Shown: positions 1 through 53,598 of the stretch, in pieces
Layout of the letters: each line of letters begins with the position of its first letter
How positions within the stretch are numbered: the first letter of the stretch is position 1
Assembly (NCBI GenBank): GCA_964357395.1
Contig: CAYHLC010000001.1
Coordinates: 1-53,598, forward strand
Direction: 5' to 3'
Source: an uncultured Candidatus Saccharibacteria bacterium
Lineage (GTDB): Bacteria > Patescibacteriota > Minisyncoccia > Phycocordibacterales > Phycocordibacteraceae
DNA: 53,598 bases
Notes under the pieces: model-generated
What the model was told of the DNA's origin: nothing
Database searches by the model: none
The model's input: the letters and a program-made list of their open reading frames with translations, nothing else
Made by a program: the position numbers and the translations under genes

Positions 1-2005
<2,005 letters not shown>

Positions 2006-2014
2006 GGCAGGTAT

Positions 2015-2042
2015 TTGACTTTTGTACGAACTTATGTATAAT
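2015..2042 (+). promoter_or_regulatory. Sigma70 promoter, leaderless
   Basis: TTGACT-N16-TATAAT, ATG 7 nt downstream at 2050. Confidence 0.7.
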
Positions 2043-2049
2043 GTGCCCC

Positions 2050-2250
2050 ATGGAAAGGGGCATTACCTATAGCTACTTCCCTGGCCGCAAGGGCATTCAA
2101 ATGGACGAGGGTCGGCTGATCAGCGCAGCGCACGCTGCTGCAGCAAAGGGTGACACCAAGAAACTTCTGAATATTCTTAAGTGGTTGCCTGCTTCCACCG
2201 CAGTAGCCATACTCACAGGACTCATTATGCTCGGTGCCAGCCACTCCTAG
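2050..2250 (+). CDS. Small orphan protein, 66 aa, hydrophobic C-terminus
   Basis: ORF directly behind a promoter; ends STAVAILTGLIMLGASHS. Confidence 0.55.
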   Translation: MERGITYSYFPGRKGIQMDEGRLISAAHAAAAKGDTKKLLNILKWLPASTAVAILTGLIMLGASHS

Positions 2251-2291
2251 TCACTGCTTGACGCCCCGGCGGGGAGGGGTAGGATGCGGGC

Positions 2292-2477
2292 ATGGCCGAA
2301 CAAGATTTTAATGCTTTGAGAGAGCGAGTAAAACGGACAGTTGATGAGGCTGCGCCCGAGATGTCGGAAGGTTGGAGAATGGGTGTTGCCTACCGTATTT
2401 TGTCGAACAACCCATTTACCTTTGGAGGCTTGACGGTTGTGGCAACCCTTGCCTTTATAGCCAGTTACAACGGATAG
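2292..2477 (+). CDS. Small orphan protein, 61 aa, C-terminal TM segment
   Basis: TTGACG(2258)-N16-TAGGAT-N6-ATG; hydrophobic FGGLTVVATLAFIA. Confidence 0.6.
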   Translation: MAEQDFNALRERVKRTVDEAAPEMSEGWRMGVAYRILSNNPFTFGGLTVVATLAFIASYNG

Positions 2478-2487
2478 CCCCTCAGGC

Positions 2488-2516
2488 TTGACGGGTAGGC
2501 GGGGATAGCATAGTAT
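2488..2516 (+). promoter_or_regulatory. Sigma70 promoter for the tuf-S10 cluster
   Basis: TTGACG-N17-TAGTAT about 130 nt upstream of tuf. Confidence 0.7.
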
Positions 2517-2646
2517 ACGAGCAACGCTTCACGCGTTTGGTTTTTTTGTCTGTGGACACCAGGCAAGAAGGGGGCGGGGCCAGCCTCCACACAACCGGCC
2601 CAGTTGTTTGATTTTAACCAAACTTAATAACGCTTAGATAAACTAT

Positions 2647-3852
2647 ATGGCAGGTGACTTTAATCGCACGAAGCCCCACGTTAACGTCGGTACTATTGGC
2701 CACGTTGACCACGGCAAGACGACGCTGACCGCAGCGCTTCTTAACGTATTGTCCCGCGCTGGCAACGGCTACGGCGCAACGGTGAAGGGTGTCGATGATA
2801 TCGACAAGGCCCCAGAGGAGAAGGCTCGTGGTATTACCATTTCGCTCTCGCACTCCGAGTACGAGACTCCCGGACGCCACTACGCGCACATCGACGCTCC
2901 AGGCCACGCTGACTACATCAAGAACATGATTACAGGTGCTGCCCAGATGGACGGCGCGGTATTGGTCGTCGCAGCAACCGACGGCGTGATGCCCCAGACT
3001 CGTGAACACATTCTCCTCGCCAAGCAGGTTGGCGTTCCAAAGATCATCGTCTTCCTCAACAAGGTAGACATGGTTGATGACAAGGACCTCATCGATTTGG
3101 TTGAGGAAGAGGTCCGTGAGCTCCTCACGAAGCAAGGCTTCGATGGCGCAGCTACCCCGGTTATCCGTGGTTCAGGCTTGAAGGCGCTTGAGTCGTCACT
3201 CGCTGGTAAGACTGATGAGTGGACAGAAAAGGTTATGGAACTTGCGAAGGCACTCGATGAGTACATCCCTCAGCCAGAGCGCGATGTCACGAAGCCATTC
3301 CTCATGCCGATCGAGGACATCTTCTCAATCGAAGGACGCGGCACCGTGGTGACGGGCCGAATTGAGCGCGGTATTGCTAAGGTTGGCGAGGAAGTCGAGA
3401 TCGTTGGGTTGAAGGCGACTGCTAAGACGACTATCACTGGTATTGAGATGTTCAACAAGTCTCTCCAGGAGGGTATGGCAGGTGACAATGCAGGCATCTT
3501 GCTCCGCGGTACTAAGAAGGACGACGTAACTCGTGGTCAGGTTATCGCAAAGCCAGGTACCGTGAACCCGCACACCGACTTTGAGGCAGAGGTCTACGTT
3601 CTGTCGAAGGAGGAGGGTGGCCGCCACACTCCATTCTTCTCAGGCTACAAGCCGCAGTTCTACGTCCGTACGACGGACGTGACCGGAGACGTGACGCTCC
3701 CCGAGGGAACTGAGATGGTGATGCCGGGCGATACGATCAAGTTTAAGGTCAAGCTCGTCGCACCAGTTGCGATGGAGGAGCAGATGCGCTTTGCGATCCG
3801 CGAGGGTGGCAAGACCGTCGGCGCCGGAGTGGTAACCAAGATTGTCGCGTAA
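2647..3852 (+). CDS. tuf: Elongation factor Tu
   Basis: [22 protein letters not shown] and NKVD motifs. Confidence 0.99.
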
Positions 3853-3878
3853 GTACTATAGTGGACGCTGAAAAAAGT

Positions 3879-4241
3879 ATGGCCGAAACCAAAACAAAAA
3901 CAGCGTCCCGCAGCAAGAAGGTGGCAGACGCCTCGAACGCTAAGCTCCGCTTGAGCGTTCGAGGCTATGACCACAAAGTCTTGGATCAGTCAGTGAAGCA
4001 GATCATCGACACAGCACTTCGCTTCGATGCGCAAGTCGTGGGTCCCATTCCGCTTCCAACGGTGTTCAAGAAATTCACTGTGTTGCGCTCGTCGTTCATC
4101 TTCAAGAACGCGCAAGAGCAGTTCGAGATGCGCACCCACAAGCGCATTATTGATATTCTGAATCCAAATCCGAAGGTTGTTGACGCGCTCACCAACCTGT
4201 CGCTCCCGTCCGGTGTTTCAGTCGACGTGAAGATGATGTAA
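3879..4241 (+). CDS. rpsJ: 30S ribosomal protein S10 (alternative GTG start at 3861)
   Basis: GPIPLPT...EQFEMRTHKR; operon position. Confidence 0.97.
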   Translation: MAETKTKTASRSKKVADASNAKLRLSVRGYDHKVLDQSVKQIIDTALRFDAQVVGPIPLPTVFKKFTVLRSSFIFKNAQEQFEMRTHKRIIDILNPNPKVVDALTNLSLPSGVSVDVKMM

Positions 4242-4245
4242 TTGT

Positions 4246-4857
4246 ATGAAAAAGTTTTTCGTCGGCACTAAGAAGGGAATGACCCAGATCTTTGACAAGG
4301 ATGGCGTTGTCCATCCGGTCACGGTCGTTTCTGCAGATCCGGTAACGGTGACGCAGGTCAAGACGGTTGAGGTCGACGGCTATAGAGCGGTGCAAATCGG
4401 CTTCGGTACCCAAAAGGAGCACCGCATCAATAGGCCGCAGGTTAAGAAGGGCCTGTTTCGCGGCTACAAGGAATTTCGCGTGAGCGACCCCTCCACATTT
4501 ACTGTGGGGAGCGTCATTGAGGCGAGCGTCTTTGAGGAAGGTGAGGCAGTTACCGTTTCCGGTACCACCAAGGGTAAGGGCTTCCAAGGTGTGGTCAAGC
4601 GTCATGGCTTCCACGGCGGTCCACGCTCCCACGGTCAGAAGCACTCTGAACGTGAGCCAGGATCGATCGGTGGCGGCCCAGGCCGCGCCGGTGGTCGTGT
4701 GGTTCGTGGTATGCGCATGGGTGGCCGTATGGGGAGCGATCGAGTCACGACTGCGAACCTGAAGGTTATAAAGATCGACGCCGAGAAGAAGGAGATGTAC
4801 ATCGAGGGCGCACTTCCTGGACGTCCAGGTTCAGTAGTTGAGATCACACAAAAATAA
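4246..4857 (+). CDS. rplC: 50S ribosomal protein L3
   Basis: KKGMTQIF, KGKGFQGVVKR, PGSIG. Confidence 0.98.
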   Translation: MKKFFVGTKKGMTQIFDKDGVVHPVTVVSADPVTVTQVKTVEVDGYRAVQIGFGTQKEHRINRPQVKKGLFRGYKEFRVSDPSTFTVGSVIEASVFEEGEAVTVSGTTKGKGFQGVVKRHGFHGGPRSHGQKHSEREPGSIGGGPGRAGGRVVRGMRMGGRMGSDRVTTANLKVIKIDAEKKEMYIEGALPGRPGSVVEITQK

Positions 4858-4858
4858 T

Positions 4859-5524
4859 ATGAAGGCAGCAATTTACAACATCAAGGGCAAGGAGGCAGGA
4901 TCGATCGATCTTCCGGAGTCAATCTTCGGTGCCAAGAAGAATTCCGCACTTGTCCACCAGGTCGTGACTGCGATGCAGGCCAATGCTCGTTCGATGATTG
5001 CGAACACCAAGGGTCGTGGCGAGGTTCGTGGCGGAGGCCGCAAGCCCTGGGCACAGAAGGGTACTGGTCGCGCTCGCCACGGCTCCAGCCGATCGCCAAT
5101 CTGGCGCGGTGGAGGCACGACGCACGGTCCACTTGCAGAGAAGAATTACACCCAGAAGATCAACAAAAAGATGCGGGCCAAGGCGCTCGCCGTTACTCTT
5201 TCTGACAAGATGCGTGAGGGTCGCGTTATGTTTGTTGATGCGCTGGACATGAAAGCTCCTAAGACGAAGGAGGCACGAGCAGCGCTCACCGGCCTCGGTT
5301 CTGTTAAGGGTTTTGCAGAGGTCGCAACTCGCCGCAAGAACGCTATTCTCCTCGCACTTCCTACCAAGAACGTTGCAGTCATCAAGAGCTTCCAGAACAT
5401 GGGCCAAGTTATGGTCGAGGAGGTTCGTAACTTGAACCCTGTCGAGGTCCTGAAGTACCGCTACGTCGTCGTGGTTGATCCCGAAGTCTCTGTTAAGACA
5501 CTCGCTAGCCGAATGACTAAATAA
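4859..5524 (+). CDS. rplD: 50S ribosomal protein L4
   Basis: RKPWAQKGTGRARHGS. Confidence 0.98.
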   Translation: MKAAIYNIKGKEAGSIDLPESIFGAKKNSALVHQVVTAMQANARSMIANTKGRGEVRGGGRKPWAQKGTGRARHGSSRSPIWRGGGTTHGPLAEKNYTQKINKKMRAKALAVTLSDKMREGRVMFVDALDMKAPKTKEARAALTGLGSVKGFAEVATRRKNAILLALPTKNVAVIKSFQNMGQVMVEEVRNLNPVEVLKYRYVVVVDPEVSVKTLASRMTK

Positions 5525-5529
5525 TTTGT

Positions 5530-5952
5530 ATGGCAATCTTTGGAAAAAAGGCACCCGCAAAAAAGGCAACTACTAAGAAGGCTGCAGACAGCGTTGCGCC
5601 AGGTGGACTCGCAGATGTGATGAAGACGATCTCAGCGGGATCGAAGCAGAAGATGGCGCTTCCTGTAGTGGAGGGGCTGAAGCAGATTATCCGCCGTCCC
5701 CGCGTAACGGAGAAGGCCGCCAACCTCACCACTAACAACGTCTTTACCTTTGATGTGATGCCGGGCGCATCCAAGCATGACATAGTCCGCGCGATCAAGG
5801 CCCTCTACAAAGTCACCCCAAGGAAGGTCGCTGTTGTTAACACCATCGGCAAAAAGGTTTCGCTCCGCACTCGTCGTGGCTTCGGTGTTAAGAACGCTGC
5901 TCGCAAGGCGTATGTGTACCTGAAGGCAGGCGATAAAATAGATTTCGCATAA
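5530..5952 (+). CDS. rplW: 50S ribosomal protein L23 with about 50 aa Lys/Ala-rich N-terminal extension
   Basis: RPRVTEKA...KAYVYL core; operon position. Confidence 0.95.
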   Translation: MAIFGKKAPAKKATTKKAADSVAPGGLADVMKTISAGSKQKMALPVVEGLKQIIRRPRVTEKAANLTTNNVFTFDVMPGASKHDIVRAIKALYKVTPRKVAVVNTIGKKVSLRTRRGFGVKNAARKAYVYLKAGDKIDFA

Positions 5953-5956
5953 TCAT

Positions 5957-6814
5957 ATGGCACTCAAAAACTACAAACCACGCTCCCCTGGGCAAAGAGG
6001 CATGTCGGTAGTCAAGTACCGTGATCTCCTCACGACGGACAAGCCGCACAAGCGCCTTGTCTCAGGCGGTAAGTCGCGAGCAGGTCGCAACTCATTTGGT
6101 CGCATCACCACTCGCCACCAGGGCGGTGGCCACAAGAAGAACTTCCGAGCAGTCGACTTCATGTTCGACAAGAAGGATATGGGAGCTAAGGTCGAGCACA
6201 TCGAGTACGACCCACACCGAACGGGCTTTATTGCTCGTTTGGTCTACCGCGACGGAGAGCGCCGTTACATGCTTGCTCCGCAGTCACTGAAGGTGGGGGA
6301 CCAGGTCATCAATTCTGCCAACGCACCACTCACACCAGGTAACCGTCGCCCACTCGCACAGATTCCTGTCGGTACCTACGTCTACAACATCGAGATCCAT
6401 GCAAACGGTGGCGCCAAGATGAGTCGCTCAGCAGGCAACTATGCAGAGGTGATCGCCCACGACGGTGGCTATGCGCAAATCAAGCTCCCTTCGTCAGAAG
6501 TCCGTCGCGTTATCGATTCTGCATGGGCTTCAATCGGTGAGGTATCGAACCCAGAGTGGCACCTCGTTACGATTGGTAAGGCTGGTCGCGCACGTCACAT
6601 GGGTATCCGCCCAACCGTTCGTGGTACCGCTATGAACCCAGTTGACCACCCACACGGCGGTGGTGAGGGTCGCCAGGGCAGGGGCCTCCGCCGCGCAAAG
6701 TCCTTGTGGGGCAAGCCAACCGGCAAGGGCCAGAAGACTCGTACACCAAAGAAGTACTCAAACCCATTTGTTGTCTCGCGTCGCAAGGTCGGCAAGAAGC
6801 GCAACTCTGTCTAG
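5957..6814 (+). CDS. rplB: 50S ribosomal protein L2
   Basis: IEYDPHRT, VRGTAMNPVDHPHGGGEG. Confidence 0.99.
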   Translation: MALKNYKPRSPGQRGMSVVKYRDLLTTDKPHKRLVSGGKSRAGRNSFGRITTRHQGGGHKKNFRAVDFMFDKKDMGAKVEHIEYDPHRTGFIARLVYRDGERRYMLAPQSLKVGDQVINSANAPLTPGNRRPLAQIPVGTYVYNIEIHANGGAKMSRSAGNYAEVIAHDGGYAQIKLPSSEVRRVIDSAWASIGEVSNPEWHLVTIGKAGRARHMGIRPTVRGTAMNPVDHPHGGGEGRQGRGLRRAKSLWGKPTGKGQKTRTPKKYSNPFVVSRRKVGKKRNSV

Positions 6815-7476
6815 AGAAGCTCTTTCTCCTCGAACTCCTTGGCGCCGCTCGTGCGGACAAAGTCAGCATAGTTTGAGCGTTTGGTGCCCTCGAACTGGTC
6901 TAGGATGATCTCCTGCGCAAGCAGGCCTCCCCAGCGGTTTTCTTTTACATAATCAGTGAGCGAGGACCACGGATACCGGTCCTCCTTATCCTTCCAGGCC
7001 TTCAGCTCTCGCGGGTTCCTGTGTATGTAGGCAGAAAGATACATCAGCTGCTCGTTCGTCGCTACATGTACCGCTTTATACCGCCCCTGGAATACGTGGC
7101 CAGGAGATTGGTACTTCGCGTTGAAATACTTCGTATAAGCGTCGCCCAGCCGCTGCATATAGCGCGCTATTCCGCCTTCCACCAGTTCGCGCAGCAACAA
7201 ATGGTAGTGGTTACCCATAATACAGAAGCTAACAAGCTCTACAGACCGACCATTCAGCACGTTTAGGAAGTCTCTTTCGGACACATCAAATCCAGCTTCA
7301 GAGTATGTTGCAGCAAGTCTTCCAACCTTTGGAAATGGGGTAGGGGACTGAAAATAGATAACCTCGAATAGGAAGCGTGCCAAGTCATGCTTGTCGCGGA
7401 AGGTCGCAGTTTTGAAGGCGCCTCTGTTGTAGACGTGATAGTACTCGCCGGGAGCAATGGTGCGACGCAGCGTCAT
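6811..7476 (-). mobile_element. Y1 HUH transposase (IS200-like / REP-associated tyrosine transposase, RAYT type)
   Basis: [18 protein letters not shown] (HUH), GHVFQGRYK, YIHRNP and YPWSS motifs. Confidence 0.9.
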
Positions 7477-7486
7477 GTACTCATTA

Positions 7487-7510
7487 TGGCAAACACCCGG
7501 GTGTTTGCCA
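7487..7510. repeat. Perfect 24-bp palindrome next to the transposase start
   Basis: TGGCAAACACCCGGGTGTTTGCCA equals its own reverse complement. Confidence 0.95.
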
Positions 7511-7515
7511 ATAGG

Positions 7516-7544
7516 TTGACGGGGTGGGGAGGGCGCGCTACTAT
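7516..7544 (+). promoter_or_regulatory. Restart promoter for rpsS, leaderless
   Basis: TTGACG-N17-TACTAT, ATG 7 nt later. Confidence 0.75.
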
Positions 7545-7551
7545 AGCGCTC

Positions 7552-7899
7552 ATGGCACGATCGCTATCAAAAGGCCCGTACGTCTTCCAGAAGCTTCTGA
7601 AGAAGATCGAGGGCAAGCAACCACAGAAGACCGCCCCTATTAAGACCTGGGCGCGCGCATCACAAATAACACCAGAGATGGTGGGCTTTGTGTTTGCGGT
7701 ACACACTGGCAAGGACTTTGTTGATGTCCTCGTTACTGAGGAGATGGTAGGGCACCGCCTCGGCGAGTTTGCTCCTACGAAGAAGTTCACCCGTCACGGA
7801 GGTAAGATGCAGAAAGAAATGGAGCAGAAGAAGAAGGAGGGCGAGATCGCAGCAGCACAGGCTGCGAAGGCACCCGCTGCTGACGCTAAGAAGAAGTAG
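7552..7899 (+). CDS. rpsS: 30S ribosomal protein S19
   Basis: [28 protein letters not shown]. Confidence 0.98.
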
Positions 7900-7910
7900 T
7901 CTGAAATACT

Positions 7911-8234
7911 ATGAAAGCCTTCCTCTCCAACTATCGCCAGTCACCACGTAAGACCCGCCTCGTTACGGAGCTTGTTAAGGGCAAGACCGTCCCACAGGCG
8001 CTGACCGCCCTCAAGTTCCTTGAGAAGCGTGCCGCAGCTCCAATTGCAAAGCTCATCGCGTCCGCTGCGGCGAACGCTGAGAAGCAGGGGGAGAACGCCG
8101 CAACGCTCGTTGTTAAGTCGATCACGGTAAATAAGGGATTGGTCCGCACCAAGTCGATGCCTCGCGCATTCGGCCGCGCGACCCCTATCCGCCGCCGCAT
8201 GAGTCACGTATCCGTAACACTCGGCAAGAAATAA
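7911..8234 (+). CDS. rplV: 50S ribosomal protein L22
   Basis: SPRKTRLV, SAAANA, PRAFGRA. Confidence 0.98.
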   Translation: MKAFLSNYRQSPRKTRLVTELVKGKTVPQALTALKFLEKRAAAPIAKLIASAAANAEKQGENAATLVVKSITVNKGLVRTKSMPRAFGRATPIRRRMSHVSVTLGKK

Positions 8235-8235
8235 T

Positions 8236-8961
8236 ATGACAAAAATTGTTCATCCGTACGCACACCGCCTTGGAGTCATCCGTGATTGGAAGAGTCGTTG
8301 GTTTGCTGCAGAGCCTAAGAAATACCGCGAGTTCCTCCGCGTCGACGCCGCTATCCGCAAGTTGGTTGCCCGCCGCACGAAGGGTGCGTACGTATCGCTG
8401 GTCGAGATCGAACGCTCTCAGAAGTCACTCCGCGTATCGATACACACGGCACGTCCTGGCATGGTTATAGGCCGCTCGGGAGAGAGTGCAACGAAGCTGA
8501 AGAAGGATCTCCTCCAGACGATGAAGTCGATGGGCCTCTCATCAGTCCCGACACTCGCGCTCGACATTGTTGAGATTCGCTCTCCAGAGTCGAACGCAGC
8601 TATTGTTGCTGCGATGGTGGTAGAGGGCTTGGAGAAGCGTATGCCGTTCCGCCGCGTCCTAAAGCAGACGATCGACAAGGTTATGGCAAATCGTGAGGTG
8701 CAGGGCGTCCGTATCCAGGTCTCTGGTATGCTCGGCGCAGGCTCGATGAGTCGCACTGAGAACTTGAAAAAGGGACGCGTCCCACTGCAGACCATCCGCT
8801 CGGACGTCGACTACGCGCACGACGAGGCCAACCTCCCACTTGGTAAGATCGGTGTTAAGACATGGATCTACCGGGGTGACATCTTTGCGGACCGCAAGGG
8901 TCAGGAGCCACGAGGTGCTGTAGTGGACTCACGCCCACACCGCCCTCGCACCAATCAATAA
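8236..8961 (+). CDS. rpsC: 30S ribosomal protein S3
   Basis: RPGMVIG, GRVPLQTIRSDVDY, IGVKTWIY. Confidence 0.98.
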   Translation: MTKIVHPYAHRLGVIRDWKSRWFAAEPKKYREFLRVDAAIRKLVARRTKGAYVSLVEIERSQKSLRVSIHTARPGMVIGRSGESATKLKKDLLQTMKSMGLSSVPTLALDIVEIRSPESNAAIVAAMVVEGLEKRMPFRRVLKQTIDKVMANREVQGVRIQVSGMLGAGSMSRTENLKKGRVPLQTIRSDVDYAHDEANLPLGKIGVKTWIYRGDIFADRKGQEPRGAVVDSRPHRPRTNQ

Positions 8962-8967
8962 ACCACT

Positions 8968-9387
8968 ATGCTATTTCCTAAAAAAGTTAAGTTTCGTAAG
9001 TGGCAGCGGAATCGAGAGAATCCGAAGAAGCTCCGCGTCGCAACGCGTGGCATTACGCTCGCCTTCGGCTCGCATGGCTTGAAGGCCACCGCCTCCGCTC
9101 AGATCACCTCGAACCAGATCGAGGCATCGCGCCGCGTCCTCGCACGTGCGCTCGGCAAGACCGGACGTGTGTGGGTGCGTATCTTCCCAGACCGACCAGA
9201 GACCAAGAAGGGAGGTGAGCTCCCGATGGGTAAGGGCAAGGGTGATCCGTACCGCTTTGTTGCCCGCGTACGTCCCGGCACGGTCCTCTTTGAACTCGAC
9301 GGAGTGCCGGACAAGGAGGCGCGGTCGTTCCTCGTTAGAAGCGGAGCCAAGCTTCCGGTAAAGACGGCCGTCGTCGTTCGCCATTAA
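8968..9387 (+). CDS. rplP: 50S ribosomal protein L16
   Basis: MLFPKKVKFRK, IFPD, MGKGKG. Confidence 0.98.
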   Translation: MLFPKKVKFRKWQRNRENPKKLRVATRGITLAFGSHGLKATASAQITSNQIEASRRVLARALGKTGRVWVRIFPDRPETKKGGELPMGKGKGDPYRFVARVRPGTVLFELDGVPDKEARSFLVRSGAKLPVKTAVVVRH

Positions 9388-9388
9388 T

Positions 9389-9574
9389 ATGAAAACAAAA
9401 GACATCAGAAAGAAGAGCGCGACTGAGCTGCAGAAGCTCCTTGGGCAAGAGGAGGCAGAGCTCCGCAACTTCCGCTTTGGTATGTCGGGGAGTCGAACCA
9501 AGAACGTCCGCCTCGCTCGCGCACTCAAGAAGACCATCGCCCGCATTAAAACGATAGCCCGAGAAGGAAACTAA
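9389..9574 (+). CDS. rpmC: 50S ribosomal protein L29
   Basis: Size, operon position, KKTIARIKT. Confidence 0.95.
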   Translation: MKTKDIRKKSATELQKLLGQEEAELRNFRFGMSGSRTKNVRLARALKKTIARIKTIAREGN

Positions 9575-9575
9575 T

Positions 9576-9818
9576 ATGGACAAACACACAGGCAAGCCAA
9601 AGACACTGGTCGGAGTAGTTACCTCGGACAAGATGAAGGACACCGTCACGGTCGCGGTCAACCGCTTCGTGAAGGATCCAAAATACAAGAAGTATGTGCA
9701 GCGCACCAAGAAGTACCTCGCACACGACGCTGGCAATACCCGCAAGATTGGCGAGCGTGTCACGATCCAGTCATCCCGCCCGATTTCGAAGCGTAAGCAC
9801 TTCGTCGTAATAAACTAA
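9576..9818 (+). CDS. rpsQ: 30S ribosomal protein S17
   Basis: GVVTSDKMKDT, RPISKRK. Confidence 0.97.
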   Translation: MDKHTGKPKTLVGVVTSDKMKDTVTVAVNRFVKDPKYKKYVQRTKKYLAHDAGNTRKIGERVTIQSSRPISKRKHFVVIN

Positions 9819-9819
9819 T

Positions 9820-10200
9820 ATGCTCCACGATCGCTCTCTCGTCGTTATTGCAGACAACTCCGGTGCCAAGATCGGACGCATCTTTAAAGTTCTTGGCGGC
9901 TCTAAGAAGCGCTACGCACAGGTTGGTGACCTCGTCATCCTCTCGGTGCAGATCGCTGAGCCTCGCAAGATGGTCAAGAAGAAGGACGTCCTCACTGCCG
10001 TCGTCGTGCGGCAGCGGAAGCCTGTCCGCCGCAAGGACGGGAGCTATATCCGCTTTGATGACAATGCTGTGGTGATCTTATCGAAGAACCCGAAGGATGT
10101 GTTTGAGCCAAAGGCGAACCGTGTCTTCGGCCCGATCCCACGCGAAATAGTGGACCTCGGCTACCAGAAGATCGGCTCGATGGCCCCCGAAGTTGTATAA
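9820..10200 (+). CDS. rplN: 50S ribosomal protein L14
   Basis: [25 protein letters not shown]. Confidence 0.98.
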
Positions 10201-10204
10201 TCGT

Positions 10205-10420
10205 ATGAAAATCAAAAAAGGAGACAAGGTAGTAGTAATAACTGGCACTGATAAGGGCAAGTCGGGCACGGTGGCACGCGCATTTCCCACAGAGGATCGT
10301 GTCCTCGTCGAGGGAATCAACATGCGCAAGCGCCATGCGAAGGGCCGACGTGGAGCCAAGGGTGAGATAGTCGAAAAGCCAATGCCAATCCACGTATCTA
10401 ACGTCAAACTCGCAAAATAA
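10205..10420 (+). CDS. rplX: 50S ribosomal protein L24, short 71-aa form
   Basis: [26 protein letters not shown]. Confidence 0.96.
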
Positions 10421-10421
10421 T

Positions 10422-10976
10422 ATGACAAAAGGAGCAACATCTCGCACCGAGGACAAGACCAGCTACGAGGCGCTGAAAGGCGAGTTTGGCTATAAGAACA
10501 AGCTCCAGGCGCCACGCCTCACCAAGGTGGTCGTCTCGACCGGTACCGGAAAGATCAAGGATAAGAAGAAGGTAGAGCTGATCCAAAACCGTCTCGCCGC
10601 AATTACGGGACAGAAGAGCGCGCCTCGTGGCGCCAAGAAGTCGATCGCGACCTTCAAGGTCCGCCAGGGCGACGTCATTGGATTCCAGATCACGCTCCGC
10701 GGCTCGCGCATGTTCGACTTCCTCGACAAGCTGAACCACATCGCGCTCCCTCGCTCTCGCGACTTCCGTGGTATCAATGGAAAGGTGATCGATGACATGG
10801 GCAATATGACGATCGGCGTCAAGGAGCACACCATCTTCCCTGAGACGTCGGACGAAAACCTCTCCGACGTCTTCGGCTTCGCAATCACCCTCGTCTCGAC
10901 CGCAAAGAGCAAGAAAGAGGCAGAGGCATTCTTCCGCCACCTCGGCGTCCCCCTCCAGGGAGGAGAAGAGAAATAA
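10422..10976 (+). CDS. rplE: 50S ribosomal protein L5
   Basis: ITGQK, ALPRSRDFRG, IFPE. Confidence 0.98.
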   Translation: MTKGATSRTEDKTSYEALKGEFGYKNKLQAPRLTKVVVSTGTGKIKDKKKVELIQNRLAAITGQKSAPRGAKKSIATFKVRQGDVIGFQITLRGSRMFDFLDKLNHIALPRSRDFRGINGKVIDDMGNMTIGVKEHTIFPETSDENLSDVFGFAITLVSTAKSKKEAEAFFRHLGVPLQGGEEK

Positions 10977-10978
10977 CT

Positions 10979-11083
10979 ATGTCACTACATTCTGAATCTA
11001 CTCCAAACACTGAGCCTGATGAGGAGCCAGAAGCCGATCTCGACGACGCGCACTCTGACGAGGATCACCGAAATCACGATTAA
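10979..11083 (+). CDS. Putative 34-aa acidic/His-rich microprotein MSLHSESTPNTEPDEEPEADLDDAHSDEDHRNHD
   Basis: TAA-CT-ATG coupling to rplE; fills the gap up to the terminator exactly. Confidence 0.5.
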   Translation: MSLHSESTPNTEPDEEPEADLDDAHSDEDHRNHD

Positions 11084-11085
11084 CT

Positions 11086-11109
11086 AACCGCCCGAAAGGG
11101 CGGTTTTTT
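11086..11109 (+). terminator. Intrinsic terminator
   Basis: AACCGCCC-GAAA-GGGCGGTT followed by a T-run. Confidence 0.9.
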
Positions 11110-11151
11110 GTTAAATGTTGACAGGAAGTGCACGTACGGTAGGGTGTAGGC

Positions 11152-11502
11152 ATGGTTACTCAGACTCCAGATGGTTGGAGGAGGTGGCAAAGAGCTAACT
11201 CAAATTTTTGGTGGGTCGACAGCATACAAAAACCGGTATGGGCCACTTTTGCCGTGGCCGCACTGCTTGCCGTTGCGACATCACTCGCACCTGAACTTGA
11301 TACGGTAAATGCACCTATTGTTGACGACTGGTCATTTACTGATATGACCAAAGCAGTAACTTTTGGCTCTGGACTAACTCTGACGCTGCTCGCATTATAT
11401 AAATTTACTCAAATCTCTGCTGTTAACTCGCTCAACGAAACCACATTTGGATTGAGAGATGTCGCGGACGCGGTCTGGCCTTGGACTCCAGTGCGTGACT
11501 AA
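11152..11502 (+). CDS. Small orphan membrane protein, about 2 TM
   Basis: TTGACA(11118)-N16-TAGGGT-N6-ATG; two hydrophobic segments. Confidence 0.7.
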   Translation: MVTQTPDGWRRWQRANSNFWWVDSIQKPVWATFAVAALLAVATSLAPELDTVNAPIVDDWSFTDMTKAVTFGSGLTLTLLALYKFTQISAVNSLNETTFGLRDVADAVWPWTPVRD

Positions 11503-11580
11503 CGATATGTTCGCACACCCGGGCGGTTTTTTTCAATGATTGACCTATAAAGTTATAAGTGATTAGCTTCAGGGGCACTT

Positions 11581-11844
11581 ATGGAGATTGAATTTAGACG
11601 CCCATCCGGTCCACCGCCAGAGATTCCGCCGTCAATGTTTTTAGCTATGACACTACTCCTTGTACTTGGGATGGTACTGGGGGGTAGCTTGGCAAAAGAC
11701 TATGCAATCGCAAACTTTGGGGAGCAATATGGCATTGCGGGACTTCTACTTATTTTCGGAGGTGTTCTTGGGGGTGGTTTGGCAGGCGGTGGTATTGGGG
11801 CATGCATCGCTTACTATGGTCGAAATAGTGATGACCCTTGGTGA
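11581..11844 (+). CDS. Small orphan membrane protein, 2 TM, Gly-rich
   Basis: Hydrophobic segments with a GxxxG run; TTGACC upstream. Confidence 0.65.
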   Translation: MEIEFRRPSGPPPEIPPSMFLAMTLLLVLGMVLGGSLAKDYAIANFGEQYGIAGLLLIFGGVLGGGLAGGGIGACIAYYGRNSDDPW

Positions 11845-11923
11845 GAATCTATCGATTTCGGAAATCGATACGTGTCGGTTCAAACGGTCCGAAAGGGTAG
11901 TTTTTGTTTGGTAGATTGAATCA

Positions 11924-12121
11924 ATGATCACAAGAAAGTTCCAGGCGTTCGTCAAGATTATTGGCTGGTGGTGCTTTTCGCTCGGCGTCCACGTCGATCT
12001 GCGCGGACCGCATATTGAAGTGCACTTCCCATTCGGATTTGCCCGCCTAGGGTGGATGTACACCGACACGGCAGAGGTAGGGGCCACTAAGTGGGAAACT
12101 GGCCTTTATGGCTGGGGCTAG
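11924..12121 (+). CDS. Small orphan protein, 65 aa
   Basis: TGG-TAGATT-N6-ATG leaderless start. Confidence 0.55.
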   Translation: MITRKFQAFVKIIGWWCFSLGVHVDLRGPHIEVHFPFGFARLGWMYTDTAEVGATKWETGLYGWG

Positions 12122-12143
12122 AGTAGCGCTATACTAGTGGACA

Positions 12144-12545
12144 ATGGCAGATACGTTTGGCGATAGGCTCCGCGCCCAGATGGCGGGCGACTCGGGGAAC
12201 AAGATGAAGGTGGCCCTCGAGGCGGTGAGCGAGTGGATAGAGGCCGAGGTCCTCGCTAACTTAGAGAAGACGATGGAGGCAGCAGCTACTGCGGGGAAGG
12301 ACCGGCACACCTTCGTGCATGTCTACAAGGGCGGCGCACACCCACAGAGCCACGAGATTGAGGAGTTGCTGAGCTACGTACTCTTGAAGGGGACCGCAGA
12401 CAAGCTCGGACTCGACATCCTCCCCATGAGCCACCGCCTGTTCGGCCCGAGGGACCCACGCGACTACCCCTGCCTCGAGATAGTGGTGAAGATTCCTCCG
12501 TCGTGGAAGGCCGACTACCCGAATTTAAAAATCTCAGCCTGGTAA
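12144..12545 (+). CDS. Hypothetical soluble protein
   Basis: 133-aa ORF with host-like codon usage; TATACT 8 nt before ATG. Confidence 0.7.
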   Translation: MADTFGDRLRAQMAGDSGNKMKVALEAVSEWIEAEVLANLEKTMEAAATAGKDRHTFVHVYKGGAHPQSHEIEELLSYVLLKGTADKLGLDILPMSHRLFGPRDPRDYPCLEIVVKIPPSWKADYPNLKISAW

Positions 12546-12549
12546 CTCT

Positions 12550-12831
12550 ATGTCACTCGAGCGCGCGTACTACATGGCGTCAGGTTTTGCGGGCTTTGCG
12601 TCCGGAACATCGTTCGCTTTCGCACTGCGAGCTTACGTGCAGATGAATGGGATATGGGAAAAGCCACACGGCGACCCCGTAGCACATGGCACTTTGGCCT
12701 ACCTCGACTCCACTCCGCTTGCGACGGAGTACCTATTCGAGCTCAGGGCGGGAGTAGTGCTCGCCGCCATCGCCCTCATCTTTGGGGCGCTGGCTTTGAA
12801 AGAAGGGAAGAAGGCGCGGCTCGGGGACTGA
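12550..12831 (+). CDS. Small orphan membrane protein, 2 TM, basic tail
   Basis: Closely coupled to the previous ORF; hydrophobic N- and C-terminal segments. Confidence 0.65.
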   Translation: MSLERAYYMASGFAGFASGTSFAFALRAYVQMNGIWEKPHGDPVAHGTLAYLDSTPLATEYLFELRAGVVLAAIALIFGALALKEGKKARLGD

Positions 12832-12871
12832 TTCCTTTGACATTAGTAGTCTGGCATGGTAAAATACCCGC

Positions 12872-13225
12872 ATGTCAAACCCAGTAGAATCCGCACACAA
12901 AATTGCTGGCATCCCTCGCGGGACCGAAGCTCACGCAAGTCTCTTTAGTCACATAGTCGGAGATGAAGCTTTGGAAGACGATGGCGAGCACGATGAGGAG
13001 GGGCCGATACATGGAGATTTGGGGTGGTTCATCCGATGGTTCAGCATCTTTGTAACAGGAGCCTTTGGCGCTTGGGTTGTTTATGACGCAGATGACCATT
13101 GGAAATGGGCAGGGTTCGCTAGCCTAGCTATCGCCTCAGCCCTCGCGGCAATTCCTGGCCGAAAAGAGAAAAGGACAAAGAGAAGGGGGAAAGGTAAGGG
13201 CAAAGGAAAGGGGAAGGGGAAGTAA
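12872..13225 (+). CDS. Small orphan membrane protein, 2 TM, C-terminal (GK)n tail
   Basis: TTGACA(12837)-N17-TAAAAT-N6-ATG; ends GKGKGKGKGKGK. Confidence 0.7.
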   Translation: MSNPVESAHKIAGIPRGTEAHASLFSHIVGDEALEDDGEHDEEGPIHGDLGWFIRWFSIFVTGAFGAWVVYDADDHWKWAGFASLAIASALAAIPGRKEKRTKRRGKGKGKGKGKGK

Positions 13226-13226
13226 T

Positions 13227-13255
13227 TTGACCTCGGCCCCGGGGGATGCTAGTAT
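13227..13255 (+). promoter_or_regulatory. Restart promoter for the rpsN-secY segment
   Basis: TTGACC-N17-TAGTAT with extended TG. Confidence 0.75.
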
Positions 13256-13325
13256 AGCGGAAGCGCTTACGGCGCATTTCTAATACCGTCAAAAGTAATA
13301 GGGACGCCCTCTAAGGCGCGAAAGT

Positions 13326-13595
13326 ATGGCTAAAAAGTCACAACTCGCCCGAAACATAAAAAGAATCCGCTTGACGGAGCGTTTTGCTGCAAAGCGCGCT
13401 GAGCTGAAGGCCGCAGGGGACAATGCAGGCTTGCAGAAGCTCCCACGTAACTCCAGCCCTGTCCGTATCAAGAACCGCTGCTCTATCACTGGCCGCTCAC
13501 GCGCGTACCTTCGTCAGTTTGGCGTATCACGTATCCAGTTCAGAGAGATGGCACGCCGTGGCGAGTTGCCAGGAGTTAAGAAAGCAAGCTGGTAA
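13326..13595 (+). CDS. rpsN: 30S ribosomal protein S14, long Zn-independent type
   Basis: [14 protein letters not shown]...LPGVKKASW; only one Cys. Confidence 0.98.
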
Positions 13596-13600
13596 ACACT

Positions 13601-13996
13601 ATGGTAACTGACGTCATCGGCGATTTCATAAACAGACTCACAACGGCAACTGCAGTCAAGAAGACCGCGGTGTCTATTCCGTTTTCGAACCTTAAGCACC
13701 AGATCGCACTCGTACTGAAGCGCGAGGGATATATCGGCGAGATTACGGAAGAGAAGGACGACGTCGGCAAGACGCTGACCTTGGCACTCGCGTATGACGG
13801 AGATGGTGAGCCCCGCATCCACGGCGTCAAGCGTGTCTCGAAGCCTGGACGCCGCCTCTACCTCGGCACCAAGGATGTCCACCCAATCAAGAACGGCAAG
13901 GGATGCCTCATCCTCACAACGCCAAAGGGCATCATGACGGACGCAGACGCACGCAAGAACCGCGTTGGCGGCGAGACCATGTTCACCATCTGGTAA
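13601..13996 (+). CDS. rpsH: 30S ribosomal protein S8
   Basis: LKREGYI, RVSKPGRRLY, TPKGIMT. Confidence 0.98.
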   Translation: MVTDVIGDFINRLTTATAVKKTAVSIPFSNLKHQIALVLKREGYIGEITEEKDDVGKTLTLALAYDGDGEPRIHGVKRVSKPGRRLYLGTKDVHPIKNGKGCLILTTPKGIMTDADARKNRVGGETMFTIW

Positions 13997-14002
13997 ATCT
14001 AT

Positions 14003-14539
14003 ATGTCACGCATAGGAAAAAACGTCATCGCGATCCCAGAAAAAACCGAAGTATCGGTCACGGATGACATGCTCACGATCAAGGGCCCACTCGGCTCACT
14101 CACAAAGAAGATCCACCCGTACGTATCGGTTGCGGTTACCCCCGAGGGCGTCTTGGTAACGCCAGCCAACCAGTCCAAGCTCGGCCGCTCGCTCTGGGGT
14201 ACATACGCATCGCACGTCAAGAACATGATTAAGGGTGTTACAAGTAAGTACTCACGAAGGTTGGAGTTGCAGGGTATCGGCTACAAGGTTGAGCTCCAGG
14301 GCAAGAGCCTCAAGTTCCAGGTCGGCTTCTCACACCCAGTACTGATCGCAGCCCCCGCAGGAGTCGATGTGTTGGTAGAGAAGAACATCATTACCGTCTC
14401 TGGTATCGACAAGGAGGCAGTAGGCCAGTTTGCGGCAAACGTCCGTGCTATCAAGAAGCCTGAGCCCTACAAGGGCAAGGGTATCCGTTACGAGGGCGAG
14501 TATGTCCGCCAGAAGGAGGGTAAGAAGGCAGCCGCATAA
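14003..14539 (+). CDS. rplF: 50S ribosomal protein L6
   Basis: MSRIGK, PEPYKGKGIRY. Confidence 0.98.
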   Translation: MSRIGKNVIAIPEKTEVSVTDDMLTIKGPLGSLTKKIHPYVSVAVTPEGVLVTPANQSKLGRSLWGTYASHVKNMIKGVTSKYSRRLELQGIGYKVELQGKSLKFQVGFSHPVLIAAPAGVDVLVEKNIITVSGIDKEAVGQFAANVRAIKKPEPYKGKGIRYEGEYVRQKEGKKAAA

Positions 14540-14542
14540 CAT

Positions 14543-14899
14543 ATGAGCAAGCTCACACCAAAAACAAAGACAGCTCTCCGCATCCGCCGCCACAAGCGCA
14601 TCCGCGCTCGCGTACGTGGTACCGCTAAGAAGCCGCGGCTTGCCGTATTCCGCTCGAACCGCTTTGTCTACGCGCAGGTTATCAATGACGATACTGGTAC
14701 GACGATCGCATCCGCTTCTGCACTCGGCGACAAGAAGATGTCTCTCCTCGATCAGGCAAAGGTGGTGGGTATCGCGATCGCAAAGGATGCAAAAGGGAAG
14801 GGCGTGACCGCAGTTGTGTTTGATCGAGGTGGCTTTACCTACGCAGGACGCATCGCAGCACTCGCAGACGCAGCACGAGCAGGAGGACTAACATTTTAA
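14543..14899 (+). CDS. rplR: 50S ribosomal protein L18
   Basis: [15 protein letters not shown]. Confidence 0.98.
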
Positions 14900-14904
14900 A
14901 CACT

Positions 14905-15534
14905 ATGACTAACGAACCAGAAGTACAGCCAGCAGCCGCACCAACCGAGAACGCGCCCGTCGAGAGCACGCTCCTAGTAGAGGCACCCCGCGGGCCAGCT
15001 CGCCGTGGCGGTGGCAGAGGAGGGGACCGCGGCGGCGGACGTGGCGGCGGCAGAGGAGGGGACCGCGGCCGTGGTGGACGTGCACCCCGCCGTGACGCGC
15101 CAAAGTCAGAGTTTGACCAGAAGATCATCCAGCTCCGCAGGGTGTCGCGCGTGGTTGCAGGTGGACGCCGCTTTTCATTCTCCGCTACTGTAGTTGCCGG
15201 TGACCGAAAGGGTCGCGTCGGCGTGGGTATCGGCAAGGGAGGCGACACCGCGCTCGCCGTCGACAAGGCGTTCCGTGATGCGAAGCGTAAGATGATCCGC
15301 GTACGCACGACCGAGGGTATGTCTATTGCTCACGAAGTAACAGCAAAGAACTCGTCGGGCATCGTCGAGATTCGCCCCGCACCAGATAGGGGTATTGTTG
15401 CTGGCTCATCAGTCAAGGTCGTCTTGGAGCTCGCCGGTCTCAAGGATCTTACGTCTAAGATACTCTCTGGCTCGAAGAACAAGCTCAACATTGCACGTGC
15501 TGCTATCGACGCTCTCCAGAAGCTCAAGAAATAA
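14905..15534 (+). CDS. rpsE: 30S ribosomal protein S5 with RGG-rich N-terminal extension
   Basis: RVSRVVAGGRRFSF, GVGIGKG. Confidence 0.98.
   Translation: MTNEPEVQPAAAPTENAPVESTLLVEAPRGPARRGGGRGGDRGGGRGGGRGGDRGRGGRAPRRDAPKSEFDQKIIQLRRVSRVVAGGRRFSFSATVVAGDRKGRVGVGIGKGGDTALAVDKAFRDAKRKMIRVRTTEGMSIAHEVTAKNSSGIVEIRPAPDRGIVAGSSVKVVLELAGLKDLTSKILSGSKNKLNIARAAIDALQKLKK
15004..15069 (+). repeat. In-frame tandem duplication (36-bp period) in the rpsE N-terminus
   Basis: CGTGGCGGYGGCAGAGGAGGGGACCGCGGC twice, encoding RGGGRGGDRG. Confidence 0.85.
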
Positions 15535-15536
15535 CT

Positions 15537-16007
15537 ATGGCCACTCTAACGAACTCGAATCTCTCATCACTTAAGAAACCTGCAAGCATCAAGGAGGCAC
15601 GACGTGTCGGCCGCGGTGGTAAGCGCGGCAAGACGAGCGGCCGCGGGGGTAAGGGCCAGACGGCTCGCGCTGGTAACAAGCGCCGACCAGAGTGGCGCGA
15701 TATCATCAAGAAGATTCCTAAGCTTCGTGGGCACGGCGTCAACCGCTCATCAACGGTGCGTCCCAAGGTCACCGCAGCCCCGCTCACGCTGGAGAGCTTG
15801 GAGCGCAACTTTAGCGGAGGGGAGACCGTTACGGTCAAGGCACTGGTAGATAAGGGCATCGTCCGCCGCGTATCTGGCGGGATCCCACCGATGAAGGTGC
15901 TTGCTCGAGGCGAGTTGACCAAGAAGCTCACCATCGTAAAGGGCATCCTCCTCTCCGAAGACGCAAAAGCTAAGATCCTCGCCGCAGGGGGTACTATTGA
16001 GGAATAA
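15537..16007 (+). CDS. rplO: 50S ribosomal protein L15
   Basis: RRVGRGGKRGKTSGRGGKGQTAR. Confidence 0.97.
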   Translation: MATLTNSNLSSLKKPASIKEARRVGRGGKRGKTSGRGGKGQTARAGNKRRPEWRDIIKKIPKLRGHGVNRSSTVRPKVTAAPLTLESLERNFSGGETVTVKALVDKGIVRRVSGGIPPMKVLARGELTKKLTIVKGILLSEDAKAKILAAGGTIEE

Positions 16008-17285
16008 ATGAACGCTTTCTTTACAAAACTACGACTCATCTTTTCCGACTCGGGACTCCTGAGGCGACTTGGCTTCATCATCGGCATTTTGGTTCTGTTC
16101 CGCCTCCTTGCGACTATCCCGATCCCTGGCGTTAACGAGTTGCAGCTCACGCAGTTCTTTAACGACTCACAGCTCCTCGGCGCCCTCAGCGTCTTTTCGG
16201 GTGGTGGACTCTCGAACCTCTCTATCATGATGCTCGGCGTCGGCCCCTACATTACGGCCGCTATCGTCATGCAGCTCCTCACCGTCCTCGTCCCGTCGCT
16301 AAAATCAATGTACCAGGAAGAGGGAGAAATGGGGCGTAAGCGTTTCAACCAGTACTCACGCCTCCTGATGGTTCCTATGGCAATACTGCAGGGTGTAGGC
16401 CTCCTCTATTACTTCGAAACGCAGGGATTGGTGGAGAGCCTCTCGACATACTACTTTGCTATCAACGTCGCGGTCGTGACTGCAGGCTCGATATTCCTTA
16501 CCTGGATGGGCGAGCTGATGAGCGAGTTCGGCATCGGCAACGGTGTGTCCCTCATCATCTTTGCAGGCATCGTAGCGGGCCTTCCTGCAACTATCGCACA
16601 GCTCGCGTTCACCTTCGATGTATCCCAGGTTCCGCTCTACCTCTCGTTCGTCGTAGCGGCGGTCCTCATTACTTTCGGCGTTGTGTACATTTCTGAAGCA
16701 GAGCGCCCAGTCCCCGTTACCTACGCCAAGCGCGTAGTGGGAGCCCAGGTAACCGGTGGCGTGCAGACGTACGTACCGCTCCGCCTCAACCAGGCAGGCG
16801 TCATGCCGATCATCTTTGCGCTGTCGATCCTGACGCTGCCACAGATGGGACTCCAGTTCCTCGCAAGCTGGACCGCAGCTCCCGGTGGCCTCTCGGCACT
16901 CGCACAGACCTTGCTCACGTTCCCAGGCGCCTCCGCTGCGTACGCTCTGTCGTACTTCCTCTTCGTGTTTCTCTTCACGTACTTCTTTACTGCTGTGACT
17001 ATTGACCCAACGCAGATGGCCAATAACTTGCAGAAGAACGGTGCGTTCGTCCCCGGCGTACGTCCTGGTGTCGCAACCGCAGAGCACCTCGGCCGCGTCA
17101 TCACCCGTATCACCTTGGTTGGTGCCGTGTTCCTCGGCGTCATTGCAGTCTTGCCGCTCCTCATGCAGTACCTGACCGGCATCACCGCCCTTGCCCTTGG
17201 TGGCACCGCACTCCTCATCGTCGTGTCCGTAGTCCTCGACCTTGTCCGCAAGATCGACGCACAGATCAGTCTCCGCGAATACTAA
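16008..17285 (+). CDS. secY: Preprotein translocase SecY
   Basis: LGVGPYITA, GIGNGVSLIIF, GVMPIIFA, VPGVRPG. Confidence 0.99.
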   Translation: MNAFFTKLRLIFSDSGLLRRLGFIIGILVLFRLLATIPIPGVNELQLTQFFNDSQLLGALSVFSGGGLSNLSIMMLGVGPYITAAIVMQLLTVLVPSLKSMYQEEGEMGRKRFNQYSRLLMVPMAILQGVGLLYYFETQGLVESLSTYYFAINVAVVTAGSIFLTWMGELMSEFGIGNGVSLIIFAGIVAGLPATIAQLAFTFDVSQVPLYLSFVVAAVLITFGVVYISEAERPVPVTYAKRVVGAQVTGGVQTYVPLRLNQAGVMPIIFALSILTLPQMGLQFLASWTAAPGGLSALAQTLLTFPGASAAYALSYFLFVFLFTYFFTAVTIDPTQMANNLQKNGAFVPGVRPGVATAEHLGRVITRITLVGAVFLGVIAVLPLLMQYLTGITALALGGTALLIVVSVVLDLVRKIDAQISLREY

Positions 17286-17289
17286 ACCC

Positions 17290-17314
17290 AAGCCGCCCGA
17301 GAGGGCGGTTTTTT
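17290..17314 (+). terminator. Intrinsic terminator after secY
   Basis: AAGCCGCCC-GAGA-GGGCGGTTTTTT. Confidence 0.9.
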
Positions 17315-17328
17315 GTTACACTGGCAGG

Positions 17329-17907
17329 ATGGAAAAGAACGTCATTGTGGTCGCAGGACCAACCGGGAGCGGGAAGGACGCCATCATACAGGAGTTGATA
17401 AAACGCTATCCAAAAATTGTGTTTGCAATAAACGCGGTGACACGCGCTCCGCGTCCGGGCGAGATTGATGGTGTCCACTATCACTTTATGACCAACGAAC
17501 AGTTCGTTGAGGAAATGGCAAACGGCAACATTCCAGAACACTACCTACGGAAGTCGATTAATGCCTACTACGGCCTCTACAAGCCGGAGCTTGATGCCCG
17601 ACTCGCCGAAGGTAAGATCGTTGCGTTCCAGATTCAGATAATGGGAGCTCGGTACCTCAAGGAGCACTACAACGCTACAACGTTCTTTGTTATGCCAAAG
17701 TCTATGGAAGAATTTGAACATCGTGTGCGTGGTCGTGCCCCTATGTCTGACGCAGAATGGCAGGAGCGAAAAGAATTTACTGAGCGTGAGATCAATGAGG
17801 AATCCGCCTTTTATGACCACATCATCAAGAACGAAGAGGGGAGGCTCGAGCACTCGGTCGACCAAGTGGTCGAAATTCTGAGGAAAGAGGGGTACGTGTT
17901 AGAATAA
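17329..17907 (+). CDS. gmk: Guanylate kinase-like protein
   Basis: GPTGSGKD P-loop, TRAPRPGEIDGVHYHF; TACACT-N6-ATG start. Confidence 0.88.
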   Translation: MEKNVIVVAGPTGSGKDAIIQELIKRYPKIVFAINAVTRAPRPGEIDGVHYHFMTNEQFVEEMANGNIPEHYLRKSINAYYGLYKPELDARLAEGKIVAFQIQIMGARYLKEHYNATTFFVMPKSMEEFEHRVRGRAPMSDAEWQERKEFTEREINEESAFYDHIIKNEEGRLEHSVDQVVEILRKEGYVLE

Positions 17908-17913
17908 AAGTAC

Positions 17914-18507
17914 ATGTCACCAATGCCACAGGGTCCGGCACGGACCATATTTTTTGTCGGTCGCCCGGGATCGGGGAAGGAGACACAGGCGCGCCTCATG
18001 GCCGAGAAAACCGGCTTTCATATCCTCTCAACTGGCGAGAAGTTCCGAGAATTGCGCGAGCACCGCGACGAACTCGGCACCCGCGTACGTGAGGCCTACG
18101 ATACCGGCAAGCTCCTGCCATCGTGGTTTGCAGATTATCTCTTTGAGGACGCGATACTCAAATTGTCACACTCGACCGGCATCATTCTTGAGGGCTCGGG
18201 CCGCACCGTAGTGCAGGCGCAGCTGATCCACGACATACTGGCCTGGCTGCACCGCCCGTACCGCGTTATACACCTCGTTATTAGCGAGGAGGAGGCGACA
18301 AGGAGGCAGGCAGCCCGCGCATCGGTTGCAAATAGACCTGAGAGTGATACTGCAGAAAAGATCAAGCTTCGTCTTGAAGAGTTTCAGACCTGCACACTAC
18401 CCGCTATCGAGGTCTTCGCTGCGAAGGATGCAGTTATCGAAGTAGATGGCGAGCGACCTATCGAGGAGATCCACGCCGACATAATGAAGCGGTTCGGACT
18501 GATCTAG
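17914..18507 (+). CDS. adk: Adenylate kinase family protein, short LID
   Basis: GRPGSGKETQA, STGEKFR; position between secY and map. Confidence 0.85.
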   Translation: MSPMPQGPARTIFFVGRPGSGKETQARLMAEKTGFHILSTGEKFRELREHRDELGTRVREAYDTGKLLPSWFADYLFEDAILKLSHSTGIILEGSGRTVVQAQLIHDILAWLHRPYRVIHLVISEEEATRRQAARASVANRPESDTAEKIKLRLEEFQTCTLPAIEVFAAKDAVIEVDGERPIEEIHADIMKRFGLI

Positions 18508-18508
18508 C

Positions 18509-19276
18509 ATGATTGCAGCTTCGGATGATGTACGTGCCAAGCTCCGAGAGGGCGGCAAGCGACTTGGAGTCATATTGCAAAAAGTTGGCGCAGCGACTGT
18601 GCCCGGAGTTACTACGGACGCACTCAACACATTGTGTGAGCAGCTGATCCGCGAGGGAGGGGACACCCCGTCCCTCGTCGGCTATACCCCATCGGGTGCC
18701 AAGCGTCCGTATCCTGCGACCATCTGCATATCCATAAACGACGAGGTAGTGCACGGCATCCCGAACGAAAACCCAAAGACTATTAACGAAGGCGATTTGG
18801 TCGGCCTTGATTGTGTGATGACGCACGAAGGATTCCTCGTCGACTCTGCGATAACGGTGATCGCGGGCAAGGGGAGTGCGGAGGACGAAGCGATGGTCGC
18901 AGCGACCCGCGAGGCGCTGATGGCAGGTATCAATGCAGCTCGGGCAGGGAATAGGATTGGCGATATATCAGCTGCGATCGAGAAGGTGGGTGTCGACAGT
19001 GGCTATGGAGTCGTGTACGAGCTTGGTGGGCATGGCGTGGGCAAGAAGGTGCACGAGGCACCGTATGTACCAAACGTGGGGGACGCGGGGACTGGCGAAC
19101 TGCTCTTCAAGGGTATGGTGATAGCGATCGAACCTATGTTTACGCATGGCACCCCGAAGGTCAAGCTGATGCCAGACGGGTACACCTTCGTCACTCGCGA
19201 CGGTAGCCGCGCGGCCCACTTCGAGCACACCATCCTCATCACCGACTCCGCCCCCGAAATTTTGACTGCGCTATAA
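18509..19276 (+). CDS. map: Methionine aminopeptidase type I
   Basis: CISINDEVVHGIP, GHGVG..HE, IEPM, HFEHT. Confidence 0.97.
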   Translation: MIAASDDVRAKLREGGKRLGVILQKVGAATVPGVTTDALNTLCEQLIREGGDTPSLVGYTPSGAKRPYPATICISINDEVVHGIPNENPKTINEGDLVGLDCVMTHEGFLVDSAITVIAGKGSAEDEAMVAATREALMAGINAARAGNRIGDISAAIEKVGVDSGYGVVYELGGHGVGKKVHEAPYVPNVGDAGTGELLFKGMVIAIEPMFTHGTPKVKLMPDGYTFVTRDGSRAAHFEHTILITDSAPEILTAL

Positions 19277-19283
19277 TGCGGGG

Positions 19284-22139
19284 ATGGTAGTTCCTGGGGT
19301 ACCCAATTTCAACACTCAAGGGGAAAAGAACCTCTCGCCAGAGCAGAACATGGCGAAGCAGAAGGAGGGTACCCGCTCGGGTGGTGCAGGCGGGCGCAGG
19401 CAACGCGACTTTAACTACGGCGACGCGCCATACACCCCACCTGCCGAGGACATGCCCGCGTTCGAGGAGGCAGCGCGCCCTAGGGAGGTCCAGCTCGAGC
19501 TCAAGCCAGACGCGAACGACAAGGACATGGAGCACCTCCTCGGTATCCTCCGCACGAGAGGCTTTAAGGCTGTTATGGAGGAGTTAGATAGGGTCAACAA
19601 TCCGCACCTCGAAGACGACTTCCACCGGCTCCTGATCCAGTACAAGAGCGACGGCCATCCGATTCCTGGTTTGGACAAAAAGGACCCTCTTGTGCAAGCA
19701 CTCGACTTTGTTTTGCTCGAGGTTACCGTGCCGGAGCTAAAGCCAGATGAGGGCGGCTCTTTGCGAGATATTGTAATTAAGATGGAGCAGCTCTACCAAG
19801 CCATCATCCCGTTCGTAGCGCTCCCCGAGCCCATCTTCTTTAAGGACTACCACCGCCGCAATGCGATTCAGAAGGAGCACTTCACGATGGAATTGGCGGT
19901 CTCGCACGGAGCTGAGGAGGCCATCTTTTATATCGCAGTACCGCGGAAGCGCCGCGACATTATTGAGAAGCAGATCTTCTCCGCATTTCCTCGCGCGCTC
20001 GTCGCAGAAAAGAAGGACGATTACAACATCTTCAACCAATTCGGTGTCTCACTCGTTGCGTACGGCACCTACTACCGCCCCTCTCCGCTCCCGATCAAGA
20101 TGGTGGAGGACTTTACACAAGACCCACTGAACGTGATGCTCACCTCGTTCTCTCGCCTTGCAAAGGAGGGCGAGGGCGCCGCAATACAGATCTCTGTAGC
20201 GCCCGCGGGCGAGTACTACACCAAGCGCTTCCGCAAGGTGCTGGAGGATATGCAGAAAGGTAAGAAGAACTCGACCGACATCTTCCGCGAGCACCGCTAC
20301 CTCATCCGCCAAGCGTTAGAGCGTCGCGCGGGCCCGGAGTTGTTTAATGCGGTCCGAGACGCGTTTAAGGACGAGAAGAAGGAGGGCGATAAGAGCCAGG
20401 ACAGCGTGCAGATAGACAAGGTTTCGAAGAAGCTGAAGAGCATTGTCTCCGGCGTCAACATCCGTGTCGCAGTCTCGGCTCGTACGCGCGATAGGGCAGA
20501 GTCGATGATGGCAGACTTCGACTCGGCGTTTGGCCAGTTCGAGGATACCCAGGGAAACCGATTTAAGTTCCGCCGCGCGAAGACGAAACAAGAGGAGCGC
20601 GAGCTGTTCCGCGCGTTCATCTTCCGGACCTTCAGTCGCGGCCCCTTGGAGGGCTTCTTGAAGCGCCTGTACCTCCAGTTTTTCGAAAAGATCCACTCGC
20701 CGATCATGTACTACTCGCCGGCGATGCCTATGAACCTCACCGAGCTCGCAACACTATTCCACTTCGCAATTGCGGGAGGCACCTCGTCGAGAGAAGCATC
20801 GACCGCTGGCGCTAAGATGACCCCAGCGCCGCCTGGTCTCCCACAGGAGGGGATTATTATCGGGAGGAACCGTTACGCGAACATAGTGACTGATGTGCAC
20901 TTCCCAGCACTCGACCGATTGCGTCATCTGTACGTGATTGGACAGACTGGCGTCGGAAAGTCGTGGTTCTTAAAGAATATGATTATTCAAGATATAGAGA
21001 ACGGCGAGGGGGTCTGCTTCATCGATCCGCACGGCCCCGACGTGCAGGACATACTCTCGCGTATTCCTAAGGAGCGGTACGACGACGTCATCTACTTCGA
21101 CCCGGCGTACACCGAGCGCCCGATGGGTCTCAACATGCTGGAGTATGACCCACGCTTCCCCGAGCAAAAGACCTTCGTGGTGGACGAGATGTTCAAGATC
21201 TTCCAAAAGCTCTACGGCCAGGTGCCGGAAGCGTTCGGTCCGATCTTCGAGCAGTACTTCCGCAACGCGGCCATGCTCGTTGTAGAGGACCCCGAAACGG
21301 GCTCTACACTTATGGATATTTCCCGAGTCCTTGCCGACGAGGACTTCCGCAAGCTCAAGCTCTCGCGCTGCCGAAACCCCGTCGTGGCCCACTTCTGGGA
21401 GGACGTGGCGACGCAGGTTAGGGGCGAGGGCTCCCTGGCTAACATCGTGCCGTACATTACATCGAAGTTCGACATCTTTATCGCCAACGAAATCATGCGC
21501 CCAATCGTGGGGCAGCAACGCTCGTCCTTCAACTTCGAGGACATCATGAATAACAAGAAGATCTTCCTAGTCAACCTCTCTAAGGGCCGCCTCGGCGACG
21601 TGAACGCGAACCTAATCGGCCTCATCCTCGTCGGCAAGATCATGATGACCGCCCTCGGTAGGGATCTGACCTCAAATCCGCCGCCGTTCTACCTCTATAT
21701 CGACGAGTTCCAGAACGTCACGACTGACACCATCGCCACCATTCTTTCTGAAGCCCGAAAATTCAAACTCTCTCTAACGATGGCACACCAGTACGTGTTG
21801 CAGCTGATCCCGAAGATTCGTGAGGCAGTGTTTGGTAACGTTGGTTCGATGGCAGTGTTCCGTATTGGCCCCGATGATGCTGAGGTGCTCTCCAGGCAGC
21901 TCTACGGCACGTTTACCCAAAGCGACCTATTGAAGGTCAAGAACTTCCACGCGTACCTCAAGCTCCTTGCAGATAACAAGCCGACGCCACCCTTTACGAT
22001 CGAGACATTCCCATTCGCATCCGGCGATCCAGTTACGCTCGAGGCATTGAAGCAGATGTCGTATCAGCGGTTCGGTCGCCAACGCGAGGCAGTCGAGGCC
22101 GAGATCCGCGAGAAGTACAATGCGCTTCGCGGCAGCTAG
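19284..22139 (+). CDS. VirD4/TraD-like (HerA/FtsK superfamily) ATPase of the type common in CPR
   Basis: RLRHLYVIGQTGVGKS Walker A, IDPHG, LYIDEFQN, SEARKF, AHQY; TATAAT-N6-ATG. Confidence 0.88.
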   Translation: MVVPGVPNFNTQGEKNLSPEQNMAKQKEGTRSGGAGGRRQRDFNYGDAPYTPPAEDMPAFEEAARPREVQLELKPDANDKDMEHLLGILRTRGFKAVMEELDRVNNPHLEDDFHRLLIQYKSDGHPIPGLDKKDPLVQALDFVLLEVTVPELKPDEGGSLRDIVIKMEQLYQAIIPFVALPEPIFFKDYHRRNAIQKEHFTMELAVSHGAEEAIFYIAVPRKRRDIIEKQIFSAFPRALVAEKKDDYNIFNQFGVSLVAYGTYYRPSPLPIKMVEDFTQDPLNVMLTSFSRLAKEGEGAAIQISVAPAGEYYTKRFRKVLEDMQKGKKNSTDIFREHRYLIRQALERRAGPELFNAVRDAFKDEKKEGDKSQDSVQIDKVSKKLKSIVSGVNIRVAVSARTRDRAESMMADFDSAFGQFEDTQGNRFKFRRAKTKQEERELFRAFIFRTFSRGPLEGFLKRLYLQFFEKIHSPIMYYSPAMPMNLTELATLFHFAIAGGTSSREASTAGAKMTPAPPGLPQEGIIIGRNRYANIVTDVHFPALDRLRHLYVIGQTGVGKSWFLKNMIIQDIENGEGVCFIDPHGPDVQDILSRIPKERYDDVIYFDPAYTERPMGLNMLEYDPRFPEQKTFVVDEMFKIFQKLYGQVPEAFGPIFEQYFRNAAMLVVEDPETGSTLMDISRVLADEDFRKLKLSRCRNPVVAHFWEDVATQVRGEGSLANIVPYITSKFDIFIANEIMRPIVGQQRSSFNFEDIMNNKKIFLVNLSKGRLGDVNANLIGLILVGKIMMTALGRDLTSNPPPFYLYIDEFQNVTTDTIATILSEARKFKLSLTMAHQYVLQLIPKIREAVFGNVGSMAVFRIGPDDAEVLSRQLYGTFTQSDLLKVKNFHAYLKLLADNKPTPPFTIETFPFASGDPVTLEALKQMSYQRFGRQREAVEAEIREKYNALRGS

Positions 22140-22187
22140 CCTGCGTTCGCTGAATGATGACCCGTATGCTACCATCGGCATATTGCT

Positions 22188-23267
22188 ATGAAGTACCTGG
22201 ACGAATTCCCAATCTTTTCAACCAAGACTCCTGGAGTGACGCAAACCTTCGACCTCTCAACGCCAGAGGGCAGGGCAGCGTACTTCACCGCTAAGGTGGG
22301 CAAGGAGATCGCCGCACTCAAAAAGTATTTCCAGGAACACACATTTGTCGCATACCTTCTTGCAAAAAAGAGCGCCGGCAAGGGCACCTACACCAAGCTT
22401 ATGCGCGAGATATTCGGCTCGGTTATCGCACACATCTCAGTAGGCGATGTGGTCCGCGCGACACACCGGATCTTTGAGGACGAGTCAGAGCATGCAACAC
22501 GCGCCGAGGTCATGGAGTATTTGGAGAAGCACTACCGAGGCTACATGCCGCTTTCGGATGCAGTTAATGCACTCCTCGGTCGCGACACTGCGTCACTCCT
22601 CCCAACCGAGTTCATCCTAGCGCTCGTCATGCGTGAGATCGACGCCTTGCCGCGGAGTGCACTGTTCCTCGACGGATTTCCTCGCGAGATCGACCAGGTC
22701 TCCTACGCACTGTTCTTCCGGAACCTCGTCGACTACCGCAACGACCCAGACCTCTTCCTCACGATCGACATTCCAATGTCGGTTATCGACGAGCGCATGA
22801 AGTATCGCGTGGTCTGCCCCGTCTGCCAAACACCGCGCAGCCTCAAGCTCCTTACGACGCGTGAGGTGGGGTACGACGAGGGCACGCACGAGTTCTTCCT
22901 CCTTTGCGACGAGCACAAGGTGCGCATGGTTCAAAAGGAGGGTGACACCGCTGGCATCGCACCAATTCGTGGTCGCCTCGAGAAGGATCAGGAATTGATC
23001 GACAAGATGTTCGGCCTCCACGGGATTCCGCGGATCCTCATTCGGAACGCTATTCCTGCAGACAAGGCGCTCGAGTACGTGGATCAGTACGAGCTCACTC
23101 CTGAGTATCAGTACGAGTGGGATGCGGGAAATAAGAAGGTAGTTACGAAAGAGCTCCCGTGGACTGTCGAGGACGACGAGGGAGTCAAGGTATACAGCCT
23201 CCTCGCCCCTGCCGCAGTCGTAGCACTCCTCAAGCAGTTGGTGGCAGTACTGAAGATCTCAGTATGA
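22188..23267 (+). CDS. Large divergent adenylate/NMP-kinase-like protein
   Basis: AKKSAGKGT, HISVGD, LDGFPR, CPVC...CDEH LID-like motif. Confidence 0.75.
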   Translation: MKYLDEFPIFSTKTPGVTQTFDLSTPEGRAAYFTAKVGKEIAALKKYFQEHTFVAYLLAKKSAGKGTYTKLMREIFGSVIAHISVGDVVRATHRIFEDESEHATRAEVMEYLEKHYRGYMPLSDAVNALLGRDTASLLPTEFILALVMREIDALPRSALFLDGFPREIDQVSYALFFRNLVDYRNDPDLFLTIDIPMSVIDERMKYRVVCPVCQTPRSLKLLTTREVGYDEGTHEFFLLCDEHKVRMVQKEGDTAGIAPIRGRLEKDQELIDKMFGLHGIPRILIRNAIPADKALEYVDQYELTPEYQYEWDAGNKKVVTKELPWTVEDDEGVKVYSLLAPAAVVALLKQLVAVLKISV

Positions 23268-23833
23268 TCGAGGTAGAGATACGTGGACGCCTCGAACCCG
23301 CTAAGGCGGAGGAGCTCAAGCAGTTTTTTGTCGAGAAGGGTAAGCACGTTGCAGATCATGATCGCGAGATGATCCTGCTGCAGGACTACCCCGGCTACAA
23401 CGACGACCCTACGAAGCGCGAGGTAGACATACGCATCAAGAACACTGACGGCCTCTGCGAGATAGTCGTCAAGCGCCACGCGCACGACCACAATGTAGGT
23501 AGGAGCGAGGTGACATTGGCGCTCACCGACAAGGATTTGGAACAGGCAAAGGAGGTAGTAAAGGCCTTTGGCTGCTCGCGCGGAATCTGGATGCACCGCA
23601 AGAAGTACATATACGAGTACGAGGGGGTAGAGTGGTCTATCGTCGAGGCGCCGAAGCAGATCTTCTTCTTCGAGGCGGAGTTGATGGTGGGGAACGAGGC
23701 AGAGGCAGAAGGGGCTCGCCAAAGGTTGGTCGCTGCCGCAGAAGCGCTACAGTTAGCCATATTTACACCCGAGGAGTACTACGAGTTTGTGTCGATGCTT
23801 GGCCGTGAAGTCAACAAAAACATAGCGTGGTAG
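23264..23833 (+). CDS. CYTH-domain (triphosphate tunnel) protein
   Basis: N-terminal IEVEIR, DIRIK, FFEAE; ATGA overlap with the upstream gene. Confidence 0.75.
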   Translation: MIEVEIRGRLEPAKAEELKQFFVEKGKHVADHDREMILLQDYPGYNDDPTKREVDIRIKNTDGLCEIVVKRHAHDHNVGRSEVTLALTDKDLEQAKEVVKAFGCSRGIWMHRKKYIYEYEGVEWSIVEAPKQIFFFEAELMVGNEAEAEGARQRLVAAAEALQLAIFTPEEYYEFVSMLGREVNKNIAW

Positions 23834-23840
23834 AATTGTT

Positions 23841-23996
23841 ATAGGGGTCGGATTGGCGATTACCCCGTTGAAAAACGTCAGGGAGGCTTATATCGCTCTA
23901 GTCTGGAGAATCCTGAGCTTGTCGAAGGATTCCGACGACTACAGTTGCGGCCACCCACCTGAGCTACTGCTCGGGTAATCGCCCTCCCACTCCTAT
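23841..23996 (+). ncRNA. ssrS: 6S RNA-like
   Basis: Rod fold: ATAGGGGT/ACTCCTAT, GGCGATTACCC/GGGTAATCGCC, central bubble with 3' hairpin GAGC-TACT-GCTC, TCAGG/CCTGA; TTGAA..GTCAGG and CACCCACCTG motifs; TGG-TAGAAT promoter directly upstream. Confidence 0.78.
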
Positions 23997-23999
23997 ATT

Positions 24000-24407
24000 T
24001 TGATGCAGCGATTGTCCGGATTAGTCACACTTTTGATACTGGCTCTGGTTCTCGCAGTGGTGCATAGCCTTGCGTTTGAATACTTTTGGTACTGGCAGTA
24101 CTGGTGGCTGGACCTCGTCATGCACTTCGGCGCAGGTGTCTTTGTTGCGGGCATCGTGTATATCTCCGGCGTAACGAAGCGAACAGTGCTCCTCGTTGCC
24201 ATCGCGCTCGTCGTGGGTAGCAGTTGGGAGGTGTTCGAGTTTGTGTTCCGTGTGCCGTACTCGCGCTCGTTCGTCCTCGACACTGGACTCGACCTACTTA
24301 TGGACGCTGCTGGCGCTCTCGCGCTCTCTGGTATGCTGTGGTGGTGGAGAATTGCAGTATCACCTTCGTCCGCGGTGCGCGCCGCGTCACTGGATCAAAC
24401 TTTTTAG
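24000..24407 (+). CDS. Small membrane protein (VanZ-like; D..MHF, WE.FE, DT..DL motifs)
   Basis: About four hydrophobic segments with WLDLVMHFGAG and WEVFEF. Confidence 0.7.
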   Translation: MMQRLSGLVTLLILALVLAVVHSLAFEYFWYWQYWWLDLVMHFGAGVFVAGIVYISGVTKRTVLLVAIALVVGSSWEVFEFVFRVPYSRSFVLDTGLDLLMDAAGALALSGMLWWWRIAVSPSSAVRAASLDQTF

Positions 24408-25708
24408 TAACCGCCACTGAGGGCGGAAAAACGACACGCATACTGATCGACTGTGGACTTGCGCAGGGTGAGTTGTTCTGTGACTCAGTCAACTTTGATC
24501 CGTTTCCGTACGATGCGTCCGAGATCGACGTGGTGATATTTACGCACGCGCATGCGGACCATATTGGGATGTTTCCGAAGCTCCACAAAAGCGGCTTCAA
24601 GGGCAAGGCATACGCAACTGCGCCAACGGTCGACCTAATGCCCATCATGCTCGAGGACTCCGTTATGCTGATGACACGCGAGGCAGAGCGCTGCGGCACA
24701 CAAGCGCCGTATAGCATCACAGACGTCGCACATGCGGTGAAGGCTATTACTGCAGTTGAATATCACGAGCGTATCCAGATTGCCGAAGGCATTACGGCAA
24801 CGCTGCAGAACGCAGGACACATCGTCGGATCCGCAACGGTGCTCCTCGAGGTGCACGGAAAGCGGATCTTGTTTACAGGCGACTTGGGTCGCACACCGGC
24901 CATCCTCGTTCCTGATAGGGAGGTGACGCAGGATGTGGATGTCCTGGTAACAGAGTCTGTATACGGCAACAGAGCGCACGGATCGGTAGAGGAGAGCGAC
25001 CAAGCGCTCGCTCGCGCCGTACACAAGATAGTCAAGGACAAGGGGGTCCTCCTGATACCTGCATTCTCGCTGGAGCGGACCCAAATCATCCTTGCCTCGC
25101 TCGATCGGATGATTGCCGAGGGGACCGTTCCTGAGGTGTCGGTATTTATGGACTCGCCGCTCGCTGCCAAGGTGAGCGATGTGTATCGCCGCTACCCCAA
25201 GTACCTCAGGGACACTATACGAAAGAAACTCGAGAGTGGGGACGACCCGTTCGAATTCCCCACACTCAAGGTGACCGTTAACAAGGAGGCCTCCGCCGCA
25301 ATCGATCATGAGCCACGGCCAAAAGTGATAGTCGCTGGTGCAGGTATGAGCCACGGCGGGCGTATCCGCCACCACGAGACCCGCTACCTCGGCGACCCAT
25401 CGTGTACGTTGCTATTGGTCGGGTACCAGGTACCAGGCTCGCTTGGTCGGCGCCTCAAGGATGGCCAAAAGCAGGTAGAGATCGACGGCGCCAAGATCAA
25501 GGTGCACGCCACGATAGACAACGTGACCGGATTCTCTGCACACGCGGACAGGGACGACCTCCTCCGCTTCGCAGAGGAGGTCAAGCCGAAGCGGGTGTTC
25601 GTCGTCCTCGGCGAGACAGAGGCAGCAACCTTCCTCGCGCAGCGCATCTCCGGCTTCCTCGGCCTCCCCGTCGATGTCCCCCGCGAAGGGGAGACCTACA
25701 ACGTATAA
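24344..25708 (+). CDS. MBL-fold beta-CASP ribonuclease
   Basis: VTGS, IDCG, THAHADH, AGHIVGS, FTGDLG, ESVYG, FSAHAD; probable GTG start 6 nt after TATGCT. Confidence 0.92.
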   Translation: MENCSITFVRGARRVTGSNFLVTATEGGKTTRILIDCGLAQGELFCDSVNFDPFPYDASEIDVVIFTHAHADHIGMFPKLHKSGFKGKAYATAPTVDLMPIMLEDSVMLMTREAERCGTQAPYSITDVAHAVKAITAVEYHERIQIAEGITATLQNAGHIVGSATVLLEVHGKRILFTGDLGRTPAILVPDREVTQDVDVLVTESVYGNRAHGSVEESDQALARAVHKIVKDKGVLLIPAFSLERTQIILASLDRMIAEGTVPEVSVFMDSPLAAKVSDVYRRYPKYLRDTIRKKLESGDDPFEFPTLKVTVNKEASAAIDHEPRPKVIVAGAGMSHGGRIRHHETRYLGDPSCTLLLVGYQVPGSLGRRLKDGQKQVEIDGAKIKVHATIDNVTGFSAHADRDDLLRFAEEVKPKRVFVVLGETEAATFLAQRISGFLGLPVDVPREGETYNV

Positions 25709-25712
25709 AAAA

Positions 25713-26060
25713 CTAGGCGACTTTCTTCAATAGGCGCTTGAACGACTCTGGGTGCGTCATCGCCATCTCGGAGAGGACCTTACGATCGAGCATGATGTTC
25801 TTCTTCTTCAGGGCGCCGATGAAGGTCGCGTAGTTCTTGAAGCCGTTCTCACGGAGTGCTGCATTGATACGGACGATATGGAGACCACGCATGGTGCGCT
25901 TCTTAGCCCTTCGATCGCGGAACATGTACTTGCCCGCATGCTTGATAGCCTCGAGTGCCGCCTTCTTCTTGGTCGAGCGGCCGTGGCGATAGCCCTTGGT
26001 CTGGGCAAGGATATTCTTTCGGCGCTTACTTTGCTTTGGTCCTCCTTTAGTTCGTGCCAT
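25713..26060 (-). CDS. rplT: 50S ribosomal protein L20
   Basis: KGYRHGRS, RINAA, LDRKVLS. Confidence 0.98.
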   Translation of the reverse strand: MARTKGGPKQSKRRKNILAQTKGYRHGRSTKKKAALEAIKHAGKYMFRDRRAKKRTMRGLHIVRINAALRENGFKNYATFIGALKKKNIMLDRKVLSEMAMTHPESFKRLLKKVA

Positions 26061-26069
26061 ATATTTTTA

Positions 26070-26255
26070 TTATTTGCCTGGGAGGAAGCGCGAGCGGATC
26101 TCGCGGTTCATGATGACCGCTACGCCGCGCCGCTTGCTGAGCTGCGTTGCGGTACGCTCCTTCGAGTTGTAGTGGTTCTGCCCCTTGGCGCGAGCAATGA
26201 TCTTGCCCTTTTTGGTGACACGGAGACGCTTACTAAATGATTTGTTGGATTTCAT
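26070..26255 (-). CDS. rpmI: 50S ribosomal protein L35
   Basis: KSNKSFSKRLRVTKKGK; infC-rpmI-rplT order. Confidence 0.95.
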   Translation of the reverse strand: MKSNKSFSKRLRVTKKGKIIARAKGQNHYNSKERTATQLSKRRGVAVIMNREIRSRFLPGK

Positions 26256-26259
26256 ATGG

Positions 26260-26781
26260 TTACTTCTTGCCGGCCTTCTCGAGGGTGATCAGGAACCCCT
26301 TTGGTCCTCTCTGGATAGCCTCGGCGACTTTATACTCTTCGGGGATGAGTTTGATAAAGCGCTGTAGCCGATCCTCAAGAAACTTTGGGTCCATGTACTT
26401 GTACCGGCCCCGGAGGAATAGCTCGATCTTGACTCGGTGCCCCTCGCGGAGCCACTCAGCAACAGATCGGGCCTTGCGGGTCAGGTCGTGCTCGCCCTCG
26501 GTTACCTTGACCTGTATAGACTTGGTCTCGGTGACGTGCGACTTAGCCTTCGTCTCGCGCTCCTTCTTCTGCTGCTCGTATTGAAATTTACCATAATCCA
26601 TGATTTTCGCAACCGGCGGGGTCGCGCCAGGGCTGATCTCTATAAGGTCGAGGCCCTGCTTCTTGGCCTGGTCTTGGGCTTCCTTGAGGGAGAGGACCCC
26701 CAGGTTTTCGCCCTCAGCACCGATGACTCGGAGCTCTGCGGCGCGTATTTGAGCGTTGATGTTGATTCGTGGTGTAGCCAA
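26260..26781 (-). CDS. infC: Translation initiation factor IF-3 (non-AUG start, TTG)
   Basis: GLDLIEI, PPVAKIMDYGKF. Confidence 0.97.
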   Translation of the reverse strand: MATPRININAQIRAAELRVIGAEGENLGVLSLKEAQDQAKKQGLDLIEISPGATPPVAKIMDYGKFQYEQQKKERETKAKSHVTETKSIQVKVTEGEHDLTRKARSVAEWLREGHRVKIELFLRGRYKYMDPKFLEDRLQRFIKLIPEEYKVAEAIQRGPKGFLITLEKAGKK

Positions 26782-26889
26782 GGTGTGTCAGGGAGTACTG
26801 TACCATGCATGAGGGGAGCGGGTCTACACAGGTACCGCCTGGACATTTTTGATAAATGGGCATAGAGTTACGGACGTTCAGCATTTTTC

Positions 26890-27408
26890 ATGTGGCGTAT
26901 ACTTTCAAAAATTATTGCGACGCCGAGGGTCACCGAGCCGCGTCCCGCACCGGCAAGTCATGTTGAGGATATTGGAGAAAATCTCAAACAAACCATCCGC
27001 ACGCTCTACGGAGGCCGCTCGCTGAGAATACGGCATATTGACGCGGGCTCTACGAACGGCGAGGAATATGAAATGACGGCGCTCGGAAATGCATACTATG
27101 ATATTGAGCGCTTCGGCATTTCTTTTGTAGCGTCTCCGCGGCATGCGGATATACTTACTGTTTCTGGCCCAGTTACACGCAATATGGAGCATGCACTGAG
27201 GACAGCGTATGATATGACCCCCAGCCCTAAGTGCGTGATAGCACTTGGTGACGGCGCTGCTACGGGTGGAATCTGGAAGGGCTCGTATGCGGTGGTAGGA
27301 GCTGTGTCAGAGGTGGTGCCTGTCGATTATGTCATTGCCGGGGACCCGCCGTCGCCGTCAGACATTCTTCGCGGACTGCTAGGGGCAGTACAGGGAGCAC
27401 GAGGTTAA
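26890..27408 (+). CDS. NuoB/HyfI-like small subunit of an Ehr complex, lacking the Fe-S cysteines
   Basis: YDIERFGISFVASPRHAD, GPVT; GSTNGE, GDGA and GDPP in place of GSCNGC, GxCA and GCPP. Confidence 0.9.
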   Translation: MWRILSKIIATPRVTEPRPAPASHVEDIGENLKQTIRTLYGGRSLRIRHIDAGSTNGEEYEMTALGNAYYDIERFGISFVASPRHADILTVSGPVTRNMEHALRTAYDMTPSPKCVIALGDGAATGGIWKGSYAVVGAVSEVVPVDYVIAGDPPSPSDILRGLLGAVQGARG

Positions 27409-27412
27409 TAGT

Positions 27413-29398
27413 ATGTCCGAGATCATTCAACAGTTGGCCCTTTTTTCTTTCCTGGTGCCGCTTGCAGCGGCAGTGTGGGCGGTAGTGGCGCGCGGATCTC
27501 GAGCCTCGACGTTCATTCAGTGGCTCCTCATCGCTGGCGCAGCAAGTGGCCTAGGCGCTGTAGCGTGCTTTTTCTTCGCCGGATATGCGGGGAGTGGGGT
27601 AGCACTCATGCTGCCTGGGGGGTTTGGTGCCCTGTTCGAAATGCATACACTCTCGGCACTCTTTTTAGGGATTATCTGTACCGGCGCAGGACTCGCCTCA
27701 GTGTATGCGCTTGGGTATTTGCCACGGTATGCAGACGAGTATCCGGGCGGGTGGGTGAATGCCGCGACCGCCTTGTTCATATTTGGCATGATTGGTACGG
27801 TACTGTCGAGTACCGTATTCGGGTTCCTCCTTTTTTGGGAGGTGATGTCTGTCGCGGCGTATTTCCTGGTGATTACCGATCGATCTGCCGATTCGTTGCA
27901 GGCGGGGTTCCTGTACTTCCTCATGACGCACCTTGGTTTTGCTGCCCTGGTTGCAGGGTTTGGGCTCCTTGGGGGCGGTGCGTTTTACGGTACGTTTGGT
28001 GACCTTGCGACGCATGCCGCAACGCTCGAGCCGGGCGTACTCACCGTCGCCTTCCTACTCCTCTTTGCTGGATTTGGTTCCAAAGCTGGTTTGGTGCCCC
28101 TCCACCAATGGCTGCCGTATGCACATCCGCAGGCGCCAAGCCACTCATCAGCGTTGATGTCGGGAGTGATGCTCAAGGTTGCGCTGTTCGGTTTTATACA
28201 GACACTCTTCCTCTTTCCATCAATTCCGCTCACCTGGGCGGCTACAGTCATGGTGGTAGGACTCGTCTCTGCATTTTTCGGCGTTCTCTACGCGGTGACC
28301 GAGTCGGACATCAAGCGTCTGCTCGCCTGGAGCAGTATCGAGAACATGGGCCTCATTTTTTCCGCGATCGGTGCTGTGGGGGTCGTCTATGCACTACCGC
28401 TCGGGGGTGAGGCGGATATACTTGCGCGTGGCGCACTGATTTTTATACTTTTGCACACACTGAATCACTTCCTTTTCAAAACGGGGCTTTTCTTGGCGGC
28501 AGGCGCAATAGTTTCTGGCACGCACACACGTGATCTTGATGCGCTTGGGGGGCTCGCGCGACCATGGCCCTTGTTTGCCGCGGCGACACTAGCCTTGTCG
28601 CTTACTGCTGCCGCACTCCCTCCGTTCGGTGCATTTTTTGGTGAGTGGGCATACATTCAGGCGCTCGCCACAGCACTCACCAGCTCGTCAGTAGCGGTGT
28701 CGTTCGGGGCGGCAGCAGCGCTCTCTATTGTCGCACTCGTAGGAGGCTTGGCGATAGCAACGTTCGTCAAGCTATTCGCAGCAACTTTCTTGGGGCGTGG
28801 GCGCTCCGAAGCAGTGGCCGATGTGCCTTTGCTCCCATTTACCATGCTCCTCCCTATTGGTGTGTGTGCAGTGCTCTCGCTTGGTATGGGCGCTATGGCT
28901 GGCAGCATCGTCTCCTTTTTCGAGAGGGCAGCATTTGGTGTGCGTCCGCTTTTCACTCTCCCTTCAGCAACACTTGATCCTCTGGCAGCATATGGTGCGA
29001 TAGTGTTCGTACCGATCTTCCTCTATGCGCTCTATCGACTCCTAGCGCCACAGCGCAGCAGGAGTACCGATACGTGGGATTGCGGGCAGCCGCTTACACG
29101 GCGTATGGAGTATACTGCTACCGGTTTTGCGGCGCCGATCCGCTTCTTTTTTCGAGCGCTTCTGCTCTCGGAAAAGCGGCTCACAACGCTGCCGGTATCG
29201 GCGGAGAATCCGTGGGTTGCAGAGCACGCGCTTGAGTGGCACCTTACTTCAGTGTGGGAGCGCTCGCTCTACCGGCCTATCGGCAAGGCTGTCGTGTGGT
29301 CCGCGAGTATGGTCAGCAGGTTACAGAACGGCAATGTGCAATTCTACCTGTTTCTCGTGCTTGGTGCGCTAATTGTAGTCATATGGTCGGCGGTATGA
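27413..29398 (+). CDS. hyfB: HyfB/NuoL-like antiporter-type membrane subunit
   Basis: FWEVM, KAGLVPLHQWLPYAH, KRLLAWSSIEN, TWDCG. Confidence 0.9.
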   Translation: MSEIIQQLALFSFLVPLAAAVWAVVARGSRASTFIQWLLIAGAASGLGAVACFFFAGYAGSGVALMLPGGFGALFEMHTLSALFLGIICTGAGLASVYALGYLPRYADEYPGGWVNAATALFIFGMIGTVLSSTVFGFLLFWEVMSVAAYFLVITDRSADSLQAGFLYFLMTHLGFAALVAGFGLLGGGAFYGTFGDLATHAATLEPGVLTVAFLLLFAGFGSKAGLVPLHQWLPYAHPQAPSHSSALMSGVMLKVALFGFIQTLFLFPSIPLTWAATVMVVGLVSAFFGVLYAVTESDIKRLLAWSSIENMGLIFSAIGAVGVVYALPLGGEADILARGALIFILLHTLNHFLFKTGLFLAAGAIVSGTHTRDLDALGGLARPWPLFAAATLALSLTAAALPPFGAFFGEWAYIQALATALTSSSVAVSFGAAAALSIVALVGGLAIATFVKLFAATFLGRGRSEAVADVPLLPFTMLLPIGVCAVLSLGMGAMAGSIVSFFERAAFGVRPLFTLPSATLDPLAAYGAIVFVPIFLYALYRLLAPQRSRSTDTWDCGQPLTRRMEYTATGFAAPIRFFFRALLLSEKRLTTLPVSAENPWVAEHALEWHLTSVWERSLYRPIGKAVVWSASMVSRLQNGNVQFYLFLVLGALIVVIWSAV

Positions 29399-30354
29399 GT
29401 AGCACACTTATTTTGTTTGTGCAGTTCCTCCTTGTACTCGGCATTGCGCCCGGAGTGGTAGGTGCGGTGCGCTTGGTGAAGGCGCGTCTCCAAAACCGCC
29501 GTGGTGCGTCGCTTACGCAACCGTACTTCGCACTTGCGGCACTGATGCGTAAGGAGATGACCATACCGAGCAGCAGTACGTGGGTGTTCCATACCGTCCC
29601 CTTTGTCGTACTGGCGAGTGCACTTTTCTTGGCGGCGGTGTTGCCAACCGTTGGGTATGCCCTCGTGCCTGCCGGGTTTGACAACATATTCCTTATCGCG
29701 GCGACACTTGCTGTGGGCGCGGTCTTTCTCGTTATGGGTGGTATGGATACGGGGAGCACCTTTGGCAATATGGGGGCAAGTCGCGAGATGACACTTGCTG
29801 CGCTCGTTGAGCCAGCGCTCTACCTCGCTCTTGGGACACTCGCACTCGTTGCGGGCTCATGGAGCGTGGGCGCGATTGTGGGCTGGTTCGCAGTGTCTCA
29901 CTGGTTCCTTTCGGTACCATTCGTTGCCATAACACTGGTGGCACTTGTCTTGGTGCTGCTAGCAGAAAATGCACGGTACCCGGTAGATAACCCGGCGACC
30001 CACCTCGAGCTCACCATGGTCCATGAGGCGATGCTCCTCGAGTATTCGGGCCCATACTTGGCGCTCCTAGAGTATGCCTCAGCGCTCAAGCTCACTGCAC
30101 TCGGCATCTTCGTCCTTTCGTTGCTTGCGCCGATCGGTATGGTGGCAAGTGGTGCGACGCTGGGCGCGCTTGCGCTCGGGCTCCTCGCAGCAATTGGTAA
30201 GGCAGGCGTATTGGCACTGCTCGTGGGGGGTATCGAGACCGTCATAGTTAAGATGCGTTTTTATCGGATGCAGGAATATATGTCGATTGCCTACAGCATG
30301 GCGCTCGCGGGGCTATTCCTCACTATTATTCTCAACGCATATTCGGGCCTATGA
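29395..30354 (+). CDS. hyfC: HyfC/NuoH-like membrane subunit
   Basis: ARLQNRRG, GASRE, ENARYPVDNPATHLELTMVHEAM. Confidence 0.9.
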   Translation: MSSTLILFVQFLLVLGIAPGVVGAVRLVKARLQNRRGASLTQPYFALAALMRKEMTIPSSSTWVFHTVPFVVLASALFLAAVLPTVGYALVPAGFDNIFLIAATLAVGAVFLVMGGMDTGSTFGNMGASREMTLAALVEPALYLALGTLALVAGSWSVGAIVGWFAVSHWFLSVPFVAITLVALVLVLLAENARYPVDNPATHLELTMVHEAMLLEYSGPYLALLEYASALKLTALGIFVLSLLAPIGMVASGATLGALALGLLAAIGKAGVLALLVGGIETVIVKMRFYRMQEYMSIAYSMALAGLFLTIILNAYSGL

Positions 30355-31013
30355 TCACCCTCGCAGTACCATTCATCCAGATAACGCTCGCCGGTGCGAT
30401 GCTGGGCACCTCACTTTTGATATTCGGGAGGATGCGTCTGAAGTCGTTCGTCCTACTCTTCGCACTCCAGTCGCTCGCGCTCGCATCGTACGCGGCGACA
30501 ATTGCGCTCATAACGAGCGAGCACGAGCTACTGATTATGGCGGGGCTTATCGTGTTCGTTAAGTCGCTCTTGGTGCCGCTGTTCCTGCTTGGTGTCGCGC
30601 GTCGCTCTGGTGCGAGCGCCCGCCTCCATGCGTACCTCAAGCCCACGCTTGCGACATTCCTCGGTATTGTTGGCATCGCTGCAGCCTTTATCACTGCACG
30701 CGCAGCGCTCTCTTTTTTGGGTGCAGAATACGTGGTTACGAGCGTGGCTTTTTCGCTCATCGTGCTTGGACTCATGCTCCTTATTATTCGGCGAGACCTC
30801 TTTGGACAGAGCATCGGATTTTTGGTGATGGAGAACGGGATATTCTTGTTCGGGCTTGCTCTTTCTTCCGGCCTGCCGCTCCTGGTCGAAATAGGAATCT
30901 TTCTTGATGTGCTGGTCGGATTTATGCTCATGGGCGGCCTTGCCTATCGAGTGCAGAAAGAACACCACTCTGTCGGTACGGAATTGCTAAACACGCTCAC
31001 TGATCGCATATGA
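30351..31013 (+). CDS. hyfE: HyfE-like membrane subunit
   Basis: Hydrophobic; GFLVMENGI and LVEIGIFLD motifs. Confidence 0.85.
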   Translation: MITLAVPFIQITLAGAMLGTSLLIFGRMRLKSFVLLFALQSLALASYAATIALITSEHELLIMAGLIVFVKSLLVPLFLLGVARRSGASARLHAYLKPTLATFLGIVGIAAAFITARAALSFLGAEYVVTSVAFSLIVLGLMLLIIRRDLFGQSIGFLVMENGIFLFGLALSSGLPLLVEIGIFLDVLVGFMLMGGLAYRVQKEHHSVGTELLNTLTDRI

Positions 31014-32470
31014 CACCGGCACTCCTCCTCCTTACCACTTTCTTTGCTGCGCTGCTGCCGCTCGCCCGCGTGAGCACCGTTGTTACCTACCGCCTTGCGC
31101 TGGTGGGCTCAAGCGCCATATTAGTCGCTGGGCTCGCGCTCGGCATACCGATACTGATCGGTGCACCGCTCGTAACTGGCGACGGCTATTGGTACGTCGA
31201 TCGCTTTGCGGCGCTCCTGGTGTGCATCATCGCCTGTGTGCAGTGGACCGCGACCTTAAGTAGTGTGTCGTATCTGCGGCATGAGGCAGCAGACGGCATC
31301 ATTGGCATGACACACGTTCGTTGGTACTACGCAGTGGTATCGCTGTTTGTGCTGACCATGTTTGCGTGCGTGACCGCCAACAACCTCGGTCTCATGTGGG
31401 TAGCACTTGAGGGGACGACGCTTACTACAACACTACTCGTTGCGTTTTATGCACGTGACGGTTCGCTCGAGGCGGCATGGAAGTACCTCATTCTTTGTTC
31501 AGTAGGGATCTCGCTCGGACTTGTGGGCGTACTGCTCGTATTTTATGCTGCCTCCACAGTCGACGCGTCACCACTTATCGGGCAGTGGTTGTACCTGCGG
31601 AGCATCGCAACTCATCTGCCGGCAGAGATTATGTACATCGCGTTTGGATTCATAATGGTCGGATACGGCACTAAGGTAGGGCTGGTGCCTATGCACGCGT
31701 GGCTCCCCGACGCACATAGCCGGACCCCATCCCCAGTCTCCGGCATGCTCTCGGGCGTACTCCTCAGCGTTGCACTTTTTGCGATGCTCCGCTTCAAAAC
31801 GCTTACCGACGGTGCGCTTGGGGATTCTGCCTGGACTGATGGCTTATTCCTCGCGTTTGGTGCGCTCTCCGTCATCATCGCTGCCGCGTTTATCCTCGTG
31901 CAGCGTGATTACAAACGACTCCTTGCCTATTCATCGATTGAGCATATGGGACTTACCGTCTTCGCATTCGGACTTGGCGCGCCAGGCATGATTGCTGGCG
32001 TGATGCACCTCACGGGGCATGCGCTCGCAAAATCGATGCTCTTCTTCGCATCCGGCAATATACTCAACTATTATCGCAGTACACTGCTTGCGCGAGTCGG
32101 CGGCGTGGTGCGTCGTTTGCCGTACTCGGGCACCTTTTTTCTCATCGGCATCGCCGCCCTTTTGGCCGTGCCGCCGTCGCCGCTCTTCTTTAGCGAGTAT
32201 CTGATCATTACGACTGCGGTAATGTCACATCCGTGGTATCTCGCTGGCATCAGCGTGGCGCTCGCGGTGATCCTAGCGGGTATGCTTCAGTTGTTGATAC
32301 CGGTGCTCCTCAAGAACACGGCCGATACCCGCGGGGAGAGGGAACCCGAGGCGCTGACACTCTCGCACGCCGCAATGCTGCTCCACGTTGTTGTGCTGTT
32401 TGGTATGGGAGTCTTCTTTCTCATGCCACAGGGGTACGAGTTTATTAGAAGCATAGTACAGAGCATTTAG
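31010..32470 (+). CDS. hyfF: HyfF/NuoM-like antiporter-type subunit
   Basis: WVALEGTT, EAAWKY, GTKVGLVPMHAWLPDAH, KRLLAYSSIEHMG. Confidence 0.9.
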   Translation: MTPALLLLTTFFAALLPLARVSTVVTYRLALVGSSAILVAGLALGIPILIGAPLVTGDGYWYVDRFAALLVCIIACVQWTATLSSVSYLRHEAADGIIGMTHVRWYYAVVSLFVLTMFACVTANNLGLMWVALEGTTLTTTLLVAFYARDGSLEAAWKYLILCSVGISLGLVGVLLVFYAASTVDASPLIGQWLYLRSIATHLPAEIMYIAFGFIMVGYGTKVGLVPMHAWLPDAHSRTPSPVSGMLSGVLLSVALFAMLRFKTLTDGALGDSAWTDGLFLAFGALSVIIAAAFILVQRDYKRLLAYSSIEHMGLTVFAFGLGAPGMIAGVMHLTGHALAKSMLFFASGNILNYYRSTLLARVGGVVRRLPYSGTFFLIGIAALLAVPPSPLFFSEYLIITTAVMSHPWYLAGISVALAVILAGMLQLLIPVLLKNTADTRGEREPEALTLSHAAMLLHVVVLFGMGVFFLMPQGYEFIRSIVQSI

Positions 32471-32471
32471 T

Positions 32472-34010
32472 ATGTCACTCGAATCATTTGCTGCTGCAGC
32501 AGGTCTCATGTGTGAGAAGGGGGCTATCCGCACACCGCGTGAGTCTTTTGCAGACACGGTCACCACGCTCCTTGCGCGGGGAGCACGACTCACCCTTATG
32601 TACGCAACCGATGATCGTGAGATGAGTGGAGATTTCGGCGTGCATGCGGCGCTGGCAATCCCGAGGGAGGTGGACCTCGTCACTGTTTCGACGGTGGTCC
32701 CTGCGCACGATGCATCGTACCCATCGCTGACCAAGAGCTGCATGGCAGCACACTGGTACGAGCGGCAGATGCATGACCAGTTTGGCATTGTTGCAGTTGG
32801 ACACCCTGACTGGCGGCGCCTCATGCATCATGAAAATATCCCCGAGGGCACCTACCCCCTGCGCAAAGATTTCGCATGGGACACACGCCTCGCTCATGCG
32901 GCGGTCCCGTACCCCATGCATCAGGTGGAAGGGAAGGGTGTCTATGAGATCCCGGTCGGACCGATCCACGCAGGCATCATTGAACCAGGACACTTCCGCT
33001 TTAACGTGCGGGGCGAGCGCATCCTCACTTTGGAGGGGAAATTGTTTTTCACCCATAAGGGCGTGGAAAAGTTGGTCGAGGGCAGGACGCCCGAGGAGGC
33101 GCTGCCGTTTGTTGAGCGTGTTTCTGGCGATATGCCAGTGGGGCACACGCTTGCGTATGTGCAGGCGGTTGAGCGTGTATGCGCAGCGGTGGTTCCAGAG
33201 CGCGCAGAGTACCTCCGTACGATATATAACGAGCTCGAGCGGGTGACTATGCACGTCTTTGATATCGGCAATATTGGCGGCAACGGGACCGGGTTCACCT
33301 TTATGGCAGCACAAGGCTTCAGAAATGTTGAGATACTACGGCGTCTCTTTGCGCAGCATGTTGGGCACCGTTTTCTGCGCGGGGCGATAACGCTTGGGGG
33401 CGCGCACGATCTGTCCGGGGCAGCAGTGCAGGATATTGTCGCAACCGTTGAGCGTGTCACAGCGGATATGCAGCAGGTGATCGACATCGCGTACGCGAGC
33501 GATGGGCTCATGGAGCGGTTCGAGACGACTGGTATCCTAACCCGAGAGGCTGCGGGTGCATACGGCGCCGAAGGGGTTGCCGCACGCGCTTCCGGCGTGG
33601 ATCGCGATATGCGTCGCGATCATCCCTATGCGGCATACCAGCACAGTGCACCAAGTGTGATTACCGAGACTGCCGGCGATGTCGCTGCGCGCTTCGCTGT
33701 CCGTGTGCGAGAGCTCCTCGAGTCGTTGCGTCTTATCAAATCGTGCGCCGCTGCGCTGCCGGAGGGGGCGGTGCAGGCTCCGCTCGTGTACCGCGCGGGG
33801 AGCGCGTATGGGTGGGCAGAGGCGTGGCGCGGCGGGGTAGTCGACTGGGTACGGATGGACAGCGCAGGGAAGATAGATCGTCTGGTTATTCGCGACCCGT
33901 CGTTTTGTAACTGGCCACTCTTTGGCGAGTTGGCACCCGGCAACATTGTGCCCGACTTCCCGCTTTGCAACAAAAGCCTCAACCTCTCGTACTCGGGAAC
34001 TGATCTTTGA
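32472..34010 (+). CDS. HyfG/NuoCD-like large subunit of Ehr type, without NiFe CxxC motifs
   Basis: VGPIHAGIIEPGHFRF, HKGVEK, ERVSGD, DFPLCNKSLNLSYSGTDL. Confidence 0.9.
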   Translation: MSLESFAAAAGLMCEKGAIRTPRESFADTVTTLLARGARLTLMYATDDREMSGDFGVHAALAIPREVDLVTVSTVVPAHDASYPSLTKSCMAAHWYERQMHDQFGIVAVGHPDWRRLMHHENIPEGTYPLRKDFAWDTRLAHAAVPYPMHQVEGKGVYEIPVGPIHAGIIEPGHFRFNVRGERILTLEGKLFFTHKGVEKLVEGRTPEEALPFVERVSGDMPVGHTLAYVQAVERVCAAVVPERAEYLRTIYNELERVTMHVFDIGNIGGNGTGFTFMAAQGFRNVEILRRLFAQHVGHRFLRGAITLGGAHDLSGAAVQDIVATVERVTADMQQVIDIAYASDGLMERFETTGILTREAAGAYGAEGVAARASGVDRDMRRDHPYAAYQHSAPSVITETAGDVAARFAVRVRELLESLRLIKSCAAALPEGAVQAPLVYRAGSAYGWAEAWRGGVVDWVRMDSAGKIDRLVIRDPSFCNWPLFGELAPGNIVPDFPLCNKSLNLSYSGTDL

Positions 34011-34068
34011 CATAGCATATATTTTATGCTATGCTTTTGAAGCTCGTTACGAGTATAATTAATTTTCT

Positions 34069-34212
34069 ATGATAGAAGGATATCAAACACCTACAGAATT
34101 TATAGACACGGGCGCACGCTTCAGTCTGGAGGCTGTGGGTGCGATGTATCTCGCGCTGGCAGTACTTTTTGCAGTGTGTGCATATAGTCTTTGGAATAGG
34201 AACCGCAGCTAG
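34069..34212 (+). CDS. Putative 47-aa single-TM microprotein
   Basis: MIEGYQ...AMYLALAVLFAVCAYSLWNRNRS; TTGACA(34007)-N17-TATGCT upstream. Confidence 0.5.
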   Translation: MIEGYQTPTEFIDTGARFSLEAVGAMYLALAVLFAVCAYSLWNRNRS

Positions 34213-34254
34213 CCCACAGACAGGGGCAGCGGGGGTGTGGTACAGTTCCAATAG

Positions 34255-34380
34255 ATGGCACTTGGTGAGGGCGTAGGGTCTTCTCCGGATACTGCGGTGT
34301 CCTTCGGTCTTGTTGCGCTGCTGATTATCGTGTGTGCGCTCGTTGGAGATGCATACGCCAACCGCCACTACAAGCGCTAG
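34255..34380 (+). CDS. Putative 41-aa single-TM microprotein
   Basis: MALGEGVGSSPDTAVSFGLVALLIIVCALVGDAYANRHYKR; TGG-TACAGT-N8-ATG. Confidence 0.5.
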   Translation: MALGEGVGSSPDTAVSFGLVALLIIVCALVGDAYANRHYKR

Positions 34381-34676
34381 TGTCCTCGGTGTGGCGACTT
34401 TTCCCGTTCCGCTTTCCGTCGGGCGGATTCGTGATCGCTCGCTATATTCATCACAACGCTGTAGATCATAAGCCCAAGAAGCGGGAGCGTGCCAACGACC
34501 TCTATCGCATACCATTGCTCCCTGGTAATGGGTATCAGTCCGGATTCGTCGGCGATGAGCGCGCCGAGCGCGCCGAATGCTGTTATGACCGCAGTCCATG
34601 GGACCACCCTGCGTGCATCCATGGCCTGATTCCTCCGGTCCCGTGCTATCCAGTGTCTATCTTTTGTTTTTGCCAT
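34377..34676 (-). CDS. Small orphan membrane protein, 2 TM
   Basis: Two hydrophobic helices with basic ends. Confidence 0.65.
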   Translation of the reverse strand: MAKTKDRHWIARDRRNQAMDARRVVPWTAVITAFGALGALIADESGLIPITREQWYAIEVVGTLPLLGLMIYSVVMNIASDHESARRKAEREKSPHRGH

Positions 34677-34682
34677 ACTCTG

Positions 34683-35000
34683 TTACATCGTGCGGTGATA
34701 ATCTTCTTGGGCGTTTTCTTCCTGTTTGGCAAAGGTGCCGTTCCAGTATGCTAGGTATATCGTAGCGACAAGTGCAAGGATGCCGCCTATCAATACCTCC
34801 TCGAATGAAAGCTCTCCGTTTTCCTGATAGCTGCTCGACAGATAGGCGAGGTCAAAAAGCAGTGTTGCAACAACGCCTATTTGCCGTGCGCGCGCCCGGG
34901 CGGCTTTTTGTCCCACGACGCGCTCTAGCTTTCTTTTATGCCTTACTTTCCTCTCTTGATAGGCGATCTGCTCGTCGGTTAGCCCTTCTCCAAATTCCAT
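34683..35000 (-). CDS. Small orphan membrane protein, 2 TM
   Basis: MEFGEG... start; basic N-region followed by two hydrophobic helices. Confidence 0.65.
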   Translation of the reverse strand: MEFGEGLTDEQIAYQERKVRHKRKLERVVGQKAARARARQIGVVATLLFDLAYLSSSYQENGELSFEEVLIGGILALVATIYLAYWNGTFAKQEENAQEDYHRTM

Positions 35001-35048
35001 ATACACGGGCGCCAAGCGCCATGTGCGAAAAAATCGCTTATCAGTAAG

Positions 35049-35137
35049 GGCCAGGGAAGGGGGTGCAAAAACCTGATGTTTATCGCGCCTGTAGCACAAG
35101 AAATATCAAACTTCTGCTGGCCCCGCCTCCTAGGCCA
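35049..35137 (-). ncRNA. Unassigned rod-shaped RNA or structured leader, about 90 nt
   Basis: TTGACG-N17-TAGACT promoter (35172-35144) then a G-U-rich long hairpin. Confidence 0.5.
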
Positions 35138-35241
35138 GAGGTGAGTCTACGCCTCCTCCCTCCCGACGTCAACCTCCTTATGCACCAGTGATGTTTACAC
35201 TACCTCGCCCAGCACAACGATGTTCTGCAGGGGAGTAGTGT

Positions 35242-35289
35242 ACCTCCACAAACTAAAACTGCCCCGAAGGGCAGTTAGTTTGTGGAGGT
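35242..35289. terminator. Long hairpin after tmRNA that includes an inverted copy of its 3' end
   Basis: ACCTCCACAAACT..AACTGCCC-CGAA-GGGCAGTT-AGTTTGTGGAGGT. Confidence 0.75.
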
Positions 35290-35682
35290 GGAGAGTAATG
35301 AGCTCTCGTCCAAAAAACGTATTTCGGATGTGTCTACTGTGTGTAGTTTGTTTCAGCATTTAAGTACTACAGTAAGAATCAAACAAGATAATGTAGTACC
35401 GAGCTCTTAATTTTGAACTATCGTCGAGCGGTCGATAGTTCTGATCCTGAGGTTATTACACCAGAGCTACGCTATCAGGAGTCACGTAGGTAGCGCCGTC
35501 CTGGCCGAAGCGAGAACGGAATCGTCATGAGTTATGCCATTACCGGAGCAAGGGCGAAGTACTCACGAGGACTTGCGACAAGTGCTTTTGCATTTATCGT
35601 TTGTTCGAGATTTTAGGTGTTCTCCAACATTCACCACACAGCAACAAAAGAAATATATCTCTTGTCGAATCAGGTCACCCCC
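35283..35682 (-). ncRNA. ssrA: tmRNA
   Basis: 5' GGGGGTGACCTGATTCGAC; 3' CACCTCCA with G3-U70; tag AKALVASPREYFALAPVMA* (35591-35532); lies directly downstream of smpB. Confidence 0.93.
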
Positions 35683-35726
35683 TCGGGACACACAACAGGA
35701 GTTGCATGCCCGGAGCGAATGACCTG

Positions 35727-36170
35727 TTATTCACCTTTCAAAGTTCTGTCCATGTCCCGCGCGGCATCTCTATCCTTGAGGGCGGCGCGCTTGTCGTGGG
35801 CCTTTTTCTTGCGAGCCAAGCCAAAGCTGAGCTTCAAGAACCGGTTCTTATTATACACCATTAATGGTATCAGTGTCAAGCCCTTCCTCGAGTCCGCCCC
35901 CTCCAGCTCCCGTAGCTCCTTCCTACTCAAGAGGAGTCGCCTGGTACGCTCGGGGTCGTAGCTCTTGGGGACATTGCCCTGTTGGTATGGGCTAACGGTT
36001 GCCCCCACTAAGTATGCCTCATTCCCTCTGATGACGATATGAGCGCCTATTAGTGACCCTTTGCCACCCCTAACCGATTTGACCTCATGCCCATAGAGCT
36101 CGATCCCGGCTTCGTACGTTTCCAATATCTCGTACTCGAGCCTAGCCTTTTTGTTTTCGAGGAGTGCCAT
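35727..36170 (-). CDS. smpB: SsrA-binding protein
   Basis: NKKA, EAGIEL.G.EVKS, RTRRLLL, KKAHDKR. Confidence 0.98.
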   Translation of the reverse strand: MALLENKKARLEYEILETYEAGIELYGHEVKSVRGGKGSLIGAHIVIRGNEAYLVGATVSPYQQGNVPKSYDPERTRRLLLSRKELRELEGADSRKGLTLIPLMVYNKNRFLKLSFGLARKKKAHDKRAALKDRDAARDMDRTLKGE

Positions 36171-36993
36171 GTTTGAAGAGTGCTTGGAGCTCCCGGCTCC
36201 CGGCTACATCAGCGTACCCTAAATTAAACGCTTCAGTAAGCGTTTCGTTGCTGCCAGACATGGTTCGTACCTTAAGTGGTTTGGACGGACTGATGCAGTA
36301 CGCGCGTACCGACATGCGGGTAGGGCAGAGGCCTGGCGGCACGGCGAGGTCCCGCAGCATCGCCATGCGGAGGGGTCGCCTCGACGTGAGCGCCTTAGCA
36401 GTCAAGAAAAGCTTAGACACCGTGTCGCGCGCTGGGGGCTCGCAGTTAATAGTGATAAGCGTGGTTACGCCAGTCGACAACACCTTTCTGGCAAGGTCTT
36501 CAATATTCTCTCCCATGTCACCATCGATATACCGCTTGAGGCCGAGGCGCACCTTCTTGCCATACACAATGGGGAGCGCCTTTGCGGCACGCAGGACCTC
36601 GTAGTAGTCGAAGAAGGAGCGGTTGGTAATAAACTCGGTCGCGCCCGTTTGCACATTGGTAACAGGGATAAAGAACTTTGTCTTTGTCTTATCAATCGCC
36701 TTGGTATCGAGCGTCGCTTTCTTCCGAAAGATGGTGTCGATGAGGTAGTCGACATTGACGCCTCCGTTTGGCTTCAAAAACCCTGGATCGATAAGGAGTT
36801 TGGTCCACACTTTGCGCGCGAGCGTGTACTGGCGGGAGAGATAATAAAAGCCGTTGCCAGCGGAGCCTGATGCGGCCCCGAGTGCGTACGGTTCGTCAAA
36901 GCCGTACACCTCGTGGAGCGCGAGTAGTGCGCCGGCCGAGTAGCCACAGCGCATACCGCCACCTGTGAGGACGAGGCCGATCTTCTGCTTCAT
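36142..36993 (-). CDS. Patatin-like phospholipase
   Basis: GGGMRC, ASGSAG nucleophile region, YIDGD. Confidence 0.85.
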   Translation of the reverse strand: MKQKIGLVLTGGGMRCGYSAGALLALHEVYGFDEPYALGAASGSAGNGFYYLSRQYTLARKVWTKLLIDPGFLKPNGGVNVDYLIDTIFRKKATLDTKAIDKTKTKFFIPVTNVQTGATEFITNRSFFDYYEVLRAAKALPIVYGKKVRLGLKRYIDGDMGENIEDLARKVLSTGVTTLITINCEPPARDTVSKLFLTAKALTSRRPLRMAMLRDLAVPPGLCPTRMSVRAYCISPSKPLKVRTMSGSNETLTEAFNLGYADVAGSRELQALFKHGTPRKQKG

Positions 36994-37385
36994 AGTGTGC
37001 GGAAATTATAGCGGGCGTTGAGGAAGAATGATACCAGGCCGACCAATGCCGCAACGCTGATGCGTGCGACATAGAGGTCGAGGCCCACGAGCTCGACGAG
37101 GCCTGCAACGAGGAGTGTCACCAAGAGCGCGTTGCTGATCATGATCATCATAAAGAGCAGATACCCGTGGCCGACTGGCCGTTCGGTAGCAGTGAACACG
37201 AATTGCCGCACCAATCCGTAGTGCCCGCTGGTTGCGATCACGAACGCGAGTGGCACGGCAAAGACGTACACAAGCCCCACGATCTCGAAGAGGAGGTAGA
37301 TAAGGCCAAGGTCAACAGCAAAGGCGAGTGTCCCAAAGATCGAGTACCCCACGAACTGGCGTACCCACCTCCACGGGGTACTCAT
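36990..37385 (-). CDS. GtrA family membrane protein
   Basis: 4 TM; QFVGYSIFG, FVF, FFLNARYNF. Confidence 0.85.
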   Translation of the reverse strand: MSTPWRWVRQFVGYSIFGTLAFAVDLGLIYLLFEIVGLVYVFAVPLAFVIATSGHYGLVRQFVFTATERPVGHGYLLFMMIMISNALLVTLLVAGLVELVGLDLYVARISVAALVGLVSFFLNARYNFRTL

Positions 37386-37795
37386 ATGACTCGGAAATTG
37401 TACCGAGCGTTGAGGAAGAAGTTGGTGAGTCCAGCCAAGAGGCCCATACCAATACGGGCCCAATAGACGTCTGCTCCTGCATACTCGACGAGTAGGGTGG
37501 TGCCGACCGTGATGAGCGCTGCATCCGCCACAACTATTACAAGGAAGTACGCGAGCCCCATCGGCACTGATCGGCCTCCGTCACCGAAGACGAGTATGCG
37601 AGCACCAAAGTAGTGGCCGGCAGCGCCAAGGCCAAATGAGAGGATGACGGCGAGGTAGTACTGGAGGCCGAGGAGGTCATACAGGACATACAAAAGGAAA
37701 ATCGAAAACGCGAACATCGCCGCTCCGATGAGTGAGAATTGCGTGAGGTCGCTGCTCGTTTTCGCAACCGAGAGCTCCTTCGTTTTTTCGGTCAT
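37382..37795 (-). CDS. GtrA family membrane protein, tandem paralog
   Basis: 4 TM; shares the FFLNARYNFR C-terminus with its neighbour. Confidence 0.85.
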   Translation of the reverse strand: MTEKTKELSVAKTSSDLTQFSLIGAAMFAFSIFLLYVLYDLLGLQYYLAVILSFGLGAAGHYFGARILVFGDGGRSVPMGLAYFLVIVVADAALITVGTTLLVEYAGADVYWARIGMGLLAGLTNFFLNARYNFRVI

Positions 37796-37814
37796 ACCGT
37801 ATATACTAGCGTAT
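37796..37814. promoter_or_regulatory. Overlapping bidirectional -10 elements for divergent leaderless gtrA and ftsH
   Basis: TATACT (+) and TAGTAT (-), each 7 nt before an ATG. Confidence 0.65.
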
Positions 37815-39767
37815 ATGACGGACAACGCGAGGGACAAGAAGGGTGCTCCCAAGAAGGACAAGGAGGACAAGAAGCCGTGGGTACCGCACCTCCAGATGCC
37901 AAAGGGCAGCAGCTGGGGCAATCTCTCGTCCATGCTGGCGGTCCTCCTCATACTCGCCTTGGCGTACTCATTCTTTTCCACGACTGGTACGACAGAGGAG
38001 TCGGTGTCGCTCTCGACCCTCGCCTCCGAGATCCGTGCTGGTTCGGTCAAGTCGATAGTCGTCGAGGGCGAGCAGCTCGATATCACCTACAAGGATGATA
38101 CGAAGAAGATCTCGAAGAAGGAGGCCGACGCGGCCCTCTCGGAGACACTCGCGAGCTACGGCATTACTGGTGTCGAGATGAGCAGTGTAGAGATCGAGGT
38201 CAAGAATGAGACCGGGTTTAAGTACTGGTTCTTCTCCTTAGCACCGATCATACTGCCGCTCTTACTCATTGCAGTTTTCGTCTGGTTCCTGTCGCGTCAG
38301 GTGCGCGGTGCGGGTATGCAAGCCTTTACCTTCGGACAGTCGAAGGCGAGGATGATCGACCCCAAGGACAGCGCGACTCGGGTCACCTTTGCAGACGTCG
38401 CAGGTGCCAAGGAGGCCAAGGAAGAGCTCACCGAGATCGTCGACTTCCTCAAGAACCCAAAGAAGTTCCTCGACATCGGCGCGCGCATCCCCAAGGGAGT
38501 GCTCTTGATGGGCGCGCCAGGGACTGGCAAGACCTTGCTTGGGCGCGCTGTTGCGGGCGAGGCGGGTGTGCCGTTCTTCTCGATTTCTGGCTCCGAGTTT
38601 GTGGAGATGTTCGTTGGTGTCGGTGCCTCTCGCGTGCGCGACCTCTTTGATATGGCAAAGCACGCAGCGCCGGCCATTATATTTGTTGATGAGATCGACG
38701 CCGTCGGTCGCGTACGCGGCACTGGCGTTGGTGGGGGCAACGACGAGCGCGAGCAGACGCTGAACCAGATACTGGTCGAGATGGACGGCTTCGAGCCGAA
38801 CGAAAAGGTGATTGTGATGGCTGCAACTAACCGCCCGGATGTGCTGGATCCAGCGCTCCTCCGCCCTGGCCGCTTTGATCGTCGCGTCACCATCGACCTT
38901 CCTGACCGTGACGACCGCGAGCAGATACTGAAGGTGCATGCGAGGAAGAAGCCGCTCGCAGAAGATGTGGTCCTCCGCGTTATTGCCGAGCGCACGCCAG
39001 GCTTCTCTGGCGCAGACCTCTACTCGCTGATGAACGAGGCTGCCATCCTTGCTGCGAGGGAGAATCGCAAGAAGGTCGGCCAATATGACCTCATCCGCTC
39101 GATTGAGAAGGTGATGCTTGGTCCAGAGCGGAAGAGTCACGTTTTGAACAAAAAAGAAAAAGAGATCACCGCATACCACGAAGCGGGGCACGCACTTGTC
39201 TCGTCGGTACTTCCATATGCGGACCCGGTACACAAGATATCGATCATCAGCCGCGGTCGCGCAGCGGGGTATACACTCAAGCTCCCATTCGAGGACACCA
39301 GGATGCAGTCGAAGAACGAGTTCCTCGACGATATCGCAGTCTCACTCGGCGGCTATGTAGCAGAGAAGGAGGTGTTCGGCGATCTCACCACCGGCCCATC
39401 GAACGACCTGCAGGTACTAACCGCACTCGCGCGCGACATGGTTACGAAGTACGGCATGTCGGATGAACTCGGCCCTATGGCGCTCGAGGGCGAGGGAGGC
39501 CGCACCTTGTTTGGACGCGGTGTGTCAGAGAAGGAGTATTCGGAAGCGATATCTGCGAAGATCGACACCGAGGTCAAGCTGATAATCGAAGGCGCGTACC
39601 AGAAGGCACTGAAGATCATCAAGGAGAAGCGCAGCGTCCTCAATGCTATAGCGGAAAAGTTGGTGGAAGTAGAGACCCTAGAGCGCGACGAGTTTGAGAA
39701 GCTCCTGATCGCAAACGGCATCACTCCGAAAGCAAAGAAGGACATAGAGCACCAGCCTATTGCGTAA
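37815..39767 (+). CDS. ftsH: ATP-dependent zinc metalloprotease FtsH
   Basis: 2 [29 protein letters not shown]. Confidence 0.99.
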
Positions 39768-39797
39768 CCTACCCCATTGAGGTATGGTAAGGCCGAT

Positions 39798-40028
39798 ATG
39801 AGCGACAGACGCGCAGAGTATAAGGGGCTCGCAACTGCATCGCGTGCAGCAGGCATGGGCCTTTTGGTAGGAACGATACTCTTTGGGCTCGGCGAGCCGC
39901 TCCCGCTACAGGAGTGGCAGGTTAACGTGCTCTTGGGAGGAGTAGCTGGCAGCGCCTTCCTCTACTACGTCCTCGCACCACTTTTTGAGGAGGAGTATCC
40001 GGGGGAGTCTCGCTCTGCGTACGCATAA
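39798..40028 (+). CDS. Small orphan membrane protein, 2 TM
   Basis: Two hydrophobic segments. Confidence 0.6.
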   Translation: MSDRRAEYKGLATASRAAGMGLLVGTILFGLGEPLPLQEWQVNVLLGGVAGSAFLYYVLAPLFEEEYPGESRSAYA

Positions 40029-40035
40029 CTAATAT

Positions 40036-40293
40036 ATGGCACCGAAAGCAGAATCGGCATGGCAGGAAGGATTTCTCGGCGCAGGACTAAGCCTCCTTGT
40101 AGTTTCGTTCATGCTCGAAACGTTTGTGCCTATTGATTGGTACGAGTCGCCACAAAACATGTCGATGGGGATCATAACCGGATCCGGCTTTATACTCACC
40201 GGTTTTGGTGCGGTGTTCATGCTCGCATCCGGTCTAGCCGAGAAGATACAGAGCATGGGTACACCGCGCACCCGCGTTGCTCACGCCGCTTAG
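40036..40293 (+). CDS. Small orphan membrane protein, 2 TM
   Basis: Two hydrophobic segments; closely follows the previous ORF. Confidence 0.6.
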   Translation: MAPKAESAWQEGFLGAGLSLLVVSFMLETFVPIDWYESPQNMSMGIITGSGFILTGFGAVFMLASGLAEKIQSMGTPRTRVAHAA

Positions 40294-40423
40294 GTCACAT
40301 ATCGAGTAGTTCGCGTGCGTATTCACTTTTAAGCACGTGCTCAAAACTGAATATCGCTGCGTGACACTCCAGATACTTTCGGTGGGTGGCTGTAAAGCGA
40401 CGCAAGCGGTATAGTAGTAACAT

Positions 40424-40713
40424 CCGCCCCTAAGCAAAGCTTCCTGGCGGGCACCTCGAAGGTCATGAGCGCAAGCGCTCGCGACCCTTCTCGGCTTCGC
40501 CAGTAGCTCAGTCGGTTAGAGCACGGAGCTTACGGGCGAGGGAGTGAGAGAAAAGCGGGCGTGTAGCTCAATGGTTAGAGCACCGAGCTTATACCTCGGC
40601 GGTTCCTGGTTCGAGTCCAGGCACGCCCACACAAACGTACGCTTTTCCGAGCGAGTGATGCACGTATCGAAGATATACCTCCGGGGTCCTTGGTTCGAGT
40701 CCAAGGGGGCGGA
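40424..40713 (+). tRNA. Interrupted outer tRNA-Ile(UAU) in three pieces (40424-40432, 40506-40532, 40676-40713); pseudogene or intron-containing
   Basis: Joined pieces give CCGCCCC TA GCTC AGTCGGTTA GAGC A CGGAG CTTATAC CTCCG GGGTC CTTGG TTCGAGT CCAAG GGGGCGG A with all four stems fully paired. Confidence 0.8.
40557..40629 (+). tRNA. tRNA-Ile(UAU), intact, nested in the outer tRNA
   Basis: GGGCGTG/CACGCCC acceptor, CCGAG-CTTATAC-CTCGG anticodon arm, TTCGAGT T-loop; no encoded CCA. Confidence 0.95.
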
Positions 40714-40737
40714 CTGGTTAGTGTAGACTTTGTAGTG

Positions 40738-41202
40738 ATGCACTACTTCGCATATGGTTCGAACATGAACCATGAGCAAATGCAAAAGTCATGTCCCGGC
40801 AGTATGTTCTTAAAGCCGGTGCGGCTTGATGGCTATACGTTTGTTTATGATGGTCGATCAACGGCAGAGATGCACACCGAGAAGGGTGCTGTTGCGAATA
40901 TCGTTCCCGATTCGAAAAAACATGTTTGGGGCGCTTTGTACGAAGTGTCAGAGCAAGATATTGCCAACCTAGATATCGTTGAGGATATCCCTCATGCGTA
41001 TCAAAAAGCAAATCTTGTAGTTCGAGATAGTCAGGGGACCTCTTACACTGGCGTAACTGCATATCTCAGACCTCCTCAAGAAATTGGTCAACCGACCGCT
41101 GACTACAAAGCTACAGTACTCCGTGGGGCACGAGATTCAGGGCTGCCCGACGATTACTTAGCGAGACTGGAGGCTAAAATAAGTTCTAACGTCGTTCAGT
41201 AG
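40738..41202 (+). CDS. Gamma-glutamylcyclotransferase family protein
   Basis: YFAYGSNM, VWGALYEV, LD..E. Confidence 0.88.
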   Translation: MHYFAYGSNMNHEQMQKSCPGSMFLKPVRLDGYTFVYDGRSTAEMHTEKGAVANIVPDSKKHVWGALYEVSEQDIANLDIVEDIPHAYQKANLVVRDSQGTSYTGVTAYLRPPQEIGQPTADYKATVLRGARDSGLPDDYLARLEAKISSNVVQ

Positions 41203-41226
41203 GGCGGACAGATTTTTTAATGCAAC

Positions 41227-41273
41227 AAAGGTTTACTACTCTCTCACGATCGTGGGAGTTTGGTAAACTTTTT
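41227..41273 (+). terminator. Long hairpin, probable terminator
   Basis: AAAGGTTTAC...CACGATCGTG...GTAAACTTTTT. Confidence 0.55.
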
Positions 41274-41357
41274 ACGGGCGATCAGTCGACACGCACTTCC
41301 ACAGCGCTGACTACAAAAGGACTTGCAATTCGTTTATAGAGAGTTATTATCTTTTGC

Positions 41358-41546
41358 ATGGAAGGGTACGAACTACCAATTGGAGGGCTTGCCCTCATGG
41401 TCGCGTTTCTTACAGGCAGGGCCCTTAAGGAATATTATAAAAACTGGCAGGTACGCAAGATGTCACAGGGCAACGGCCCTGCAAATAGAAGTTATAGAGG
41501 TGATGGTCCGTCACGGACAGCTGATTTTAAGAGGGGCAGGTACTAG
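41358..41546 (+). CDS. Small orphan protein, 1 TM plus basic tail
   Basis: 62-aa ORF; LPIGGLALMVAFLTG. Confidence 0.5.
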   Translation: MEGYELPIGGLALMVAFLTGRALKEYYKNWQVRKMSQGNGPANRSYRGDGPSRTADFKRGRY

Positions 41547-42115
41547 GCGCCAGAGGTGCGATCTAGTACAACATCCACAACATTTTGGGTGAGGGTGCGG
41601 GTCTCCACGCGCTCGGGGCCGTTCTTTGGACGGACAGTTACTTCGACCGTATCCTCGCGTACACGCTTGCGCGCATGCGCCATCTGCGTTCCGGATGCGA
41701 CTCTCTGGCTCTGGATCTCGGTCGCTATCGCGTTGATCTCGCTTACTCGTCCTGCAAGGAGTGCGAAGGCCGCTGCTGTTGCTGCAGTGGGGGAGTCGCC
41801 CATCACCCTAACCGTCCACATATCGTGCCTAGTGCCGCGACAGCCCATCGCGTGCGCCGCTGCCGCGACGACGCGGTCGTAGCCACCGGTCCATGTAGCC
41901 CCATCATAGCCATCGCCCGGTTGGTCGGTCGCCTTGTGTAGCCCGACGCCGACGAGGAGCGCGGCGAGGGCGTGGCAGGCCTCGTGGTATGCGGTGTGGT
42001 TGATATACCCCGCCTCGACGGCTCCCTCCTTCCTGCGCACCCTCACCTCCGTATCGCCTACGCTAATCCCTTCCTCCTTGTCCCTAAGCCCGAGCCGTAC
42101 GCGCTCATTACCCAT
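41543..42115 (-). CDS. Stand-alone HExxH protein, peptidase M41/M50-like
   Basis: TAYHEACHALAA closely resembles the Fts[11 protein letters not shown] motif. Confidence 0.7.
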   Translation of the reverse strand: MGNERVRLGLRDKEEGISVGDTEVRVRRKEGAVEAGYINHTAYHEACHALAALLVGVGLHKATDQPGDGYDGATWTGGYDRVVAAAAHAMGCRGTRHDMWTVRVMGDSPTAATAAAFALLAGRVSEINAIATEIQSQRVASGTQMAHARKRVREDTVEVTVRPKNGPERVETRTLTQNVVDVVLDRTSGA

Positions 42116-42155
42116 CTCTTATATAACTACTACAAACCCGGGCGGGTGACCAGTC

Positions 42156-44288
42156 TTACTCGAAATGCAGGTCCTTCAGGGATTGGAGGGCCTGCTTTTT
42201 TAGTTGCGGATAGTTCGAGAGAGTGGGGTCGCGGGCAACGAGCGCAAAGGCTTCGGTGCGGGCCGCCTCCACAAGCTTCAGGTTCTTCAGTGCCTCCATA
42301 CCGATGTCCGAGAGGCCCCACTGACGGCGGCCATACAGCTCGCCGGCGCCGCGGAGGCTGAGGTCACGCTCGGCGAGCTCGAAGCCATTCTTTGCCGAGA
42401 CTATCGCCTTGAGGCGCTCATTGTTCGTGTTGCCCGCCTTGTCAACCATGAGGAAGCAGTACGGCTGGTGGGTAGAGCGCATGACGCGCCCGCGCAGCTG
42501 ATGCAGCTGCGCAAGGCCGAATCGCTCGGAGCCCTCGATCAGTATGATGGTCGCGTTTGGCACATTCACTCCTACCTCGACTACTGACGTAGCAACCAGT
42601 ATCTGGATCTTGTTCGCAGCAAACTCATCCATGGTCCTCTCTTTATCATTCGGGGTCATCTTGCTGTGCAGCTCTGCAACGGAGTACTCGGGGAACATCT
42701 TTTTCAAATTCTTCAACTCCGCTTGTACCGAGCGGGCCTGCATAGCAAGTTGTTTGGTTGGGTCCGGTTCATCAATTCGTGGGCAGATGACATATGCTTG
42801 GCGTCCTTCCTCCAGTAGCTCGCGGACCTTGGCATACGCTTTTGTTCGCTGCGCGGGGCCAGCTATCTCAGTTTTTATTTCCTTCCTACCAGCAGGCAGC
42901 TCATCGAGGATGGTGAGGTCGAGGTCGCCATACAAGGTGAGTGCGAGCGTTCGGGGGATAGGAGTAGCCGTCATGGATAGCAAGTGGGGTGCAACATTAT
43001 CTTTGAGCGCGAGTGCCTGACGTTGGAAGGTGCCGAAGCGGTGTTGCTCGTCAATGATGACATAGGCAAGGTATTTAAACTTGACCGCTTTTTGTATCAG
43101 CGCGTGCGTGCCAATCAGTATTGGCACCTCGCCATTTGCTACCCACTTCAGGAGCTGCGTGCGCGAGAGCTCGGTAGCCTTCCCCTTGTTGACCTTGGAC
43201 GGAAACTTGTAGCACCCGGATGAGGTGATTAGTCCGATTTGAATAGGATACTCTTTGAAAAAGGAAGTAAAAGTCTCGAAGTGCTGCTTGGCCAGTATCT
43301 CGGTGGGGCACATGTACGCGACCTGCAGGTTACCAAAGTTCTTGTCCGGGACTGGCCGACTTGTTACTACCGCATACGCGGTTGCAGCGGCGACGGCAGT
43401 CTTGCCGCTGCCGACGTCGCCCTCGAGGAGCCTCGCCATCGGGTAGGGCTCGAGGAAGTTGGCGAGTATATCTCCGATTGCCTTCTTCTGCCCACCGGTG
43501 GGGGTGAAGGGGAACGAGGACACGAACTTGGCTACCCGCGACTCCTCTGCATCAACGGGGAGCGCGTTTCGTGTGCGGTTACGCTCGCGCTCCACGCCGC
43601 GCCCGAGCTGGATGAGGAATACCTCCTCGAATGCGAAGCGCTTCCGTGCTGACTCCGCATCCTTGTCGTTCTTCGGTTGGTGCGCCCAGATGAGTGCGGT
43701 CCAGAGTGTGGGGAGGTGGTACTTCTCTATGATCTTTTCTGGTATCAGATCCTGGATAGTATCCAAAACCTTTTCCTCGAACACGCGCTTCATGGCGTGA
43801 TAGAACCACAAGGACGTGATGCCTGCCGACTCGGGGTAGACCGGCATCATGCCCTCCTTCGCTAAAGCTACGGAGGGTAAACCCGCCGCCTTCTCTACAA
43901 CCGGGTTCGCAATATACTTGCCGCTACTCGATTGGCTGACGGTACCGCGCAGGCGCACCAACGTATCAGTCGGAACCATTTTGGCCAAGTACGGTTGGTG
44001 GAACCACATAACGCGAATGGTCCCAGTGCCGTCATCAAACCTGCCTTCGGCCATAGGGACCTTCCGCTTCCAAGACTTCTTCATCTCTAACTTCGTAAAC
44101 GTGCCATAGATGGTCACCTCGCCAGCTATGTTCGACTCCGCGATTGTACGCACGTCCGCTGCAGACTCGTAGCGGTGTGGGATGTGATACAGCAGGTCGC
44201 GGATAGTATGGAGCCCGAGGCGGCCGAGCGCCGCCTTCTGCACTTGGGTCAGTCGGGTGAGCTCGCTAATGGGGGAGTCCGGCGTCAC
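42156..44288 (-). CDS. recG: ATP-dependent DNA helicase RecG
   Basis: GDVGSGKT, DEQHRFG, MTATPIPRTL, GLAQLHQLRGRV. Confidence 0.98.
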   Translation of the reverse strand: MTPDSPISELTRLTQVQKAALGRLGLHTIRDLLYHIPHRYESAADVRTIAESNIAGEVTIYGTFTKLEMKKSWKRKVPMAEGRFDDGTGTIRVMWFHQPYLAKMVPTDTLVRLRGTVSQSSSGKYIANPVVEKAAGLPSVALAKEGMMPVYPESAGITSLWFYHAMKRVFEEKVLDTIQDLIPEKIIEKYHLPTLWTALIWAHQPKNDKDAESARKRFAFEEVFLIQLGRGVERERNRTRNALPVDAEESRVAKFVSSFPFTPTGGQKKAIGDILANFLEPYPMARLLEGDVGSGKTAVAAATAYAVVTSRPVPDKNFGNLQVAYMCPTEILAKQHFETFTSFFKEYPIQIGLITSSGCYKFPSKVNKGKATELSRTQLLKWVANGEVPILIGTHALIQKAVKFKYLAYVIIDEQHRFGTFQRQALALKDNVAPHLLSMTATPIPRTLALTLYGDLDLTILDELPAGRKEIKTEIAGPAQRTKAYAKVRELLEEGRQAYVICPRIDEPDPTKQLAMQARSVQAELKNLKKMFPEYSVAELHSKMTPNDKERTMDEFAANKIQILVATSVVEVGVNVPNATIILIEGSERFGLAQLHQLRGRVMRSTHQPYCFLMVDKAGNTNNERLKAIVSAKNGFELAERDLSLRGAGELYGRRQWGLSDIGMEALKNLKLVEAARTEAFALVARDPTLSNYPQLKKQALQSLKDLHFE
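43852..43877. repeat. REP-like imperfect palindrome inside recG
   Basis: CCCTCCTTCGCTAAAGCTACGGAGGG; read in frame as PSVALAKEG. Confidence 0.7.
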
Positions 44289-44325
44289 ACAGGCACTATA
44301 ACGCGCACTTTGCTAGGATGGGGCG

Positions 44326-44994
44326 ATGGGCTACGCAGAGCAGCGCAGGAGCGAGGATTTGAGCGAACTACCACAGTGGCAGGACGAGGTGGAGGCGCGC
44401 GTCGTCCATGCGACCAAGAATCAGTATGTAAACAAGCTCAAGCAGGCCGGCATCGTCCAGCTGTATAGCGGTAAGCTGCGGACTATCTCGTATGCAAAGT
44501 GGGAGTCACTGCCCGGAGTGTCGGCACGAATACGTATCTATATTGGGCCGGACGGCAGGGAGCACTATATGTGGTGCATCAAGGTTCCGAAGGATGATAC
44601 GGCTCCATCGCAGCTCACTCGAGCTCGGCGTGAGATGGAGGAGGAGGCCCCGAGCTTCGATGAGGCAAAGTCGAGGCTCGAGTATGCTCTCAGCGTGTTA
44701 TTTCCGAAAGAGCCATGCGTTTTGCAGGGCGAGACAGAGATTATAAAGGAGCGCACCTCGTTTATGTGCAATGGCACCTGCAGGGTAGAAGCGTGCACTA
44801 ATGTCCGGTTCGACTTCGACGTTATCAAGTCTGCAAACGGAAAGGCGCTCACCCCGCCACTCGCACTCCTCGAGATCGAGGCCGGTACGGAGCCTGATGT
44901 TCTGAAGTGTGCTGAGAAGCTCGGCATCACACTAACGCCGGGCGAGTCGGTAGGCTCTGTGTCGCCACTTATTAATGAGCGCGTAGGGGGGTAG
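44326..44994 (+). CDS. Divergent CYTH-like protein
   Basis: EVEAR, RIRI, KERTSF, FDFD, LLEIE; TAGGAT-N6-ATG. Confidence 0.6.
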   Translation: MGYAEQRRSEDLSELPQWQDEVEARVVHATKNQYVNKLKQAGIVQLYSGKLRTISYAKWESLPGVSARIRIYIGPDGREHYMWCIKVPKDDTAPSQLTRARREMEEEAPSFDEAKSRLEYALSVLFPKEPCVLQGETEIIKERTSFMCNGTCRVEACTNVRFDFDVIKSANGKALTPPLALLEIEAGTEPDVLKCAEKLGITLTPGESVGSVSPLINERVGG

Positions 44995-44996
44995 GC

Positions 44997-45143
44997 CTAT
45001 TTCTCCCACGGCTTCTTGTCACCTGGGTCTGGCTTCTTGTCTTCCTCAGGCTTTGTGGGCTGCGGCGGCTTCTTAGGTTGGTCACGTTTGCTGGGCCTGT
45101 GCCCATTACCGTTCTCTGCGACTATTCCTTCGATTCCAAACAT
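44997..45143 (-). CDS. Putative 48-aa Pro/Lys-rich microprotein
   Basis: MFGIEGIVAENGNGHRPSKRDQPKKPPQPTKPEEDKKPDPGDKKPWEK; TATGCT-N8-ATG. Confidence 0.5.
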   Translation of the reverse strand: MFGIEGIVAENGNGHRPSKRDQPKKPPQPTKPEEDKKPDPGDKKPWEK

Positions 45144-45207
45144 ACTGGAGGAGCATACCCCGCCAAGAATGTTTGAGCAAGATATGGTAACGTACTCGTG
45201 TTAGTTA

Positions 45208-45296
45208 GGAGAGGTGGCTGAGTGGTCGAAAGCGGCACAGTGCTAATGTGTTGTCCGGGTAAAACTGGACCATGGGTTCGAATCCCATCCTCTCCG
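45208..45296 (+). tRNA. tRNA-Ser(GCU)
   Basis: GGAGAGG/CCTCTCC acceptor, long variable arm, anticodon loop GTGCTAA, G73. Confidence 0.95.
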
Positions 45297-45473
45297 CAAA
45301 GACTTGAGCGAAGCAAAAGCTTTGCGGAGAGGAGCAGAGTGCGGGGCACTCTGCGTGTGGGATTCGAACGCCGGAGCCAAGCTTTTCGTCTCGAAAAGCT
45401 GCGAGGTGGTGGCCAGCCCGAAGCCGAACGGAGGTGAGGCTGAGAGGTGCGGCCGAATCCCATCCTCTCCGCA
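45297..45473. repeat. tRNA-3'-associated structured element with inverted and direct copies of the tRNA 3' end
   Basis: TTTGCGGAGAGGA...TGGGATTCGAAC antisense copy; CGAATCCCATCCTCTCCGCA direct repeat at 45454-45473. Confidence 0.85.
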
Positions 45474-45517
45474 TTTTTAGATTTTGACATATCTACAAAA
45501 AGAGGTAGTATCTATGC

Positions 45518-45670
45518 ATGAAAGATAGTGAGTTTGGAGAGGTGGGGGAGAGAGTCCTTCGCTTCGTTGACAGGGTCCGTGTCCCACTCTTCGCATTCCT
45601 CGCGGTATTCATAGCTGCCGGCATCGTCGCTGGCGTTGATGCCCTCGGCGATCTCAACAAGTCCGAGTAG
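45518..45670 (+). CDS. 50-aa single-TM microprotein
   Basis: TTGACA(45484)-N16-TAGTAT-N6-ATG; VPLFAFLAVFIAAGIVAGV. Confidence 0.6.
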   Translation: MKDSEFGEVGERVLRFVDRVRVPLFAFLAVFIAAGIVAGVDALGDLNKSE

Positions 45671-45676
45671 GCCTGC

Positions 45677-45859
45677 ATGGCTACCAAACTAGAGCAGCAG
45701 TTGAAGCAGCAAGCAGAGCAGTACAAAACCGATTCCAAGTATCGCGCAGGTGTAGACGAGCTCTGCAAAAGATGGATAGCGGGTGTGGCAAAGCATAAGA
45801 TCAAGCTCACTGTCTCAGGGCTTATTACCTGGATCGCCTACCAGCAGATGGGTGGGTAA
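45677..45859 (+). CDS. Small orphan protein, 60 aa, hydrophobic C-terminus
   Basis: ORF 6 nt after the previous stop. Confidence 0.55.
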   Translation: MATKLEQQLKQQAEQYKTDSKYRAGVDELCKRWIAGVAKHKIKLTVSGLITWIAYQQMGG

Positions 45860-45893
45860 GCATCAGTGAGGTTTTGTTTGGTATGGTTTGAGG

Positions 45894-46304
45894 ATGTTCA
45901 GAGTAGCAGTGCGGAGATACAGGCGAGTGCTGCGGCGCCGCGCCCTGAAGCCGAGCGCGGCCAGGCTCGCTCACTACGCGGCTAACAAGGAGGAGGCTCG
46001 GGCACTCATCTGCGCGCGCGTGGCAGAGCTCAATGTGCACTACAACTTTGCGTACAATCGGATAGCTATCCGCAATACTCGCTCTCGGTGGGGCAGCTGC
46101 TCGCGGAAGAGGAATCTCAACTTCAGTTACATAATCGCCTCCTTGCCACAGGGGCTCCGGGACTACGTCATCGTGCACGAGCTCTGCCACCTGGCCGCCT
46201 TCAACCACTCGCCCGCCTTCTGGGACCGTGTCGCCGAGACCCTCCCCAACCACCGCTCCCTCCGTGCATCCCTCCGCAAGCATGGCCACCTCCTCCGCGC
46301 GTAA
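45894..46304 (+). CDS. YgjP/DUF45 (M48/SprT-like) metalloprotein
   Basis: RWGSCS, YVIVHELCHL...NHSPAFW. Confidence 0.88.
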   Translation: MFRVAVRRYRRVLRRRALKPSAARLAHYAANKEEARALICARVAELNVHYNFAYNRIAIRNTRSRWGSCSRKRNLNFSYIIASLPQGLRDYVIVHELCHLAAFNHSPAFWDRVAETLPNHRSLRASLRKHGHLLRA

Positions 46305-46359
46305 CGCGCACTGTGGTTTAGCGAATTGACATTTGGTGTTGCAATGATACAATATACAT

Positions 46360-46674
46360 ATGGGTATAGGAGAGCGCGTAGGGATTCTTATCTGTGGCAC
46401 CACACTCGCTGGTGTTGCTGGAATGTTTGGTAAGCACTACGCAGGAGAGGCTACCAGCCTCAGGACGGATTCGTTTCTGAAAGAATTGTTTGAAACAGAT
46501 GTGCAAACAGCAGGCCGAATCGCAGATGCTGGTTCGTACGAATTCTGGTCCAATGCACTGCAATGGGGGGTACCTGCTATTCTCCTTATAACAATACGTC
46601 TTGCTTTTGCGCGCGACAAGAAGAGCAAGTCCAGAGCGGCCAGCAGCCCCTCCGCCTCGGAGGCCTCCGCATAA
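46360..46674 (+). CDS. Small orphan membrane protein, 2 TM
   Basis: TTGACA(46326)-N16-TACAAT-N6-ATG. Confidence 0.7.
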   Translation: MGIGERVGILICGTTLAGVAGMFGKHYAGEATSLRTDSFLKELFETDVQTAGRIADAGSYEFWSNALQWGVPAILLITIRLAFARDKKSKSRAASSPSASEASA

Positions 46675-46684
46675 GTGCCCGAAG

Positions 46685-46710
46685 AAGCCGCCTCTTCGGG
46701 CGGTTTTTTG
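46685..46710 (+). terminator. Intrinsic terminator
   Basis: AAGCCGCC-TCTTCG-GGCGGTTTTTTG. Confidence 0.85.
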
Positions 46711-46728
46711 GTGGAGTATACTGGGGGA

Positions 46729-46992
46729 ATGGTCAAGGCGGTTGAGGTGCCGGGGAATGGGTGGGAGCTCGCGGGGCGGACGAGCGCAGTCGTCGGATTT
46801 TGGGTCGGCGCGCCCACGCTCGGTGTCACCGTACTCGACTTCCTTTTTGATAAGACGGAGTTTGCGTTCGACTTCGAGCTCGACTGGTGGGACTACGAGA
46901 TACCGACACTGATCGCGTGCGTCGGGCTCCTATTCTTTGCGCGCTACGCGATCGACAAGAGTTGGGATGTCAGGCGTAAGAGTAGATCATAG
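46729..46992 (+). CDS. Small orphan membrane protein, 2 TM
   Basis: TATACT-N6-ATG; TM, acidic/aromatic loop, TM, basic tail. Confidence 0.65.
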   Translation: MVKAVEVPGNGWELAGRTSAVVGFWVGAPTLGVTVLDFLFDKTEFAFDFELDWWDYEIPTLIACVGLLFFARYAIDKSWDVRRKSRS

Positions 46993-46995
46993 TAT

Positions 46996-47259
46996 ATGAG
47001 ATCGCAGCCAAAGAATGCAGAGACGCCACAGGCACTGATGCTAGAGATGGGTGGAGTCACGTTTAAGGCTCTCGCGCTTGCGGGAGCGTGGGTCGTGGTG
47101 CCAGGGATGCTGTTCTTCGACCTTGTCGACGACTTCGAAAAGGGAGTAGGCTTCTTTCCTGATTGGTGGCAAGGCGAAGTCAGCTTGGCAGTCGCTTCCT
47201 TGGCGGCGTGGTACGTGGGCAAGGCCATGCACGATAGGTCGTACTACAAAGATACCTAA
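46996..47259 (+). CDS. Small orphan membrane protein, 2 TM, similar layout to the previous gene
   Basis: 87 aa; both loops contain an FD..D/E..DWW-like motif. Confidence 0.65.
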   Translation: MRSQPKNAETPQALMLEMGGVTFKALALAGAWVVVPGMLFFDLVDDFEKGVGFFPDWWQGEVSLAVASLAAWYVGKAMHDRSYYKDT

Positions 47260-47302
47260 AGCCGCTATTTGACAAAATCACAATATAGCGTATATTAGCA
47301 AT

Positions 47303-47521
47303 ATGTCAGGCTCTCGTGCAGCTTCAGCAGAGGCACTATCACCAGCAGCGGCCAAAATCCGCTGGGGAATGCGCGTCGCTGCAGCTGGGGGAGTGGCCTT
47401 CTTCGGGTCTAGCTTTGTGGAAGGGGCCTATGAGTCGGATATGTGGGCACTGTCAGGAGTTCTTGCAGTCTGGATAATCAGTGAGATCTTGTTTGCGCAC
47501 GCCAGCCGCCGAATAAGCTAG
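47303..47521 (+). CDS. Small orphan membrane protein, 2 TM
   Basis: TTGACA(47269)-N16-TATATT-N6-ATG. Confidence 0.65.
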   Translation: MSGSRAASAEALSPAAAKIRWGMRVAAAGGVAFFGSSFVEGAYESDMWALSGVLAVWIISEILFAHASRRIS

Positions 47522-47522
47522 T

Positions 47523-47783
47523 ATGTCATCGAATGAGGCGAGAGCCTTCAGGGTCAGCCTCGCTGCGCTTGGGTTTGTTTATGCACTTGTGCCAACGCTG
47601 ATTGGCGTAATCGGCGCTTATGAGATTGTGTTCGAGCAGCCACTCTTTGGGACTGCGATGATGAGCGACGAGGGAGCTGCGTGGGCGGCAGGACTTGGGC
47701 TTAGTATCGGTATCCCTGCCATGATTGCAGCGATAGTGACCATCCTCCTCAATCCTCCGATTGATGAATCCAAATCCTCCTAG
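47523..47783 (+). CDS. Small orphan membrane protein, 2 TM
   Basis: Starts 1 nt after the previous stop; two hydrophobic helices. Confidence 0.65.
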   Translation: MSSNEARAFRVSLAALGFVYALVPTLIGVIGAYEIVFEQPLFGTAMMSDEGAAWAAGLGLSIGIPAMIAAIVTILLNPPIDESKSS

Positions 47784-47824
47784 CGCCTAGTTGACATATT
47801 GTGAGGCGAGTGTATAGTAGTCGC

Positions 47825-48049
47825 ATGTCAGATCAGTCGGGGGAGGGCCTAAAGATTATCGCCTCAGCATTCTGCGGGCTAAGCGCCTTTATTGGCACAA
47901 TTCTTTTAGGTACTGAGGGTGGGGGCTTCCTCGTAAGAGAGGAATTAGTTTCGATAAATTACACGCTCCCCATGTCAATTCTTATTGTTATTGTTAGCTT
48001 TGCAGCTGCGGGCGGGGCATACAAGGGGATGCGCCGCGCCCTAGCGTAG
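47825..48049 (+). CDS. Small orphan membrane protein, 2 TM
   Basis: TTGACA(47791)-N16-TATAGT-N6-ATG. Confidence 0.65.
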   Translation: MSDQSGEGLKIIASAFCGLSAFIGTILLGTEGGGFLVREELVSINYTLPMSILIVIVSFAAAGGAYKGMRRALA

Positions 48050-48096
48050 CTCCGGGCTCACAATTGCTTCATCTATAGGGGCGTAGGATAGACCTA

Positions 48097-48786
48097 ATGA
48101 GGCCGCTGGTGGACGCGGACCACAAACTCTTTGCCAATCGGACGGCGGCGGGCAAGGAGCTGGCCGAAAAGCTGGCGCCGTTCGTAGTGCCGGGCGCACT
48201 TGTCCTCGGACTCCCGCGCGGAGGTGTACCAATAGGGTACGAGATAGCAACTAGATACGGACTGCCGCTCGACACACTGGTCGCACGGAAGATTGGCACG
48301 CCATACAACACCGAGCTCAGCGTCGGCGCGCTTGCACCGGGCGGCGTTGTGATAGTTAACGACGCTGCGCTGTATGCGCTGCGCCTCCGTCGCTCGGAGA
48401 TAGGCCCGATAGTCGAAAAGGAGAGTATGGAGATGGAAGCGCGCATCGAGCGGTACCACTCTGGCGAGTACAGCGCGGACATGGATCCATCATTGATAAT
48501 TATCGCGGATGATGGGCTCGCAACTGGAATGACGGCACGAGCCGCGGTCGAGTCAGTGCGGAGGAAGTATGGGAAGACGAAGATCATCTTTGCCGCACCG
48601 ATTTGCTCGCGTCAGAGCTGCATGCTGCTCCGAGCTATTGCTGACGAAGTGATGGTTACGTGCGAGGTGCAGCACCTCGGCGCAATCGGGTATTGGTACC
48701 ACGACTTCACTCAGCTCACTGACGAGGAGGTGATCGGATACCTCCGTAAAGCAAACCGTGCTAGTCAGCTAAGACAACAGCGATGA
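48097..48786 (+). CDS. Phosphoribosyltransferase family protein
   Basis: LGLPRGG, RKIG, IIADDGLATGMT PRPP loop. Confidence 0.9.
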   Translation: MRPLVDADHKLFANRTAAGKELAEKLAPFVVPGALVLGLPRGGVPIGYEIATRYGLPLDTLVARKIGTPYNTELSVGALAPGGVVIVNDAALYALRLRRSEIGPIVEKESMEMEARIERYHSGEYSADMDPSLIIIADDGLATGMTARAAVESVRRKYGKTKIIFAAPICSRQSCMLLRAIADEVMVTCEVQHLGAIGYWYHDFTQLTDEEVIGYLRKANRASQLRQQR

Positions 48787-48928
48787 CGCGCCTGGTATCT
48801 GCTTCGAGCAGTGCGCGGCGCTGGTGCGTTCCAAAAGGCGCACGGCATTACCCTGCGGCTGGCTACTTTGGCGGGAAGATCAAAGCGTTTATTGTGTGGA
48901 TGAGCAGGTGATAAGAGTGTCCGCAGAT

Positions 48929-49603
48929 ATGAATACAGAGCCATGGCTTCCCTCAACACTTAATGCCCACGGGCTCGACGATAGGTCTCTATTTTGCAAT
49001 TGGCGCTGGCGACTTGGTATTGCGGGCGTATTTGTAGTGCTCCAGGTCTTGGTGGTGTTTGCCTTTCTTAATCCACCGCGCGAGTACCTATTCCTCTGGT
49101 ACTGCAATCATGTACTTATCCTCTTTGCGTTTGCAATCCTGACGCGTAACGCGCAGATGGTCAAGGGCTTGAGCTACGTCGGCATGCTGACGCAGCTCTA
49201 CTGGATACTCGACTTTACCTTTAATGTCCTGGGCCTCCGGCTCTCGGGCGCTACTGACTTTGTATTTACTGAAGGGTTTGCCTTCTCTACCGTTGTTACG
49301 GTCATTGTGCACCTCGTGACGCCGCTTGTCGCACTGCTGTTTACCATACGCATACGCCCGCAGCCGATCTCGCTGGTTTATGCCTGGGTGTACGCAGCGG
49401 GGCTCTATACGGTGACACTGTTGTTTGCGCAGCCAGCGCTCGATGTTAACTGCGTCTTTAGTGGTTGCAACCCTACCGGGTTTGGCGGGCTGTGGGACCT
49501 GTACCTCTGGCCCGCAGCGCTTATCGTATTGACTAGCATTGCCTTCGCCCTGCATCATGGTCTGCATCACCTCGATGCGGAACGAAATATTAAGGGCAGG
49601 TGA
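48929..49603 (+). CDS. Multi-pass membrane protein (start uncertain)
   Basis: About six hydrophobic segments; WYCNH and NCVF motifs. Confidence 0.7.
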   Translation: MNTEPWLPSTLNAHGLDDRSLFCNWRWRLGIAGVFVVLQVLVVFAFLNPPREYLFLWYCNHVLILFAFAILTRNAQMVKGLSYVGMLTQLYWILDFTFNVLGLRLSGATDFVFTEGFAFSTVVTVIVHLVTPLVALLFTIRIRPQPISLVYAWVYAAGLYTVTLLFAQPALDVNCVFSGCNPTGFGGLWDLYLWPAALIVLTSIAFALHHGLHHLDAERNIKGR

Positions 49604-49660
49604 GTGTAGTAGTTAGAGGAACATGAGCTCTGTTCCACTTAACCATCACCAAACAAACAT

Positions 49661-50083
49661 ATGACTACTACACAAAAACTTATTGCGATACCCGCACTCG
49701 CTGCAGTAATGCTTGCTGGTGGCGCGTATGCTGGCTATGCGACGCTCGCATCTGCTGATACCGACGCAGCTAAGCCCGCTATGGGCGAGATGCGCAAGCA
49801 CTTCGGTGGCCCAGGGGCCCCAGATGGCATGCACGGTAAGGGCCACGGCGTTATGGGCACCGTGAGCGCCATCAATGGCTCGACCATCACTGTTACTAAC
49901 CTAGATGGCACGAGCTACACCGTCGAGGCAGGAGCCGCCACCGTTCAGAAAATGGCGACCGGCAGCCTCGCAGATGTAACGGTCGGCGACCGTATTGGTG
50001 TCCACGGGACTGTCTCAGGCACCACGGTGACTGCAGAGCACATTATGGACGATCTGCCTGAGCGGCCTCAAAAGCCAGAGTAA
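49661..50083 (+). CDS. Exported protein with a DUF5666-like OB-type domain
   Basis: Signal peptide; GTVSAINGSTITV...VGDRIGVHG. Confidence 0.7.
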   Translation: MTTTQKLIAIPALAAVMLAGGAYAGYATLASADTDAAKPAMGEMRKHFGGPGAPDGMHGKGHGVMGTVSAINGSTITVTNLDGTSYTVEAGAATVQKMATGSLADVTVGDRIGVHGTVSGTTVTAEHIMDDLPERPQKPE

Positions 50084-50103
50084 GCAGAAGGCAGAAAATG
50101 CAA

Positions 50104-50123
50104 CAGCCCCGCAAGGGGCTTTT
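50104..50123 (+). terminator. Intrinsic terminator
   Basis: AGCCCC-GCAA-GGGGCT-TTT. Confidence 0.8.
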
Positions 50124-50160
50124 GTAATAAGTTAGCGCTTCACATGTACTATTAGGGGCA

Positions 50161-50712
50161 ATGGATGTTTCCGAGACAGACGAGGCCATTGCAAAAGCCG
50201 TGCAGGCAGGCGACACCGAGCGCTTCGGCACTTTGGTCGAGCGGTATGAGGCAAAGCTGAAACGTTATGGAACAAAATTCTTATCGAACAAAGACAATAT
50301 CGACGACATCGTCCAGGACGTTTTTGTCGCAGCTTTTAGTGCCATACAGAGCTTTGATATCACTCAGCGCTTCAGTCCGTGGCTCTATCGGGTCGCTCAC
50401 AATGCCTTTGTCAACGCTCTTCGAAAGGGCAAGTATAGCCCTCACTTTATTGACTTTGACACACTTGTTTCTTATGCGGTATATGAGGATCCGCACGAGC
50501 GGGAACGGGAGTTAGATGAGATGCGAGTGCTCCTCGACAAAGGGATCAGTACGCTCAGCCCCAAGTATCGCGAAGTGCTCGTCCTTCATTATTTCGAAGA
50601 TATGTCGTACAAAGATATTGCAGATATCCTTAAGGTCCCGACTGGGACCGTCGGTGTGCGACTCAAGCGCGCCAAAGAGGCACTCCGCAGGACTATCGAA
50701 CCAAAACTATGA
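50161..50712 (+). CDS. ECF-type RNA polymerase sigma factor
   Basis: DIVQDVF, FSPWLYRVAHN, SYKDIADIL.VPTGTV..RL.RA. Confidence 0.93.
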   Translation: MDVSETDEAIAKAVQAGDTERFGTLVERYEAKLKRYGTKFLSNKDNIDDIVQDVFVAAFSAIQSFDITQRFSPWLYRVAHNAFVNALRKGKYSPHFIDFDTLVSYAVYEDPHERERELDEMRVLLDKGISTLSPKYREVLVLHYFEDMSYKDIADILKVPTGTVGVRLKRAKEALRRTIEPKL

Positions 50713-51422
50713 ACATGAGCAAACCCAACATGAAAGATAAGATAGTGGCCAAGATTCGTGCAGGCACTATTGCCATGACGCCGCGCACGGTCTTTGGCAT
50801 ACAGTTGGCGGGACTTGTTGCGACCAGCGTAGCGATACTCCTCGTCACGGTGTTTATTGTTAACTTTATCTTCTTCTCTATACGCATATCGAGCCATGAG
50901 GAGCTCTTGGGCTTTGGGGGGAGCGGGATACTCGCGTTCCTATACTTCTTCCCGTGGCTACTTGCCGCTATCGATGTCGCGTTAGTGGTGTTGCTGCAGT
51001 ACCTGCTACGACAGTTTAAGTTCGGGTACCGAGTACCGGTTCTGTATATCGTTGCGGCGCTCGTAGTTGGAGCTGGGGTAGTTGGGTTTGCGTTCGACCG
51101 CGCTACACCATTTAATGATCGACTGTTCGAGCATCGGGGCGAGCTACCGCCACCATTCCACCGAATTTACGACGGTGCACGTCGGCCACTACCGCCTGGC
51201 GAGGGAGTCTGTCGCTGCACCATCCTCACCATCGACGGCAACACGCTGACTGTCGAGGATACGCGCGAGGCAACCACGACGCTCACTGTTGTTCTACCGG
51301 AGGGCAGTAGGCGCGCAACCACTACCGGGCTGTCTGTCGGCGATGTAGTGCTGATAGCTGGCACGGAGGAGGGTGGTGTCATCCAGGCCTTTGGAGTGCG
51401 GAAACTAACACCCGGTAAGTAG
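50709..51422 (+). CDS. Membrane protein, candidate anti-sigma factor
   Basis: ATGA overlap with the sigma gene; 3 TM plus a C-terminal OB-like domain. Confidence 0.65.
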   Translation: MNMSKPNMKDKIVAKIRAGTIAMTPRTVFGIQLAGLVATSVAILLVTVFIVNFIFFSIRISSHEELLGFGGSGILAFLYFFPWLLAAIDVALVVLLQYLLRQFKFGYRVPVLYIVAALVVGAGVVGFAFDRATPFNDRLFEHRGELPPPFHRIYDGARRPLPPGEGVCRCTILTIDGNTLTVEDTREATTTLTVVLPEGSRRATTTGLSVGDVVLIAGTEEGGVIQAFGVRKLTPGK

Positions 51423-51460
51423 CCTACGTAATAATTGTGAATCTGGCGCGTACTAAAGAT

Positions 51461-53191
51461 ATGCACCCATTTTTAAAACGACTCAAGCTTAACAAAATTA
51501 TCACGTGGGCTAAGGCCAACAAGGTTATCGCGGGTATCGTCGTGGTCGCCATCCTTGGCGCCGGCTACGGAGCATACGCAGCCTTCGGTGGGAGCGCCGC
51601 CGCAGTCACCTACGTCTATGGAAACGTAGATCGCGGTGACATTACGACCACGATTGACGCAACGGGGCAGGTGTCGGCCTCGAACCAGCTCGACATCATG
51701 CCTCAGGTCTCCGGCGAGGTATGGTCGGTCAATGTTACGAATGGAGCGCGCGTAGCGCAGGGCCAACTGCTTGCCGTCATCGACCCCACCGATGCACAAA
51801 AGTCAGTGCGCGACGCAGCTGCGAACCTCGAGAGCGCTGAGATCTCGCTTGAAAAGCTGCTAAAGCCCGCATCCACACTCACGCTTACCCAAGCACAAAA
51901 CGCGCTCACAAACGCTGAGGACTCGCTCACCAAGCTCTACGCAGATGCGAAGGTCGATATCACCGACACCTTTCTCGACATGCCAAGCATTATCGCGGGG
52001 CTCGAGGAGGTGCTGACTGACTCGACTGCATGCGGTGGTAGCCAAGCGAATGTGGATTGCTACAGCAACGCAGTTGATATCTATGATCCGCGTGCGTCCT
52101 CGTACCGTGATCAGGCACTCGTCGATTTTGCAGACGCTAAGAAGGCCTACGACACCGTTTTTACCAAGTACCAATCACTCGGCGCTGCCCCGAGCGACGT
52201 CGCAGTCGAGGAAGTGCTCGCGACCTCGTTTGTGGCGGTGGGCGAGGTAGCTCAGGCGGTCAAGAGTGCACACGCCTTCATACAGCTCTATGTCGACATA
52301 CGAGAGTCTCGTGGACAGACCGTGCCGACGGTCGCTACCGAGTCGCTCGCAGATCTGAATACCGATACCGTGACACTGAACGGCCATCTCTCGACGCTAC
52401 TCGCGGACACGAGCTCGTTTAAGACATCCAAGCAGAGCATCATCGAAAAGCAGCAATCCCTCGCCGATGTTACGGACGGCGCTGACACGCTTGATGTGCG
52501 GAGCGCCACGCTCTCGATCACTAAGGCGAGGGACAGTCTCGCGGATGCCGAGCGCGCCCTTGCCAAGTATTATGTACGCGCTCCATTTGCGGGCACCATT
52601 GCATCGCTCAATATTAAGAAGTATGACCGTGCAGGTAGTAGCAAGATCGCAACGCTGATTACGGACGCAAAGACCGCCGAGCTCTCGCTGAACGAGGTTG
52701 ATGTCGCCAAGGTGCAGGTAGGGGACAAGGCGGCGCTCACCTTCGATGCGGTGGAGGATGCAACACTCGAGGGCACTGTAGCAGAGGTAGACTCGATCGG
52801 TACTGTCACGCAGGGTGTCGTTAGTTACCAGATCAAGATTGCATTCGATACAGGGGAGTACACTATTCGCCCAAGTATGACTGTCAACGCCTCTATCATC
52901 GTCGAGTCGAAGCAGGGTGTGTTAGTTGTTCCAGCGAGCGCCGTGAAGGAGCAAAACGGAGAGTCGTACGTCGAGGCGATGCGAGAGGGCCGACTTACGC
53001 GCGTCCCCGTTGAGGTTGGTATTACTGATGATATACGTGTCGAGATAGTCGCGGGCCTGAACGAGGGGGACGAGATAGTAGTTCGCACCACTACCGGTAC
53101 CGCTGCCGAGACGACCACAACTGCCGCCCCTCGCGTGGGCGGTGGAGGAGGGGGCGGAGGTGGGGGTGGGCCACAGTTCCGCGGCATATGA
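51461..53191 (+). CDS. Efflux periplasmic adaptor (MacA/YknX-like MFP)
   Basis: N-terminal TM, PQVSG lipoyl-like motif, long coiled coil, RAPFAG, Gly-rich tail. Confidence 0.9.
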
Positions 53192-53598
53192 TCATCGTTG
53201 AGAATGTCACCAAGACCTATGGCACGGGCGAAAATACCTTTCAGGCGCTGAAGGGTGTCTCATTTACTATCGATGATGGTGAGTTCATAGCCATCATGGG
53301 TCCGTCGGGCTCGGGCAAGTCGACACTGATGCACATACTCGGCTGTCTTGATACACCCACTACCGGTACCTATCACCTGAACGGTAAGGATGTGTCGGAG
53401 CTCGATGATGATGAGCTCGCATCCATACGCAATCTCAATATCGGGTTTGTCTTCCAATCGTTCAACCTGCTGCCGCGCACCACGGTGCTTCGTAATGTCA
53501 TGCTGCCGCTCATGTATGCCGGTGTAGCAGAGGACGAGCGAGACCGTCGCGCACGAGAGGCGCTCGGCGCTGCGGGCCTGACTGATACCCACTTTAAT
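53188..53598 (+). CDS. ABC transporter ATP-binding protein (MacB/LolD type), 3' end truncated
   Basis: [11 protein letters not shown]...GPSGSGKST...[11 protein letters not shown]. Confidence 0.95.

Follow-up and report, generated by a model that had tools for sequence, protein, structure and literature searches.

The six-gene operon at 26890-34010 of the window (the whole 53,598-nucleotide stretch of DNA analysed here) encodes a complex whose complex I/hydrogenase architecture is intact while all eight [4Fe-4S] and NiFe cysteine ligands and both quinone ligands are missing. As all known redox-metal binding sites have been lost, the complex probably moves ions without moving electrons. We predict that it belongs to a redox-cofactor-free subclass of Ehr complexes and acts as a redox-independent, pmf-linked ion translocator with an acidic pocket in the cap as proton or cation binder or gate, a prediction to which we give an even chance. 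Ehr complexes are already known; a cluster-less subclass of them is the best reading of the operon.

The operon consists of six tightly packed plus-strand ORFs, and the ORFs, family matches and junctions bear out the earlier note's description of it as complete and tightly coupled. The genes encode, in order, a NuoB/HycG/MbhJ-like small subunit (26890..27408, 172 aa; PF01058, E 4e-25), a HyfB/HycC/NuoL-like antiporter-type subunit (27413..29398, 661 aa; PF00361 and NF005086, E 4.5e-137), a HyfC/HycD/NuoH-like membrane anchor (29395..30354, 319 aa; PF00146), a HyfE-like small membrane subunit (30351..31013, 220 aa; NF008556, E 1e-23, below the curated cut-off), a HyfF/NuoN/MbhH-like antiporter-type subunit (31010..32470, 486 aa; PF00361 and NF005045, E 5.5e-115) and a fused NuoC + NuoD/HycE-like large subunit (32472..34010, 512 aa; PF00329, PF00346 and the N-terminal part of PF00374). 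The top NCBIfam models are hydrogenase 4 subunit B (HyfB), hydrogenase 4 membrane subunit (HyfE) and HyfF. The junctions are, in turn, a 4-nt gap, three ATGA overlaps of 4 nt and a 1-nt gap, with the HyfC-like start taken as the ATG that overlaps the stop codon of the HyfB-like gene. A promoter-like site, TGGACA-17 nt-TAGAGT (26840..26868, plus strand; 9/12 consensus matches), lies 21 nt 5' of the first ATG; since 7 such sites were observed in the region and 4.9 are expected by chance, it is only a candidate promoter. No Rfam match was found in 26700-26950 at E up to 1.

The ligand positions of the small subunit were read from alignment to MbhJ (6cfw_J, E 9e-27) and HycG (7z0s_G), which confirmed that all four cluster cysteines are replaced: the positions are occupied by T55, E58, G122 and D152, with GSTNGEE for GSCNGC(D/E), GDGA for G(A)C(P/G) and GDPP for GCPP. 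The corresponding plus-strand codons are 27052..27063 for T55-N56-G57-E58, where the CxxC of the cluster motif is replaced, 27250..27255 for D121-G122, with G122 at the third cysteine position, and 27343..27345 for D152, which replaces the Cys of GCPP. The T/E/G/D pattern is conserved across 120 close homologues: position 55 is T in 103, N in 9 and S in 8 (T/N/S in 120/120), E58 is present in 120/120, D121 in 120/120 and G122 in 119/120, and position 152 is D in 116, S in 3 and N in 1. The only cysteine of the protein, C115, is not conserved, and 44/120 homologues have no cysteine at all. Part of the proposed GxCA to GDGA substitution needs correcting: the cysteine is indeed lost (G122), but the Asp at D121, judged from the alignment, is ancestral and not a cysteine replacement, since 33/91 four-Cys, cluster-bearing relatives carry Asp there too. 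An AlphaFold2 model of the subunit has a mean pLDDT of 90.8, and it superposes best on MbhJ (rmsd 1.6 A over 132 columns).

The large subunit has likewise lost its NiFe ligands. Alignment to HycE (7z0s_E, E 2e-63) gives RVSGDMPVGH for RVCGICGFAH and NLSYSGTDL-stop for DPCYSCTDR, so that the four cysteine positions are occupied by S218, M221, S506 and G509. The CGxC is replaced at codons S218-G219-D220-M221 (33123..33134, plus strand) and the C-terminal CxxC at codons S506-Y507-S508-G509 (33987..33998, plus strand). The absence of NiFe CxxC motifs reported in the earlier note thus holds, and the substitutions are kept in 120 homologues: position 218 is S in 112 and T in 8, M221 is found in 108/120, and S506 and G509 are each found in 120/120. 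The C-terminus (...SGTDL) aligns with the last residues of mature HycE, so there is no C-terminal extension. His38 and Tyr87 of Thermus Nqo4, which we take to be the quinone head-group ligands, align with I170 and G219.

The host is an ultra-small groundwater bacterium with a genome of 796 kb, 100% complete by marker genes. We searched it for redox partners; the genome-wide negatives apply to the families named. PF01058 occurs once, as the operon small subunit. No ferredoxin-type subunit was found in the operon or the genome, there is no Fer4_7 or Fer4 match in the 796 kb, and no six-frame ORF of at least 50 aa carries a CxxCxxCxxxCP motif, in agreement with the reported lack of a NuoI-like ferredoxin. 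A check for suf/isc returned no SufBD or NifU_N match for an Fe-S assembly scaffold and, for a typical Fe-S client, no radical-SAM match; one cysteine desulfurase-like gene is present. SufBD is present in 6/9 other Cys-poor carriers of the phylum sample, so losing the cluster does not go hand in hand with losing SUF.

The idea that the complex is a pmf-driven CO2-hydration/bicarbonate or formate-linked device, comparable to NDH-1MS/CupA, DabAB or formate hydrogenlyase, finds no support in this genome. Antiporter-like subunits drive CO2 hydration in NDH-1MS/CupA- and DabAB-type systems, and the analogy would extend to the operon. Geobacter Ehr subunits are also more abundant on formate, according to the available part of PMC7894505. 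Against this, the genome has no molybdopterin or formate dehydrogenase family match and, in a search that covered the beta type of carbonic anhydrase, no match to that type either, none of the six operon genes is CupA- or DabA-like by Pfam/NCBIfam family matches, and the CPR variants share no Cys/His (Zn-type) ligand set. We consider this reading, put forward in the earlier note, to be improbable.

All six operon genes are under strong purifying selection. In three unsaturated pairs (dS 0.03-0.68), dN/dS was 0.09-0.20 for the small subunit (B), 0.10 for HyfB, 0-0.045 for HyfC, 0-0.025 for HyfE, 0.08-0.11 for HyfF and 0.05-0.085 for the large subunit (CD); these values (0-0.2) are similar to those of infC (0.06-0.095) and smpB. 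The six-gene order is kept, without an extra gene, in 11/11 relatives with a contig covering the operon, and none of the 11/11 complete relatives has a stop codon or frameshift in it. A decaying, non-working relic of a hydrogenase or complex I might be suspected from the loss of all cofactor ligands and from the patchy spread of the operon, which occurs in 13/151 genomes of the family and 10/401 of the phylum sample (the window's genome counted in both). This is already contradicted by the selection data, and the residues that replace the ligands are themselves conserved and the small-subunit fold is predicted with confidence. Because the replacements are kept in 120 homologues, dN/dS is 0-0.2 and gene order is kept in 11/11, the operon is not decaying, as the earlier note had implied; the substitutions are neither unique to this genome nor accompanied by relaxed selection, and we regard a relic as very improbable indeed.

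Conservation is highest in the cytoplasmic subunits, with identities to relatives of 64-76% for B and 63-69% for CD and of 37-61% for the membrane subunits. In the large subunit 140/512 positions are kept in at least 117/120 homologues, among them the beta1-beta2 loop GPIHAGIIEPGHFRF and positions surrounding the former site. Strong conservation of the cap would also fit an unrecognised catalytic role, and to that extent counts against an ion translocator. Both features speak for the possibility that the complex is still an enzyme, with either a substrate or a newly acquired mononuclear metal bound in its old NiFe pocket, and that a reaction there, redox or not, drives or is driven by ion translocation. 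The putative pocket would comprise S218, D220, M221, H225, C499, K501 and S506 in this (Kaiserbacteria-type) clade, and electrons could come from a directly docking soluble carrier. C499, seven residues upstream of S506, is invariant in the clade, and M221, C499 and H225, all invariant or nearly so there, form a soft-ligand set that co-varies with the small-subunit pattern (13 loci). However, in other CPR operon variants (8 loci) position 221 is S/T and position 499 is I, so the putative metal site is not common to the family, and neither a ferredoxin nor a molybdopterin enzyme nor any additional gene is found in or beside the operon. We rate an enzymatic function as unlikely.

Complexes that lack both sets of ligands are found well beyond this genome. 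Cys-poor small subunits are present in Actinomycetota, Chloroflexota, Methanosarcina and others, and their ligand positions mostly hold Asp/Glu/Ser; in 46 of them, taken from several lineages, acidic or polar residues fill the four positions in 45, 30, 34 and 44 cases, respectively. The oxygen-ligand metal site suggested for the Thr/Glu/Asp residues is consistent with this mostly acidic or polar character, and stays putative. Among 80 loci, a sample biased by having been picked with a cysteine-less query, a NiFe-less large subunit is paired with a four-Cys small subunit in 42 and with a Cys-poor one in 23, which fits the earlier note's premise that the cluster is usually retained in the small subunit of Ehr complexes. 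The 23 loci span several phyla, and none (0/23) has an ORF with a CxxCxxCxxxCP motif within 9 kb. The cluster-less form is therefore not peculiar to CPR but a large minority spread over several phyla.

Seven of 12 actinobacterial loci carry a fluoride riboswitch on the same strand, 100-250 nt 5' of the first gene. Such riboswitches otherwise mostly control fluoride exporters and Na+/H+ antiporters, according to the available part of a review (PMC11139923). The riboswitch-bearing relatives are remote (40-50% identity in B, about 30% in CD), and the actinobacterial loci scanned have a different gene order, HyfC-E-F-CD-B-HyfB. They resemble the window in their Cys-less small subunits (D-E/D-D-S) and NiFe-less large subunits; no riboswitch was found in CPR (0/17 loci, window included). 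The fluoride clue is thus limited to remote relatives with another gene order. Two of 10 CPR loci from outside the family have same-strand ATP synthase genes immediately 5' of the operon.

The membrane subunits retain the residues of an ion path. The TM5 Glu and the TM7 and TM12 Lys of the MrpA/MrpD type are present in both the HyfB- and HyfF-like subunits, in 11-12/12 sequences: E143 in 11 and K224, K255 and K356 in 12 for HyfB, and E134, K222 and K341 in 12/12 for HyfF, where the window has S, and its relatives have N, S or T, in place of the TM8 lysine. The HyfB-like subunit matches HycC (7z0s_C, E 2e-50) and MrpA (E 2e-29), and the HyfF-like subunit MbsH and MbhH (E about 1e-32). The HyfC-like subunit matches HycD (7z0s_D, E 2e-30) and has 21 charged residues invariant in 12 sequences, including E191, D198, E205, E211 and E216. 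For the HyfE-like subunit the PDB gave no match at E up to 1; its K71, R91, E161 and D186 do not vary across 12 sequences. The cation/H+ antiporter proposed in the earlier note fits these retained residues, the actinobacterial riboswitch and the ATP synthase neighbours, though the fit is indirect. Na+ transport in Mrp, MBH and MBS is attributed to a module of the MrpE/F/G and MbhA-C type (available part of the review PMC8165549); the membrane arm here is of the Hyf type and has no such module, which counts against an ion exchanger. The two operon genes are the only PF00361 genes of the whole genome, so the genome has no Mrp. It has no Na_H_Exchanger match; within the family PF00999 occurs in 3/13 Ehr carriers and 18/138 non-carriers, so the presence of Ehr does not exclude CPA antiporters.

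The large subunit has homology to group 4 [NiFe]-hydrogenases without either CxxC NiFe motif, and the operon holds Mrp/NuoL-type (two PF00361), NuoH-like (PF00146) and NuoB-like (PF01058) subunits, as in Ehr; the assignment is made from ligand loss and operon content, with tree placement taken from Jaffe et al. 2020 (PMC7304191), where, in the available text, CPR sequences form a monophyletic group within Ehr. Those CPR complexes share the Mrp-like membrane subunits and the sparse, patchy CPR distribution, and the paper infers that the CPR proteins are likely unable to interact with H2. The available part of its main text treats the large-subunit cysteines only, with no mention of small-subunit cluster loss, ferredoxin absence or selection, and we found no published description of small-subunit cluster loss. 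The Ehr/'hyc' operon Rv0082-Rv0087 of the Mycobacterium tuberculosis complex (PMC6728331, available part) shares the six subunit types. E. coli formate hydrogenlyase (Hyc, 7z0s) is the top sequence match for the small, large, HycC- and HycD-like subunits, but the window lacks the NiFe ligands, proximal cluster, HycF/HyfH ferredoxin and formate dehydrogenase of Hyc and hydrogenase 4 (Hyf). More generally, the four NiFe Cys, four proximal-cluster Cys and 2x[4Fe-4S] ferredoxin subunit (HycF/HyfH/MbhN/EchF) of group 4 [NiFe]-hydrogenases (Hyc/Hyf/Mbh/Ech) are absent. Pyrococcus furiosus MBH (6cfw) has the closest fold for the small subunit, and its MbhH, MbhL and MbhM are homologues of HyfF, CD and HyfC; the NiFe site, three clusters and Na+ module (MbhA-C and others) of MBH are all missing from the window. 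Complex I (NDH-1) is homologous in its Q-module (NuoB, C, D), in NuoH and in its antiporter-like subunits; the window lacks its N2 ligands, quinone ligands and NuoI, and has two PF00361 genes where complex I has antiporter-like L, M and N. The Mrp Na+/H+ antiporter (6z16) is non-redox, and its antiporter-like subunits have Lys/Glu residues also found in the window operon. Mrp includes the small subunits MrpB, C, E, F and G but lacks a NuoB/C/D/H-like module, whereas the window has the cap and a NuoH-like subunit, with HyfE as its sole small subunit.

With no electron input the complex cannot be a primary redox pump, and it would most likely translocate ions in a secondary manner, coupled to the proton-motive force. 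The highly conserved cap would be more than a plug: the acidic pocket of T55, E58, E59, D121 and D152, together with the old active-site loops, probably binds a proton or cation or acts as a gate, and the signal would pass from the cap to the membrane arm through loops that complex I also uses. F1Fo ATP synthase genes are present in the genome, and the fermentative host would have to build its proton-motive force with the F1Fo ATPase. The predicted role of the complex in such a cell would be that of an Mrp-like cation/proton exchanger or a pH-homeostasis device.

The operon under study consists of six forward-strand genes identified by Pfam and NCBIfam matches: a NuoB/HycG-like small subunit (26890-27408), a HyfB-like antiporter-type subunit (27413-29398), a HyfC/NuoH-like subunit (29395-30354), a HyfE-like subunit (30351-31013), a HyfF-like antiporter-type subunit (31010-32470) and a fused NuoC-NuoD/HycE-like large subunit (32472-34010). 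Neighbouring genes overlap by 4 nt (ATGA) at the three inner junctions and are separated by 4 nt at the first junction and 1 nt at the last. [quoted passage not shown] The operon is flanked on one side by infC-rpmI-rplT (26781-25713, reverse strand). Beyond its other end lie two putative small genes with hydrophobic stretches and no Pfam match (34377-34676 and 34683-35099, reverse strand), followed by the tmRNA gene (35280-35682, reverse strand) and adjoining smpB (35727-36170, reverse strand), a pair found beside the Ehr operon in most relatives of the same genus. Names attached to homologues of the operon are Candidatus Kaiserbacteria, Parcubacteria and Patescibacteria.

The earlier note had proposed that the small-subunit cluster ligands, the NiFe ligands and a ferredoxin are all absent, and alignments and genome searches confirmed each of these losses. 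HMMER alignments to MbhJ and HycG place T55, E58, G122 and D152 of the small subunit at the four proximal [4Fe-4S] ligand positions, and alignment to HycE places S218, M221, S506 and G509 of the large subunit at the four NiFe ligand positions, with the end of the large subunit coinciding with that of the mature hydrogenase subunit. One proposed substitution, GxCA to GDGA, needs correction: the cysteine is indeed replaced by glycine (G122), but D121 is no replacement, being ancestral and present in 33 of 91 relatives with all four cysteines. The quinone ligands His38 and Tyr87 of Thermus Nqo4 align with I170 and G219 of the large subunit. There is no ferredoxin-type gene in the operon, and in the whole genome the Fer4_7 and Fer4 profiles have no match and no ORF contains a CxxCxxCxxxCP motif. 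Because electron entry, cluster, NiFe site and quinone site are all missing, a redox pump is excluded as far as known cofactors go.

The genome (18 contigs, 796 kb, rated 100% complete) was also checked for suf/isc genes, as the earlier note had suggested. Searches for the SufBD, NifU_N and radical-SAM families gave no match, and a single cysteine desulfurase-like gene stands alone. With no detectable Fe-S machinery in the genome, it is unlikely here that other residues or subunits furnish an Fe-S cluster, one of the outcomes that the earlier note had named as refuting its reading. Loss of the cluster as a consequence of lost Fe-S assembly fails as a general rule, since six of the nine further carriers of a Cys-poor Ehr small subunit (zero or one of the four cluster cysteines) in the phylum sample have SufBD; in that sample as a whole, 130 of 401 genomes have it. 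SufBD was found in none of the 151 sampled genomes of the family Phycocordibacteraceae, yet 45 of the 151 have radical-SAM genes, three Ehr carriers among them.

The replacement residues are highly conserved. The 120 best small-subunit homologues (63-100% identity) all have E58 and D121, as well as T, N or S at position 55; 119 have G122, 116 have D152, and 44 are entirely free of cysteine. The large subunit has 512 positions, of which 140 are conserved in 117 or more of 120 homologues. The small subunit is present in 13 of the 151 family genomes, and gene order is identical, with no inserted gene, in all 11 relatives whose contig spans the operon, a count that leaves out a twelfth whose contig breaks off. 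Every operon gene has a dN/dS of 0-0.2 (Nei-Gojobori; three unsaturated pairs), comparable with infC and smpB. An AlphaFold2 model of the small subunit has a mean pLDDT of 90.8 and superposes best on MbhJ, at 1.6 A. A check for expression data turned up no RNA entry among 8 sequencing runs from 2 studies. The idea that the operon is a decaying relic is contradicted by the purifying dN/dS values and the conservation of the replacement residues, the two checks against decay proposed at the outset; decay was rejected on these grounds and is scarcely credible. The very high conservation of the cap formed by the small and large subunits argues that it is more than a plug of the membrane arm. The same conservation is also compatible with an alternative, rather unlikely in our judgement, in which the cap binds a ligand, proton or cation, or has an unrecognised catalytic role.

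Both antiporter-type subunits of the membrane arm retain the TM5 Glu and the Lys residues of TM7 and TM12. The HyfB-like subunit also retains the TM8 Lys, a position at which the HyfF-like subunit has S, N or T. In addition, 21 charged residues of the NuoH-like subunit and one membrane Glu of HyfE are invariant. Given these conserved charged residues, the ion-conducting hardware of the complex looks intact. An F1Fo ATP synthase is encoded on another contig of the genome, and its c subunit does not show the Gln plus Ser/Thr motif that marks Na+-binding rings. Searches of this genome for another PF00361 gene, a Na_H_Exchanger, a molybdopterin enzyme, a beta-carbonic anhydrase and CrcB were all negative, and none of the 151 family genomes scores above the CrcB family cut-off. 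The suggestion that the complex might be a CO2/bicarbonate or formate device gained no support from this gene content, which is without beta-carbonic anhydrase and molybdopterin enzymes, and a CO2- or formate-linked function now appears very improbable. A distribution complementary to that of CPA Na+/H+ exchangers was also considered and rejected (PF00999 in 3 of 13 Ehr carriers vs 18 of 138 non-carriers).

Cluster loss extends well beyond this genome. A search of 1.84 billion 50%-identity cluster representatives gave 151 sequences that could be classified, of which 91 have all four cluster cysteines and about 20 retain at most one, showing for instance D-A-A-D, D-E-D-S or S-E-G-D. In a rapid tree built from 126 rows after masking the four ligand columns and removing 25 gappy rows, the 17 Cys-free rows need 9 state changes by parsimony, and the starred branches force at least 4. 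We also scanned one genome per species, using as query an alignment of Cys-less proteins, so that the counts for the 80 loci obtained are biased towards such proteins. A Cys-poor small subunit is paired with a large subunit lacking all four NiFe cysteines at 23 loci, none of which has a ferredoxin-motif ORF within 9 kb. A four-Cys small subunit is paired with such a NiFe-less large subunit at 42 loci, 10 of them with a ferredoxin-motif ORF nearby; at 10 loci the large subunit has all four NiFe cysteines, whatever the small subunit, and the other 5 have different combinations or a large subunit out of reach. The 23 Cys-poor, NiFe-less loci are mostly from Actinomycetota and also come from Methanosarcina (two), Dehalococcoidales, Candidatus Moduliflexus, an unclassified MAG (L101) and a Kaiserbacteria MAG (L103). 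Of 46 Cys-poor sequences, 45, 30, 34 and 44 have an acidic or polar residue at the first to fourth ligand position, respectively, and 43 have at least two acidic residues among these positions and position 121. Asp, Glu, Ser, Thr or Asn recur in the cluster-replacing pocket of several cluster-less lineages.

Two individual small subunits stand out. One, from a CPR genome of the phylum sample (L122, G275:C15), is closely homologous to the operon's small subunit (52% identity) and lies on a contig too short for a view of the operon; it keeps all four cluster cysteines, and therefore both cluster states exist within CPR. The other, from a Chloroflexota MAG (L052, 8572-9417, forward strand), has only one of the four cysteines and an N-terminal fused ferredoxin-type domain; its large-subunit partner keeps all four NiFe cysteines, so that the pair would form a hydrogenase-like enzyme that apparently lacks the proximal cluster.

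The CPR complexes fall into matched variants. Small subunits of the T/S-E-G-D form pair with S-M-S-G large subunits that have an invariant C499, and T/D-C-D-D small subunits pair with S-S/T-S-G large subunits that have I499. In the old NiFe pocket, M221 (codon at 33132-33134), H225 (33144-33146) and C499 (33966-33968, all forward strand) are invariant or nearly so in the Kaiserbacteria-type large subunit, and at 13 loci they co-vary with a small subunit of the G122 form, the other CPR variants having S/T and Ile (8 loci). This Met/Cys/His set may represent a new metal site or may compensate for packing.

An Rfam run on 12 actinobacterial Cys-less loci detected a fluoride riboswitch (RF01734) on the operon strand, 100-250 nt 5' of the first gene, in 7 (L035, L037, L038, L040, L041, L043 and L048, at about 3840-4120 in each), all preceding Cys-less, NiFe-less Ehr operons. 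Two further loci have the riboswitch elsewhere and on the opposite strand, and three have none. It was likewise absent from four non-actinobacterial Cys-poor loci, and no riboswitch or other RNA element was found 5' of the CPR operons in 17 loci. According to a 2024 review (PMC11139923), Na+/H+ antiporters are the second most common gene class linked to fluoride riboswitches, and 'formate hydrogen lyase' is another common class, read there as a metabolic shift. The riboswitch-linked genes of this latter type in our scanned loci have neither NiFe nor Fe-S ligands, and these 'formate hydrogen lyase' targets may, at least in these loci, be cofactor-less Ehr complexes. The Actinocatenispora comari locus (L043) has two more fluoride riboswitches (13461-13521 and 16761-16824, reverse strand), preceding NUDIX and DUF211 genes and an acetyl-CoA synthetase reading frame that is split or overlapping, and looks like a small fluoride-responsive island. 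At two of the 10 CPR loci from outside the family, F1Fo ATP synthase genes precede the operon on the same strand, ending 386 bp (L101, 49-1861) or about 2.4 kb (L130, 1-5632) before the small-subunit gene.

The best-supported reading, to which we give about an even chance, is that the complex is a pmf-linked translocator of some ion, because the ion paths are conserved, the organisms depend on ATPase-made pmf, relatives have the riboswitch context and no other antiporter family turned up in the genome. A more specific proposal, which we advance as speculation and consider quite improbable, is that evolution has remodelled the peripheral arm, once an electron-driven switch, into one driven by ions. 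The carboxylate/hydroxyl pocket in the cluster's place, together with the former NiFe/quinone pocket, itself conserved, would bind a cation or protons, and the changed charge would drive the membrane arm via the loops used by quinone reduction in complex I. A bolder sub-variant would give the Kaiserbacteria type a putative mononuclear Met/Cys/His metal site in the old NiFe pocket. If the rebuilt-arm proposal were true, this would be a natural complex I without electrons, opening the long-debated coupling mechanism to study with ions alone, and the actinobacterial counterpart would be a fluoride- or acid-stress effector.

The CPR Ehr clade and its missing NiFe cysteines are already described by Jaffe et al. 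(2020), and published Ehr complexes from Geobacter, Nitrospira, Margulisbacteria and the M. tuberculosis complex carry no assigned function. In a literature search that covered mainly open-access main texts, outside the founding papers (Coppi 2005, Marreiros 2013, Baker 2012), we found no description of small-subunit cluster loss, recurrent oxygen-donor replacements, complete lack of redox sites or the identity of the riboswitch-linked genes. The cluster-less Ehr subclass is strongly conserved, spans several phyla and keeps the whole coupling architecture without any known redox-cofactor site, even in a genome without detectable Fe-S machinery, oxygen-donor residues having taken over the cluster-ligand positions several times. 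A 'hydrogenase that cannot bind H2' thereby becomes a testable complex-I-type machine running on ions or unrecognised chemistry, for which the actinobacterial fluoride riboswitch offers the first physiological handle. In CPR biology, a likely pmf-linked device joins the ATP synthase of organisms that have no respiratory chain.

What the first reader, a model, noticed from the sequence alone, without database searches (positions are those of the whole stretch)
40410..40713. Nested tRNA: intact tRNA-Ile(UAU) inside a second, three-piece tRNA-Ile(UAU)
Seen: after a TATAGT -10 (40410), pieces 40424-40432, 40506-40532 and 40676-40713 join into a cloverleaf with all four stems fully paired and anticodon loop CTTATAC. 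Both interruptions are bounded by a repeated TA. Insert 1 (40433-40503) is a long hairpin (CTGGCG/CGCCAG, GAAGGTC/GACCCTTC, GAGCGC/GCGCTC). Insert 2 (40533-40673) carries a complete, sequence-divergent tRNA with the same anticodon loop, clamped by GAAAAGCG/CGCTTTTC and TACG/CGTA. Established: bacterial tRNA introns are normally group I or II ribozymes, and these inserts are too short for either. Inference: either a new tRNA-processing or splicing arrangement (intact outer stems suggest selection or recent origin), or a small mobile element that targets a tRNA while carrying a replacement copy.
Basis: partly seen in the sequence, partly recalled or inferred. Interest (0 to 1): 0.88.

Follow-up and report, generated by a model that had tools for sequence, protein, structure and literature searches.

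The report
Broken tRNA gene housing its replacement
A transfer-RNA gene in a tiny groundwater bacterium is split by two small hairpin-forming insertions, one of which carries a working copy of the same tRNA, and this copy most likely replaces the broken gene rather than being spliced out of it.

Summary
Pieces 40424-40432, 40506-40532 and 40676-40713 join into a perfect tRNA-Ile(UAU) that is 72/74 identical to an uninterrupted gene in a congener. An intact, different tRNA-Ile(UAU) lies at 40557-40630. Contigs from two studies bridge each junction.

The inserts are not orphan introns. Insert 1 belongs to an ~84-nt structured element family ("LE"). It has strong covariation and occurs in 56 of 151 genomes of the order. 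It normally sits outside the mature tRNA, just 5' of it, between two copies of the tRNA's first 9 nt. Insert 2 is a hairpin whose flanks carry LE-like motifs on the opposite strand, with the inner tRNA at its tip.

The site between ftsH and recG is orthologous across relatives and shows every stage: plain gene, LE-led gene, full nest, swapped nest, and decayed or missing outer halves. The genome has no tRNA-splicing endonuclease, RtcB or Rnl-type ligase, and no TilS.

Best reading (0.55): a tRNA gene was disrupted by small insertion elements, one carrying the replacement. The outer gene now supplies the promoter and leader and is not spliced. No RNA data exist. How the element family moves or acts is unresolved, and that is the more novel part.

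The parts
40410..40415 (+). TATAGT, the likely -10 box that drives the whole locus
   Evidence: Seen in sequence. TATAGT lies 8 nt (9 of 11 loci) or 10 nt (2 of 11) upstream of the outer or plain tRNA 5' end in relatives (by eye). The strict sigma-70 scan found nothing.
40424..40432 (+). Outer tRNA-Ile(UAU) piece 1: the 5' acceptor strand plus U8 A9. It is also the upstream repeat A(up) of the LE element.
   Evidence: It pairs 7/7 with 40706-40712.
40433..40505 (+). Insert 1, a copy of the LE structured element. It holds a small palindrome, the guide-like stretch A', a long hairpin with conserved loops, and the closing arm A(down) followed by TA.
   Evidence: Covariance model R1 hits 40424-40507 at 87.9 bits. 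Family covariation is shown.
40506..40532 (+). Outer tRNA piece 2: D arm, 5' anticodon stem and CTTA
40533..40556 (+). Insert 2, 5' flank: a purine-rich motif and the clamp arm GAAAAGCG
   Evidence: On the minus strand it reads like the 3' part of an LE (motif level only).
40557..40630 (+). Inner, intact tRNA-Ile(UAU), the only intact gene with this anticodon in the genome
   Evidence: ARAGORN. Rfam RF00005 at 74.6 bits.
40631..40675 (+). Insert 2, 3' flank: clamp arm CGCTTTTC, motif TCCGAGCGA (40646-40654), and a small hairpin that reaches into the TAT of piece 3
   Evidence: The same motif sits in the same place in G004 and in other contigs of runs X2-X4.
40676..40713 (+). Outer tRNA piece 3: TAC, 3' anticodon stem, variable loop, T arm, 3' acceptor strand and discriminator
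37728..39767 (+). ftsH, the upstream marker of the orthologous locus
   Evidence: Pfam Peptidase_M41 plus AAA. tblastn to 17 other loci.
42156..44288 (-). recG, the downstream marker of the orthologous locus
   Evidence: Pfam RecG_wedge, DEAD and Helicase_C. tblastn to 13 other loci.

Best explanation
The locus between ftsH and recG is the organism's tRNA-Ile(UAU) site. The working gene is the inner tRNA (40557-40630).

The outer tRNA is a second tRNA-Ile(UAU) gene of a different sequence type. That type is intact in some congeners. Here two small hairpin-forming insertions of a clade-specific element family have broken it, each placed just after a TA. One is an LE element after U8-A9. The other is an LE-like hairpin in the opposite orientation, in the anticodon loop, with the inner tRNA at its tip.

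Inferred mechanism: transcription starts about 8 nt downstream of TATAGT (40410). It runs through outer piece 1, the LE, outer piece 2 and the 5' flank, which together form a ~133-nt leader. RNase P cuts at 40557 and ordinary 3' maturation frees the inner tRNA. The outer pieces are by-products and are not ligated. The outer gene survives as the promoter donor and leader. In this genome it has not yet decayed.

Shown: the anatomy, the element family and its covariation, the comparative series, and the missing splicing genes. Inferred: the transcription start, the processing, the direction and mechanism of insertion, and the non-function of the outer tRNA.
For: (1) Insert 1 is one of three strong LE copies in the genome: 87.9, 88.0 and 93.4 bits, with the next hit at 24.6 bits. 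The other two lie 5' of intact tRNA-Lys(CUU) and tRNA-Arg(GCG), outside the mature tRNA, with the first 8-9 nt of the tRNA repeated on both sides.

(2) LE is a real structured family. In 53 distinct copies, 92.5% of cells are paired against 38-51% with slid partners. 23 of 24 pairs show changes on both sides, and 0 of 500 shuffles reach the observed values (first alignment). It is found in 56 of 151 genomes of the order at E<=0.001.

(3) In an acceptor-pairing scan of the loci fetched by then, nearly every flagged extra upstream acceptor copy stood in front of an intact tRNA. The flagged cases with no intact tRNA at that T arm included two genes that I read by eye as interrupted by a group I intron (L047, L048; not tested by Rfam), the swapped nest (L015), one LE inside a duplicate tRNA-Thr (L059), and four rows I take to be chance matches. 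An internal LE like the one in the window is therefore the exception.

(4) The locus is orthologous: ftsH and/or recG flank it in the relatives' loci.

(5) Census of loci. The outer gene is complete in G000 and in G010 (one mismatch; D loop without GG). A 5' half with a degenerate or chimeric 3' half occurs in G004, G016 and G057. A 5' half only occurs in G007, G014 and G017. A 3' remnant only occurs in G049. LE only occurs in G023, G024, G026 and G105. The gene is plain in G012 (the closest relative, FtsH 92.8%), G033, G018, G044, G015 and G060. G020:C71 has the two sequence types nested in the swapped order, with an altered outer anticodon loop.

(6) TA is duplicated at insert 2 in G000, G010, G004 and G057.

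(7) The flanks of insert 2 pair with each other although their sequences differ between genomes. Duplex z-scores are -2.8, -4.3, -3.8 and -5.0 in G010, G004, G057 and G020.

(8) The genome has no PF01974, PF01139 or PF09414. RNase P RNA is present.

(9) TilS is absent, and the inner gene is the only intact tRNA-Ile(UAU). A disrupted resident gene would therefore be tolerable only with a replacement.
Against: In this genome the outer gene is flawless. All four stems pair fully, and G18/G19 and the T loop are intact.

Its two stem differences from the G023 gene (pairs 7:66 and 28:42) are both compensatory.

The three changes that ruin the proximal acceptor copy all fall within 7 nt, while the 74 tRNA positions show none that break a pair. 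Neutral decay does not predict this. It points to a very recent event, to selection on the outer RNA, or to an element-borne 3' arm.

The flank pairing in G000 itself is weak by my test (z -1.1; 40 of 300 shuffles do as well).

The LE-like nature of insert 2 rests on short motifs only. Model R1 does not score it (-0.9 bits).

No empty or filled polymorphism was seen in the four runs laid. No RNA data exist, so non-splicing is not shown.
Confidence: 0.55

Rival explanations
1. The outer halves and the insert flanks are kept because they work as RNA. They would fold into a tRNA-shaped clamp plus a long stem that presents the inner tRNA at its tip. This would resemble the processing stems around rRNAs and would help RNase P and 3' maturation, or protect the precursor. 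Alternatively they would leave a stable multi-piece tRNA-like RNA. No ligation is needed.
For: The outer stems are perfect in G000 and nearly so in G010. The flanks stay complementary across genomes although their sequences diverge. A 5' half-tRNA leader persists in at least 9 genomes. The anticodon stems of the inner and outer genes differ, which would limit mispairing.
Against: The 3' half is degenerate, chimeric or absent in G004, G016, G057, G007, G014, G017 and G019. Six relatives, including the closest (G012), have a plain gene with no such scaffold. The scaffold is therefore dispensable. The G000 flank duplex is not significant.
Confidence: 0.2
2. The outer tRNA is matured by an unknown RNA-level pathway that removes both inserts and ligates three exons. 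This would give a second functional tRNA-Ile(UAU), with the inner tRNA released from the intron.
For: The reconstructed outer tRNA is flawless, and its distal acceptor copy pairs 7/7 with the 3' strand while the proximal copy does not. Both inserts fold as self-contained domains bounded by TA. LE keeps conserved unpaired nucleotides, as small ribozymes do.
Against: No EndA, RtcB or Rnl-type ligase gene is present in a genome scored 100% complete. Nothing in Rfam matches the inserts at E<=10. LE normally lies outside mature tRNAs. Four of the 6 two-halved loci could not yield a valid tRNA-Ile(UAU). LE stems show no excess of G-U over A-C (32 against 29 of 1219 cells), which does not favour selection on one RNA strand.
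Confidence: 0.1
3. Assembly artefact: a chimeric join of reads from two tRNA-Ile genes.
For: The tRNA k-mers are shared by many community members. No single listed Logan contig crosses 40591-40601.
Against: Contigs with 0-1 differences cover 40000-40591 and 40601-40914, and each insert/outer junction, in runs of two studies. The same architecture recurs in independently assembled relatives.
Confidence: 0.02

Closest known systems
Integrative elements that target tRNA genes and carry a copy of the displaced tRNA part (phage and genomic-island attP sites). Recalled knowledge; no paper read.
   Same: A tRNA gene is the target. The anticodon loop is a classic crossover place. The element brings tRNA sequence that keeps the function alive, and displaced tRNA fragments remain. 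Short 3'-end repeats of this classic kind do occur near tRNAs here.
   Different: In those elements only the part of the tRNA 3' of the crossover is carried, and a hybrid gene is rebuilt at one junction. Here a whole independent tRNA with its own acceptor stem lies between both displaced halves. The insert is 141 nt and has no integrase.
Small non-autonomous palindromic repeats of bacteria: Correia/NEMIS elements (TA duplication, co-transcribed hairpins), REP/REPIN mobilised by RAYT, and IS200/IS605-derived PATEs with guide-target pairing. Recalled knowledge.
   Same: LE is ~84 nt, forms a hairpin, is repeated, is sometimes tandem, and inserts after TA. An internal stretch (A') pairs with the element's own 3' arm and usually with the left flank. 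Five Y1 (HUH) transposase-like ORFs are in the genome.
   Different: LE has no classical terminal inverted repeats. The arms differ from copy to copy and match the neighbouring gene's first 7-9 nt. 17 of 29 order-wide loci sit in sense orientation in front of stable-RNA genes: 16 tRNA-associated and one 5S. The Y1 ORFs are flanked by other palindromes, and no link to LE was shown.
[quoted passage not shown]
   Same: The same isoacceptor is interrupted at more than one place, including the D-arm region and the anticodon loop. The intervening sequences are related to each other and appear to move between tRNAs.
   Different: Those introns are removed by the EndA endonuclease at bulge-helix-bulge motifs and ligated by RtcB. 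This bacterium has neither gene. No intron of that kind is known to me to hold a whole tRNA.
Bacterial group I introns in tRNA anticodon loops (bioRxiv 10.1101/2020.01.27.920355; abstract in search listing only)
   Same: A bacterial tRNA is interrupted in the anticodon loop. Such introns do exist in this genome at other tRNAs (C1:73039-73226 at 46.6 bits, and C15:4669-4899).
   Different: The two inserts give no RF00028 match. Without the embedded tRNA they are 71 and ~67 nt, far below a group I core.

Membership tests
tRNA (Rfam RF00005) | A contiguous cloverleaf scoring above the gathering threshold | tested here: met
   Inner gene 40557-40629: 74.6 bits against a threshold of 29. ARAGORN calls tRNA-Ile(tat).
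tRNA (outer gene, as a functional tRNA) | A contiguous gene, or a known way to remove the interruptions | tested here: not met
   ARAGORN does not find it, with or without the intron option. Rfam does not find it. Only the computationally joined pieces are called tRNA-Ile.
Archaeal/eukaryal-type (protein-spliced) tRNA intron | tRNA-splicing endonuclease encoded in the genome | tested here: not met
   PF01974: 0 matches at E<=1 in six frames. The genome is scored 100% complete. The control rang in 6 of 14 genomes, 4 of them over the cut-off.
Archaeal/eukaryal-type (protein-spliced) tRNA intron | RNA ligase for the exon halves (RtcB or Rnl type) | tested here: not met
   PF01139: 0 matches. PF09414: 0 matches. 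2H-type (LigT) ligases were not searched.
Archaeal/eukaryal-type (protein-spliced) tRNA intron | Bulge-helix-bulge motif at both exon-intron junctions | not tested
   Looked at by eye only; no clear 3-4-3 motif was seen. No tool run.
Group I intron | Match to the catalytic core model RF00028 | tested here: not met
   No hit in 40380-40760 at E<=10. The genome-wide hits lie elsewhere.
Known small self-cleaving ribozymes and other Rfam families (for LE) | Match to any of 4227 Rfam models | tested here: not met
   The only other hits were a YrlA match of 18 bits (gathering 69) over the D-arm and a Plastid-ycf2 match (46.7 bits, gathering 65.7) on the antisense of the inner tRNA.
Integrase-type island in a tRNA gene | A hybrid intact tRNA at one junction, a displaced copy of the same part at the other, and an integrase | tested here: not met
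   The outer 5' half is followed by non-tRNA flank, not by a 3' half. The inner gene has its own acceptor pair. No ORF lies in the 141-nt insert.
TA-targeting MITE (IS630/Correia-like) | TA target duplication | tested here: met
   TA is present on both sides of insert 1 and insert 2, and of insert 2 in G010, G004 and G057.
TA-targeting MITE (IS630/Correia-like) | Conserved terminal inverted repeats shared by all copies | tested here: not met
   The arms A' and A(down) differ between copies and covary.
IS200/IS605-derived or RAYT-mobilised hairpin element | Y1 HUH transposase in the genome | tested here: met
   PF01797: 5 ORFs of ~220-228 aa in G000, 1 in G007, 2 in G183, 2 in G102 and 0 in G152.
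IS200/IS605-derived or RAYT-mobilised hairpin element | Element ends shared with, or recognised by, that transposase | tested here: inconclusive
   By eye, at least four of the five Y1 ORFs are flanked by their own palindromes, and these are unlike LE. G152 has LE copies but no Y1 hit.

The most novel reading that the evidence does not exclude
LE is a new kind of guide-bearing hairpin element. Its internal stretch A' pairs with its own 3' arm and with the target. It homes to the position just after a TA at the outer edge of tRNA acceptor stems: in sense orientation at the 5' end and reversed at the 3' end. It brings a copy of the tRNA's first 7-9 nt, so the gene is regenerated. Re-insertion next to the regenerated target makes tandem arrays.

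A cargo form carries a whole tRNA-Ile(UAU) at its tip and homes into the anticodon loop of resident tRNA-Ile(UAU) genes. It destroys the gene and replaces it, and so becomes indispensable where TilS is absent.

A bolder alternative that the data also do not exclude: LE is a leader ribozyme or processing module for stable RNAs, and the outer tRNA is truly matured.
Probability: 0.25. Interest if true: 0.85.

Novelty: new variant of a known kind. Interest (0 to 1): 0.6.

Why it matters
If the best reading holds, the locus shows gene replacement at an essential, single-copy tRNA site. A small element breaks the only decoder of AUA in a TilS-less bacterium and survives because it carries a substitute. 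Relatives preserve every stage of the aftermath.

This bears on how minimal genomes of candidate-phyla-radiation-like bacteria turn over their tRNA genes. It also explains why tRNA finders under-count or mis-call genes there.

The by-product may matter more. An ~84-nt element with very strong covariation, present in over a third of the sampled genomes of an order, copies the first nucleotides of the gene it precedes. It matched no Rfam family, and I found no paper describing it in the searches I ran. Whether it is mobile DNA with a built-in guide or an RNA processing module can be tested directly.

Tried and rejected
Splicing machinery: PF01974, PF01139 and PF09414 gave nothing.

Known RNA families: a permissive Rfam scan of 40380-40760 gave only the inner tRNA, its antisense artefact and a sub-threshold YrlA hit.

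Whole-precursor fold: the MFE (z -2.1) keeps the outer acceptor and T arm but was not otherwise informative.

Scoring insert 2 with the LE model on the minus strand failed (-0.9 bits). That link stays at motif level. The 9-mer TCG[CT]TCGGA alone occurs 19 times in the genome against about 12 expected by my arithmetic, so it carries weight only through its recurrence at the same place in other genomes.

The idea that the missing tRNAs (33 standard genes; no Ala, Asn or Asp gene and no uninterrupted Met gene) prove widespread splitting was dropped. Several contigs end inside tRNA genes, so these genes may simply be unassembled.

IS110-type recombinase: no hit over the cut-off.

RNA evidence: no RNA holder was listed.

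Empty alleles: no joint removing either insert was seen in the four runs laid. Contigs drop rare variants.

Literature: five searches found no paper on a tRNA nested in a tRNA or on such a leader element in bacteria. Only listings and abstracts were seen, plus passages of PMC10714607. Supplements were not consulted.

The tRNA-like D-arm string at window 52248 lies in GC-rich, apparently coding sequence and was taken as chance.
Full report
WHAT IS THERE

TATAGT is at 40410. Three pieces (40424-40432, 40506-40532, 40676-40713) join into a tRNA-Ile(UAU) in which all four stems are fully paired. A separate, intact tRNA-Ile(UAU) lies at 40557-40630. ARAGORN and Rfam find only the inner gene.

I joined the outer pieces by coordinates inside a script. 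The joined sequence folds by unconstrained MFE into a full cloverleaf and is called tRNA-Ile(tat). It is 72/74, 71/74 and 70/74 identical to uninterrupted tRNA-Ile(UAU) genes of three congeners (L037, L038, L019), and 56/74 identical to the inner gene. The outer gene is therefore a split copy of a real gene type, not a chance alignment.

Logan contigs of four runs from two studies cover 40000-40591 and 40601-40914, and each insert/outer junction, with 0-1 differences. The only break is at k-mers shared with other tRNAs. I reject misassembly.

THE ORGANISM

The genome (796 kb, 18 contigs, GC 0.55, scored 100% complete) has a tmRNA and a reduced RNase P RNA of 86 bits. I found no tRNA-splicing endonuclease, RtcB or Rnl-type ligase, and no TilS. 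AUA decoding therefore depends on tRNA-Ile(UAU), and the inner gene is the only intact copy.

Group I introns do interrupt other tRNAs here (C1:73039-73226 and C15:4669-4899). The two inserts match neither that model nor any other Rfam family.

INSERT 1 IS A MEMBER OF A FAMILY

The motif at the start of insert 1 recurs twice more in the genome, directly 5' of intact tRNA-Lys(CUU) and tRNA-Arg(GCG). I call the family LE. Each unit has these parts, in order:
- A(up), a copy of the first 7 nt of the following tRNA, then T or TA
- a small palindrome, AAGC-NNN-GCTT in this genus
- A', a stretch complementary to A
- a conserved junction (CTCGGA or CTCGAAG)
- a long hairpin with conserved internal loops and a bulged C
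- TCCTCG or TTCTCG plus about 3 nt
- the real tRNA 5' end, A(down), followed by TA

Twenty copies from relatives aligned well. For a structure made of the 5' hairpin and the long hairpin, 91.8% of cells are paired against 34-47% with slid partners. 18 of 24 pairs changed on both sides, and 0 of 500 shuffles match. With 53 distinct copies the figures are 92.5% against 38-51%, 23 of 24 pairs, and a covariation score of 0.674 against 0.08-0.16. That larger alignment was fitted to the model, so it leans towards the structure.

The covariance model finds LE in 56 of 151 genomes drawn evenly from the order (47 of 134 high-quality genomes). One congener has 17 copies, some in tandem.

Of the 29 loci fetched from other genomes:
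- 10 have a tRNA whose first 11 nt are the last 11 of the hit.
- 3 have a tRNA 66-170 nt further on.
- 2 precede a tRNA that I read by eye as interrupted by a group I intron.
- 1 lies inside a duplicate tRNA-Thr.
- 1 lies in the 23S-5S spacer, 15 nt before 5S rRNA (Rfam).
- 12 have no tRNA within 200 nt, and several of these abut ORF starts.

In the acceptor-pairing scan of the loci fetched by then, nearly every flagged extra upstream acceptor copy stood before an intact tRNA. LE normally lies outside the mature tRNA.

The window's copy is unusual. Its A(down) has diverged and pairs with A' as a closing stem, so only A(up) can pair with the 3' acceptor strand.

IS LE RNA OR DNA?

Three observations pull away from a purely RNA-level leader.

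1. Orientation. In G000 an LE lies reversed in the 3' trailer of tRNA-Gly(UCC), with the 3' acceptor strand duplicated. This is the mirror image of the 5' arrangement.

2. No wobble excess. The modelled stems show 32 G-U against 29 A-C of 1219 cells.

3. A' tracks A(down). Of 41 gap-free copies, 27 have A(up) identical to A(down). Of the 14 that differ, A' fits A(down) better in 10, A(up) better in 2, and equally in 2. The constrained unit is therefore [A' ... A(down)], with A(up) as the flank.

In the Ile loci compared by eye (filled G000 and G023, empty G020:C46), the distance from the promoter to A is the same, 8 nt. LE thus looks like an insertion after T8-A9 that is accompanied by a second copy of nt 1-9.

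This fits a hairpin element that recognises its target by pairing and carries its own copy of the target. Tandem arrays with identical A would follow from re-insertion at the regenerated target. That is inference.

Five Y1 (HUH) transposase-like ORFs are present, one of them in the window at 7015-7263 on the minus strand. They are flanked by other palindromes. They are a lead only.

Against a plain mobile-DNA view: 17 of the 29 loci sit in sense orientation in front of stable-RNA genes, and the unpaired nucleotides are strongly conserved.

INSERT 2

The 5' and 3' flanks clamp the inner tRNA with GAAAAGCG/CGCTTTTC and TACG/CGTA. In relatives the flanks have quite different sequences but still pair with each other. 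Duplex z-scores against 300 shuffles are -2.8 (G010), -4.3 (G004), -3.8 (G057) and -5.0 (G020). In G000 itself the score is only -1.1.

Read on the minus strand, the flanks carry the LE junction motif (TCGCTCGGA, at 40654-40646), a stem, and then a TCC/CTCG-type 3' motif. The antisense tRNA sits where the apical hairpin would be. The same holds in G004, G020 and, more loosely, G010. The module with the small hairpin also recurs as a repeat in G091. Model R1 does not score this, so it is a motif-level resemblance.

TA is duplicated at the insertion (CTTA ... TATAC) in G000, G010, G004 and G057. In G004 and G017 the inner tRNA also has its own sense LE inside the insert.

THE LOCUS IN RELATIVES

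ftsH and/or recG flank the tRNA-Ile(UAU) gene in the relatives' loci, so these are alleles of one site. The states are listed below.

| State | Genomes |
|---|---|
| Complete outer gene | G000 (perfect); G010 (7:66 mismatch, D loop without GG) |
| 5' half plus degenerate or chimeric 3' half | G004 (T stem and acceptor broken); G016 (3' half of the other sequence type, T arm destroyed); G057 (acceptor strands not complementary, third insert in the T arm) |
| 5' half only, then a terminator-like hairpin | G007, G014, G017 |
| 3' remnant only | G049 |
| LE leader only | G023, G024, G026 (variant), G105 |
| Plain gene | G012 (closest, FtsH 92.8%), G033, G018, G044, G015, G060 |

Three further loci were not tested for synteny. 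G020:C71 has the two sequence types nested in the swapped order, and its outer anticodon loop is altered. G019 has a 5' half only. G025:C91 has an intact outer-type gene behind a decayed 5' half of the other type.

Of the six loci with both halves, only two could give a valid tRNA-Ile(UAU) after ideal splicing. Contigs of other community members show further nests with the same 3' flank motif (table 5c).

INTERPRETATION

The simplest account is that small elements disrupted a tRNA-Ile(UAU) gene, and one of them brought a complete tRNA-Ile(UAU). Because the organism lacks TilS, only an insertion that carries a substitute could survive.

The inner tRNA has no -10-like box of its own between 40433 and 40556 (by eye). 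In the nested and half-nested loci of relatives, TATAGT sits 8-10 nt before the outer 5' end. I therefore infer that the outer gene's promoter drives the inner tRNA through a ~133-nt leader, and that RNase P and normal 3' trimming release it. The outer pieces are then by-products, and relatives show them decaying.

What this does not explain well is the flawless state of the outer gene in G000. It also does not explain why the three changes in A(down) are concentrated in 7 nt. One possibility is that the element brought its own 3' arm, as the LE analysis suggests. Another is that the event is recent. A third is that the outer RNA is still under selection.

I give the replacement model 0.55, a functional scaffold or leader role 0.2, true splicing by an unknown route 0.1 and artefact 0.02. 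The remainder is left for things I have not thought of.

COMPARISON AND NOVELTY

The locus works most like tRNA-targeting integrative elements that restore the gene they interrupt. It differs from them in carrying a whole independent tRNA within 141 nt and having no integrase.

LE resembles Correia, REPIN and IS200-derived hairpin repeats in size and habit. It fails their defining tests: it has no shared terminal repeats, and no link to a transposase was shown.

The locus resembles multi-intron archaeal and algal tRNAs only in appearance. The enzymes that define that system are absent.

I found no paper on a tRNA nested within a tRNA in bacteria, or on such a leader element, in five full-text searches.

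LIMITS

There are no RNA data. Several locus readings in relatives were made by eye on printed sequence. The census covers the loci that similarity searches happened to fetch, not all genomes.

Noticed in passing
G000:C3:40124-40211 (minus), just 3' of tRNA-Gly(UCC) at C3:40064-40135: An LE copy lies in reverse orientation in the tRNA trailer, and the 8-nt 3' acceptor strand plus discriminator is repeated on both sides. This mirrors the 5' arrangement (R1 24.6 bits).
   Followed up: partly
window 7015-7263 (minus); also G000:C2:89306-89980, C2:106143-106370, C2:160316-160540 and C2:127269-127943: Five Y1_Tnp (PF01797) ORFs of about 220-228 aa occur in a 796-kb genome. By eye, at least four are flanked by their own short palindromes, like REP-associated or IS200-like transposases. 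No link to LE was shown.
   Followed up: partly
G000:C7, about 140 nt downstream of tRNA-Arg(GCG) (minus strand, ~7110-7095); also L011 (G012) and L038 (G020:C46): The last 16-18 nt of the tRNA are repeated 140-190 nt downstream, after a terminator-like hairpin and a conserved stretch (GAGACGGAGCC...). This looks like small att-type insertions at tRNA 3' ends and is a second element family.
   Followed up: partly
G000:C1:73017-73294, C15:4669-4899, C17:351-618: These tRNA genes are interrupted in the anticodon loop by ~190-230-nt inserts. Two of them match the group I intron model at 46-47 bits, below the gathering score. Long LE variants precede the C15 and C17 genes.
   Followed up: partly
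L051 (G081:C12), LE at 1501-1584: An LE copy lies in the 23S-5S spacer, 15 nt before 5S rRNA. The 23S gene there holds a group I intron (61.8 bits).
   Followed up: partly
L059 (G091:C13), around 1440-1610 (minus): A second tRNA-Thr copy lies beside an intact one. It carries a hairpin insert near position 26 and an LE between the anticodon stem and the variable loop. Downstream lie repeats of the TCCGAGCGAG ... GTATCGAAGATAC module seen in the window's insert 2.
   Followed up: no
G000, whole genome: Only 33 standard tRNA genes are found in a genome scored 100% complete. There is no Ala, Asn or Asp gene and no uninterrupted Met gene. Contigs C10, C15 and C17 end inside tRNA genes, so tRNA loci seem to break the assembly.
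   Followed up: partly
window 39777-40028 and 40036-40293 (+): Two small ORFs (83 and 85 aa, no Pfam match) lie between ftsH and the tRNA locus. They have no tblastn match in any of the relatives' loci, which suggests that this spacer was remodelled in G000.
   Followed up: no
window 35280-35682 (minus): A tmRNA gene (97.5 bits).
   Followed up: no
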